Origin: Mobula hypostoma
Lineage: Eukaryota
Assembly (NCBI RefSeq): GCF_963921235.1
Contig: NC_086108.1
Coordinates: forward strand, 13,330,001 to 13,394,000
Reading direction: 5' to 3'
DNA length: 64,000 nt
In this document: positions 1 to 64,000 of the stretch, one piece after another
Layout: every line of letters starts with the position of its first letter
Position numbering within the stretch: position 1 is the stretch's first letter
Made by a program: the position numbers and the translations under genes
Notes under the pieces: model-generated
Databases searched by the model: none
The model's input: only the letters and a program-made list of their open reading frames with translations
What the model was told of the DNA's origin: nothing

Positions 1-397
1 TCATAGAGAAATACAGCACAGAAACAGGCCCTTTGGCCCATCTACCCCATGCTGAGACTATTTAAACTGCCTACTCCCAACAACCTGCTCCAGGACCATA
101 GCCCTCCATACCCCTACCATCCATGGACCTATCCAAACTTCTCTTAAACGTTGAAATCGAGCTCACATGGACCACTTTGTGCTGGCAGCTCATTCCATGC
201 TCTCACCACCCTCTGAGTGAAGAAGTTTCCATTCATGCTCCCCTTAAACTTCTCACCTTTCACCCTTCAGCCATAACCTCTGGTCGGAGTCCCATCCAAC
301 CTCAGCAGAAAAAGCCTGCTTGCATTTACCCTATCTATACCCCTCATAATTTTGTATACTTCTATCAAATCTCCACTTATTCTTCTACATTCTAAAG
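1..397 (-). mobile_element. CR1-clade LINE 3' end fragment
   Basis: Minus translation RRISGDLIEVYKIMRGIDRVNASRLF, the CR1 ORF2 C-terminus, followed by 3' UTR-like sequence. Confidence 0.85.
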
Positions 398-1481
398 AAT
401 GATTGAATTTTTTGAGGATGTGACTAAACACATGGATGAAGATAGAGCAGTAGATGTAGTGTATATGGATTTCAGCAAGGCATTTGATAAAGTACCTCAT
501 GCAAGGCTTATTGAGAAAGTAAGGAGAGTAGGATCCAAGGGAACATTGCTTTGTGGATCCAGAACTGACTTGCCCACAGAAGGCAAAGAGCGGTTGTAGA
601 CGGGTCATATTCTGCATGGAGGTCGGTGACCAGTGCTGTGCCTCAGGGATCGGTTCTGGGACCCCATCACCGTGATTTTTATAAATGACCTGGATGAGGA
701 AGTGGAGGGATGGGTTCGTAAATTTGCTGATGACACAAAGGTTGGGGGTATTGTGGATATTGTGGAGGGCTGTCAGAGGTTACAGTGGGACATTGATAGG
801 ATGCAAAACTGGGCTGAGAAGTGGCAGATGGAGTTCAACCCAGATAAGTGTGAGGTGGTTCATTTTGATAGGTCAAATATGATGGCAGAATTTAGTATTA
901 ATGGTAAGAGTCTTGGCCGTGTGGAGGATCAGAGGGATCTTGGGGTCCGAGTCCATAGGGCACTCAAAGCTGCTGCGCAGGTTGACTCCGTGGTTAAGAA
1001 AGCATACGGTGCATTGGCCTTCATCAACCGTGGGATTGAGTTCAAGAGCCAAGAGGTAATGTTGCATCTTTATATGACCCTGGTCAGACCCCACTTGGAG
1101 TATTGTGCTCAATTCTGGTCACCTCACTACAGGAAGGGTGTGGAAACTATAGAAAGGGTGCAGAGGAGATCTACAAGGATGTTGCCTGGATTGGGGAGTA
1201 TGCCTTATAAGAATAGGTTGAGTGAACTCGGCCTTTTCTCTTTGGAGCGACAGAGGATGAGAGGTGACCTGATAGAAGTGTATAAGATGATGAGAGGCAT
1301 TGATCATGTGGATAGTCAGAGGCTTTTTCCCAGGGCTGAAATGGCTAACATGAGAGGGCACAGTTTTAAGGTGCTTGGAAGTAGGTACAGACGAGATGTC
1401 ATTGGTAGGATTTTTATGCAGAGATTGGTGAGTGCATGAATAGGCTGCCGGTGACGGTGGTTGAGGCAGATATGAGAGGGT
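398..1481 (+). mobile_element. CR1-clade LINE ORF2 (RT) fragment, frameshifted
   Basis: VDVVYMDFSKAFDKVPH, KFADDTK, LVRPHLEYCAQFWSP and RGDLIEVYK motifs in ORFs 399..599 and 633..1439. Confidence 0.92.
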
Positions 1482-1511
1482 CCCAGTCCAATTAATAGCC
1501 AGGTATATGAA

Positions 1512-2455
1512 TGTCATAGTCCAGTCCGTGAAGTCCGTATTCCGGTTCACGGTCGGGTCCATCACCTTGCTCCAGGTTTTCCTATCTACCCTGTTTCTGT
1601 TCTTGTTGAGCTAATTGAGGCAGCTGATGCTCGTTGGGGCTGGCTGCATAAATACCTTCAGAGACCCAGGCATAGCTGCTGGATTGTTCTTGTCCTTACT
1701 CCTTGTATCCCTTCCTCTGCCTTCTGTTTCCTCGCCTGAAGCCCTGCCTTGTCTTGCCAGTAATTCTCGCCTCCCCTGAAGTTCTCATCTTGCCTTGCTT
1801 TGCCAATAGCCTTGCCTTGTCTTGCTGTCTGGTCCTGGAGCCACCCTGTACCTAGCTCACTTCCTGTCCCTTGCCTCCGCCCAGGTAAGCCAGGCCTCTT
1901 GCCGTTACCTGGGGTTGGTTCTGTCTCTCCCTGTACCTTGCCTCTGTCGGGTGGTTACCCGTGCCTTGCCCTGGAGTACCGCGCCCTGCCCAGGAGGAGC
2001 CAAGCCTCGCCTCAAGTCTCAAGTCTCCTGCCAAGCCTCGCCTCAAGTCTCAAGCCTCAAGCCTCCAGCCTCCAGCCTCCTGCCAAGCCTCGCCTCGTTT
2101 CTTGCCTAGCCTCAAGCCTGAAGACTCCAGCCTCTAGCCTCTTGCCAAGCCAAGCCAAGTCTCTAGCCTCTATCTTCAAGCCTGCAGATTCCAGCCTCGT
2201 CCTGCCTGCCTGCCAAACCTTGTCCTTGCCTAGTTCTGGGGTCCGAGCCAGAGGCAAAACCCAGGTACTGGGTCCTTGTCCAGTCTCTGGCTCAGAGTCC
2301 AAGCCTGGGCTCTTAGCTCCCTTGTCCAGTCCTGTTCCAGGTTCCTAGTTTTCCTGTCCATGTCCTTGCCATCGCCCTGTATCCTAGTCCTGTCCCTCGT
2401 ACTTCAGTGTCTGTGTCTTGCACTTGGGTCCGTTCCCAGCCACTGCCTTATGACA
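1512..2455. mobile_element. Solo LTR with internal CT-rich degenerate tandem repeats
   Basis: 7-bp terminal inverted repeat TGTCATA...TATGACA. Flanks ATGAA (1507-1511) and ATGAG (2456-2460) form a near-perfect 5-bp TSD. Internal CAAGCCT(C)-type repeats at about 2000-2200. Confidence 0.8.
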
Positions 2456-2469
2456 ATGAGAATGATTTA

Positions 2470-2975
2470 GTGAATGAAGGGGTTAGCATCTGAGGAACTT
2501 TTGATGGCTCTGGGCCTATATTCACTGTAGTTGAGAAGAATGGGTGACACGGTAGTGTAGTAGTGAATGTCGTACCAGCATAGGCTCATTGAACCTGTTA
2601 CCCTACTCTAACTCTCTACATAAATGTAAAATGAGACGGGATCTCAGTGAAACCTATTGCATATTGGTAGACCTAGATAGAGTGGAGAAGATGTTTCCTG
2701 TAGTGGGAGAATCTAGGACCAGAGGGCACAGCCTCAGAATAGAAGGACATCCATTTAGCAAGAGATGAATTCCTTTAACAAGAGAGTGATGAAACTATGG
2801 AGTTCATTACCATGTCATTTAAAGTGGAGGTTAATAGGTTCTTGATTAGTAAGTCAGAGGTTATAGAGAGAGGACAGGAGAATGGGGTTGAAAGAGAGAA
2901 TTAATCAGCCATGATGGAATGGCAGGGCAGACCCAATGGGCTGAATGGCCTAATTCTGCTCCTATGCCTTATGGT
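2470..2975 (+). mobile_element. CR1 LINE 3' fragment
   Basis: Same ORF2 tail and 3' UTR (ggcctaattctgctcctat..cttatgg) as copies ending near 9300 and 25920. Confidence 0.8.
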
Positions 2976-3647
2976 TCTAATTGCAGGATGACAGAAATGA
3001 AAGATGTATGTGAGTAGTCAGTGAATGAGGGATCCTGAAGAGAGTTGTGGCACAGAGAACTAGATACATACTTCCCAAAAAATTGGAAACAGTTGGTGAA
3101 GAAGGCTGTGCTTAATTCTGAGTCATTGATGACAAGTATTGGGACTCAGGATGCATACATACAAGATACTGGACAGACTGCAATTGCAGTTCTGTCCAAC
3201 TGTCCATTTGAGGAATGTTATTAAGACCAAGTGGAATGGGAAAATTCACAAGTACATTACCAGGACTGCAGGGCTTGAGTTATCAGGGAGAGCTGCAAAG
3301 ATTGGGACTGGTTCTCTGAAGGTAAAGAGGTGGAAGGGTGACCTTATAAGGGATATAAAAATCACGAGGAACATGGTTAAGCTGAATATCGTCTCTTTCC
3401 CCAGAGAAAAATGGGAGGGAATAGGTTTAGGGTGAGAGTGGAAATATTTAAGAGGATCTGAGGGGTAGATTTTTCACACAGTTATGTGGAATGAGCTTCC
3501 AGAGGAAATGGTTGAAGTGGGTACAAAACCAATGTGAAAAACACTTGTGGAAAGAGGATATGGGCGCAATGCATTTAAACAGGAATAGTTCATGTCAGCA
3601 CTTTAGCCAAAGGGCTTGTTTCCGTGTTGCTGTTTGACTCTATAATC

Positions 3648-3940
3648 ATTTATTTAATTAGAGATACAGCATGGGCAGGTCCTTCCCGCACACTGGGCCG
3701 TGTCATTCGGAAACCCACCCATTTAGCCCTAGTCTAATCACAGAATAATTTAAATGACTAATTAATGTACTAAACAGCAGGTCTTTGGACTGTGGGAGTT
3801 AACCGGAACATCCAGGGGAAACCCAGACACACACAGGAAGAACGTACAAACTTTTTGCAGAGGACGTCGGAATTGAACTCTGAACTCTGACACCACAAGC
3901 TGTAATCGTGTTGTGCTAACAAATACACCTCAATGGTGCC
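3648..3940 (-). mobile_element. tRNA-derived SINE (HE1-like)
   Basis: Minus strand has a head gttagcacaacacgattacag and B-box-like agttcaattcc, the body core ctttggactgtgggag / gaacgtacaaact on plus, and a LINE-like tail. Confidence 0.7.
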
Positions 3941-4482
3941 CCAGTGATTTAACAATGTCACTGTAAGGAACTCTGTGTATGGAGAGTTACATCCAAATAG
4001 ATTTGTAGGGACTGAGATCAGGTAAAAGTGTGTGGGGGATGAGACGGTAAGTACGGTTAGTGTAGGGAGTGAGACTGGGGTGTGTGTGGAGTGACAGTTG
4101 GGTTAATAATTTGAGGGGAGACCATGATTTTGTTTGCCCCATAGAGAGCTGTGTGGGTTCACAACTTCAGGAAAAGAAGAGGGAGTTAGCCAACATCGTC
4201 ACATTGAAAAGCTGTTTGTATGCACTGCTTGCAGGCCATCACATCGTTCAAACAAGGGCTGTCTGGGTTGTCATATTACTGCCTTAAATAGCCCAACTCT
4301 CTAGTTGATACTTCAGCTGATTCTACTGAACTCTCTAGTATTTACACAAGCAGAACATAGGGTCAGGTCATACCACTTTTTTTGGTAATGGAGGAAATTT
4401 GCTTAGGAAATGAGTGAAGCATATGCAATGAAATGCTTGCATGAAAATCAGGACATAGTGATTGGAAGCATGCTTTTGTTTA

Positions 4483-4641
<159 letters not shown>

Positions 4642-4871
4642 TCAGTACTCCAACCCGAGAAGTTGGCAGGCCGTGGGAAATCAGCTTACTCCGCATTTTC
4701 TTATCCCAAGCTCCTGTACCTACCATGTTATAATGCAGCGATCCACACCAATCTGTTGTTCAAATGCCACTGCAGCAGCAGAGGAGAGATGCAGAGGCAG
4801 AAGATGCCCCTTAGCCAGCCTGTGCTGAACCAACCAGGGAGAGATGGCTGTCCTCCTGGTCAGTCATAGGG

Positions 4872-5110
4872 TCAGGGAGCTAGAGATAAAAGGATTGGGA
4901 GATTGGAGAGAGAAGGAGGGGGAGATAAAGAGGTGGGAGAGAGTGTGAGGGGGAGATACAGGGAGAGTAGGAAGGGAGGAAAAAGATTGAGGAAGGAGGG
5001 GAGGAGAGAAGGAGAGGAAAAGGCAAATGTGAGAGGGAGTAAGGGAGAGAGGTGAGGTGAGAATGGGAGGGAAGAGGGCACGGAAGGAGAGTGGGGAGGG
5101 GAAGAGGTAT
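4872..5110. repeat. Polypurine (GA-rich) low-complexity tract
   Basis: About 240 bp almost entirely G/A on plus. Confidence 0.85.
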
Positions 5111-5114
5111 GTGG

Positions 5115-5870
5115 AGGTGTTGCACTTTGGAAAATTAAACATAAAATGTTACTGGCAGGATCTTTTACAGTGTTGATGTACAGGGGGATCTTGTGGTCCA
5201 AGTTCATTGCTCCCTGAAAGTTGTTGATAGAGTGATAAGGAAGGCATATGAAATGCTAACCTTTGTTAGTCTCATTGAATTGAAGAGTCAGGGAATTAAG
5301 TTGCAAATTCCAGTTAGGCTGCATATGGAGTATTGCATTCATTTCTAGTTGCCCTGTTATAGGAATGAGGTGGAGGCCTTGGAGAGGGTGCAGAAGAGGC
5401 TTACCAGGGTTCTGCTTGAATTGGAGACCATTTAGTATAATAAGAGGTTGAAGAAAGAAGGGTAGTGTTATTTGGAGCAAAAAGGCTGAGGGGAGACTGT
5501 TTATATGATTATAAGAGGCACAGGGGGAGGAGACAATTAGTATATTTTTCCTCAGAGTCCAAATAAATATTTAATACTAGGGGGCATGCAATTAAGGTGA
5601 GAGTGGCAAGTACAAAGGAACTTTGGGGTTAACTTATTTTATACACAGAGAGAGGAAGATGCCTGGCACGTGCTGTCAGGGGTGGTTGTGGAGGCAAAGA
5701 TCAACAGAGGTGTTTAAGAGGCTCATATACAGGCACATGAATGTACAGAAAATGGGATATATACATTGTGTAAGTAGAAGGGGATGATTTAGTTAGGCAT
5801 CTAATTAACAGTTTAATTATTTTGCAGCACACCATGGGGCATAGGGCCAATTCCTTCATTGTACAGTGTA
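5115..5870 (+). mobile_element. Old degenerate CR1 LINE 3' fragment
   Basis: Decayed ttggagagggtgcagaagagg (LERVQ) and aggctgaggggaga (RLRGD) motifs. Confidence 0.7.
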
Positions 5871-5899
5871 GGAGCGAGAGCCAGAGCTTTAATATAATG

Positions 5900-6390
5900 A
5901 GGGGGAGAGTGGGGAGAGAGTCAGAGGGAGAGAATCAGAGGTGGGGGGAGAATTGGAGGGGGAAGAGTCATAAAGGGAAAGGTCAGAGGGAGAAGAATTA
6001 GAGAGTGGAGAGGGGGAGAAACGGGAGATGATGGGGAGACAGAGGGAGAGACAGTGCAGGAAAGAGACGGAAAGAGGAGACAAGGAGAGGCAGAGTGGAT
6101 GATGGGTGAGAAAGAGAGGGGTGAAGAGTGGGGAGAAAGGGTGAGCGTGCAGGAGAGTGGAGGGGGAAGGGGATGAGGTGAAGAAAGGGGGAAGAGAGAA
6201 AAAGGGGTGGAGAGAGGTGAGAGGAGGGAGGAAAGTAGTGGAGAGAGAATGGGGTGAGCAAATGCATGAGAAATTGGGAGAGGGGGAGGTAGAGAGGGGA
6301 TGGAGACATTGTAGTAGGGAGAGAGGTGAGGGAAATAGAGACAAGAGAGAGGATGGGGAGAGAAGATAGGGAGAGAAAGTAAGAGTAGGA
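5900..6390. repeat. Polypurine (GA-rich) low-complexity tract
   Basis: About 490 bp G/A-rich; the source of spurious Ser/Pro/Leu ORFs on minus. Confidence 0.85.
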
Positions 6391-6394
6391 AGGA

Positions 6395-9302
6395 TACTGA
6401 AAGGACAGGCAAGAAGGCTGAGGGGGCAACATTGCTCTATTGGTAGAAAATGAAATCAAATTATTAGAAAGAGATGACATAGTGTCGGAATGTGTTGTCT
6501 TATTGTGGATAGAGCTAAGGAATTGCAAGGGTAAAAAGGCCCTGATGGGAGTTCAGTTGTAAGGAACAGTAAGGACGTGGTCTACAAATTACAATGGAAG
6601 ATAGAAAATGCATGCCAAAAGGGCAATGTAATAATAGTCATGGGGAATTTCAATATGCAGGTAGATTGGGAAAATCAGGTTGGTGTGAAATTCCAAGAGG
6701 CGAAATTTCTAGAATGCCTTAGAGATGGCTTTTAAAGCAGCTCATGGTTGAGCCCACTAGGGGATCAGCTATTCTGGATTTGGTGTCCAATGAACCACAA
6801 TAGATTAGAGAGCTTAAGGCAAAAGGACCCTTAGGGTAGTGATCATAATATGATCAAATTCATCCCAAAATTTGAGAAAGGATAGCTGAAGTCAGATACA
6901 TCAATATTACAATAGAGTAAAGGGACTTACAGAAGCCTGAGAGAGGAGTTGACCTGAATTGATTGGAGGGGAACACTGGCAGGGATGACAGCATAACAGC
7001 TATGGCTGGAATTTCTGGAAGCAATTTGGAAGACATAGGATATATACATCCCAAAGAGGAAGAAGTATTCTAAAGTCAAGATGACACAACTGTTGCTAAC
7101 AAGAGAAATCAAAACCAACATAAAAGCAAAAGAGAGGACATATAATAGCGCAAAATTAGTGGGAAGTTGGGTAGCTTTTGAAAACCAACAGAAGGCAACT
7201 AAAAAGGTCATTAAGAAGGTAAAGTCGGAACAGAAAAGTAAGCTAGCCAATAATATTAAAGAAATTTTCAAAAGTTTCTGCTGATACATAAAATGTAAAA
7301 GAGAGGTGAGAGTGGATATTGGACCACTAGGAAACTGCTGGAGAGAAAGTAATGGGGGACGAGAAAATGACAGATGAACTGAATAGGTATTTTGCATCAG
7401 TCTTCACTGTGGAAGACACTAGCAGTATGGTGGAAGGTCCAGGTGTCAGGGGTCATGAAGAGTGTGAAGTTACCATAACTAGAGAGAGGTTTCTTGGGAA
7501 ACTGAAAGCTCTGGAGGTAGATAAGTCACCTGGGCCAGATGGTGTATACCCCAGGGTTCTGAAAGAGGTGGCTGAAGAAATTGTGGTGGCATTAATAATG
7601 ATCTTTCAAGAACCATTAGGTTCTGAAATAATGGAAAATTGCAAATGTCACTCCACTATTCAAGAGGGGAGAGATCAGAAGAAAGGCTAATTAGTCATCA
7701 TTTATTATTATATTGTAATTTGTCCTTTACTGTGCCTATTGTCTTCTTTATTAATTATTGTACTGTCTTGCACTATTTTGTGCACTTTATGTAGTCCCGT
7801 GTAGGTCTGAAGTCTAATGTAGCTTTGTGTTGTTTCACGTAGTCCAGTGTAGTTTTGTGTTGTTTCAGGTAGCACTATGGTCCTGGAGGAACGTTGTTTC
7901 ATTTTTTACTGTGTACTGTACCAGCAGTTATGGTTGAAATGACAATAAAAGCGACTTGACTTGACTTGACTTGACTCAGTGGTTGGGAAAATGTTGAAGT
8001 CGATTATTAAAGATGTGGTCTCAGGGTACTTGAAGGCACAAGATAAGTTCGGCTGTCTTCATGGTTTCCTCAAGGAAAATCTTGCCTGACAAATCTTTTG
8101 AAATTCTTTGAAGAAGTAACAAGCAGGATAGACTAATGAGAATAGTTGATGTTTTGTACTTGGATTTTCAGAAGGCCTTTGACAAGGTGCCACACATGAG
8201 GCTGCTTAACAAGCTACGAGCCCATGGTATTATAGGAAAAATTCCAGCGGTGGCTGATTGGCAAGAGGCAAAGAGTGGAAATAAAGGGAGCCTTTTCTGG
8301 TTGGCTGTCAGTGACTAGAGTTGTTATACAGAGTCTGTATTGGGATTGATTGAAATTAATGGCTTTGTTGCAAAGTTTTCAAACAATATGAAGATAGGTG
8401 GAGGAACAGGTAGTTTTGAAGAAGCAGAGAGATGACAGAAGGACAGAAAGATTAGGAGAATGGACAAAGAAGTGGCAGATGGGATACAGTGTCAGGGAGT
8501 GTATGGTCATGCACTTTGGTAGAAGAAATCAAACGTTGACTGTTTTGTAAATGGAGAGAAAATACAAAATACTGAGGTGCAAAGGGACTTGAGAGCCCTT
8601 GTGCAGGATTCCCTAAAGGTTAATTTTCAGGCTGAGTCTGTGGTGAGGAAGGCAAATGCAATGCTGGCATTCATTTGAAGAGGACTAGCATATAAAAACC
8701 AGGATGTAATGTTGAGACTTTATAAAGCACTGGTGAAGCCTCACTTGGAATATTGAGAGCAGTTTTGGGTCCTTTATCTTAGAAAGCACATGTTGAAACT
8801 GGAGAGGGTTCAAAGGAGGTTTGTGAAAATGATTCCAGAATTGAATGGTTTGTCATTTGAAGAGCGTTTGATGGCTCTGGGCCTGTATTCACTGGAATTC
8901 ACAAGAATGAGGCGTGACCTCATTGAAACCTATTGAATGGTGAAAGGCCTCGATAGGGTGAATGTTGTGAGTATATTTCTTTTGGTGGGCGAGTCCAAGA
9001 CCAGAGGACACAGCCTCAAAATAGAAGGGTGTCCTTTTAGAATGGAGATGGGGAGGAACTGCTTTCGCCAGAGAGTGGTGAATCTATGGAATTTGTTGCC
9101 ACAGGCAGCAACGGAGGCCTAGTCTTCATGTATATTTAAGGCAAAGTTTGATAGAATCTTAATTGGTCAAAGCATGAAGGGATACAGAGAGAAGGCAGGA
9201 GATTGGGGTTGAGAGGAAAATCAGATCAGCCATGATGAAATGGTGAAGCAGACTCAATGGACAAATGGCCTAATTCTGCTCCTGTATCTTGTTGTCTTAT
9301 GG
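6395..9302 (+). mobile_element. CR1 LINE ORF2 pseudogene (APE endonuclease, RT and 3' UTR)
   Basis: Endonuclease-region motifs (WIELRNCKGK, VMGNFN, SDHNMI), LNRYFASVFT, KSPGPDG, LDFQKAFDKVPH, and 3' UTR ending gtcttatgg. Many stops. Confidence 0.9.
7690..7976 (+). mobile_element. Non-LTR element 3' end with (GACTT)n tail nested in CR1
   Basis: gacaataaaagc followed by gacttgacttgacttgacttgact; CR1 sequence resumes at cagtggttggg. Confidence 0.7.
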
Positions 9303-9378
9303 CTACTGAGTGAGAGGATGGTGAGTATGGGGGTGGTGAGTGACAGGACAGGGAGTGAGAAGACAGGGAGAGAGTGGG

Positions 9379-9968
9379 TGTGGAAGAAAATTCTAAATAA
9401 AGGATTAAAATATCTGCGTTGTTAACACCCTGCACCTTGCTTTAATTAGCAGTATGCTGAGTGCTGGCCTTAGTGCACAACACAGCTGCGTAAAGAAGAT
9501 GAAAACAGTGAAGGCTATGAATTGTAGGAAGGACCTTGTGGGCTGATAATTAAAAAGTGTGTCTGGTTTCCCTTCACCTGTCAGGTACAAACATATGAAA
9601 CAAATTATACCTTTGTACTTTAATGACTTACTGGATCTAAGGATTTAATGAACCTTCTATATAGCATAAATAAAGATTCACCATTCAGCCTAGGTTCTCA
9701 GCATGCTTGCATTAATCTGCCTTAATTTCAAGGGTGTTTAACAACCTATCTCTTTTTTCTTAACATTGACTAATGTAATTGACTTTCTGTGTGCATGTTT
9801 AAGAAGGCTATGACTATTTTTTTTTGGAAACTTGACATTCACCCTGTTAGTGAGTCATTCTTCCTTTATTCATGAATAAAGGTATTCTCGAGTCACTTCG
9901 AAGTCTGTGTCAAATTTACTTGTGATCAACTTTTATTGAACTTCATTAGCAAATAATTTCCCCTAATA
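9379..9968 (+). mobile_element. Putative 5' LTR of the ERV (5' boundary approximate)
   Basis: Begins TGTGGAAGAAAATT and ends AATTTCCCCTAATA (imperfect inverted termini, terminal CA read as TA). AATAAA at 9875-9880. Ends 3 nt before the PBS. Confidence 0.6.
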
Positions 9969-9971
9969 ATT

Positions 9972-9989
9972 TGTCGCTCAACATGAGGC
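9972..9989 (+). promoter_or_regulatory. Primer binding site, tRNA-Lys(CUU)-like
   Basis: TGTCGCTCAACATGAGGC vs the Lys1,2 PBS TGGCGCCCAACGTGGGGC: 14/18 identical, three of four mismatches are transitions, and the next TC also matches. Confidence 0.7.
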
Positions 9990-10378
9990 TCCTTTCAAAT
10001 GGGGCCCAACAAACCATTACACTGTGAGTTTAAGAAGTGAGATCAGTGAACAAGACCAGTAGACGAGGAAATCACGGGGAATGTTTGACTGTGAGCGACT
10101 GAGAGTCTCCGGAGGGGTGTGGGACAAGACCAGTAGGGTAAGACCATTGCAGGTGAGGGGCCCACCCGGCCAGTGTCATCCCTGAGCTCCGGGAGAGTAA
10201 CAAGACAGTAGATGGAAGACAGGTCCAAGACCCACAGCCTACTGAGTAGTCAAATTAAGGACAACAGGTACTTCAAATACTGAGATAAATTCTGGCCATA
10301 CAAGGGTAAGGGAATTGTAGTGTGATTGAAAACTAACTAAATTTGATTACAGATTGATGTTAAACAAACAAGTAAGAA

Positions 10379-10840
10379 ATGGGTAGTAATGAAAGCAAAC
10401 GTGCAATAGGCTCCACTACTATACCGAAGAGGAGAGACAAAAGCAAGGCCTGCTGATCCACCGATCAAGGCTCCGATGAATAAACATACTGAGAAAAAGG
10501 TAAAGCAGTATAAGAAGACGAAGCAACATCTAAGTATGGCTGGAAACTGGGGATAGCAGGTAGGTAATGAATTTTTCTAGTGATTTATACGCATGGAGCC
10601 AGAGAGACTGGCCCTATGGAAGAACTTCCAATTTAAAGAAAATTCCTTACTGGAAAGGTGAGACAAAAGGAGGGGATGTGGACCCAAACTGGGATTTAGA
10701 ATACATGATGTTGTGTTTTAATACATGGGAAGAAGAGGCAAAAAGTTACCAGCCACCAAAACCTAAACCTAAGATGGAGGAAAAAGTACAAAAATACACC
10801 CTTCTCCTCTTTCCTCCCCCTTTGGGACTCTATCCTAAAT
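10379..10840 (+). pseudogene. gag: ERV gag N-terminal (matrix) remnant
   Basis: Starts MGSNESK (MGxxxS myristoylation pattern). Downstream frames give WPYGRTS (WPxxGTF-like), CFNTWEEEA and a Pro-rich PPPLGLYP segment. Stops and frameshifts present. Confidence 0.65.
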
Positions 10841-10869
10841 CTGAGATGATGGGCTGCCAGAAAATCTTA

Positions 10870-11008
10870 TTAGACCATAAGATATCGGAGCAGAATTAGG
10901 CCATTTGGCCCATCGAGTCTGCTCCACCATTTCATCATGGCTGAACCAATTTTCCTCTTAGCCCCAATCACCTGCCTTCTTCCCGTTTCCCTTCATGTCC
11001 TGACCAAT
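10870..11008 (-). mobile_element. CR1 3' UTR tail at the ERV gag/pol deletion junction
   Basis: Reverse complement of the CR1 3' end (agaccataagatatcggagcagaattaggcc). Confidence 0.8.
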
Positions 11009-11419
11009 CACGGCTACTTTCTAGTTTCCTGGTGCTGATGAAGGATACAAGAAAAAAAAAGCCAAGGCTCTTGACGGAGAGCATTATAAGATGTGCTTTA
11101 AAGGCCAAATATTTTCTTAGCCCTGAAGGGGGTAACTGCCGAAATACAGCCATACCCTCCTCAGATGAGCTACCTCCTGGAAGGAGACCACTCCAAACCC
11201 AGTGTATCCCTGGGAATAAAGCCCCCCCCCCGCCCACCTCTAAGCCTAAACATCTAGCTCCGACGGTGAAACGGTTAAAAGAGCAATTTCAAGGCACCCT
11301 TCTGACTGGCGTAACCTAATTTGGTCCCTACACTGGAGTGATAATAACAAATCCTCTTAAAATTCTTGCTTTTAGGATCCCTTGTAACCCCACCCACTTC
11401 TCCATAGTGTGACCTTCCC

Positions 11420-14180
11420 CCTGAAAGCAGTGGACCCGTCCTTGTGGGCATTGCACAAGGATCACACAGGTCCAGTTGCCTCTGCGGCGCCCCATCCCAC
11501 CGAGCCACACTTAAAAACACATTATCAAGACTCTTGTACGGCCAGGAGTGCTACGCATGATGCAAAGCCTTGCAATACACCACATTGCCGATCCTTAAAC
11601 CGGGCAAGCTGGACTAATGGCCGTTTGTGCAAGATTTATGGGCTAGCAACCAGACAGTATGGCCCATTTTCCAGGTTGTACAGGACACAACTGTTACTTC
11701 GGCTTCTGTACCATCGGAGTATCGATGGTATATGGTTACTGACCTCTGCGCTACCTTCTCAGTCCCACCGCATGAACACAGGCAGTACCTGTTCACCTTT
11801 ACGTATAATAGACAACAATATACCTGGACAAGGTTGTCTCAGGGCTATACTGAAAGCCCAGCCGTATATGGAGAAGCGGTAGGAGACGATCTGAACACAT
11901 TACTGTTGCCAGGCACTAGCATGATTTTGCACTATGCTGATCTGCAGCTGGCCTCCAAGTCATTGGCGGACTGCCAGGAAGATTCTGCAACGCTGTTAAA
12001 CTACCTGACAGCCCATGGACAACGAGCCTCATTATCTAAGTTACAATTCTGCCTAACACCTGGCACCTATTTGGGCTATGTTCTGCAGCAAGGCACTAGC
12101 CACAAGGCACTGATGACACAACAATTGTCGGCCGTATCTCAGGTAATGATGAGTTTGAGTACAGAAAGGAAATTAAGAACCTGGTGGCATGGTGCGAAGA
12201 CAATAACCTATCCCTCAACGTCAGCAAGACGAAGGAATTGGTTGTTGACTTCAGAAGGAGTAGCGGACCGCACGACCCAATTTACATCGGTGGTGCGCAA
12301 ACGGAACAGGTCAAAAGCTTTAAGTTCCTTGGGGTCAATATCACAAATGACCTGACTTGGTCCAACCAAGCAGAGTTCACTGCCACGAAAGTCCAACAGC
12401 GCCTTTACTTCCTAAGAAAACTAAAGAAATTTGGCCTGTCCCCCAAAACTCTAATTTTTATAGATGCACCGTAGAAAGCATTCTTCTAGGGTGCATCACA
12501 ACCTGGTATGGAAGTTGTCCTGTCCAAGACCGGAAGAAGCTGCAGGAGATCGTGAACACGGCACAGCACATCACACAAACCAATCTTCCATCCTTGGACT
12601 CACTTTATACCGCACGCTGTCGGAGCAGTGCTGCCAGGATAATCAAGGACACGACCCTCTCAGCCAACACATTTTTCGTCCCTCTTCCCTCCAGGAGAAG
12701 GCTCGGGAGCTTGAAGACTCATACGGCCGGATTTGGGAACAGCTTCTTTCCAACTGTGATAAGACTGCTGAACGGATCCCGACCCGGATCTGGGCTGTAC
12801 CCTCCAAATATCCGGACCCAAATCTCGTTTTTTTTGCACTACCTTAATCTCCATTTTTCTAATTTTTCTATTTATGATTTATAATTTAAATTTTTAATAT
12901 TTACTATCGATTTGTAATCCAGGGAGCAGGAAGCGCAGAATCAAATATCGCTATAATGATTGTACGTTCTAGTATCAATTGTTTAGCGACAATAAAGTGT
13001 AGGAGACTTGGCCCTGAATGCGTGTCTGCCACCTCCGAGACTAGAATTTTTTTTTTAAAAAAGGTACTTGCATTCTTTGTAATGACAGATTACTGTCGAC
13101 ACTGGGTTGCTGAAGACAGAACCCATGATGCTGTGCTATGGACAGCCATACTACAGGACGCACCGTCTCAAGTTAAGTGGAGCCCTGAAATGGAATCGCC
13201 ATATGAGGCTCTGGAGAAGGAATGCTCCACACACCAGCCTTGGGCATTTCTGACTACTGTAGATCCTTCCAGTTATATACTAACGAAAAGGAGGGATTTG
13301 GACTCAGGAACACGGTGGTTTGACAAGGCCGGTGGCATATTACTCCACTCAATGGTGCGCGACCTGTCTGACTGCCGACGAGCTGTAGCGGCGACAGCAC
13401 TGATGGTCGGAAAGGCAACGCCTATAATATTGCAGCATTCCTGCAGAGTATTGATTCCTCATTCAACGGCTACACAACACTTCACAGCAGCAAGGCAAAC
13501 AGTACATATCTAATTCCTTCTATCGTGTAGACCTAATGATTTTGAGACACTGCCTGGATATGCTTCGAGCTGTTGTAAGGTTCCTTCCCTTCAGGGGCAT
13601 CAGCGCAAGCAGCGGAGCCATTTGCACTCAATGGCGCTTGCATCTTGGCCGAGAGTAAAACTGAATACCTACACCGAATCAAGAAATGGGTTTGCGGTAG
13701 CACGTGATTTCGGTGACCCACGGCAACATTGGGGATTCATTACTTCCGCTGGTAAATGGCATGCCCAGTTTATTAGGAATTTGCCACAGGCTGTTTTATT
13801 GCCACAGCAGATTGCTGTAATTAAATGTGAAGCCCATACGCGTAGCTCTGACCCGTGGCACAAGGTAATCCTGCAGCCGCTATATTTGCCGTCCTTTCCA
13901 GCAGATATACTTACAGCATGTCTGACAATGAATTTACAGCGGTCTACACCTGGACTCCTACCATAGAGTCCTTACTGGCTGAGCAGCAGGTGGCCAGTGC
14001 AGAGGCACAGCCGCTTTGGAAAAATAAACGCTGGACCCGTGATGCTGGTGAATTATGGTCACACCCTGGTCACCGCAGACTTCTCTATGCTCTTGTTAGG
14101 CTAGGAAAAGGATGAGTGACACACCAAATTGGGCAGCAGTGCTTTGCACCAGGGCTAACAGTAGCAGCAGAACAGTTATT
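11420..14180 (+). pseudogene. pol: ERV pol (RT, connection, RNase H, integrase N-terminus), split by a LINE insertion
   Basis: ORFs 11409.., 11627.., 12956.., 13622.., 13855.. and 14116.. carry successive Pol motifs. LQQGT (to 12097) rejoins RRLGPE (from 13001) across the insertion. Confidence 0.88.
12100..12999 (+). mobile_element. Rex1/Babar-like LINE, 5'-truncated, inserted in ERV pol
   Basis: WCEDNNLSLNVSKTKELVVDFRR, FKFLGV, QQRLYFLRKLKK, FYRCTVESIL, NSFFP; ends gacaataaagtg; TAG on both sides (12097-12099 and 13000-13002). Confidence 0.88.
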
Positions 14181-14187
14181 CAAACTT

Positions 14188-14277
14188 GAGAAAATCTGCA
14201 GATGCTGGAAATGGTGCAGGACCTCAGCGGGCCAGGCAGCATCTATGGAAGAGAGTAAAGAGTTGGCGTTTCGGGCC
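14188..14277 (-). mobile_element. Penelope-like terminal-repeat fragment with half a hammerhead motif
   Basis: ctgcagatgctggaaat...ggcagcatctatgga...gcgtttcgggcc matches the reverse complement of the type of tail at 48770-48853. Confidence 0.65.
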
Positions 14278-15121
14278 AAAAAGTTCTATTTTAACTTCAT
14301 TAATCCACAGGACTTGCTTCCAAAATGCATCAGGCTTGTTTAGATATTCCTTTGAACCTTTTGAATAGAACTTTTTGGCCACAATGAGCAAAGGTATATT
14401 TGGAGAAAACAAGGTGCAGAATTTCATAAAAAGAACTCCTCTCCAACTGTTAAGCACAGGAGTGGATCGATCATGCTTTGGGCTTGTGTTGCAGCCAGTG
14501 GCACAGGGAATATTTCACTGGTAGAGGGAAGAATTAATTCAATTAAATGCCAGCAAATTCTGGAAGCAAACATCACACCGTCTGTAAAAAAGCTGAAGAT
14601 GAAAAGAGGATGACTTCTACAACAAGATAATGAAAACACCTCAAAATCCACAAGCTGAGGTGCAAGCTGAAGATTTCGCCATGGCCCTCACAGTCCCCTG
14701 ACCTAAACATCATCGAAAATCTGTGGATAGAACTCAGAAGAGCATTGCATGCAAGACAGACCAAGAATCTCACAGAACTAGAAGCCTTTTACAAGGAAAA
14801 ATGGGGGAAAATCCCCCAAACAAGAATTGAAAGATTCTTAACTGGATACAAAAAGCGTTTACAAGCTGTGATAGTTGTCAAAAGGGGTGTTACTAAGTAC
14901 TACCATGCAGGGTGCCCAAACTTTTGCTCCGGGCCCTTTTTCCTTTTTGTTATTTTGGAACTGTAAAAGATGGAAATAAAAAGTTTTCTTGCTTAAAATA
15001 TTAAAGAAATGTGTCATCTTTAACTTTATGCCTTTTAGAAATCAGTTCATCTTTTACTCGCTTAGCTATTCACAGTAACAGAAATTGTGACCGGGGGTGC
15101 CCAAACTTTTGCATGCCACTG
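14274..15121 (+). mobile_element. Tc1-family DNA transposon, 3' half with IR/DR-type right end
   Basis: QQDN, WPSQSPDLNIIENLW and KRLQAVI..VTKY. Repeat gggtgcccaaacttttgc at 14910 and 15095. Terminates CACTG followed by TA (15122-15123). Confidence 0.9.
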
Positions 15122-15199
15122 TATATTGGTCTGACACATCCAAATAATCAGTTCAGTGTAATTGAAATGCCATTAAAACTCATTTTGTAGAATGACTGA

Positions 15200-15846
15200 A
15201 ACTCTTGTCAGTTAGCACACTGTAAATCTCAAGGCTACCCAATCCTGTGTCAATCTCATCATTATCCGATTTTTCATAAAGAGCATGTACATTAGTACTC
15301 TTTTTGAAACTGCAACTTGAAATTTTACCTTTTTCTGTTCGCTGTGATGTCCAGTTATTTTTATCTGCCGACATGCTCTTCGTATATATCCTAATATATT
15401 GCCTTTTCTGAATTGGTGTGGTGTATGTGAGCTACTATCACAATGGTAACACAACTTGTTGGCTAGGCCGGTTTCTACTTCGATATCACAATTTTCTTCA
15501 CGCTCACTTTCATTCCTGACTGCAACTCAATGTGTCTCTGTCTCCCAGTTCCATTGATACAGCAATTTCAACTGCTCTTTTAAATGAGGGTTGGGCTTCA
15601 GTTAGGAGTCATTTTTGAATGCCTTCATGTATGATTCAACAAACCAAACGATCCCTCAGTGTATCATTAAGCCCATAACTGAACTGACGATGCTTAAACA
15701 ATTTCTTCAGTTCAGCCACATAAGCTGAAATGGACTCACCTTCCTTCTGATTCCACTTATGAAACCTAAAGCATTCTGCAATCCACAATGGTTTCAGTTG
15801 CAAATGTTCCTGCAATACTTTCATGATATCAGCAAACTTCATTCTG
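15200..15846 (-). mobile_element. Gypsy gag fragment (distal part)
   Basis: KPLWIAECFRFHKWNQKEGESISAYVAELKKL...LRDRLVC, with a decayed Cys-knuckle region near 15370-15450. Confidence 0.8.
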
Positions 15847-18800
15847 ATAAGTCCATAAGATATAGGAGCGGAATTAGGCCATTTAGCTGATCAAGACCGA
15901 TCCATTTCCCATCTCAGCCCCAATGTCCTGCCCTGACTAATCAAGAATCTATCCACCTCTCAGCCTTAAATATACATAAAGACTTGGCCTCCACAGCTGC
16001 ATGTGGCAAAGAATTCCATAGATTCACCACTCTATGGCTAAAGAAATTCCTCCTCATCTCCATTCTAAAAGGACATGCTTCTATTCTGAGGCTGTGTCCA
16101 CTGATCCTATATTCTCCCACCATAGGAAACATCCTCTCTACATCTGTTCTATTGAGGCGTTTCAACATTCGATAGGTTTAAAATAGGTCCCCCATTATTC
16201 TTCTGAATTCCAGTGAATATGGGCCCAGAACCAACAAGCTCACTTCATATGACAAGCCATTCGATCCTGGAATCATTTTTATGAACCTCCTTTGAACCCT
16301 CTCCAGTGTCAGCATGTTTTCTAAGATAAGAGGCTTAAAACTGCTTACAATACTCCGTGAGGCCTCACCAGTGCTGTATAAAGCCTCAACAATACATCAT
16401 TGCTTTTATATTCTAGTCCTCTTGAAATGAATGCTAACACCACATATGCCTTCCTCACCACTGACCAAACCTGCAAATTAACCTTTAGGGATTCCTGCAT
16501 AAGAGCTCTCAAGTCCCTTTGCACCTCAGAATTTTGAACTTTCTTTCTAATCAGAAAATAATTTACCCTTTCATTTCTTCTACCAAAGTGCATGACCATT
16601 CACATCCCAACACTGTATTCCATCTGCCATTTCTTTTCCCATTCGCCTAATCTGTCTAAGTCCCTCTGTAGCCTCTCTACTTCCTCACGACCACCTGCCC
16701 CTTCATCTATCTTCATATCATCCCCAAGCGTTACAACAAAGCCATCCATTCCATCATCCAAGTCATTGACATTTACTGACCTGCAGCCAATCAGGAAAGG
16801 CTCCCTTTATTCCCACTCTTTGTCTCCACCCAATCAGCCACTGCTTTATCCATACTAGAATCTTTCCTCCAAAACCATGGGCTCTCAACTTGTAAACAGC
16901 CTCATGTGTGGCGCCTTGACAAAGGCCTTCTGAAAATCCAAATACAGAACATCAACCAATTCTCCTTTGTCTATCCTTCTTGTTATTTCTTCAAAGAATT
17001 TCAACAGATTTGTCAGGCAAGATTTTCCCTTGAGCAAAATATGCTATGAGCTAATTTATCATGTGCCTCCAAATACTTCAAAACCACATCCTTAACAGTC
17101 AACTCCAACATCTTCCCAGTCACTGAGGTCAGACTAACTAGCCTATAATTCCCTTTCTTCTGCCTCTCTCCCTTGAAGAGTGGAGTGATATTTGCAATTT
17201 TCCGATCTTCAGAACTATTCCAGAATCTAATGATTCTCAAAAGGTCATTACTAATGCCTCCACAATCTCTTCAGGCACCTCTAATCCCTGACACTCTGAA
17301 ACTTCCGCATACAGCTAATGTTTTCCACAGTGAAGACTGATGCAAAATACATATTCAGTTCGTCCGCCATTTCCTTGTCCCCCATTACTACCACTCTGGC
17401 GGTCTGATATCTACTCTTGCCTCTCTTTTAACTTTGTATATCTGGAGAAACTTTGGCTAGCTTACTTTTATATTCCATCTTTTCCTTCTTAATGACTTTT
17501 TTATTTGCCTTCTGTTGGTTTTTAAAAGCTTCCCAATCCTCTAACTTTCCACTAATTTTTGCTGTATTGTATACCCTGTCCATTCCAAATTGCTTCCAGA
17601 AATTCCAGCCACTTCAGCTCTGCTGTCATCCCTGCCAGTGTTCTTTTCCAATCAATCAATTTTGGCCACCTCCTCTCTCATGCCCCTGTAATTCCCTTTG
17701 CTCCATTGTAAAATTCTGATAAATCTGACTTTAGTTTCTTATTCGCAAATTTCAGGGTGATTTATATCATATTGTGATGACTTTCCCCATAGTGTTCTTT
17801 TACCTTAAGTTCTCTAATCAATTCTGTTTTATTGCACAACACCCAGTCCAGAATGGCTGATCCCACAGTGGGCTCAACCATGAGCTGCTCTGTAAAGCCA
17901 ATTCTTAGGCATCCTAGAAATGTTGCGCTCTTGCGCTCCAGCATCAACTTAATTTTTCCAATTTACCTGCATATTGAAATATTCCATGACTATCGTAATA
18001 TCGCACTTTTGGCATGCATTTTCTACCTCCCATTATAATGTGCAGACCGCATCCTTACTACTGTTTGTGGGTCTGTATATAACTGGCCTGCTGAATTCCT
18101 CCAGCATTTTGTGTGTGTTGCTTTGATTTCCAGCATCTGCAGATTTTCTCTTGTTTGTAATGCCCATCAGGGTCTTTTTACCCTTGCAGTTCCTCAGCTC
18201 TACCCACAACGATTCTGCACCTTCCAATCCTATAACACCTCTTTCTAATGATTTGATTTCCTTTCTGACCAACAGAGCCACACCACCCCCTCAGCCTACC
18301 TATCCTTTTGATGCAATGTGCTCCCTTGGACGTTAAGCTCCCAACCCTGATCTTCCTTCAGCCATGAGTCAGTGATGCCTATAACATACTTGCCAGTCTG
18401 TAACTGTGCAACAAGTTCATCTACCTTATTCCATATACTGCCCGCCTTCAGATATAACACCTTCAGTCCTGTATTCAACCTTTTCAATTCTGTCCACCTT
18501 TTACATTGCAAGTCACCCTGTTGACTGGAATTTTGCCCTGTTATCAGTCTACACATTGCTTCTGTTTGTAAACCAACTACCTCATCCTAACATTATCACT
18601 CTGGTCCCCATTCCCATGCCAAATTAGTTTAAACCCTCCTGAAGAACTCTAGGTTGTTTGCACCCTCAGGACAGGTGTAACCCATCACTTTTGTACAGGT
18701 TGTACTGTGGCGGGGTCCTAAATTACTCCTATGAACTGTGCTCGATTACCCCATAAACTGTGCTTTTGAAAAGAGAGAGAGAGAGAGTTATTTAACACCG

Positions 18801-20839
18801 ACATCTTGTTTTTAAGAGAGAGAGAGAGAGAGACGAAGGCTGCTTTGAGATGGTGTTATGAACCCCTAAGGTTCACATTTCCTGTGGACTGTCACTTTAA
18901 GGCACGAGGAGGAACTGAGACTAACTTTTGGATTTCTGCTGAGTTCGGAGAGAGAGGGCACCGAGCAGCACGTAAGTCGCTATGGTGACCAAGGGCAGCA
19001 TTATTTGATGGACAATCGATGTTATGGTTTCTCTGGAGTGTGTTTATACTTCCCAAGGACATGGCCTGCTTGTACATTCCTACACAGACCAAGAAGGGAG
19101 GAGTTATTTGAGAGACAGTTGGTACTCTGTACGGTGAGATAAATAGGAGGTCAAATGATAGACCTGCAACACATGTCTTTGGACACTGAATGAGCTTTGT
19201 TGTGCCCACAGAAAAAGTGGGTTTTTGGAGGATCGATCAGTGGGTCTTGCAGTGAGAAAAGGGAGTGACCAGTGGGGAGTTGTCCATGCGTCCAACCTTT
19301 GCCTGGGTTGATGATTTCATCACAGAACGGTCCCCTTTGTTGAAGTCACAGTCGGTGACTTTTAAAGTATTTTGGAGGACAACAGGAAGATCGATGGCGT
19401 CAGCTCATCTGAAGACTCAAATCTCTCCCTCTCTCTCTCTCTCTCTCCATCACTACTCAACTCAATACCACGAACTGAACTGAACTTTACTCATTATCTT
19501 AAGACTATCTATTTACCCCTAGACTTGAAGAAGCTTGGTTGTCATATATATTCCACGCCTACTTATATATAATCATTGCTAACCTGTTTGATTCATCTGC
19601 ATTTATATTACTGTATTGCGCAGTTACTAATAAATACCATTAGTTAACAGCAATACTGGACTCCAGAGTGTTTTCCATTTCTGCTGGTTCTTTAACCCAT
19701 CAAGGGGTACGTGACAGTACCTTCCCCAGAAGTGGTCCCAATGATCCATAAATCTGAACCCCTGTCCCCTGCACCAGTTCCTCAGCCATATATTCATCTG
19801 CCAAATCATCTTATTCTTATTCTCACTGGCATGTGGCACAGGCAGCTATCCAGAGACTTTCTCAGCTTTCTACCTAGATCCCTAAAATATCTCTTCAGGA
19901 CCTCCTCACTTTTTCTACTTATGTCATTGGCACCAATATGTACCAAGACTTCTGTTTGTTCATCCTCCCACTTTTAGAATGCCTTAGTCCCGATATGAGA
20001 TATTGCTAACCTTGGCAAACCAGGAGGCAACATACCATCCACGTTTCTCTATTGCACCCACAGAACCTCGACTCTCTTCCTCTGATTAGGGAATCTCCTA
20101 TCAACACTGCGCTGCTGTTCACCTCTCTGCTTTGCTGTGCCACAGCACCAAACTCGGTGCCAGAGACCCGGTCACTGTGGCTCCCCACTGGTAGGTTGTC
20201 CCCCTCAATAGCATCTAAAGTTGTTTGTTTATTATTGAGGGGAACAGCCACAGGTATACCCTGCACTGGCTGTCTATTTTCCCCTTCTTCTCCTGACAGT
20301 CACCCAGTTGCCTGTTTCCTGTAACCTAGGGGTGTCTATCTCCCTATAGCTCCTGTCTTTCACCTCCTCATTCTCCCATATGAGCTCGTTCTCTTCGGAG
20401 ATGCAGCTCAGTGCACCTGGTGCAGATGTGTTTATCCAGGAGAATGGAGGTCTCCCAGACTTCCCACATCTCACACAGAGTACAAAACACTGCTCTGGAA
20501 CCATCCTCAGCACACTACTGTGTCCTTACGGAAGAGGAATGAACAATTACTAACAAGGAGAGAAACTTATCAGATACTTAACCTCACCCAAGCCTGACCT
20601 TACCTAAACCTGATGAGCTAAAGCCACTCTAAACAATGGCACACTCAAAAGAAAGGCTGACCCGCTTGCACTTGCATTATTTTTATTCGTCGTTTCTAAT
20701 AAGTCCCGCTTGGAGACTGGTTGCAGTCCAACTCCAAGAATCTGCTGCGAAGCTCTGGCCCTTAAATATTGATTGCAGACCTGATTGAAACTGTTGCTCT
20801 CCGTGCGTACTCCCGCTCGGTGATTGGTTGCAGTCCAGC
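15847..20839 (-). mobile_element. Near full-length CR1 LINE (5' UTR, zinc-finger/esterase ORF1, ORF2, 3' UTR), decayed
   Basis: ORF1 CVRC, VLIGDSLIRG, WLRNWCRGQGFRFMDHW. ORF2 endonuclease and RT motifs to the 3' UTR near 15855. Flanked by TTCTG at 15842-15846 and 20840-20844, inside Gypsy gag. Confidence 0.88.
18706..19716 (+). mobile_element. Solo LTR inserted in CR1 ORF1
   Basis: TGTGGCG...CGTGACA with perfect 4-bp TSD GTAC (18702-18705 and 19717-19720); AATAAA near the 3' end. Confidence 0.9.
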
Positions 20840-21015
20840 TTCTGGTTGGTTTGGTTGGAACAGTCAAACTTCTAAACAAACTGTTTGCTTTCCCACCTAT
20901 TGCAGTCTGTAATACTAGCATTTGCTTCTCATTGGCTATTTCATTTGTTTCAAAATACTGCTCAATCCATTCTGTATAAATCACCCAGTTATCTTTTGTG
21001 CAATTGAACGTGACT
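20840..21015 (-). mobile_element. Gypsy gag fragment (N-terminal part; continues at 15846)
   Basis: DNWVIYTEWIEQYFETNEI...AIGGKANSLFRSLTVPTKP joins MKFADIMKVL at 15842. Confidence 0.8.
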
Positions 21016-21017
21016 AT

Positions 21018-22080
21018 TGTCTGGTTGCCTGGAAATTTGCGAATGTCACCCCATTCTTTAAGAAGGACAGAAGAAAGGAAATTATATATGGCCTCGGTAG
21101 TCTGACTTGAGTGGCTGGGAAGATGTTGGAATCTATTATTAATGATGAAGTTTTGGGGTACTTGTAGGCACATAATAAAATAGGCCAAAGTCAGCATGGT
21201 TTAGAAAAAGGATCTAGTGCTTTCCTGGTGTAAATGATGAATAAACTCTTTTTGGGCTGTAAGCCAGGTACAGGTATCAATTATAACTGATGTTTTGATG
21301 ACAAATTCTGCCATTTTCTTCAGAGATGATGCCTGGATATGTCTAGGCCATTGATATTTATACCCCCGTAGTCCGTCCCTCCTGATTGGTTAGTCCTCAT
21401 CCAATCAGGTTTCTGCTCTCCCGTCTTGTTTACAATCGAATCAGTTCTTATTTAGAGTGAGACCTTCATCTTTGTTAAAATTGTTTTCCTCTAGTTTTAT
21501 TTCAATAGCTTCCTTTACCAGGCAGTTCCAAAAGTTATTGGTGCGGAACAGTAGTTTTGTGCCGTCAAAGTCAATCCTGTGGCCATTGTGAATGCAGTGT
21601 TCTGCTACCGCTGATTTCTCTGAGAAACCCAAGCAGATACACCTCCTGTGCTCCTTGATGCAGATTTCTACTGTGCCTCCTGTCTGTCTGATGTACGCTG
21701 CTGCAGGGAATCCTGTAAATGGCTCTTGGACTACCAGATAAAGATGGGAGTGTTTGTCATCGAAATGTCAGTTATAATCGATACCTGTACTCGGCCTGAA
21801 GCCTGAGAATAGTTTATTCGTCAGTACGGTTTCCTTCAGGGGAAATCTTGCCTGACAAATCTGTTGGAATTCTTTAAGGAAATAGCAAGCAGGATAGACA
21901 AAGAAGAGTTAGAGGATGTTACTTACTTGGGTTTTCATAAGGCCTTTGACAAGTACATGAGGTTGCAAAATAAGATAAGAGCCTATTGTATTGCAGTAAA
22001 GATACTAGTATGGATAGAAGATTAGCTGACTGGCATGAGGCAAAGAAATGGAAAAAGAGAGCCCTTTCTGGTGGGCTGCT
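21018..22080 (+). mobile_element. CR1 RT fragment interrupted by a Penelope-like element
   Basis: WKFANVTPFFKK, agtcagcatggttt, and after the insertion GKSCLTNLLEFF and KAFDK. Confidence 0.8.
21235..21823 (-). mobile_element. Penelope-like element fragment (GIY-YIG C-terminus) with inverted partial terminal repeat
   Basis: EKSAVAEHCIHNGHRIDFDGTKLL...KEAIEIK...NFNKDEG. Segments 21235-21316 and 21741-21823 are inverted copies carrying hammerhead-like motifs. Confidence 0.85.
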
Positions 22081-22109
22081 GGGGGTGTTCTGGAGTTATG
22101 GTTGTCATG

Positions 22110-22975
22110 TGTGACGCCAAGCAGAGCTACAGGACGGATGATGCTAATGAGAGAGATAACGAAAGACAATGGAGAAACATTCAAGATGCTAATAAGAGAG
22201 AAGAGAGGGATTAACGGGAAAGAAACACAATTCAGATATTGACAGACCGATTGCTTTGAACCTGAACTGTTTGAAGTTTGGTGGACAGGTGATACCCCAG
22301 CAGGGGGATAAAAGGAGCAGGTTTGCTAAGGCACAAAACACACCATGAGACCCTGGAAAGAGCAGTGTGCCCCCCCACAAGTGGTGGGAGTTTGGAGGAC
22401 TGGTTCACGGGAACCGATCAGAGGCTCACAGGGTGTAAAGGTACGATCGGTGGGAACCCGGGGTGTGTATCCGCCCTTGCCTGGGTGCCGGGTTCACCGC
22501 GGAAGAACAATCGTATCCGGAATGGAGGGGTCACAGTCGGTGACCACAGCAGGATTATAAGACATCAAAAGGTCTGCCCGAAACCAACAGCGAAGACATC
22601 AAAAGGTCTGCCCGAAACCAACTGCGAAGACGTCAAAAGGTCTGCCTGAAACCAATTGCATCTCCCACTCTCTCTCTCTCCAACGGTACAACAACAGTGA
22701 CTACTTCGAACTGCACTAAACTGAACTGAACTCTGCTTCACTTAAGTCTGAACATTTTACCCCTAGACTGCGATAGAGCTTGGTTGATTCCTATTATCCT
22801 ATTTCTGTGTATATGTGTGTATTATCATTGCTAACCTGTTACATTTATATCCTTACAATTAGTGTACTGTACTATTTATTTCTTTAATAAAACTTTATTA
22901 GTTCCTAGTAATCACAGACTCCAATGAGCGTTCCATTTCTGCTGGTTTGGCAACCCAGTTACAGGGTACGTAACA
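22110..22975 (+). mobile_element. Solo LTR related to 62024-62882 and 18706-19716
   Basis: TGTGACG...CGTAACA; shared 3' end ccatttctgctggtttggcaacccagttac; TSD not clean. Confidence 0.85.
22559..22660. repeat. Three tandem copies of a 34-bp unit inside the LTR
   Basis: AAGACATCAAAAGGTCTGCCCGAAACCAACAGCG x3 with few substitutions. Confidence 0.9.
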
Positions 22976-23289
22976 TGGTATACAGCAAGAATAATCCCAA
23001 CAGCAACCAGTCTTTAGACTTGAATGTGGATTGTAGATTGAGCTTAAAATGCAGCCCAGAACAATGGTCTTCCTGAAGCTGCAGACTGGTGTTGATTGCA
23101 AACCAGGAAACATCCATTCACCTGCACGAATGCAGCTGCAGAGTCAGTGGGGATTAACGTTCATTTTGGGTGTCTGGAGTGTGGGTGCGAAGAAGGTGTT
23201 TGAAAACTATATCCAATTCAAAGGAAGCATTGTAGATATATTGTAACTATAGAATTGTCCTGTGGTTACCTTTGATCCTTAGCCTATAA

Positions 23290-25923
23290 AAAGTGTCGTG
23301 TACTATTGGGTCAGGTAGGCCTCTTCATCCAAGAGCACCTCGAGTTGACTGCTCCTCTTGCAGCGTGTCGGAAAACAAGGGGACCTCCAGTGTCCCTGAT
23401 GGCTACAAGTGCGTTCAGCTGCAGCTTCTAACAATCTGCGTGAAGGAGTTGAAGCTGGAACTGGGTGAGCTTCAGATCCTATGGGAGGCTGAGGGGGTGA
23501 TAGATAGGACATACAGAGAGGTAGTTACACCCAAGGTGCAGGACACAGGAGACTGAGTGACAGTCAGGAAGGGGAAAGGGGTTAAGGAGCCAGTGCAGAG
23601 TACCCCTGTGGCCATCCCCTCAACAACAGGGATATCAGTTTAGATATTGTCTGGTGGGGTGTGGGGGGGAGATGACCCAACAAAGGAAAGTCACCGTGGC
23701 CGGATCTCTGGCACAGTCTGCCTCTATGACTCAGAAGGGAAAGGGATAGAAGAGGCACACTGTGGTGATAGAGAATTCATTAGTTAAGAAAACGGTCAGG
23801 AAATTCTGTGGGACAGAATGAAATTCCCGGACAGTATGTTGCCTCATGGGTGCCAATTCCCAACATATCCTGGATCAAGTCCTCAGCATTCTTAAGTGGG
23901 AGGATGAACAGCCAGAAGTCATGGTACCAATGATATGGGTAAGATGAGAGACAGGGTTTTGCATAGGGAGTTCGAGGAGTTAGGTGCTAAGTTAAAGGGC
24001 AGAATCTCCAGGATCATGATCTCAAGATTGCTACCCATGCCACATGCAAGGGAGGCCTGAATTAGGAGGATTATACAGCTTAATATGTGGCTAAGGAGTT
24101 GGCGCAGGAGGGAGGGCATAAGATTTTTGGATCATTGGGCTCTCTTCCAGGGAAGGTGGGACTTGTACAGAAGGGACAGTTTGCACCTGAACCGGAGAAG
24201 GACTAATATCCCAGCGGGAAGGTTTGTTAATGCTGCACAGTGGGGTTTAAACTAGAGTTGCAGGGGGATGGGAACCAGAGTGCCAGTACAGTTAGTGGAG
24301 GTTTTGTGGAGGCAGACTTTGGTAAGACATCTCAACCATAACTATAGAGAAGGGTCATGGGAAGCTGCAAGGTCTGAAGATGGATAAGTCACCTGGACCA
24401 GATGGTGAACACCCCAGCAGTCCGAAAGCGGTGGCTGAAGAGACTGTGGAGGCTTTAGTAATGATCTTTCAAGAATCACTAGATTCTGGAATGTTTCTGG
24501 AAGACTGGAAAATTGCAAATGCCACTCTATTCTTCAAGAAGGGAGAGAGGCAGAAGAAAGGAAAATATAGGCCAGTTAATCTGACGTCAGAGGTTGGGAA
24601 GATGTCGGAGTCAATTATTAAAGATGAGCACTTGGGGTACTTGGAGGTACATGATTAAGTAGGCTGTAGTCTGTCTGTTTTTCTCAAGGGAAAATCTTGC
24701 CTGACAAATCTGTTGGAATTCTGTGAAGAAATAACAAGCAGGATAAACAAAGGAGAATTTGTTGATGATGTAAACTTGGATTTTAAGAATGCCTTTGACA
24801 AGGTGTCACACATGAGGTTACAAGCCCATGGTATTACAGGAAAGGTTCTAGCATGGATAAAGCAGGAGGCAAAGAGTGGAAATAAAGCGAGCCTTTTGTG
24901 GTTGGCTGCCAGTGACTAGTGGTGTTGACAGGGGTCTGTGTTGGGACCAATTCTTTTTATATTATATGTTAATGATTTGCATGATGGAATTGATGACTTT
25001 GTTGCAAAGTTTGTAGATGATATGAAGATAGGTGGAGGGGTAGGTAGTTTTAAGGAAGTAGAGAGGCTACAGAAGGACTTAGACAAATTTGGAGAATGGG
25101 CGAAGAAATGGCAGATGGAATACAGTGTCGGGAAGTGTATGGTCATGCACTCTGGTAGAAAAAATGAAAGTGCTGACTATTTTCTAAATGCAGAGAAAAT
25201 ACAAAAATCTGAGGAGGAAAGGGACTTGGGAGTCCTTGTGCAGGTTTTCCTAAATGTCAGTTTGCCAGTTGAATCTGTGATGAGGAAGGTAAATGCAATA
25301 TTAGCGTTCATTTCAAAAGGACTAGGAAAAAAAGCAAGGATGTAATGTTGAGGCTTTATAAAGCACAATACCTGGAGTATTGTGAACAGTTTTGGGCCCC
25401 TTATCTTAGAAAGGATATGTTGACACTGGAGAAGTTTCAAAGAAGGTTCACGAAAATGATTCCAGGGTTGAATGGCTTGTCATATGAAGAGCGTTTGATT
25501 GCTCTGGGCCTGTATTCACTAGAATTCAGAAGAATGAGGGGTGATCTCATTGAAACTTATCAAATGGTGAAAGGTCTTGATAGAGTGGATGTGGAGAGGA
25601 TGTTTCCTGTGGTGGGAGAGTCTAAGACCAGAGGACACAGCCTCAGAATAGAGGGGCGTCCTTTTAGAAAAAAATGAGGAGGAATTTCTTTAGCCAGAGA
25701 ATGGTGGATCTGTGGAATTCTTTGTCACAAGCAGCTGTGGAGGCCAAGACTCTATGTATATTTAAGGCAGAGGTTGATAGGTTCTTGATTGGTGAAGGGA
25801 TATGGGGGTAAGGCAGGAGATTGGTGCTGAAAGGAAAATGGATCAGCCATGATGAAATAGCATAGCAAACAGAATCGATGGGCCAAATGGCCTAATCCTG
25901 CTCCTATATCTTATTGTCTTATG
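23290..25923 (+). mobile_element. CR1 LINE with ORF1 and internally deleted ORF2
   Basis: ORF1 DCSSC..CVQLQLL and esterase region (ttggatcattgg...ttgcacctgaac) jump at about 24335 to KSPGPDG; endonuclease absent; RT and 3' UTR present. Confidence 0.88.
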
Positions 25924-26039
25924 GAGGATGATATCTGCTGCTTGCTTTGCAGAATAAGGACTTCTATATCCACCAGCTATATCCGGAGACCTCGTTCACG
26001 GTCACAACAGTTGCCAGTGAATTGTGGTGTTCAGCGGGG

Positions 26040-26995
26040 CAGCTTCAACCCCTTCTTTCCCCATTACATTCAATGATTTGGATGATGGAATTGATGGATT
26101 TGTGGTCAGGTTTGTGGATGATATGAAGATAGATGAAGCAACAGTTGGCGCTGAGGAAGCATGGAGTTTTTAGAAAGATTTAGACAAATTGTGAGAAAGG
26201 GCATAGATGTGGGAGATGGAATGCAGCATAGTGGATTGTATGGTCATGCACTTTGGTAGAAGGGAAGTTTCTATGTCTGTAGGCTATTTTCTAATTGGGG
26301 AGAAAATTTTAAAATCAGAGATGCAAAGTGAGTACTTGTGTAGTATTCCCTAAAGGCTAACTTGCCTGCTGAGTCGGTGATAAGGCAGGCAAATGCAATG
26401 TTAGCATTCGTTTCAAGAGGACTGGAATATAAAAGCAAGGATGTAATGCTGAGGCTTTATATTGTACTGGTCAGACCACAGCCAGAGTACTGTAAGCTGT
26501 TTTTGGCCCTTTATCTAAGAAAAGATGTGCTGGCATTGGAACGGATGCAGAGGAGGTTCGCAAAAATGATCTGGAAATGAAAGGGTTAATGTATGAAGAT
26601 AACCTTTCAGCATTTAGAAGAATGAGGAAGGAATGTCTCATTGAAATCTATCGAATATTGACAAGACTAGATAGAGTGAATATACATAAGTTTTTTTCCT
26701 ATAGCGGGGGTGTCTTGGACCAGGGGACATAGCTTCAGAATAGAGGGACATCCATTTAGGGCAGAGATGAGGGAGGATTTCTTTACCCATAGGATAGTGA
26801 ATCTGTGAAATTTGTTGTCACAAATGATTGTGGAGGCCAAGTCATGGAGTATATTTAAAGTAAAGGTTGATCAGTTTTTGATTAGTCAGGGGTCAAAGGT
26901 TATGTGGAGAATCCAGGAGAGTGGAGTTGAGATGAGTAATAAATCAGCCATGGTGGAATGGTAGAGTAGACTCAATGTGTCGAATCGCCTGATTC
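26040..26995 (+). mobile_element. CR1 LINE 3' fragment
   Basis: ANAMLAFVSRGLEYKSKDVMLRLY..LVRP; decayed 3' UTR. Confidence 0.82.
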
Positions 26996-27552
26996 GCAGG
27001 ATTCAACATTCAAGATGTCACTTCCTATACACAAGTGTAATGGAGAACAATACAACTGTTACTCCAGATCCAATGCAATACAAATAAATCACAAAAGATA
27101 AAGAACATAGTTATAATTAAGAAACACGATAACTATAAGTACTGAGGATTCCAGTTATCTGGACTATTGGTTAATTAGGACAGCTGCTAACTTGAGACAA
27201 ATCTTAAAGAACAAAAATTAATCATGAAAATTGCCGGGAATCCCTTATTTTACTTGGGACACCATGCCACTTAGTCGGGACAGGCAACTGTAGCCAAACA
27301 GGTTCTATTCTGCCTACTCCCAACAACCAGGACCATAGCCCTCCAGATTCCTGCTGTCCATGTACCTATTCAAACTGCTATTAAACGTTTAAATCGAGCT
27401 CGCATGGATCAGTTGTGCTCACACTCACACTCGACACTCACATGACCCTCTAAGTAAAAGTTTCCCTTCATGTTCCCCTTAAACTTCTCATCTTTCACCC
27501 TTAAGCATGACCTCTGGTTGTAGTCCCACCCAACCTCACCCAATCTTCTGTT

Positions 27553-28131
27553 CTCAATGATATCGTATCTGTTAAACAGGAGCTGTGGACAATTCTGATT
27601 TGATGGAGACAGATGTGAAAGCACAGAGGAACATCTGGAAAAATTTCTGAAACACAGGTTCGCTGCTGCTGTTACTGGGAGATCGAGAATCTCCGGAGGG
27701 AAGGCCCCAAAACCCCTGGCTTTGCCTGCTGTTGGCAACCGAGATTGAGGTCGAATTGTTCAGATAGAGATGGTGCTCGGTACTCCGTGTTGGAGAGCTG
27801 ATCGGAGGCTTGAAGTTTTCGGATGACTCAGAGTCGGACTGTGGTCGGGCATGGCAGGGAGAGTTTTTCTTCCTTCTCCCGTCTGCATGAGATGTGGGAC
27901 ATTTGAGAAACTTTGAACTTTTTACTGTGCCATGGACTGTTCTTCATCAAGTTATGGTATTGTTGCACTGTTGTAACTATATGTTATAATTATGTGGTTT
28001 TGTTAGTTTTTTCAGTCTTGGTCTGTCCTGTGTTTTGTGATATCACACCGGAGGAAATATTGTATCAGTTCTTAATGCATGCATTACTAAATGACAATAA
28101 AAGAGGACTGCGTGTCTTCATAATCTAATCT
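27553..28131 (+). mobile_element. Unclassified non-coding retroposon, copy 1 (5'-truncated), TAATC tail
   Basis: Highly similar to 37165-37733; ends gacaataaaagaggactgcgtgtcttcataatctaatct; interrupts a minus-strand CR1 fragment. Confidence 0.75.
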
Positions 28132-28294
28132 CAAAATATGTTGATTTATGAATGCCAATGTGTCAATAGCTTTCTTTAGAACCCTATCTACCAGTGATAC
28201 AACTTTCAATGAATTATGGTCCTGTATTCCCAGATCCCTTTGTTCTCCCACACTCCTCAGTGCCCTGCTGCTCACTGTGCAAGACCTAGTAGGT

Positions 28295-29373
28295 CCTACT
28301 GAAGTGTCCTTTTTCAATCCACAAAAAATTGTTCCACTAACAGCAGCAGCGTAAATGCAGAAGGAAGTTCTGTTTCCGGGAGGGCACAATTACAAAAGTG
28401 AATTCAAGAGGACAACTGCTTATGGGAATGCCGATGGATTGTCCCATTTTCCCTTGGAAAGGGAATACCTGAAACATTTACAAAAGGGGACACTCCTCTT
28501 GATCTATCCTCTCTAATGTAAATCAAAGGGCTCCCTTTTATGGCAGAGATGATCCAAAGGGAAACCTGAAAAGACCGCACACTGTATCAGGTCTACCTGG
28601 TAACCCAGAATGGCTGGAATGTGCAGCAGAATCTCCCGTTCCACCGTTTTTAGCTGTGCCCGAGTGAACTTGCCCTTGACTGGGGTTGCCTTATGTGGGG
28701 GTTGAGAGCTGTTGTACCATCCAAGCTGAGAGCTGAAGTGTTGGAGGAGCCTCATAGATCAGCAGATCAAGCAACTTGCCCTGTTCGGGGTGCCAACACA
28801 TCAAAATAAAGGTATTCAGAGCTGTCAGAACCAAATCCTGCAGTCCAAGAGTCCACTCCTACAAACAACACAGAGCAGACCCCAGAAACTGACAATGTTT
28901 CACGTCCACAAGTCTCACCTGCCAAGCAGAGTGGCCTCTCTAGTCAGGAAAGATGTTATCCCACAAGAGTAAGAAATCCTCCACAGCCTTTAGGCCTGAA
29001 CGGGATAATTTAAAATTTATTATACTGTGGATGTCCTGAAAGTATAGTGTATATAGTTGAGATGCATTCTATATTGAATTGGATTTTATAGCTAAGCAGG
29101 GCGGAGTGTTGTATATTTAATATTTCAGCAATATTTGAGTGATATTGTAAATTTATTGTTTAAGCATTCTTTGTTCTTTACATAATTCATTATGGGTTAT
29201 ATGTAAAAGTATGTGAATGGCATACATCATTATACCACCATGTCAAAAGTGTGCACTTTATTAAAGAAAAACTAAACATACAGGAATTAGCCCTATCCCT
29301 GGCTTAATGTGTTTTTCAAAGTACATTTATTATCAAAGAATGCATAAATTTCCATTAGTTTCAAAACATAACA
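28295..29373 (+). mobile_element. Gypsy pol remnant with PPT and 3' LTR (29107-29373)
   Basis: FNPQKIVPLTAAA RNase H-end motif; purine tract aagcagggcggag, then TGTTG...TAACA; same family as 38194-41100. Confidence 0.75.
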
Positions 29374-29471
29374 GGGATCCTTAACAATTCGGAAAGCGGG
29401 GTGAGGACTCCCATTGAAAATTGATGAATTTTAGAAAATAAAACCAGCATATGACATACTCTAAGACCAGT

Positions 29472-29987
29472 TTTCCTCTCAGCCCCAATCTCCTGCCTCC
29501 TTTCCATATGCCTTCATGCCCTGACCAATCAAGAATCTATCAACTTTTGTCTTAGATATACATAAAGACAGCCTCCACAGCTGCCTGTAGCAAAGAGTTC
29601 CACAGATTCACCACTTTCTGGCTAAAGAAATTCAACCTCATCTCCATTCTAAAAGGACACCCCTCTATTCTGAGGCTGTGTCCTCTGGTCTTAGACTCTC
29701 CCACCATAGGAAACATCCTCTCCACATCCACTCTATCAAGGCCTTTCACCATTCGATAAGGTTCAATGAGGTCACCCCTCGTTCTGCTGAATTCCATCGA
29801 ATACAGGCTCAGCGCCATGAAATGCTCTTCATAAGCCATTCAATCCTGGAATCATTTTTGTGACCCTCCTTTGAACCCTCTCCAGTTTCAGCACATCCTT
29901 TCTAAGATAAGGGGCCCAAAACTGCTCACAATACACCAAGTGAGGCCTCACCAGTGCTTCGTAAAGTCTTAACATTACATCCTTGCT
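29472..29987 (-). mobile_element. CR1 LINE 3' fragment
   Basis: RGDLIEPYRMVKGLDRVDVERMFP..TRGHSL..FFSQKVVNLWNSL. Confidence 0.85.
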
Positions 29988-31634
29988 GTGAATGGTATAC
30001 TATGAATAGAACAGAAGGACCAAGGAGCACAAGTGCATAATTAGTCGAAGGCAGCATCATACATAGACAGGGCAATGAATAAGGCGTTTAGTCGCTGGTC
30101 TCCGTCAGTCAGGGCACACAGAGTTTTACAAGTCGTAGGTAAGGCCTATAGCTTTAAAACTTGGATCAGAGTTCAGTTTTGGTCAATGTGTTATTGGAAA
30201 TACAGTATGTAGTTAACCTGCAAATAGTGTAGAAAATATTTACAAGGATATTGCTAGAATTAATGGCCTGAATTATAGAGGCTAGGCTAGTTGGCCTAGC
30301 CAGGGCTTTATTTCTTAGAGCACTGAAGACTGAGTGGTGATCTTGTAGAGGTGTATAAAATGGAAATAACTCAGAAAACGTGTAGCTTCTGGAATTGTCT
30401 AAGATCCATGAACATCAAATGTTTGTGGAGCAGCATGACCAACTCTCTCTCGTTTCTACCCATGAAGATCGAGAGGGGCACAAATTTCCTATAAGAGTGG
30501 TTTTCTGTGAACAATTCTGCAAACAGACATGTAGTCCTCGATCCTGTTTATGAGCCAATATGGGCAAAATTCCAGATCACAATGCACAGCCAATCAGCGA
30601 CGAGACCCCCCTTCCTACGTCACAATTGGGTTTCCATAATCAGCTGATTGATGTCTATAAAGGCCAAGCATTCGGAGGACACACTACAAATGAACAGCAT
30701 GCTCATGATGTCTCCTTGTATGGTGACAAAATGTTTGCAAATAGATTGCCAAGATCGGAGAACGACTCAACCCAACCAGGTGAATAAAATCATGAGGAGT
30801 ATAAATATGCTGAGTGTACTCTGTCTTTTTACCCAGGTTTGGAAAATCAAGATTTAAGATAAGAAGAGATTTGGGAAGACAGCTTCTTTTCCCAAACACT
30901 GTTGAATATATAGAAAGAGCTGACTGAGGCAACTACAAGACCAACACTTAACAGAACTTCATATAGGTACATAGATAGGAAAGGTCGAGGTGAGGTTGGG
31001 TTAAACATGGGCAAATAATATTACTTTAGGTGGGTATCTATGAGCATGGAGTTGGGCTGAATTGCCAGTTTCCATGATGTATGGCTCTGAGGGGATTGTC
31101 ATTGAAAAGATTGTTCAACTAGATTGTTTTACAGAGGGCCAGTTTAGGATCTATGAGTTGAGGGGTCTCTGGTGCAATAATGAATCCATGCCTCCAACTC
31201 ATGTGTTCGGTCAGGTGGGACTGTCACTGATAGTGACATTGTGGCTTGTTTCTTTTGTTTCCTGGTTGCACAGTGAGATGAAATATCATGAACTTTGTAC
31301 CTTTGATGACTTGCCATCTGTTCCTTCCCTAGTTTTGCTACAATTGATGCTACTGCTCATGTGACATTGTTTGCTGTTCCAAGTACAGTCAACTTCTGCC
31401 TTTGATAACGTGTGTTGGCCACCATTTTGACTTGTTCCTCAATAGGATGACTTGCTTTCTTTGTAAGATGGCTGGTTCAGTTCCACCAGTAGAATGACTT
31501 TTGCACTCCAGCAGATGACTTGGTTCCCCCAGTAAGACTTGTTTCCACTTTACTCTTCTTGGGCTGAGAAAGCAGGGAAACTTCTTGTCCACTGGCCCAG
31601 TAGGACAGCTTGAATCACAGGGTGATGGAATGAT

Positions 31635-32200
31635 AAGGAAGATGTGTGTCATGCTCGCCTTCATTAGTCAAGTCGTTGATTTCAAGAGTCAGGAAATTAT
31701 GTTGAAACTTTATTAAACTCAGCTTAGACTGCATCTGGTATATAGCATGCAGTTCTGGTCACCCCATTATAAGAAGGATGTGGAAATTCTGAAGAGGGTG
31801 CAAAAGAGGTTTAGCTGGATGTTGCTTGGATTAAAGGACAAATACTATAAAGAAAGATTGGACAAACTTGGGTTGTTTTCTCTGGAGTTGCAGAGACTGA
31901 GGGGAGACCTGATGGAAGTACGTATGTCAGATTATGAGAGGATGGAGCAGTGAGCGAGTATCATTTTCCAGGGTTGAAATGATGAATACAAGAGGTCATG
32001 CTTTAAAGGTGAAGGACGAAGTTCAAAGGATACAGTATATGCAGGGCAAGTTTTTTTTAAACACGGAGTGGTGGGTCATTGGGATATGCAGTCAGGTGTG
32101 GTGGAGGTAGATAAAAATGGTGGCTTTAAAGAGACTTTTCAAAGGGCACAGGAGTGTGCAGAGAATGGAGGGATAAAGAAATTACATTGGCAGAAAAGAA
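31635..32200 (+). mobile_element. CR1 LINE 3' fragment
   Basis: QFWSPHYKKDVEILKRVQKRF...RLRGDL. Confidence 0.8.
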
Positions 32201-32403
32201 TAGTTTCTTATGTTGTACTGTTGTACCATATTCTATGACTTTAGGAAGAGCCAAACACTGGAACCAACAAGAACAAAAACACTTAATTCAACGATTCATT
32301 ACATGCAGATCAGGATCTCATCACAGAGATAATGTTGTGTTGACATCACCTATCTCAACATCATTGCGCAATTAACAGAGAGAGAGAGTGAAGCATTACT
32401 CAC

Positions 32404-32555
32404 TGTCCATCCCCCATTATCAGTCACCATGTCGCAGAAGACCTGAAGGTTTTGCTGTGGCTTTCCATTGATATAGATATCATAAATGCCACTGATTGTG
32501 TCTCCATTGAGTAGGTGCTGAGTACAGTCCCAGGGGTAAGGATAGAGACGGCTTG
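32404..32555 (-). CDS. TNR: Tenascin-R coding exon (start of fibrinogen-like domain), 152 bp, phase 1-0
   Basis: ttttgtatttcag|CA AGC CGT...TGG ACA|gtgagt, giving (A)[50 protein letters not shown]. FReD motifs PxDC and VxCDMxTDxGGW. Confidence 0.95.
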
Positions 32556-32814
32556 CTGAAATACAAAAGAATGGTTCATAACATCCAGGATGTCAGGCTA
32601 CAGTAAGCTCAGCTGTTAAATTTTCAGCAACACCAGAGATGATTTACCAAGCAACCTATCCCCCTATTTGTATTTATATTTTTGATTTCATTCCTCTCAA
32701 GGGTGAGATTCAGCCCACAATGTATACACCATGATAACAAATTAATCTAATCCCAACTCCTGCAAATGATCCATATCCTTCCATTCCCTCCATCTGTCTA
32801 TCCAACAGCATGTC

Positions 32815-33065
32815 AAGGCAGCCCAATAGTGTAGCGATTAGCACAATGCTATTTCAGCACCAGTGACCCAGATTCAATTCTCCTGCTGCCTGAAGGTAAA
32901 GACGCTGGTTCTTTCTTCCCGAGACTGCATCAGTTTCCTCCAGGTCCTCCCACTTCCTCCCATGTTCCAAAGGCGTGCAGGTTGGTAGGTTCTTTGGTGA
33001 AATTGGGAAGTGCAGACTCATTTGGGTTGGAAAGGCCAATTGCTGTGCTATATCACCAAATAAAA
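32815..33065 (+). mobile_element. Old tRNA-derived SINE
   Basis: A-box-like tagtgtagcgattagc, B-box-like gattcaattc, and body gtttcctccaggtcctcccacttcctccc. Confidence 0.6.
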
Positions 33066-34342
33066 CACAATTCTGTTGTATCTTCTCCCACCAGCACCCT
33101 GTTCTAAGTACCCACCACTCTGTGAGAAAAATAATTTGCTTTGCACATCTCCTTTAAACTTTTCCCCCTCTCATCTAAACTTATTGAAGCCTTGTGGAAA
33201 AACCTTATGTATGCCTCATACAATTTTCACTGAGGGGTCCCACTGAACACCCAAAAAGACCACCTGAACTACTTCAGGGTAAGCATATCTTGAGAAGCTT
33301 CACAGTGGAGCAGCCAATAAACACTCGATATTCTGCAGAAGCTGGAAATCTCCAACAACAAACACAAAATGCTGGAAGAACTCAGCAATGTATCAAATTT
33401 GATTCGGCTACATTTGAAGCATTATGTTCTGTGTTAGTCACCCCATTACAGGAAGAAAAGAGTGCAGAAGAGATTTACTAGGCTGTTACTTGAATTAGCT
33501 ATATGCATAGGTTAGGGTTAGGGTTGGGTTGTTTTTTCTGGAGCATTGGAGACTGAGGGGAGATCAAAAGGAAATTTGTGATATTATGGGAGACATAGGG
33601 TTAATAGGAGCTTCTTCACAGGATGAAAATATCAAGTCAAGAGGGCATGAGTTTACGAGACAACATGTAGATAGTCCTAGTTGAGAAGGGACTACACACG
33701 ACCTAATCTTGGGAAATCATGGTGGAATTTCAGTGGGGGGAGCATTTTAGTAATAATGATCATAATTCTCTAAGTTTCAACATAGTTATGGGGAGGGATG
33801 AGAATGAACCAAAACTTAAGCTTCTATATTAATAGGAGGCTGATCAATGTACAATGAAGAGGACATGGTGAAAGTCAACTGAGAGCAATGCACATCTGTT
33901 GGGAGTCTTATACACAGGAGACAGTCGAGGTCGGGGCCAACATGGTCCAGTAAGTGTGAAAGGTAAGGATAGCAAGGTTAGGGAATGCTGGATATAAAGG
34001 GGGCTCCATAATGTTATAATGAATGGGATCAAAAGCACATGAGACTGATAAAGAAAGGACAATTACTAAAAGTAGAGAGAGGGGAAACTATTTCTATTGT
34101 TTGCAGGAATGAAATTAGGTATGTTTATCAGACTCTTGAATTTGATGTTGCTATGGGAGTTCTTTAGAATGTAGGGATGTCCATAACCTGGCAACAGCTT
34201 GTACCCTGAAGTACTTATTTTCCAACCACAGTCATGCGGTATCAATATTTTTGAAATTACATGATTAAATTTCAGGTTTCAGTAGCCATAGTATTCGGTA
34301 TCTCAATATTGGGTAGATAACAGTGTTTTCGTATTCTCCTAC

Positions 34343-34475
34343 CTGTGGTAAAAATAATTTCTTCTGGTAAACTCCGTAGAGCATCATATGCAGACTGAAG
34401 CCTCAGTGTATACTCAGTGGCTTCCAACAAGCCCTCCAGTTGTATCCAAGTATCCTCTGCTTCCAAAATCAGTTC
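34343..34475 (-). CDS. TNR: Tenascin-R coding exon (last FN3 repeat, C-half), 133 bp, phase 0-1
   Basis: ctcttatag|GAA CTG ATT...ACC ACA G|gtagga, giving ELILEAEDTWIQLEGLLEATEYTLRLQSAYDALRSLPEEIIFTT. The AEDTWIxLEGLLE stretch points to TNR among the tenascins. Confidence 0.93.
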
Positions 34476-34513
34476 CTATAAGAGTGCATTGGAAAGTTGG
34501 AGTAATTTGCATC

Positions 34514-35135
34514 TGTAATGCTCAGCTATATTAGCTGGTATTTATCTAGCCCACCTTGTCTCCCAGTTACGTTGGTTGCTGTACAAATGCCACCTGATTC
34601 GGCTTCAAACATCAATCATCAGCCAGCACACAATGTATGTTTTACCAATTACACTTTATAGATATTACTAAGTTTATGAGATTAATAGAAGTTCAATACA
34701 AAAAAGGAATGGAAAAGGCGCCAGACTTATCAAAGTTCAATTTCTTCGTGCGCACGTTGGAGCTTGGGACCTCTTCAGGACCACCCGGACCCCTTCGACT
34801 CGCAGCTCAGGACCACCCGGAGTGATCAAGCTGAGCGTTCCCCGCACGTCCGTTGTCCTCACGGTCTCTCCTCCTACTCCCTCCAAAACCCCCTGGTTCC
34901 CAGTCATATGAGACAGCATATCACCCCAAGAAAGAATAACATGGACATGCATTGGTTCATTCACTCTGTTACCTATATTATAACCCAAGCAAACTGCTAG
35001 CTAGAGACTTTATCAGCATTTAACATAACAAAGAAGCCATTTTAATTAACCTACACAGTAACATAAAAGATTAACATAACAAAGAAGCCATTTTGATTAA
35101 CATACGCAGTGACATAAAAGAAGAAACCCCTTACA
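34514..35135 (-). mobile_element. LTR-like element related to 44685-45413
   Basis: Minus strand starts TGTAAGGGGTTTCTTCTTTTATGT, identical to the start at 44685; other end TTACA at 34514; no clear TSD. Confidence 0.65.
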
Positions 35136-35589
35136 TATACTATCACATCCATCCCCAACCTAACACAGTCCTACTTCTGCATCATTCAACTTCATAAGTG
35201 CCTCACTTGAGAGCCATGTACTGAAAGTAATATCATGAAAGCAAAGCCATTCAGAAGTGGTGAGTAGAGACATTTTTTTTCCATAGGGTGGAGGAAGTGG
35301 ACATGTTCTGTAACATGAGCACTCTCACCAATATATAAAATTACCATGGTTGCACAAGGAGTTTTATATAGACCTTCTTCTGGACTTAATGAAGAGCAAG
35401 ATGAATTTTTTAACTCAAGCTTTGACTGCCCAGTTCCCTGCACATGTGCTGCCTGGAACCGAAGTTGGTTTAGTAACGGGAGACAATGAGTGTTACCTTT
35501 GTGACTGGAAGCCTGTGATGAGTGATATTTTGGTATGACGACCCTGAAAGTTTATTATGTACAATAACCATATGGATGTGAATTGTGAG

Positions 35590-36200
35590 GAAGGGGAAGC
35601 AGTGGGAGGAGTGTGTGGCTAATGGGCCAGAGAGAGTGGGAGAGTTGAGGAAAGGGACAGGGTGATGGGGCTGGTGTGTGTGTGGAAAGAACTTGGTAGA
35701 TGGGGATGGAGGGGGGACTTGAAGCTGGAGAATTCAATGTTCATGCCATTTGGTTCTACACTACCAGGCAGAACATGAGGTGTTTTCCTTCTAACTTGTG
35801 TTTCACCTCACCCTGGCAGTGGAAAAGTCCAAGGAGAGATAGGTCAGGTTAGTGTGGGAATGGAGATGGGAATTAAAATATCTGGCACCCAGGAGTTCTC
35901 GGCCGCCACAGCGAATGGACCAAGGGTGCTCAGCAAAAACTTCACCCAGTTGGTGACCGGTCTCATTAATGTAGATTAGACCACATCAAAAGCACTGTAT
36001 GTGATGAACAGGGCCAGAGGATTCACATGTCAATTGCTGCTTCACCTGGAAGAACTGTTTAGGGTATGAGACGCTGGTGGGGGAGAAGGTGTAGGTAAAG
36101 TTCTGATAGATACAGGGGAATATGCCTGGGAAGGGGAAAGATGGGGAAGGATCATAGAGAGGGTGATCCCTGTCGAAGATAGAAAGGAATGGGAAGGGAA
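35590..36200 (-). mobile_element. Degenerate Penelope-like element 3' region
   Basis: gagaattcaatgttcatgccat...tgaggtgttttccttctaac is a decayed reverse complement of the EEQHL..GMNIE tail seen at 48390-48465. Confidence 0.65.
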
Positions 36201-37103
36201 GGAAGTGCCTGGTCCAGGTGGAATGTTGCTTTAATTAAATCAAGATTATTTGAGTTGAGGATAGGGTATGGTACAGCTTCAAAACATCGGTCAGGTCACA
36301 GTTGGAAAGCAGTGTGCAATTCTGGTCACCACACTGTGGGATATGATTGCACAGGAGAGCGTGCAGAGGGGATTTAGCAAGACAAAGTGTCAGGAATGAG
36401 GCAAGACTGGAGAGGTTGGAGCTCCATAAGACCAGTTTGTTCCATGGAACTCAGTCCGAGAGGTCAGTGTGGGGCCTGTCTGTGACTGAATCAGAATCTG
36501 AGTTTGTTTTGTTATCACTGACACGCAGGTCTGTCATAATATTTGTTGTTTCATGGCAGCAGTAGAATGCAATACATAAAATTACTATCAGTTACAATAA
36601 GAAATATTAAAAATGCATAAGTAAGCAAATTTAAAAAGAAAGCTAAATAGTGAGGGTTTAAATAGTCCATGGGTTTATTGTCCATTCTGAAATCTGATGG
36701 TGGAGGTGAAGAAGCTATTCCTGACATAATGAGTGTGTGTCTTCAGCCTCCTGTCCCTCTTCCCTGTTGGTAGCAATGAGCATGTCTTGGGTAGTGGGGA
36801 TCTTTAAACACAGATGCTACTCTTTTTGGGGCATTACCCGTGAAGTTAGTGTCAGGTCAGTCTGTGGAGGTCAGTGTAGGGTCAGTCAACATCTGAGAGG
36901 TCAGCATGGGATTGTGGGGCAATCCACATGTGTCTTGGTGTGAGTATAGGCATTGGATTCTGTTGAACAAGGGAAGTGATTTTTCCTGGATGGTTGGATA
37001 TTGAGGGAATGTTCCCACTCTTCCCATTACACTTGGTCTCCTGCTCTGTAAAACTTTGGCAGGGTCTCTCTGCCAATGCGATGCTCCTTTTGATTTACCT
37101 CAC

Positions 37104-37733
37104 ACCGAGATGTAGAAGCTCAGTGGTGGAAGGAGAGAGAGCGCGTGCGCAGCCCTCCGGTGAAAAATGATATTGTATCTGTTAAATAGGGACCGTGGAC
37201 AATTCTGATTTGATGGAGAATGGACGTGAAAGCACAGAGGAATACCTGGAGAAATTTCTGAAACGCTCGTTCGCGCTGTCATTACTGCGTGGTTGGGAAT
37301 CTTTCAGAGGGTAGGCCTCAAAATCCCCGGCCTTGCCTGCTGTTGGCGACCAAGGTTGACGTCGAATTGTTCGGACAGAGACGGCGCTCAGTACTCGGTG
37401 TCGGAGAGCTGATCAGAGCTCGAAGTTTTCGGATGACTTAGAGTCGGATTGTGGTCGGGCAAGGCAGGGAGAGTTCTTCCTTCTCCCGTCTGCGTGAGTT
37501 GTGGGACATTTGAGAGACTATGAACTTTTACTGTGCTCATGGACTTCTTCATTAAGTTATGGTATTGTTGCACTGTTGTAACTATACGTTATAATTATGT
37601 GGTTTTGTCAGTTTTTTCAGTCTTGGTCTGTCCTGTGTTTTGTCATATCACACCGGAGGAAATATTGTATCATTTCTTAATGCATGCATTACTAAATGAC
37701 AATAAAAGAGGACTACGTGTCTTCATAATCTAA
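37104..37733 (+). mobile_element. Unclassified non-coding retroposon, copy 2 (longer, CpG-retaining)
   Basis: Same body and tail as 27553-28131, with an extra GC-rich 5' part. Confidence 0.75.
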
Positions 37734-37817
37734 TATAGATGGAGGTTACAGAACCATTGCCCCATTGTTGATCCGTTTCTAAGTTTGTGTTGTGGAGTAC
37801 ATGCTGCCCAGGCCTAC

Positions 37818-37948
37818 CTTCCGTTGCCCACTGCTGTCCTCATATACCAGGACATACTTCTCAATCTGAGCCTCAGGAGCCTGCCAGGAAATTCTTGCAC
37901 TCCTCTGGCTCACATCACTGGCCGTCAGGTTCTTTGGGGAATCTAGAG
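37818..37948 (-). CDS. TNR: Tenascin-R coding exon (last FN3 repeat, N-half), 131 bp, phase 1-0
   Basis: tctctattgtag|CT CTA GAT...CGG AAG|gtaggc, giving (P)[43 protein letters not shown] (inside ORF 37779..37976). Confidence 0.93.
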
Positions 37949-38193
37949 CTACAATAGAGAAAGTCTTAGTCAGCAATTGTCTCCTCAGACCAGCTAACAG
38001 GGACGGGAAGCCAAACCTCTCACTAGATAGGTGCTGACTGTTTCACAATGGTTATCAAACGCTGTTGTTGTTGTTACGTGTCCTCCAAGCTCCTCTTCAC
38101 TGGTGTGCTGCCAACGATTAAGTTCACTCCATGTTAATTCCTCTCTGTATCCAGCTGCACTTCTTCCTATCTGAATAGAATTCCTGAAATACC

Positions 38194-41100
38194 TGTTAAG
38201 TTTTTTAACTCCAAAAACGAATTGAAAGAAAAACGCAGAGCTGGGGATAACTTGTGTATGTTTGGTTTTTACTTAGCGAGGTGCGCACTTATGATGTGGT
38301 AGTGAAATGGCGTATGCCATTCACACATTCACATACTTTTACATATAACCCATAAAGAATTATGTAAACAACAAGGAATGCTGAATCAAACAATATATTT
38401 ACAATATTATTCAAATATTACTAAAATATTACATACACAATACTCCTCTGTGCCTAGCTATAAACTAACTCAATATGGAATGCATCTCAACTCAAATACG
38501 CAACATATTGCTCTCTAGTCATCTATGTATCATATTTATTTATTTATTTTTGAAATAAATATATATATGTGTGTGTGTGTGTATATATATATACATACAC
38601 ACACATATTATATGCTATAATACTACCACTATATAGACATCCACAGCATGGTAAATTTTAAATTGTTCTACTCAGGCCTAAAGATTTATTTGCTTTGGAG
38701 GATTTCTTACTCTTGTGGATTAATGGCTTTCCTGACCAGGAAGCTGAGGCTTGTGGTTGTGAAAGAATATTAGGTTCTGAGTCCTCATGCTGGTTGTAGG
38801 AGTTAACTCTGGGACTACAGGAAGAGTGTCTGACAGCCCTGGACACCTTTCTTCCCGAACAGTGCATGGCAAACTGCTCAAACTGCTGATCTGTCAAGGC
38901 TACCAGACAAAGCTGTGAGCCAACGCTTTCATTTTGACCACGCCTAGATGACTGGCACCTACAGTAGCTCCTCCAACACTTCAGTTCTCAGCTTGGATGG
39001 TACAACAACTCTCAATCCCCACATAAGGCAACCCCAAAATGGGGAAACTGGAGTTTCTAATGCACATTTCAGCCATTTTGAGTTGTCGTGTAGACCTGAT
39101 ACAGTGTGGAACCTTTTCTGGTTTCCTTTGAATCATCTCGGCCGTAATAGGGAGACTTTCAATTTGCAGTGGAGAGAATACATCAAAGGGAGTGCCTTGT
39201 TTGTAATTTTTTCAGGTAGTTCCTTTTCTAAGGGTAAACAGGACAATCTATTAGCATTTCCATGATTAGTTGTCCTCTTGAATTCAATGTTGTAATTGTG
39301 TCCTCTAAGAAACAGGCCCCATCTCTGCATTCGTGCTGCTGCTGTTAGTGGAACAGCCTTCTGTGGTTTGAAAATGGATACTGGTGGTTGATGATCAGTA
39401 ATGAGGGTAAAGTCTCTCCCATACAAGTACTGGTTGAAATGATTTGCACCTCAAACCATACTCAAGGCCTCTCTGTCAATCTTTGCGTAATCTTTCTTTG
39501 CAGTGCTAATGCAATTCAAAGGCTGTGGTCCTTTCACTTCCGTCACTCACAACATGTGACATGACTGCACCTATCCCACAAAGATAACTATCAGAGGCAA
39601 GCTTCACTAGACAACGCTGATCATAATGATTGAGTACAGTGTCTAATGTCACTATTTCCTTCACCTTTTGGAAAGACTCTTCACACTGCTCCTTACTCAC
39701 ATTGTCCACTGGCATTTATTCCCAATCTGTAACAATGAGTTCAAGGGACGGAGCACAATAGCCAGGTTTGTCAAGAATCTGTTATAGTAATTGAGAAATC
39801 CAAAAAAGGACCACAACGCTGACACGTCCTTTGGCCTTGGGCATCCACCACTGATAGTATTTTCTCAGCACACTTGTGTAATCCTTGTGCATCAATGGTG
39901 TGACCACAGTAAGAATGCTTTGTTTAAAGAATTCACATTTGTTGCATTGTGCTCTGAGCTCATAATCTTCTAATCTTTTTAACATTGTCTTGAGATTTTG
40001 GAGATGTTCCCTGTCTTCCTCATCAGTAACAATAATGTCATCCAGGTAACACTGAGTGTCTGGACAGCCAACTGCATCTGGTCCATAGCTTTCTGCCAGA
40101 GTGCAGGTGCAGAAGCTACTCCTAAAATAAGCGAATTATAGTGATAAAGCCCTTTGTGAGTGTTTATGGTGAGAAACACTTTGGACTCTTCTTCCATCTC
40201 CATCTGTAGGTAGCCCTCCGCTAAGTCCACTTTGCTGAAGTATTTCCCTCCAGAAAGGTTTGCGAAGATATCTTATATCCTGGGCAGAGAGTCTCGATCT
40301 ACTTTCAGTACTGGGTTAATGGTGACCTTAAAATCACAACAGATCCTGACAGCCCCATTCTTCTTGGCTACTGGGACATCTGGTGTTGCCCTTGGGCTCT
40401 AATCAACCTTGGAAAGAATTCCTTCAGACCTCCATTCGATCTTATTCACTGGCTGCTTTACCATGGATTGTATAAGGAACCAGACAGGGCTTGAAAAACT
40501 TGGGTGTGGCATTTTCATTTAAGACAATTTTATCCTCGATTTGTTTGAGTTTTCCAATGACATCATCCAGCACCTTTCTCAACTGGCTCTGAGTTGACCG
40601 GGTTGACTGGATGTGATATGCAAATGGTGGATGGATCTCCAATCAAGCTGTAGCTGTTTCAGCCAATCACAGTCCCACAATACTAGCCCTCCTGTTTTTA
40701 CTACATACACACCCAACATAGGTTGTTGTTTGTTGTATTTCACTGTTACGAATGTCATTCCCACACAAATTACTTTTTCAAATCAAAGGATGTATAAATT
40801 ACTGACCTTGAGATTTGGCAGCCGCAGGTATTTTTTGGATATCTGCATGCTTCAGTTCAGTATTTAAATACCATTCAGACTCATTTTGTTCAATGACTGA
40901 AACAGCTGAGCTAGTGTCCAATTCAATTAATTTGCCATTTGCTTCTGGTGCAAGCTATATTGCTTGTCTCCTGTTAGTTTTCACATTGTAAATCTTGAGA
41001 CCACTTAGTCCTGTGTCACTCTCATCATTATCAGATTTTTCATCAACAACATGCAGAACAGTGCTCTTTCTGAAACTGCAACTTGACTTCTTATCTTTCT
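38194..41100 (-). mobile_element. Gypsy retrotransposon relic: protease-RT-RNase H, PPT and 3' LTR (38194-38442)
   Basis: LDTSSAVS protease-like motif near 40910, DLAEGYLQM..TINTHKGLY, YLDDI, FTLITDHQP..PLTAAARMQRW, HGNAN; LTR similar to 29107-29373. Confidence 0.85.
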
Positions 41101-41595
41101 CCATTGTACTATTGTCCATAGATGCTCCTTGGCCTGCTGAATTCCTCTAGCATTTTGTCTGTGTTGCTTGGATTACCAGCATCTTCAGATTTTCTCCTGT
41201 TTGTTTCTTTTTTTTTTTACAGAGGTTGGGTGAGACTAGAATTAGAGTTCAAAGGTTAAGTGTGAAAAATGAAACATTTAAGGGGAACCTGATGAGAAAC
41301 TTCTTGACTTAAAATGTATTGCAAATGTGGATCGAGCCACCAGTGGGAGTGGTGTGTACAGGTTTAACGCAACAGTTAGAAGAAGTTTGGATAAGTACAT
41401 GGATGGGAGAGGTATGGATGGCCATGTTCCAGGTGTGGGTCAACGGAATTAGGCACAGTACGCATCAGCGTAGACTTAATGGGATGAAAGGCCTGTTTCT
41501 GTGCTGTGGTGATCTGTGACTCTATGACACCATGGCTGTAAATTTGTAAAGTCAGGAAATGCAAGTGTTGAAACCTCAACAAGGTTCCACCAAGG

Positions 41596-41800
41596 CACTG
41601 TTTCCTTTCAGCTGTGTGGGTGCACAGTGGCACAGTAACTAAAATGCTCCCGCGCACATAGCCTTTGTTGCCGCACAGCTGGAGTTTTCTTTTATATAAT
41701 GTTAATATAAAATGCCATGCAGTTTTCAGGTTGTGTAAAATCTTCATGTTCAGAGCAACGCTTGGTCGTCACAGCTTTTAAAAAAAAAGATGGAACATTG
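41596..41800. mobile_element. hAT-type MITE, copy 1
   Basis: Imperfect TIRs CACTGTTTTCCT / AGATGGAACATTG; flanking 8-mers CACCAAGG and CACAGAGG (6/8). Confidence 0.65.
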
Positions 41801-41829
41801 CACAGAGGCCATTCTCTGAACATCCACCT

Positions 41830-42240
41830 TTTGGTTGCTTCGCTGTCCGTAACGTGAGACAGATGGTGTCTGTACAGTCACCATGACAATTACAGGAACA
41901 AACTTGCTGTAAAAGTACCAGGACTGCCAGTGAAGTATTAACCAAAAAGTGACAGTCGCAACACGAGCCACCAACACTCAGCAAACTGAGACTAGCAAAT
42001 CAGTCTCAGGAGTATTTGAAGATCAAGTCCTCAGACCTGGAACAGAACTTGTCATGCTACAGGCAGTAATGCCTGCCTTCCTCTATGTGACAGAGACCCA
42101 GATTTCCTACGGCAGGGATCTGAGGGCAGTGGGCAACCACCAACACTGCCTCTGCAAAATGTTGCACCTTCCCAGGAAGGAATATCAGAACTCTCTCCCA
42201 GCCCAAAATCTCTATTAATAGTGTCCCAGTTACATTCAGT
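41830..42240 (+). mobile_element. RTE-clade LINE C-terminal fragment
   Basis: VFEDQVLRPGTELVMLQAVMPAFLYVTET...HQHCLCKML resembles RTE TK..VY.A.V.P.LLYG.ETW..FHQRCLR.IL. Confidence 0.65.
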
Positions 42241-42479
42241 CCTTGAAGAAATTCAATCTTCCGAGTGACTCCTGGGGACTTCTGGCCTAGCACTGTTTAG
42301 AGAGAAGGAACACTCAGGATGGTATTGAAAACCTTGAGGCTATGCATTAGGAGAGTAAGTGGTAGAAAAAATTGCTAGACTCAAAGACCACTCGATTGGG
42401 TGATCCTGCTTGAAAGAAAAGGAATAAATATCAAGTGAAAGAGTTTTAAGAGTGTGATATCAAGTTCCAGGAGCAGCAT

Positions 42480-44485
42480 GTTCCTGTTAGGAACCCTGAT
42501 TAACAAGAGACAGTAGGGAAAAAAATAGCAAGTATGCATTGGATTTAGGAGATTGAAGATGAATGAATGACTATAAAATGATTAAGAATGCACAAGAGGA
42601 AAATCAGGAGAGCAAAGAAAGGTATGAAATGGATAAGGTTAAGGGAAATCCCATGAGGTTCTGAAGCTGTATTAAGAGTAGGAGGATGGCTTTGGAGAGA
42701 GTAGGTCTCCTTAGAGATCAGCAGGGCCATCTATGTCTCGAGCTTCAGAACATGGGTGGGTTTTTTAATGAATATTTCTCTTCAAATCTTACTAAAAAGA
42801 AAACCATAGTTGCTCAAGCGATAAGGGAAACAAGTGGATATCTTTTGGAGAAAGTGCATGTTACCTGGGAAAAGATATCTACACTTTACAGCGCAGTAAA
42901 TGGATAAGTCCCCAGTGCATGACTGAGTGCATCCTCAGACTCTGTGGGAAGCTAGGCAGGAATTCGTAGAGGCCCTTGCAGATACTTGCTTCATCATTAG
43001 ACACTGGTGAAGTTCCCAAACACTGGGAGGTGGCTAATATTCTGTTGTTTATGAAAGTTTGGAAGGGCAAGCCAGAGAACTGAAGGCCAATCAGCCTTAC
43101 GTCGATGATGGGAATTCTGAGGGACAGCACCTACCAGCACTTTGATAAACAATGTCTGATTAGGAAGAGTCATCACAACTTTGTGTGTGGAAAATCATGA
43201 TTGATGAATCTTTTAGAGATATTTCTGAAAGGTAACCTAAAGGGTACATGAGGGTAAACAATGGATATTGGCTATATAGACTTTAGCAAGGTCTTTGACA
43301 AGGTCCCATATGGTAGGTTAGTCCAGAGGATTAGGTCCCAAGGAATCCAAAGGTGGATTCAAAATCGATTCAGTGGTAGGAAGCAGAGGGTTGTAAGTGA
43401 AAGTTGTTTCTTAGAATGAAGGCCGGTGATTTGTGCTGTGTAGTGTTAAGATTCCTATTAGCTGTTATTTAATTAAATGATCTGGGAGCAAAAGCACAAG
43501 AGTTAATCAATAAAGTTTCAGATTATATGAAATTAAGAGACGTTGATAGTGAAGAAGATTATTATAGATTACAGGGGATTGTGATAATGGATCTCAATAC
43601 AGATTAGTGTGAAGTAATGCATCCTGGAAAGTCAAATCAGTGTAGGCTTTGTATTATTAATGGCAGGGCCCTAAGGAGTGTAATGGAATGGTGGTACCTA
43701 GGAGTTCAAATGCATCGCTCAATGAAAGCAGCATCACAGGTAGATAAGGTTGTAAGAAAGACACTTTGCACCATGGCCTTCATTAGTCAGCACATTGAGG
43801 ATATGAGTTCAGACATTATGGTGCTTTGAATATTATGCACAAGTCATTGGTGGGACATCTTTGGAGAAATCAAGGTATTGTGTTCAAAAATCAACAGGTT
43901 ATGTTGCAACTTTATAAAACCCTGGTTAGGCCACGTCTGGAGTATTGCATACAGTTCTGGTCACCCCACTATAAGAAGGATGTTGAGAATTTGGAGGGGG
44001 CGCAGAAGAGGTTTGCCAGGATGCTGCCTGGTTTAGAGAGCATGTGCTATCATGAGAGGCTGGATAAACTTAGGTTGTTCTCTGTTTAGCAACGGAAGGT
44101 GACGGGAGATCTGACAGAGGTTTATAAGATTATGAGAGGCGTCAGTGGAATAGACAAGGAGTATCTTTCCCCCAGGGTGGAAATGTTTAATACAAGAGGG
44201 CATGAGCTGGAGTAGGTTCAAGGAGGATGTGAGGGGTAAGTATTTTACTCAGAGAGTGGTAGATACCTGGAATGAGCTGCCTAATATGGTGGTAGAGGCA
44301 AATTCATCAGTAGATTTTAAGAGATATTTAAATAGGCACTTGAATATGAGGAAGATGGAGGGAAATGGACATTGTGTAGGTCGGAGAGATTATTTTTTGT
44401 TTTTTTTAATATACTTTTTATCTGGTTTGGCACAACATTGTTGGCTGAAAGGCCTGTTTCTGGGGTGTACTGTTCTATGTTCGAT
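42480..44485 (+). mobile_element. Old CR1 ORF2 fragment followed by a younger CR1 3' fragment (about 43855-44485)
   Basis: DFSKVFDKVP; LYKTLVRPRLEYCIQFWSPHYKKD; FTQRVVDTWNELP. Confidence 0.8.
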
Positions 44486-44684
44486 GTAAATATGTAGAGT
44501 TTTTGTTTCCCTGTTATAGAAAGGATGTGGTTAAACTTGGAAAGAGCACAGCAGAAAAAAAAATGAGAAAATTGCCAGGACTAAAAGACCTGAGATACAA
44601 AGAGAAGTTGGCTCTTTATTTCTTAGACTATAGGAGAATGAGGGGTGACCTTATAGAATCATCTAAAATTATAAGAAACATAGA

Positions 44685-45413
44685 TGTAAGGGGTTTCTTC
44701 TTTTATGTTATTGCTAAGGCTAATAAAATGGCTTCTTTGTTATGATAAAAATAAAATGGCTTCCTCTGTGATGTTAACTGCTGAGACAGTGGTTCTCTCT
44801 ATAGCTGCTTGTTTGGGTTATAATTACTGATAACAAGAATTGTATTCATTTGCTAACCAATTGGGATAGATGTTATTCTTTCTTGTGTGTCTGTAAGCTA
44901 TTGTTTTCGCGGGCTTTGGGCAGAAGGCGGATGGGGACAGAGCAGACATGATGCTGTCAGCTGGGCGACGGAATGGACCCCGCGCGGGAGTCCGAGGCCC
45001 AGGGTCTTTGGCGAGGAGAGGAGACACAGACAGACTCAAGTAGAGCATTTGGTCGATCACCGAGGGTGGTCCCATTTGTGGGTCCGCAGAGTTTGGAGGA
45101 CATCGACTGGAGGAAGGGGGACCCGGTTCTCTAAGAGCTCCAATAATGTGTGCACGAACTGGTTAATAATAATGGCACCTTTTTCTTTTTTTAAAAACCT
45201 TTCTTATTTTGTTCCTTTACTATCTACATAGTCAAAGTATGAGTTATAAGGTGTAATCATTGAATTGTATATGGTGTACTGTCTGTTATTTGGCGGGGTG
45301 GGGTACATCACACAGCATCCACACAAACTTGATTACCCAGTTTGGCGGGGCTGAAGGCTGCTCCCCCTAGACAAAAGCGAGCTGAGCAAGCCTGAGGCTT
45401 ACCGGGGGCTACA
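44685..45413 (+). mobile_element. Solo-LTR-like element inserted in a CR1 3' fragment
   Basis: TGTAAGGGG...GGGGGCTACA; flanks TAGA and TAGC (3/4); CR1 sequence continues on both sides. Confidence 0.75.
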
Positions 45414-46201
45414 TAGCTGAGGTGAATGATAACAGTCTTTTTCCAAAGCTAGGAGGCACAGGTTTAGGGTGAGGGAGAACAATGTAAAAGGCTACTTTTT
45501 CACAGAGAAGCTGGTAAACGTATGCAACGAGTTACCAGAGGAAATGGTTGAGGCAGTACAGAAGTATTATTTAAGAAGCAATTGCATAGATGTATGAAGT
45601 AGTGTGCCTTGGATGCATGCAGACCAAATACAGGAAATTGGAATTAGGTGGGTAGGCACAGTGGTCAGCATGGAGTCTCTGGGCTAAAGTGCCTGTACCA
45701 GTGCTGACTCTGTAGCCAATCCAAACAGCAACATCTGAAGCTCCAGTAACACGGCTCGCTCATGGCTGGCCAGCAATGGAGCATGCGTTATCAATAGTTT
45801 CACCGCCTGTGCTAATCCATCTTTCTCACCCTATGCTGTACTATACTGGCCAACATAACCAAACCCAACTCAGTCATGAAATTATCCTTCCACATATATC
45901 TCTTCCTTATTAACTGTACCACTACAGATGTTAAACCAGCATCTCACACTGAATGTTGAGGAACTCAGCAAATCAGGCAGCACCTATGGAGGGAAGTAAA
46001 CAGTGACATTTTGTGCCAGGATCCTTCATCAGGACCAGCTTCTGTGCTCTTCCATTCATTAAATCCTCCCCCCAGCACCACACATCTCAAGTGGAGAACT
46101 CAGGTGACCAGCACCACAACGACAATATTTTGCTTCTTGTACATTCTTGTATTGGTATTGAGTGTCGAGCCGGTTTTGCACCTTTTGCCCGTGACTGCTT
46201 C

Positions 46202-46407
46202 CAGCATTCCCTCTATTTTTTTTCACAGCTGCATGGACCAACTATTGCTCTGAGCAGAAAGTTTTTACACAGCTCGAAAGCTGCACGGCACTTTATATTA
46301 ACATTACATAAAAGAAAATTCAAGCTGCATGGCAACAAAGGCTGCGTGCGTGGGGGCATTTCAGTTACTGTGCAGCTGCGCACCCACACAGCTTCAAGAG
46401 AACAGTG
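46202..46407. mobile_element. hAT-type MITE, copy 2 (inverted relative to copy 1)
   Basis: Reverse-complement similarity to 41596-41800 throughout; ends CAGCATTCCCTCT and AGAGAACAGTG. Confidence 0.65.
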
Positions 46408-47010
46408 GCTGTCTATCTCCTGATTTTAACACTGCACTCCCCAACTCTCACTAACCTCTTACTGATTGAGGGAACTTTTGCTAATAAAATTTCCTCGGCC
46501 AACATGTTACTGAGCAGGCTTCTGATTGTAATTCAACCCTGTCAAATTGTCAAGCCATTTCCAGTATTATCAAGCCACCCCGATGTTTCATCAGCCCCTG
46601 TGATTGTACATAACACAGTATTTCTTACAGCTCCTTAATGCAGTCACTAAGTGAAGAGTGATAATTTGAAGCATATCCCTGATGGTGTTAATCTGTTTCA
46701 ATCATGTGGTGGTCCCTGCATGTTGTCACTGGGTGGCCAGTCTCTGTGGTACTGTGTGACTGAATGCATCCTGGCAGGTCTTATATCAACTCTCTGCAAT
46801 TGCTTGGCAGCCTTGTTCCAGAAACCTGTGTTATTATTCTATGTCCTTTCAGCTGTCAAAGATATTCCTGCAGATTTCACTCAGTAAAAAGGGCCCAGGG
46901 TCACCTTCTGACTTTATCACCCTTGTCCCAACCTTCCTCTAATGATCCACAGTTAACACTGACACTTACAGTTACACAGAGAGAGCTGTCATTAATAAAT
47001 AAGTACATAC

Positions 47011-47154
47011 GTGTAAGAAAGTGAAGGGAGACAGGAGAACTGGTCATGGACCCTCTTGTTGCATAGATGGCAATGGAGTAGTTGGTGAACGGTTGGAGAT
47101 GGGTCAGCTGATGCTGTGTCAGAGCCCCGTCAACAAGAATCCTCTTTACAGCAG
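47011..47154 (-). CDS. TNR: Tenascin-R coding exon (FN3 repeat, C-terminal half), 144 bp, phase 1-1
   Basis: ttctgcag|CT GCT GTA...CTT ACA C|gtatgt, giving (A)AVKRILVDGALTQHQLTHLQPFTNYSIAIYATRGSMTSSPVSLHFLT. FN3 LxPxTxY motif; in frame with both neighbours. Confidence 0.9.
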
Positions 47155-48209
47155 CTGCAGAAGAATGAGAGAATCTGTTTGCACTCAGGAATCAGGAACA
47201 GAAAACACAATGAGCGTATTGCCTCTGTATGACAGGCGTTTGGTAAAATGCACTGGGAGGTCACAATCCACAGTTAACATGGTCAGTGTGGTAAAAAGTA
47301 GTACTCCATTCAGAATCATAGAACTAATTATTGAGGTCATTTGGTCCATCAGCACAGGTACACACTGGGTATAACATCCCTCATGTCCCACTTGTTTGCT
47401 CTTTTCCAAGAACCCTGCAAACTCTCTCTCAGGAGGCTATTGGGAATCAACATCCCTCAGCTTCTGTTCTCCCTGCATCTGCTTAAGGATCCCAAGACCC
47501 CACATACTTGACAAACTTCTCTTTCAATTTGCCTTGTTACTTTCAAGGATTTACGAACTTCCATGTTCTTCTGATCTTGCTAATCACTCTACACCCTTCC
47601 CTTACTCTTTCTGCTGAGGTGAATTACTTCTTACTTGCCTGTATTCACTTCAATCATCCACTTTCCTCTCCACTTTACCACGGTTTCATGCCATTTATCA
47701 CTATATGTGCTCAAAATATGGTGTCACAGTAATGTGAGGGGTATTGCCCACATACCTAGGAAGCAAACTGTCCAACATTCTTAGAAATAATATCTGACCC
47801 CTTCATACATGGTTTCAATTCGTTACAATGGAAAGGAATTCCACAAAGTCACCACTCCCTGAGAGAAGAGCTACCTTCTCCTTTTCCATTCTAAATGGCT
47901 TACCCCTTACCCTGAGATGGTGACTGCTGATCCTGGACTCACCCACAATAAGGAACATCAATCTGATCAGTCCTGCAAGTAAATTGAGAACTAACATTTT
48001 GAGAACAGTAGCTCGATTGACCCTATCTTCCTCCATCACCAAAAAACAGATAGGATTGGACAAAGTCAACATGGATTTGTTAAAGAGGAGATAATAGCCG
48101 AATAATACAGAAACAGAAGCTTTGGCCCACCATGTAATAACGGCGTGCCATTCTACACTAATATATTTGCCTGCACTAGGTCTGTGTCTTTAAATGCCAT
48201 GCCTAAATG

Positions 48210-48853
48210 CCAGCAACTTTGATGTGCTTCCTAGAGATGCTGCCTGGCCTGCTGCATTCACCAGCAACTTTGATGTGGAAAGCAGGATTTCCCAGTAGCC
48301 AGACATTTTAATTCCACACCCCATTCCCATTCTGACATGTTTATCCACGGCCTCCTCTACTGTAAAGATGAAGCCACACTCAGGTTGGAGGAACAACACC
48401 TTATATTCCATCTGGGTAGCCTCCAACCTGATGGCATGAACATTGAATGCTCTAACTTCCGCTAATGCCCCACCTCCCCCTTGTACCCCATCCGTTATTT
48501 ATTTTTATACACACCTTCTTTCTCTCTCTCCTTTTTCTCCCTCTGTCCCTCTGACTATACCCCTTGCCCATCCTCTGGGCTCCCCCCACCTTCCTTCTCC
48601 CTGGGCCTCCTGTCCCATGATCCTCTCATATCCCCTTTGCCGATCACCTGTCCAGCTCTTGGCTCCATCCCTCCCCCTCCTGTCTTTTCCTATCATTTTG
48701 GATCTCCCCCTCCCCCTCCCACTTTCAAATCTCTTACTAACTCTTCCTTCAGTTAGTCCTGACGAAGGGTCTCAGTCTGAAACGTCGACTGCACCTCTTA
48801 CTAGAGATGCTGTCTGGCCTGCTGCGTTCACCAGCAACTTTGATGTGTGTTGC
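48210..48853 (+). mobile_element. Penelope-like element 3' fragment with tandem partial terminal repeats
   Basis: DFPVARHFNSTPHSHSDM...RLEEQHLIFHLGSLQPDGMNIE then stop, and a CT-rich UTR. ctagagatgctg..ccagcaactttgatgtg occurs at both ends. Confidence 0.88.
48755..48790 (+). ncRNA. Minimal type I hammerhead ribozyme motif (Penelope-associated)
   Basis: AGTC-CTGACGA-agggtctcagtct-GAAA-CG-TC-GACT: both core boxes, GUC cleavage triplet (48784-48786), and stem I AGTC/GACT. Confidence 0.75.
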
Positions 48854-50159
48854 CTTTCAGACATACTGATTGTATCTAATGTCACCACCTCCTCTAACAG
48901 TGAAGTTCTTTCTGTGTAAAACAGATCACCTTTAAAGCTGCTTCCTCTCACAAATCTATGATACTTTGTTTTTAATACCCCTTCCACAGTAAAAACATTC
49001 TAACTTTCTACCTTATCTGTGCCATTTGTAATTTTGTTTGTCTCTGTCAGGTCATTTATCAACCTCTTTCACTCTGGAGAAAACCAGCCCATCCTGTTAA
49101 TCTTTCCCAATACCTGCATTCCTCCAATCCAGGCAACATGTTGGTGGACCTCCTCTGCATTTTGTCAACCTCAATCAACTCCTTCTTGTAGTATGGTGAC
49201 TAGAACTGCACACAACATTCTAAGTGCAGTCTAACTGGTATTTTGTAAAATTGCAACATAATGTTCCAACTTTCATATTTTGTGCCCTGAGCTATGATGG
49301 AAAGCATGTCATGTTTTCTTCACCATATCCAACTCTATCGCTACATTCAGAGATCTATGGACTTGGACCTCCAGATCCTTCTGTTCATCAGTGTTCCTTA
49401 GTTCCCTACCATTTCCTGTAGATGCCCTAACTTCAAGTGGTTTCTCTAAGATGCATTGCTTTGCACTTTTCAGGATTAAATTCCATCTGCTAATGCTCCA
49501 GCTGACTTTCCAACTCATCTACATTCTGCTGTCGATCTGGACAGCCTTATTCACCATTCACAAAACTCTCTGCAGACTTACCAATCATTCCTTGTGCAGT
49601 TATCATGCATTCACATGTATCGTAAGTAACAAATGCTTCATCTACTGACCCATGTGTTACACTGCTGGCCATGTTTTTGACACATCTACCGGAATGTTAG
49701 GAGGGTGTAACTAGCAGAATAGATGGGAAGAACCAGTGGATGTGATGTACTTGGACTTTGACCATGGTTTCAATAATGTCCCACTTAAGAAATTAGTACA
49801 TACAATTATAGCACATTGGATTGGTGAATAAGGTGCTGATATATGGTCTGGTAGAGAACTGGTTGGCCAACAAGAAATGAAGAATTGGAATTGGCCCTAA
49901 ATCCTCACTTTTTCTCCTTTGTAATCTTCCCATTGTGCAAGACCTTCCTGCGAGGTTTTGCTGCCAGTCTCCCTCTTCCAGAACCTCCCTTATGATAATG
50001 AAAGTGTCCTCCACCCCATTTAAGACCACTATTCCCGGCCTGATCATAACCACTATCTCCAAAATGCTCCCCGCTTGACACTGCCTCCACCTGACTGACT
50101 ACGTTCCACAAGATAAGATTCAGTAATGCTCACTTCCTCTTTGGTCTATCTACAAGAGA

Positions 50160-51375
50160 TGGGGGAGATTTTAAATGGATTTTTTTCATCAGTATTTACA
50201 TGGGAGATGAACACACAATCAACGTCAATGAAGCAAAACAGCAGTGAGGTCATGGACCATATGCAGATTACAGAGGAGGAGGTGATTGTTGTTAGAGCAA
50301 ATTAGGGTGGATAAATACCCAGGGACTCTCAAATTTTTCCTTTGAACCTGTGGGAGGATAGTGCAGAAACTGCTGGGGCTCTAGCTAAGCTATTTAAAAC
50401 ATCCTTAGTCACAGGTGAGGTGCCAGAGGATAGCTAATGTAGTTTCAGAAAGACTCTAAGAATAAAGTGGGAAATTTTAGGCTGGTGAGCCAGGTTACAT
50501 TATTGGAAGGTATTCTAAGAGATTTGGATAGACAGGCCTTAATTAGGGATAGTCCACGCATCATTGTGTGTGGTAGGTCATGTCTGATCATTCTTATAGA
50601 GTTTTTTTGAGTAGGGCAGTTGATGAAGAAAAGGTGTGGATGTTGTCTACATGCAAGGTTCCCACATGGGACACTGGTCAGGAAGGTTCAGTCACTTGGC
50701 ATTCAGGATGACACTGGCTTTGTCGGAGAAGGCTGTGGGTGTTAGTAGACGGTTGCCTCTCTGACTGGAGGCCTGTGACTAGTGGTGTGGCGCAGGGATC
50801 GGTGCTGGGTCATAGGAACATAGAAACATAGAAAATAGGTGCAGGAGTAGGCCATTCGGCCCTTCGAGCCTGCACCACCATTCAGTACGATCATGGCTGA
50901 TCATCCAACTCAGAACCCTGTACCTGCCTTCTCTCCATACCCCCGATCCCTTTAGCCACAAGGGCCATATCTAACTCCCTCTTAAATATAGCCAATGAAC
51001 TGGTCTCAACTGTTTCCCATGGCAGAGAATTCCACAGATTCACCACTCTCTGTGTGAAGAAGTTTTTCCTAATCTCAGTCCTAAAAGGCTTCCCCTTTAT
51101 CCTCGGTCCTTAGTTGTTTGGCACCTATATTAATAATCTGTATGATAAGGTGGTTAACTGGATCAGCAGATTTGTGCATGATACCAAGATTTTGGCTGTA
51201 GTGGACAGTAAGAAGTGCTATTAAAGTTTGCATTGGGTTCTGGACCAGCTGGATAAATGGGCAGTAAAATGGCAGATGAAATTTAACGCAGACAAATGTG
51301 ACATGTACTTCAGGAGGGCAAAGGAGGATAGAACTTCCACAGTAAAAGATAGGGCGCTGAGGAATGAGGTAGAAC
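50160..51375 (+). mobile_element. Old CR1 ORF2 fragment with a nested antisense young CR1 3' end (50811-51103)
   Basis: Host gtgactagtggtgtggcgcagggatcggtgctgggtc resumes at ggtccttag; the insert has a catagaaacatagaaa tail. Confidence 0.8.
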
Positions 51376-51379
51376 AGAA

Positions 51380-51835
51380 TAATAACAACAATGATAATAA
51401 TTATATAACTAAGGGATAAATATCGAGAACATAAGATGAAGAGTCCCTGAAGGTGAGTCCATAGGTTGTGAGAACAGTTCAGTGATAGGGCAAGTGAAGT
51501 TGAGTGAAGTTATTCCCTTTGGTTCAAAAGCATGATGGCTGAGGGATAAAACCTATTTTTGAAACTTGTAATGTGTGTCCAGAGGCTCCTGAACCTTCTT
51601 CCTGATGGCAGCAGTGAGAAGAGAGCATGACCTGGGTGGTGGGGTCCCTGATAATGGATGCTCCTTTCGTACGACAACGCTCTGGGTAGATGTACTCAAT
51701 GGTGGAGAGGGCTTTACCCTTAGTGGACTGTGCCGTTTCCACTACTTTTAGTAGGATTTTCCATTGGTCGTGATGCACCCAGTCAATATACTCTCCACCA
51801 CACATCCATCGATGTTTGTCAAAGTTTTAGATGTG
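51380..51835 (-). mobile_element. Old Rex1-like LINE 3' fragment
   Basis: Minus translation LLKVVETAQST..ERCRTKGASIIRDP. Confidence 0.6.
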
Positions 51836-52930
51836 ACAATTAGATAGGATTGTAAAGGGAGCTTTTAGTACTTTGGCCTTTATAAGTCAAAATGCTTAAT
51901 TTGGATTATTGAGTGCAGTTCTGCTCACCTACCTACAGGAAAGATATCAAAAAGTTTGAAAGAGTACAGGGAAAACTTACAAGGATGTTGCAGGGACTTG
52001 AGCACCTGCGTTACAGGGAAAGGTTGAATAGGTTAGGAATTTATTCGATGGAGTATAAGAGAATAGGGGAGAGACCTGATAGAAGTATACAAAATTATGA
52101 GGTGTATAGATTGGCTAAATGCAAGCAGGCTTTTTCCAATGAGGTTGGGTGAGATGAGAACGAGTTCATTGGTTAAAGGTGAAAGCTGAAATATTGAAGG
52201 GGAACCTGAGGGCATGCCTCTCCACTCAGAGGGTGGGGAGAGGTGGAACAAGCTGCGAAGAGAGGTGGTGGACGCTGACTTCAATATGTAAATAAAATTT
52301 GGTTAAGTATGGACTAAGTATGGAGGGCTATGATTCAAGTGCAAGTCGATCAGACTAGACAGAATAATAGTTTGGTACTGTCTAGATGAGCCAAAGTGCC
52401 TGTTTTACTGCTGTATTTCTTTGTGATTCTGTGAGTCTAAAAGGATGAAGGGAGAATGGGGAGACTGTGTGAACAGAAATCTGAAGAGGATGATTGGCAC
52501 AGATGGCATCGAATGGGGGAGAATGTTATTTTATGCTAATTTATGTTTGCCACGTTTGCAATGGACAGTGTTGTTGCTGTACAAAGAACTAATTTTCATG
52601 TCATTTACACCCTGGTCATGTACGTGTACCCATGACAACAATATTTTGAACTTGATCTCCTTGGAGTGACAGAGGATGGGAGATGACTTGATAGAGGTAT
52701 ACAAGATGATGAGAGGCATTGATCGTGTGGATAGCCAGAGGCTTTTTCACAGGGCTGAAGTAGCTAACAATGATGGGGCAGAGTTTTAAGGTGATTGGAA
52801 GTAGGTACAAAGGGGATGTCAAGGGTAAGTTTTTCACACAAAGAGCGGTGGGTGCATGGAATGCACTGCTGGCGATGGTGGATAGGGTTTTTTAAGAGAC
52901 TCTTAGATAGATACATGGAGCTTAGAAAAA

Positions 52931-53464
52931 TTGAATTGAATTGACTTTATTTCTTACATCCTTCACATACATGAGGATTAAAAATCTGTATGTTACGTCT
53001 CCATCTAAATGTGCAATGTGCAATCATAGTAATTTACAATAAATAGAACAGTCAGTGTAGTATAGAGTATACTCAAGTCAGCGTGAGTTCATCAGTCTGA
53101 TGGCTTGATGAAAGAAGTTGTTCCGGAACCTGTTGGTCCTGGCTTTTATACTGCGGTACTGTGTCCCGGATGGTAGCAGCTGGAATAGATTGTGGTTGGG
53201 ATGGCTTGAGTCCCCAGTGATCCTCCGGGCCCTTTTTACACATCGGTCCTTGTAAATGTCCTGAATCGTGGGAAGTTCACAGCCGCAGATGTGCTGGGCT
53301 GTCCACACCACTCTCTGCAGAGTCCTGCGATTAAGGGAGGTACAGTTCCCATACCAGGCAGTGATGCAGCCAGTCAGGATGCTCTCAACTGCGCCACTGT
53401 AGAAAGTTCTTAGTATTTAGGGGCCCGTACCAAACTTCCTCAGCCATCTGAGGTGAAAGAGGCG
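52931..53464 (-). mobile_element. Rex1-like LINE 3' fragment with (TTCAA)n tail, inserted in a CR1 3' UTR
   Basis: TAQHICGCELPTIQDIYKDRC..HPNHNLFQLLPSG..NNFFHQAIRL; same family as 58585-59900. Confidence 0.85.
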
Positions 53465-54541
53465 CTATGCAGTAGGGAAATTCTAGGTAGTTTCTAGAGT
53501 AGGCTTCATGGTTGGCACAACATTGTGGGCCAAAGGGCTTGTAATGTGCTGTAGATTTCTGTGATCTGTGATTAGACGTAAATGGCTTCCTCCAGTTCCA
53601 GATTTCTACCTAGGTTCATATGTTATGCAAACAGTCCCTTGGGCCCAACTGGTCCATTCTAATCAAGATTCCTATCCAAGCTAGTCACATTTGCCTGCTT
53701 TTGGCCCATTTCCTCTTCATCTTTCTTGTCCGTGTTGCTGTCCAAATGTCTTTTGAATATTGTTAATGTATCTACCTTCAACCACCTCCTCTGTCAGCTC
53801 ATTCCATATACAGACCATCCTCTTGTGTGAAAAACTTGTTCCTTGGGTTGCTATTAAATCCTTCCCTTCTCTTCTTAAGCCTGTGCCCTCTAGTTTTGAT
53901 TTCCTAACCCGGGGAAAACGACTGTGCACATTGAGCCCCCTGTGGTTCTACACACCTCTATAAATCACCTCTCATTTTCTTACAACCCAGCCTACTCTAC
54001 CTCCTTCCAAAACACAGTCCCTCATTTGCCAAAGCATCCTCGTGAATCTCATCTGCATTCTTTCCAGCTTAATTGCTTCTTTCCTAATGCAGAGTGACCA
54101 AAGGTGAACACAATATTCCAAAAGTGGCCTCATTAATAACACGTACAAATGAAACATAATATTCCAATTTCTCTAATCAATTCCCTTGGCTGTGATTCTA
54201 TTTCTAGGGACCATGTATTCATACTCCAAGGTTCCTCTGTTCTACAACACTCCCCAGGACTCTGTCCTTTACTGAGAAAGTCCAAACCTGGCTTGTCTAT
54301 CTATCCCACACTTACAGAGAGAAGATGGATATTATGCGAATACATTCTGAATGCAAATACAATTGAGGGGGAGAAGACTGGGGCTCAAGGAGAGGAGGAG
54401 GAGGATGAGAACAGAATAGGATTGGGGCAATTGAACTGTGCACTACACTGAGCCTATCCTAGAGGCTGGGGCAGTCGAAGAAGAGAGAGCTGGGTTATCA
54501 CCGGAATCTCATGAAGCAGACAAGGCCCAGGAAACACTTAC

Positions 54542-54661
54542 CTTGGCTATGTGACACGATCACCAAATAGTTGTGCACCACAGCCTGAGGTGGAGCCCAC
54601 ATCAGCCGAGCCTCTGTTGGAGAAACGTTAACAACCTGCACATCTTGCAGGCTGTCCATTG
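54542..54661 (-). CDS. TNR: Tenascin-R coding exon (FN3 repeat, N-terminal half), 120 bp, phase 1-1
   Basis: Minus strand reads ctcattgcag|CA ATG GAC...AGC CAA G|gtaagt, giving (A)MDSLQDVQVVNVSPTEARLMWAPPQAVVHNYLVIVSHSQ. Collinear with the TNR segment [25 protein letters not shown] as I recall it. Not in the ORF track. Confidence 0.9.
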
Positions 54662-55814
54662 CTGCAATGAGACAGAGAAGAATAGGTCAAGTCATCACTA
54701 CACTCCTCACCAAAATCAGCATTCCATTCTAAGTTAACAAATTTCCCGACACATGCCGGTGATAATAAACCTGATTCTGATCCTGTTTATCTGCACTTAA
54801 AACGTCAGTGTGGTGGCTGCATACAGCACACAATCTCAATCCCTCCACCGAGAGATGTTCGGATCTTTTCCAACCGTAGCTGAAGTGCTACATGACTGGC
54901 TGGCATTTAGCATGGATAGCTTTCTATCCTCACCTTAGTCATTAGGTTAGTGGTCGTAAAGTTATTGGAAAAGGCTTCCGAGGGACAGGATTAACCCAGG
55001 AAAGTTAGGAGATGATCAAATGCATGGATTTGCATTTGTCTGAACAACTTGATTGAGTTTTGCTTTGACAAAGAAGCATATCTAATGATGAGGTGAGTGC
55101 ATTTGATGTGGTTCATATAATCTCAGCAAGGCCGTATTCAAGGTCCCAGGTACTGACAGATGGTGCGGGTATCAGTTCTGCTTATTTATATATAAATAGA
55201 AGTTTTAATTACTGAGATAGCAGATGACATAAAGATGGTATTATTGATAGGGCTAATCTCAGGGCAATAAAAGAAAGTAATCAACTGGTCTATTCAAGAT
55301 TCTAGATTCAAGTACATTTATTATCAAAGAATGTATAAATTATACAACCTTGATTTCTTTGCTCACAGGTACCACAAAGCAAGAAACCCAAAAGAACCCA
55401 GTTAAAGAAAAAAAAACATAAGAAAGACCAACACTAAATGTGCAAGAGGAAGAAAAAAATACAAATCATGCAAACAATTGAAGCGAACAAAAACATTTCG
55501 AACCAAAATTCAGTCCTCAGATCCAAACTCCGAAGCATTCTGTAATAGGCCCAAGGCCTCGCTTATCAGTTCATCATATTAGCAGGCATGAAGCACAGCA
55601 GCAGCTGACAGTCTTCATAGTCTCAGCTCATGGAGATAACCATCGCGGGGATGAATGAAATTATAGAGCATTACAGCAGAGGCTCCATGACAGCCTGGTC
55701 TTCTACCTGGTCCCTTCTACCTGTACCTAGACCACAGCTCACCATACTCCTCTCATCTGTGTACCTGTTGAAACTTCTATTAAATGTTATGATTGTACCT
55801 GAATCTACTACTTT

Positions 55815-56293
55815 ATTCATGCTAGTATCTTTCCTGTAATACCATGGGCTCTTAACTTGTTAAGTAGCCGTATATGTGGCACCTTGTCAAAGACTTTCTG
55901 AAAATTCAAGTACACAACATCTACAATTCTTCTTCGTCCATTCTGGTTGTTATTTCTTCAAAGAATTCCAACAGATTTGTCAGGCAAAATTTTCCCTTAA
56001 GGAAGCCATGCTGACTATAGCCTATTTTATCATGTGCCTCCAAGTATCCCGAAACCACACCCTTAACAATCGACTCCAACATCTTCCCAACCTCTGAGGT
56101 CAGATTAACTGGCCTATAATTTCCTTTCTTCTGTCTCTCTCCCTTCCTAAAGAGTGGAGTGACATTTGCAATTTTTCACTCCTCCAGGATCATTCCAAAA
56201 TCAATTGATTTTTGAAAGATCATTACTGCTGCTTCCACTATCTCATCAGTCACCTCTTTCAAAACCCTGGTTTGCAGACCATCTGGTCCAGGT
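55815..56293 (-). mobile_element. CR1 RT fragment
   Basis: Minus strand encodes KIANVTPLFRKGERQKKGNYRPVNLTS and KVFDKVPH. Confidence 0.8.
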
Positions 56294-58578
56294 TGCTGTG
56301 TTTGTTCCTGAGGGATTGTGCAGAGCACACCAGGATGCCAGTATGCAGAATACTCAACTGAACTTTATTGACAACTCTGCTTCTACCGTACGTGAACTAC
56401 TCCCAGGTGGGAATGGCTGAGAGGGATAGTAAGAACATATTAACTACCACAGCATCTCCCCTTCTTGAAAAAAAGATAGGCATCACCATAGAACTTCATT
56501 GAAATTATAGTCACTGAAATCGCACGATTCAGTTCACTTCACCCATAGAGCGTAACTTATGCTCCTTATGTAAACATAACAAGAGATTGCCAACATTATA
56601 TTAACAACAGTCTCGTTTTGTGAAATGATTTCAACATTAGAACTCTTTTTAAAAAAAACACTAAATCTAATGGGGGTTAGGGTAAACAATCTGACACTCC
56701 AACAAAGGTTTATTCTGCCTCTTTAGTCATTTGCCCAAATCTATTATCAGAATCAGATTTATTATCACCAGCATGTGAGGTGAAATTTGTTAACTTAGCA
56801 GCAGCAGTTCAATGTAATACATAATATAGAAAAAAAACAAAGGAAATAAAAATGATAATAATTAATAAATAAATAAATAAATCACAGTACACATATATTG
56901 AATAGGTTTTAAAAAAAGAAATACTGTATATTAAAAAAGCGAGGTAGTGTCGAGGGTTCAATGTCGTAGGTTGTTCCATATTCTGAACTCCTGCCAGCTG
57001 GTCTGAATCTGGTTGCACTCCCTCTAAGGATAGTTGGTGGCCCAAGAATTTCACCTCCAACTCTACAAAGTCCTGTTTCTTTTTGTTCAGGGTGAATCCA
57101 GCCTGTTTCAGTTCCTCCAAGGTAGTTTCCTCTCTTTTTTTATGTTCCTCACCTGAGCCTCCGAAGATGAGTATATCATCCATGTGGCAGACTACTCCTT
57201 CTATAACCATATAAATTTTGTCCCTCCAAAATTTGGTTCATCCTCATCTGAAAGAGTTCATGGGCTGATAGATGCCAAAAGGGAGACTCTTGAAGGCATA
57301 GCATCCATATGGTGTGATAAATGTTGTGAGCTACTGTGACTCAGGAAATAAATTGATCTGCCAGAACTCTGAGTTTGCATCTAGTTTGGTGAAGAACTTT
57401 GCTCCACCTAGCATACCCAATGTGTGCTTAACAGAGGGCAGAATAAATTTCTCTTGCCTCACTGCATTATTCAACTTTGTCAGATCTACTCAGATACTCA
57501 CTGTGCCATCTGGCTGGGGAACGGGAACAATGCCCTCATACCAGTCAGTAGGTTCATTCACTCTAGTTATGATGTCAAGTGCTTCCATTCTCTCAAGTTC
57601 AGCTTTGATTTTGTTCATCAATGGTAGATGCCTCACTGTGGTCAGAGAGTAGGGTGTCACTCCTGATCTCAGTTGAGTAAGGTACTCTTCTTTCAGCACC
57701 CCCAGGCCTGTGAACAACTCTGGGTACTTCTCGTGCTCCTGAACATTGTTTAGTGAATCCACCTTTGAAATGTGGTCCAGCTTCTTGATGGCAAGTTGCC
57801 CCATAGTGGTGAGAAGAGATTCTCAACAACATAGACATCCTCTTTTAAATGTTTCTCATTTTTATGGATGGAAGCAGTAAACATTCTATCACACTGAGCT
57901 AATGTTCCCCTGGCCTCATGAGAACTTTCTTTGTTGGGTTCAGCATAACGTCTGCTTCCTTCACCAGTTTTGTGAACAGACGTTCGGGAATGGCTGTGAC
58001 AACTGCCCCAGTGTCCATTTTGATCATCACTGCCTTGTTTAGCAACTGAACCACAGTACATCAGTCTTGTTGATCTGAATCTAGAGACCCAAGGAGAGCT
58101 CACTCTTCGTCTGAATCATGGTCTTCATTGATCTCCTGAAGAACTGTTGTTTGAGTGACACTGGCTTTTACAACGGCCAACTCTATTGCACTGGTGGTAT
58201 TTCACATCTTTTGCTAGACAGGGCTCTGTCGTGTGGAAAAGAGACTTGCTGCATCTCCTGCAGTTGGACAATTTACCTGCTTTTTGATTCGCTTGCTTGT
58301 TTTGTTTGAGATGAGCCCTTTCTGTAGTCTTTGACTGCACCTTGTTTGTCCCCTTCTTTTTGTACAGCTTCTAGTTTCACCTCTGCAACATTTTTGTGCC
58401 TGAGTTCTGCCTGTTGCTGATGAACATTCTCACTCTGCCTGACCTTAGTAATAGTTTTTTCTAGTGTGAGATCTGCCTACAACTGAAGTCTCTCTGACAA
58501 TTTGGTGTCTAGTAGTCTGACAACAATGTTGTCTCTAATGAAATCATCTCTCAGATTTCCATATGCTCAGTTGTCTGA
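56294..58578 (-). mobile_element. Gypsy relic (second family): gag, protease, RT, PPT and 161-bp 3' LTR (56294-56454)
   Basis: RDNIVV..LSERLQL..LTLEK, CxxC knuckles, DTGAVVT, LDANSEFWQ, CHMDDILIFG; purine tract aagaaggggaga; LTR TGCTGTG...CACAGCA. Confidence 0.85.
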
Positions 58579-58584
58579 CAGGGT

Positions 58585-59900
58585 ATACAATACCAAGGTA
58601 ACATGTTTGAACGACTGGCGTCCTGTCGCTCTCGCCTCAATAATAAGCAAATGCTTTGATAGGCTGGTCAAGGACTACATCTGCAACACACTACCACCCA
58701 CACTGAATCCCCTACAATCCATCTACCAACACAACCGATCAACAGATGACACAATAGACACAGCTCTACACACTGTCCTTACAGATCTGGAAAGGAAGGA
58801 TAATTATGTGAGAATACTGTTCTCTGACTAGAGTTCAGTATTCAACACCATAATTCCCTCCAGGCTCGACAAGAAGCTCAGAGGTCTTGGCCTTCACCCT
58901 GCCTTGTGCAGTTGGATCCTGGACTTCCTGTCAGATTGCCGGCAGGTGGTAAGGGTGGGCTCCCTCACCTCTGACCCTCAACACAGGTGCCCCTCATAGC
59001 TGTGTCCTAAGACCTCTCCTTTACTCTCTGTATACCCACGACTGTGTCACCATCCACAGCTCCAATCTGCTGATTAAATTTGCTGAGGATACTACATTGA
59101 TTGGCCTAATCCCAAATAATAATGAGGCAGCCAACAGAGAAGAAGTCATCACCCTGACACAGTGGTGTTAAGAAAACAACCTCTCCCTCAATGTCACAAA
59201 AACAAAGGAGCTGGTTGTGGATTACAGGAGGAATGGAGACAGGCTAACCCCTATTGACATCAATGGATCTGGGGTTGAGAGGGTGAACAGCTTTGAGTTC
59301 CTCGGCATACACATAACCGAGGGTCTCACATGGTCTGTATATACCGGCTGTAATGGTGTAAAAAGCACAACAGTGCATCTTTCACCTCAGAAGTCTGAAG
59401 AAGTTTAGTATGGGCCCCCAAATCCTAAGAACTTTCTACAGGGGCACTATTGAGAGCATCCTGACTGGCTGCATCACTGCCTGGTATGGAAACTGTACCT
59501 CCCTTAATTGCAGGGTTCTGCGGACAGCCCAGTGCATCTGTAGATGTGAACTTCCCACTATTCAGGACATTGACAGAGACAGGTGCATAAAAAGGGCCCA
59601 AAGGATCATTGGGGACCTGAGTCACCCCAACCACAAACTGTTCCAGCTGCTACCATCCAGGAAACCGCAGCATAAAAGCCAGGACCAACAGGCTCCGGGA
59701 CAGCTTCTTCCACCAGGCCATCAGACTGATGAACTCATATTGATACAATTGTATTTCTGTGTTATATTGACTGTCCTGTTGTACATACCATTTATTACAA
59801 ATTACTATAAATTGCACATAGCACATTTAGATGGAGACATAACAAAGATTTTTACTCCTCGTGCATATGAAGGATGTGTAATAAAGTCAATTCAATTCAC
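58585..59900 (+). mobile_element. Rex1/Babar-like LINE RT fragment
   Basis: [42 protein letters not shown]; tail aataaagtcaattcaattca. Confidence 0.88.
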
Positions 59901-60269
59901 TTCTTGAAAAGGCCTGCTGGAGTAGTGGAGAAGTGGAGTCAGGGATAAGTCGGAGGAGTATTGACCATAGATCAGCTCTTCCAGTGTTATTACAATCACA
60001 GAAATGTGGCTGAGGGAAGGACAGGGCTGGCAGCTCCACGGTATGAAAGTTCAGGAGTGACCGAGGGGAATGGAAAAAGGAAGGAGGTCACGCTGCTGAT
60101 TAGCAAAAATATAATGTCAGTACCAACAGTCTGGAGGGAATGACCAAAGAAACAATTGTCAGCAGGAATTAGATGAACAGTTATACAATTATTGAGCAAG
60201 GAAGAGGCATGAGTGAGAGAAGGCAAAGAAGCTGTAGGTAGATTTTTCCCCCAGTTTATTTGTTCTTTC

Positions 60270-61342
60270 CTTCTTTATGCTTGCATGATGAGAGAAGGCA
60301 GAGTGACCTCCCGTGTCCCTGACAATCTCACCTGCAAGAAGTGAATCCAGCTGCAGCTTCTAACACTCTGCGCTAAGGAGTTGGAGTTGGAACTGGATGG
60401 GCTCCGGATCATTCCAGAGGCTGAGAGGATGATAGGTAGGATACGTAGAAAGGCAGTTACAGGTGAAGGATGCAGGAGAATGGGTGACAGTGAAAACAGT
60501 GAAACAGCCAGTGCAGAGCCCCCGTGTGGCCATCCCCCTTAACAGCAGGTATACCACCTTGGATACTGTTGGGGTGGTGGGGGGGATGATCGAGTAGAGG
60601 GGGGTCATAATGGTCAGGTCTCTGGCACTGAATCTGACTCTGTGACTCTGAAAAGAAGGAGGGAGAAGAAGTGAGCTGTGGTGACAGGGGAATTAGGGGA
60701 ACAGAAAGGAGATTCTGTGGACAAGAACAAGATTCCTGGATACGAGTCACCGAGCAGGAGTACGTGAAGAGAGCTATCTTATCAATCAGGTCTGAGGATT
60801 AAAAAGGCAGAACTTCATGACACCTTTTCGGACTTGGGCTGTGACCAATCACTGAGTGGGATACATTGGAAAGGACAAATGGAAACAATGCCTGTGCAAG
60901 CAGGGCAGCCATTGTTGTGAGTGGGTCAGTGTTTACAGTGGTTTTGGCTCATCAGTCCTGGTTGAGGTAATGTATCCGGTAAGTTTCTCTTTTTGTTCTT
61001 AGTTCTTCATCCTGTTAGGGCATCGTAGTGCAGTGATAACGACTCCGGGGCAGTGTTATGTACTGTGTGTGAGATGTGGGAATTCTGGAAGACCTCCAGT
61101 CTCCATGATAACCACATCTGCACCGAGGAGCAGCTCCTCAGAGAATGTGTTAACAAACTGGAGCTGCAGCTCGATGACCTTCAGCTCCTACAGGAGAATG
61201 AGGAAGTGATAGACAGGAGCCACAGGAAGGTAGTCACCTCTAGGTTACAGGAGACAGGTGACTGGGTGACTGTCAGGAGAAGGAGGGGAAATACACAAAC
61301 TGTGCAGAGTATACCTGTGGCTGCTCCCCTCAATAATAAATA
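60270..61342 (+). mobile_element. Two decayed CR1 5'/ORF1 fragments
   Basis: LCTVCEMWE..LELQLDDL..WVTVRR..PLNNKY (61053-) and a similar segment at 60270-60745. Confidence 0.75.
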
Positions 61343-63882
61343 TACTGCCTATAGAAAGTATTCACCCACCTTGGAAGTTTTCATGTTTTATTGTTTTACA
61401 ATATTGAATCACAGTGGGTTTAATCTGGCTTTTATTGACACTGATCAACAGACTCTATCGTATCAAAGTGAAAACAGATCTCTACAAAATTATCTAAATT
61501 AATTACAAATATAAAACACAAAATAATGATTACCTAAGTATTCACCCCCTTTAATATGACACACCAAATCATCACTGGTGCAGCCATTTGGTTTTAGAAA
61601 TCACATAATTAGTTAAATGGAGATCACCATGTGCAGTCAAGGTATTCCAATTGATTGTAGTAAAAATACGCTTGTATCGGGAAGGTCCTGCTGGTGAGTC
61701 AGTATCCTGGCAAAAACTACACCAAGAAGACAAAAGAACACTCCAAACAGCTCTGTGAAAAGGTTATTGAAAAGCACAAGTCAGGAGATGGATACAAGAA
61801 AATTTCCAAGTCACTGAATATTCCTTGGAGTACAGTTAAGTCAATCATCAAGAAATGGAAATAATATGGCTCAGCTGTAAATCTGCCTAGAACAGGCTGC
61901 CCTCAAAAACTGAGTAACCTTGCAAGAAGAGGACTAGTGAGGGAGGCCACCAAGATACCTATGACAACCCTGGAGGGGTTACAAGCTTCAGTGGCTGAGA
62001 TGGGAGAGACTGTGCATACAACATGTGACGAGAATACACATAAAATTAAGATGTTTGCTGGCCTGGGTTAGCATCAGTGACATCAGCAAGTGGTTTGCCA
62101 CCTGCCCTCAGGGGAAGGAGAGATAAGGAACAATGGAGCAGCGTCTGGAGATGAGTAATGAAGGGACGGGAGAGAGAGCTGTCTGGAGCGGCTCCCCCCT
62201 TTGAACCTTGAACTGTTTGAAGTGATGGACAGGCGATACCCCAGCAGGGGGATAAAAAGGGACCGGTTCGCTAAGGCAACACACACACCACCCGAGGTAA
62301 CGAGACCCTGGAAGCGGTACGCTTCTCACGAGTCGGTGGGAAGTATCAGACAACGGCCAGGGTGGAAAGGTACGATCAGCGGGAACCCGGTGTGTGTCCG
62401 CCCTTGCCTGGGTGCCAGGTTCACTGCAGAGGATCGACCGCATCTGGAGGAGGGGTCACAGTCGGTGACCTCAGGTGACATCACCAAGGACCTGCCCAAA
62501 AGCTGCTTGTGAGCCATATCGTCGGTCTGTGAGTGAAGCCGTGTCTGAATGATCAGTTGTTCCTGTTCTCTCTCTCTCTTCCCCCACGTTGTCCATCGCC
62601 ATGGCAACGATTACTGCAAACTGAACTACTAAACTGGACTGAACTTTGAGTCACTTTGAAATTTGGTCATTTACCCCTAGACAACGATAGAGCTTGATTG
62701 ATGCTGTTATCTTAATTCTGTGCACATGTGTGTTTGTAATCGTTGAACTGTTGCATTTATTATCCTTTCGATTACTGTGTTGCTTGTTTCTTTAATAAAA
62801 CTTTCTTAGTTCTTGTACTCCAGACTCCAACTGAGTGATCCATTTCTGCTGGTTTGGCAACCCAGTTACGGGGTACGTAACAAACAACTGTTGCCTGGGT
62901 GCTTCACTAATGGCAGCTTTATGAGAGAGTGGCAAAGAGAGTCTCAGTTGAAAAAAAACACTCACATGAAATCTCAGCTAGAGTTTGCCAGAAGGCATAA
63001 GGGAGACTCTGAAGTTGGCTGGAAGAAGGTTCAATGGTCTGATGAAACAAAAATTGAGCTTTTTGGCCATCAGACCAAATGCTATGTTAGGCATAAGCCA
63101 AACACCACACATCATCAAAAACACACCATCCCTACCGTGAAACATGGTGGTGGCTGCATCATGCTGTGGGGATACTTCACTGCAGCAGGCCCTGGAAGGC
63201 CTGTGAAGGTAGAGGGTAAAATGAATACAACAAAATACAGGGAAATCCTGGAGGAAACCCTAATGCAGTCTGCAACATAATGGCGACTTGGGAGAAGATC
63301 TGTTTTCCAGCAAGACAATGACCCAAAGCCAAAGCTACACAGGAATGGCTTAAAAACAACAAAGTTAATGTCCTGGAGTGGCTAAGTCAGAGTCCAGACC
63401 TCAATCCAATTGAGAATTTGTGGCTGAGTTTGAAAGGGCTGTTCACTCACAATCCTCATGCAATCTGACAGAGCTTAAGCAGTTTTGTAAAGAACAAATT
63501 TTCTTGTATCCATCTCCTGACTTGTGCTTTTCAATAACTTTTTCACAGAGTTGTTTGGAGTGTTCTTTTGTCTCTACAAAGATTGTAGAGTCCAGATATG
63601 CAAAGCTGATAGAGACCTATCCACACAGATTCAGGGCTATAATTGCTGCCAAAGATGTATTTACTAAATAATGACTTGAAGGAGGTGAGTAATTATGCAG
63701 TCAATTATTTTGTATTTAATAATTGTAATAAATTTAGACCAGTTTGTAGAAATTGACTCACCAGCAATTGGACCTGTATTTTTACAACAGTCAAATGAAA
63801 CACCATGACTGCACACAGGTGATCGCCATTTAACTAATCATGTGACTTGTAAAACAAATTGGCTGCACCAGTGATGATTTGG
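61343..63882 (+). mobile_element. Tc1-family transposon with pseudogenised transposase, split by a solo LTR; right end rearranged
   Basis: After TA: tactgcctatagaaagtattcaccc with an inner repeat aagtattcaccc at about 61537. [56 protein letters not shown] and [13 protein letters not shown]. Confidence 0.9.
62024..62882 (+). mobile_element. Solo LTR inserted in the Tc1 transposase
   Basis: TGTGACG...CGTAACA with perfect 4-bp TSD AACA (62020-62023 and 62883-62886). Confidence 0.92.

Positions 63883-64000: not shown

Follow-up and report, generated by a model that had tools for sequence, protein, structure and literature searches.

The window analysed here, a stretch of 64,000 nucleotides, carries exons of tenascin-R, a brain gene, on the minus strand at about 37.9, 34.4, 32.5, and 4.5 kb, and a degraded provirus on the plus strand, in the intron flanked by two fibrinogen-domain exons (Table 1); the antisense intronic setting proposed in the first-pass annotation is, thus, correct. 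A tenascin-R exon is 96% identical to Hemitrygon, 94% to Pristis, and 78–86% to sharks, which bears out the cartilaginous fish presumed there and makes the host most likely a ray. One has to keep in mind that proviruses lying antisense in introns interfere least with splicing and polyadenylation, and this is the likely reason why the copy persisted. We read positions 9379–14190 as an inert provirus, internally deleted and truncated at its 3′ end, from a multi-copy class I (epsilon-like) family of endogenous retroviruses (ERVs) whose Pol includes a predicted CNPase-type phosphodiesterase domain between protease and reverse transcriptase (RT), with a probability of roughly 0.93.

Table 1. Features of the provirus and the adjacent host exons (window positions).
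Feature	Position	Strand	Remarks
Host tenascin-R fibrinogen-domain exon, downstream of intron	4483..4584	−	
5′ LTR, short form	9379..9968	+	About 80 bp internal deletion near 9753; TATA-like element at 9658; AATAAA at 9875
Primer-binding site, tRNA-Lys(CTT)	9972..9989	+	3 nt past LTR; mismatches 4/18
Leader	9990..10378	+	66–79% identity to copies
gag 5′ part (matrix region)	10379..10872	+	MGSNESK start; stops and frameshifts present
LINE 3′ tail	10873..11008	−	85% to window 9162–9297; without target duplication
CNPase-like 2H phosphoesterase remnant	11009..11400	+	Between protease and RT; assigned by DNA identity to copies
Reverse transcriptase 5′ part	11421..12099	+	Degenerate catalytic motif; about 70 bp missing near 11520 vs. 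L026
5′-truncated LINE	12100..12999	+	Pfam RVT_1 and ALKBH8_N; 3-bp TAG duplication; 92–94% to 39 other copies
RT thumb/connection and RNase H	13000..13860	+	Frameshifted; about 150 bp missing near 13500 vs. L026 and L023
Integrase N-terminus	13972..14190	+	Cut off within zinc-finger region
Host tenascin-R fibrinogen-domain exon, upstream of intron	32401..32550	−	

The LTR starts with TGTGG, and its end was set at the point where copies finish in TAACA. A genome search with it gave 159 candidates; all 40 that were scored matched, i.e., the window copy and at least 39 other loci, in pieces 70–86% identical that nearly all begin at query base 1–4, so that a segment at first called only LTR-like does recur as an LTR. 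The window LTR is short (590 bp vs. 629–677 bp in the 15 copies measured). The family makes 5-bp target duplications, within the 4–6 bp range of class I ERVs: 5 of the 15 LTRs with both ends have one with 0–1 mismatch (L002, L003, L012, L013, and L018), that of L011 is exact if read from the long-form start, and the LTRs lacking a clean one are mostly proviral ends or long-form LTRs. Three retrieved copies, spanning 7.1–8.3 kb, have two LTRs, with LTR–LTR K2P distances of 0.161 (L026), 0.162 (L031), and 0.153 (L038). These distances correspond to about 350 Myr at a shark rate or about 35 Myr at a mammalian one, both taken from PMC4422223, where the former is assumed and the latter quoted; we, therefore, offer only a relative age. 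The window copy, with its one LTR, is undatable by itself; this LTR lies at K2P 0.18–0.21 from those of L026 and L038.

The primer-binding site, described initially as Lys-like, was compared with the 3′ end of the host's own tRNA-Lys(CTT), and primer sites in the family are of Lys or Ser type. A tRNA pattern search of the host genome gave 17 Lys and 14 Ser matches without the CCA complement, four of them checked by ARAGORN, and no match with it, as expected for eukaryotic tRNA genes.

Downstream, the MGSNESK start had been recognised correctly, and the small insertion, initially drawn at 10870–11008, is real with slightly different boundaries: it is a LINE tail, presumably of CR1 type, at a site where, compared with copy L027, about 1.75 kb is missing; this deletion took away capsid, nucleocapsid, protease, and the beginning of the CNPase-like domain. 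The 900-bp insertion splitting RT is equally real, since positions 12099 and 13000 are contiguous in L026 and TAG is duplicated; we take this LINE to be Rex1/Babar. Homology continues to about 14190, a little past the end first placed at 14180. No integrase core, env, or 3′ LTR occurs in the window, and the deletions listed in the first-pass annotation (capsid, nucleocapsid, protease, most of integrase, env, 3′ LTR) are right for this copy. A 3′ half lying elsewhere in the window was considered and rejected: blastn/tblastx queries from the 3′ regions of L026 and L031 returned only the LTR and unrelated repeats. All frames are broken.

Such a gapped structure might also have been present at integration, the copy being already deleted and non-autonomous and spread in trans by helper viruses. 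Many copies do have internal deletions, some similarly placed near the RT start (L022, L023); however, neither the 10872/11009 LINE-tail junction nor the 14190 end is found in the 20 loci compared, and we regard this history as improbable. Decay in place, which we prefer, would have begun with insertion of the LINE tail and its accompanying deletion, followed by insertion of the 900-bp LINE into RT; everything beyond the integrase zinc finger would have been lost, where other repeats begin.

Natural copies taken together have the class I order LTR-PBS-gag-pro-pol-env-PPT-LTR, of which the window copy retains only part. The fuller proviruses with env anticipated from an LTR search were found: L026 has both LTRs, gag, RT, RNase H, integrase, and env, and L005 and L031 have Env motifs. 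L026 matches Pfam RVT_1 (4e-9), RNase_H (1e-4), rve (3e-7), MLVIN_C (3e-5), and TLV_coat (6e-4), most Pfam matches in decayed copies, those of env and RNase H included, falling below curated cut-offs. The nucleocapsid of L027 is CCHC-like, and a DSGA protease motif is present at three loci (L027, L034, and L046). A family lacking a regular protease and using a short one was discarded, as the DTG-like motif just before RT belongs to the CNPase-like domain and the true DSGA proteases lie further upstream. The gag–pol junction has an in-frame stop (TAG/TAA) in three of seven distinct copies (L046, L047, and L048) and is mutated in the others; the RT catalytic motif is intact in 10 of the 20 loci L021–L040. 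Judging from its motifs, the family Env, absent from the window, is gamma-type, with an SU CxxC (CWVC in L005 and L031), an immunosuppressive-type domain (LQNRMALD in L026), and a TM CX6CC (CAVIRQECC/CAVIGQECC in L031 and L005). A genome search with the env region gave 74 candidates, 40 of which were scored, with at least 51 matching pieces. A purine tract precedes the 3′ LTR in L026, L031, and L005.

The segment 11009–11400, left unassigned on first pass, is the remnant of the CNPase-like domain and the one unusual feature of the copy. It gives no match to the domain profile, and its assignment, thus, comes from DNA identity (71–78%) to copies L023, L027, and L035, of which L023 and L035 do match the profile. 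Its first histidine motif was lost to the deletion and the second is degenerate, so that neither is intact. Elsewhere in this genome, motif 1 is found in L027 and L046 and motif 2 in 6 of 20 loci; a motif scan found both together in none of the copies examined, and the fold was, therefore, predicted from a protein of the sawshark Pristiophorus japonicus, P0002 (49–52% RT identity), which has both H-x-T/S motifs. Among 25 homologues, the second histidine is invariant and the first nearly so. An AlphaFold model of the sawshark domain (pLDDT 77) matches mouse CNPase by Foldseek (E 1.5e-8, TM 0.75); the model was built from an alignment of the domain only, because the insert has pLDDT < 50 over long stretches when the whole of P0002 is folded. 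An Atlas structure also matches CNPase (TM 0.78), and the domain profile matches G-RICH and CNPase (E 9e-4 to 4e-3); a Pfam search of the P0002 insert found no family, Pfam CNPase included. The domain between protease and RT is, thus, predicted to be a bilobed, CNPase-like 2H fold. Compared with the catalytic domain of vertebrate CNPase and fish RICH (PF05881), P0002 shares the two histidine motifs, with LHCT around the first one in both, whereas identity is 14–20% and the viral form spans only a catalytic-domain-sized region. The domain, missed by Pfam, occurs in Pol in 44 of the 258 related proteins gathered, and the order protease–CNPase-like–RT is common to P0002, P0156, P0157, P0190, and P0253.

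As for affinity, the natural frame 11618–12097 matches RVT_1 (E 2.7e-12), and the window RT has PDB E-values of 3e-20 for MLV RT, 3e-7 for foamy RT, and 7e-3 for chain 7sr6. The window copy carries KLQFC and IAVIKCEAH, as initially reported, while the motif given then as QYTWTRLPQG in fact reads QYTWTRLSQG. Its closest database relatives are an unnamed ERV Pol of P. japonicus (P0001/P0002), then ERV proteins of Scomber, Gymnodraco, Larimichthys, and Lissotriton (RT 49–53%). In the best trees, the RT falls together with the other copies of its family (100/100) and with fish and amphibian class I ERVs, the sawshark being sister (94/75) within a clade that also holds teleost and newt ERVs (88/94); WEHV1 was the sole named virus (WDSV, ZFERV, SSSV, MLV, and foamy virus were not included), and the large tree excluded six named proteins for short RT cover. 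E-values and trees together argue that the RT is nearer gamma/epsilon than spuma, class II, or Gypsy and, along with the linked env and MLV-type integrase C-terminus, uphold the decayed class I ERV first proposed.

True membership of the genus Epsilonretrovirus (the WDSV/WEHV group) would suit the fish host, and the CNPase-like fold matches WDSV and WEHV1 proteins too; however, a single clade of the family and WEHV1 was rejected (p-AU 0.003, WDSV not being in the test), the match in both walleye viruses lies in the Env polyprotein and not in Pol, and in WEHV1 Pol the protease and RT lie 196 aa apart, with nothing inserted between them. We, thus, find membership very unlikely. Accessory genes of Epsilonretrovirus include the retroviral cyclin; no accessory family turned up when the part of L026 flanked by the two LTRs was scanned with Pfam.

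Slightly less credible still is co-option of the LTR or remnant, which might, for instance, serve tenascin-R as an antisense promoter or enhancer. The LTR still has TATA-like and AATAAA elements, but all frames are broken, and the LTR is internally deleted and diverged from those of L026 and L038. A Gypsy/Metaviridae retrotransposon can be practically dismissed, largely on env and integrase anatomy: Gypsy RT pieces do lie near 57 kb of the window, and an AU test did not reject a grouping of the window RT with two of them (p 0.217; outgroups short and long-branched), but the best trees put it with class I ERVs, MLV RTs are its best structural relatives, and linked copies carry the MLV-type integrase C-terminus and gamma-type env.

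For the class I family preferred here, reverse transcription would be primed by tRNA, Gag-Pol would be produced via read-through of the in-frame stop, and entry would use the gamma-type Env; after germline integration, most copies would have become solo LTRs or deleted forms. The CNPase-like domain would be released from Gag-Pol by the viral protease and then packaged, and the putative enzyme may act on 2′,3′-cyclic-phosphate RNA ends or cyclic nucleotides, a substrate class to which we give even odds. A wider proposal, which we make tentatively and doubt somewhat more than we believe, is that class I viruses of one clade, having crossed between rays, sharks, teleosts, and newts, carried an active CNPase-type enzyme of host origin that was released from Gag-Pol and packaged in virions and would heal cyclic-phosphate RNA ends or remove cyclic-nucleotide immune signals; as the module is in Pol in this clade but in Env in the walleye viruses, it may have moved or been captured more than once.

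CNPase-type 2H phosphoesterases are common to teleost ERVs, WDSV, and, as a predicted domain, the ray family. Basta et al. reportedly described, in 2009, CNPase or macro domains in epsilon-like ERVs of teleosts, as cited in PMC4977317, and the WDSV 2H domain is in print (PMC9503650). The sawshark protein and other relatives have the same domain order as the ray family, with open frames and both histidine motifs, whereas the ray copies are decayed. Few retroviruses of cartilaginous fish have been described, as stated at the outset, but epsilon-like ERVs are among those published: CmiERV lineages II/III (Han 2015, PMC4422223) and those of Xu et al. 2018 (PMC6001957). As described in the available parts of these papers, they are, like the ray family, class I ERVs with env in old, decayed copies in chondrichthyan genomes, whereas they come from another host group, are accompanied by no mention of a CNPase-like domain, and are compared here by description and not by sequence; LTR–LTR divergence is 0.024–0.033 in Han's two complete copies vs. 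0.15–0.16 in the ray family. A literature search of open texts without supplements found neither a report of elasmobranch ERVs with a CNPase-like domain nor a test of the activity of a retroviral one; should the domain prove enzymatically active, retroviruses would have in it an accessory function, one for which no test was found in print. As a dead provirus, the window copy is unremarkable in itself. With its family, a ray lineage joins the few retroviruses so far described from cartilaginous fish, and the family's nearest relatives, in sawshark, teleosts, and newt, not skate or catshark, fit frequent host switching.

The anatomy read by the first-pass annotation is all present, from the LTR, primer site and gag start to the Pol pieces in retroviral order; the order of the Pol motifs stands as well, while the one quoted as QYTWTRLPQG has to be corrected to QYTWTRLSQG. 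The natural frame at 11618-12097 encodes RT (RVT_1, 2.7e-12), and its closest matches among solved structures are MLV RTs (3e-20), with foamy (3e-7) and chain 7sr6 (7e-3) far behind. In the leader (10045-10240), a short motif starting ACAAGAC occurs about four times and is possibly part of a packaging signal. Tenascin-R exons on both sides place the provirus antisense in a 28-kb intron, as had been proposed. Compared with structures, the 4.5-kb exon matches tenascin-R (3.5e-16) better than tenascin-C (1e-5), and the 32.5-kb exon (13 of 19 candidates passed) is 96% identical to tenascin-R of Hemitrygon, 94% to that of Pristis, and 78-86% to those of sharks, skate and Narcine, which points to a cartilaginous fish, likely a ray, as host.

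Features of the window provirus, its host gene and related loci (L0xx, other loci of the family in the host genome)
Feature	Position or loci	Remark
LTR	9379-9968	
tRNA-Lys(CTT) primer site	9972-9989; L024, L026, L031	
tRNA-Ser(GCT) primer site	L021, L030, L035, L037, L038	
Long-form LTR left ends	L004, L006, L007, L010/L038, L011, L015, L017	
gag start	10379	MGSNESK
LINE tail, 136 bp	10873-11008	reversed; without target duplication
5'-truncated LINE, 900 bp	12100-12999	splits RT; TAG duplication
Pol pieces	up to ~14190	retroviral order
Tenascin-R exons, fibronectin type III	~37.9 and 34.4 kb	minus strand
Tenascin-R exons, fibrinogen domain	32.40-32.55 kb and 4.48-4.58 kb	minus strand

The window copy is heavily decayed. 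The LINE tail, which we take to be CR1-type, marks the site where ~1.75 kb is deleted compared with L027, and further small deletions lie near 9753, 11520 and 13500. The annotated interruption of RT by a 900-bp LINE, presumably Rex1/Babar, is confirmed; copies of this element are 92-94% identical (40 scored of 4923 candidates), which puts its wave at about half the age of the two-LTR proviruses. The 3' part is indeed missing: homology stops within the zinc finger of integrase, other repeats take over from there, and the 3' half was not found elsewhere in the 64-kb window. None of these damage junctions was seen in the 20 loci compared, from which we infer that the damage postdates integration. 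Just beyond the truncated end, at 14280-14960, lies a Tc1/mariner-like transposase remnant (DDE_3, 3e-6).

Searches of the host genome (3.48 Gb), in which the window is G000:C50:13330001-13394000, revealed that the provirus is one of a multi-copy family in which the complete gene order of a retrovirus is represented; the family is now dead, and every copy examined is broken. The LTR does occur elsewhere, including as pairs, and the 40 scored of 159 candidates all matched, with sharp ends; 40 were likewise scored among 51 candidates for the RT region and 74 for the env region. Twenty loci were retrieved, 19 via RT matches and one via an LTR pair, including three two-LTR copies of 7.1-8.3 kb (L026, L031 and L038; LTR-LTR K2P 0.161, 0.162 and 0.153). 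L026 has RT, RNase H, integrase core, an MLV-type integrase C-terminus and an env TLV_coat match (6e-4), RT alone passing the curated cut-off. The env motifs CxxC, LQNRMALD and CX6CC-type are found across L005, L026 and L031. Three loci (L027, L034 and L046) have protease motifs, and L027 also has a CCHC-like nucleocapsid. Of seven copies, three carry a stop in frame where gag meets pol, consistent with read-through.

Matched against the host's own tRNAs, this single LTR family has Lys(CTT) primer sites at four loci and Ser(GCT) sites at five, with L026 slightly exceeding the mismatch threshold; the sites of L030 and L037 were assigned by eye. A long LTR form carries ~190 bp extra at its 5' end, with its own TGTGG start and a ~42-bp unit; ahead of the 3' LTR of L038, this unit forms an expanded tandem array. 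In L038, a different type of retroelement, presumably Penelope-like, interrupts the copy with a long RT-like open frame (~4900-6900). On host contig G000:C45 (~88.28-88.85 Mb), a stretch of under 600 kb holds six or more family pieces. The target duplication measures 5 bp, and in 5 of 15 LTRs its two sides differ at no more than one position; the retroviral range is 4-6 bp, and 5 bp has a precedent in a gammaretrovirus (PMC3790719).

Trees were built from natural single-frame pieces and database proteins, with WEHV1 as the sole named virus; six named proteins were excluded from the 96-row tree for short cover. There, the window RT groups with six copies (SH-aLRT 99); sawshark joins next (84), followed by ERVs from Scomber, Gymnodraco, Larimichthys and Lissotriton (94), and a careful 37-row tree gives the same three nodes 100/100, 94/75 and 88/94. 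AU tests rejected grouping the family with WEHV1 (p 0.003) or with sawshark, skate and catshark together (p 0.003). A Gypsy affiliation of the window RT was not rejected (p 0.217), the Gypsy pieces being short and long-branched, so that the case against it rests on anatomy; RT relatives, trees and env/integrase anatomy support the class I retrovirus originally proposed. The outgroup was a decayed Gypsy-like RT at ~56800-58100 (minus strand). A second, separate elasmobranch lineage comprises P0088 (Leucoraja) and P0236 and P0197 (Scyliorhinus). Epsilon-like ERVs are described in elephant shark (PMC4422223), and ERVs of three cartilaginous fishes are spread across the tree (PMC6001957).

The first-pass annotation had left unrecognised a CNPase-like domain remnant at 11009-11400. 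P0002, a Pristiophorus ERV Pol and the closest database protein including the upstream region, has ~190 additional residues with two H-x-T motifs between protease and RT; the skate protein P0088 also carries the insert. A profile built on 18 insert-bearing proteins matches 44 of 258 related proteins gathered and none of 47 further proteins in which protease and RT motifs are both present, 46 of which, WEHV1 included, have a protease-RT spacing of 155-224 aa. An ESM Atlas model (residues 105-270) matches CNPase (TM 0.78), a 25-sequence profile finds G-RICH and CNPase structures (E 9e-4 to 4e-3), and an AlphaFold model of the domain (pLDDT 77) matches mouse CNPase (E 1.5e-8, TM 0.75). The latter also matches WEHV1 and WDSV Env polyproteins, whereas the domain lies in Pol in the ray and sawshark ERVs; the BFVD matches Q9WHI8, A4GTG3 and Q2VF30 are WEHV1/WDSV Env polyproteins and an unnamed 1072-aa viral protein. 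In the host genome, eight frames from 7 of 20 loci match the domain profile at E < 0.5. The window remnant does not at this threshold; its DNA is 71-78% identical to domain-bearing copies, with motif 1 cut by the ~1.75-kb deletion and motif 2 degenerate. Motif 1 is kept in L027 and L046, and six of the 20 loci keep motif 2; no copy has both.

CNPase or macro domains are described in teleost epsilon-like ERVs (PMC4977317, citing Basta 2009), and PMC9503650, citing Mazumder 2002, reports 2H domains for fish retroviruses and for WDSV. We found no report of a CNPase-like domain in elasmobranch ERVs, nor of its activity; a term search of PMC10835031, on viral phosphodiesterase capture, gave no mention of retroviruses, fish or sharks, and we found nothing specific in PMC5283653 and PMC10699275. 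PMC9503650 proposes cyclic RNA end processing, and attack on 2'-5'A for other viral 2H domains. The latter substrate is less favoured here, since the modelled domain is nearer to CNPase than to AKAP7-type enzymes. Fold and motifs point to 2',3'-cyclic phosphate hydrolysis, and we give a cyclic-phosphate substrate a probability of about one half. The family would have replicated as an ordinary class I retrovirus, using a tRNA primer, read-through and a gamma-type Env, and the predicted domain, flanked in Pol by two enzymes that the protease sets free, would end up inside virions. Host CNP appears in PMC7471995 as an inhibitor of HIV-1 assembly. What deserves following up is the CNPase-like Pol domain, for which unbroken relatives are better suited than the window copy.
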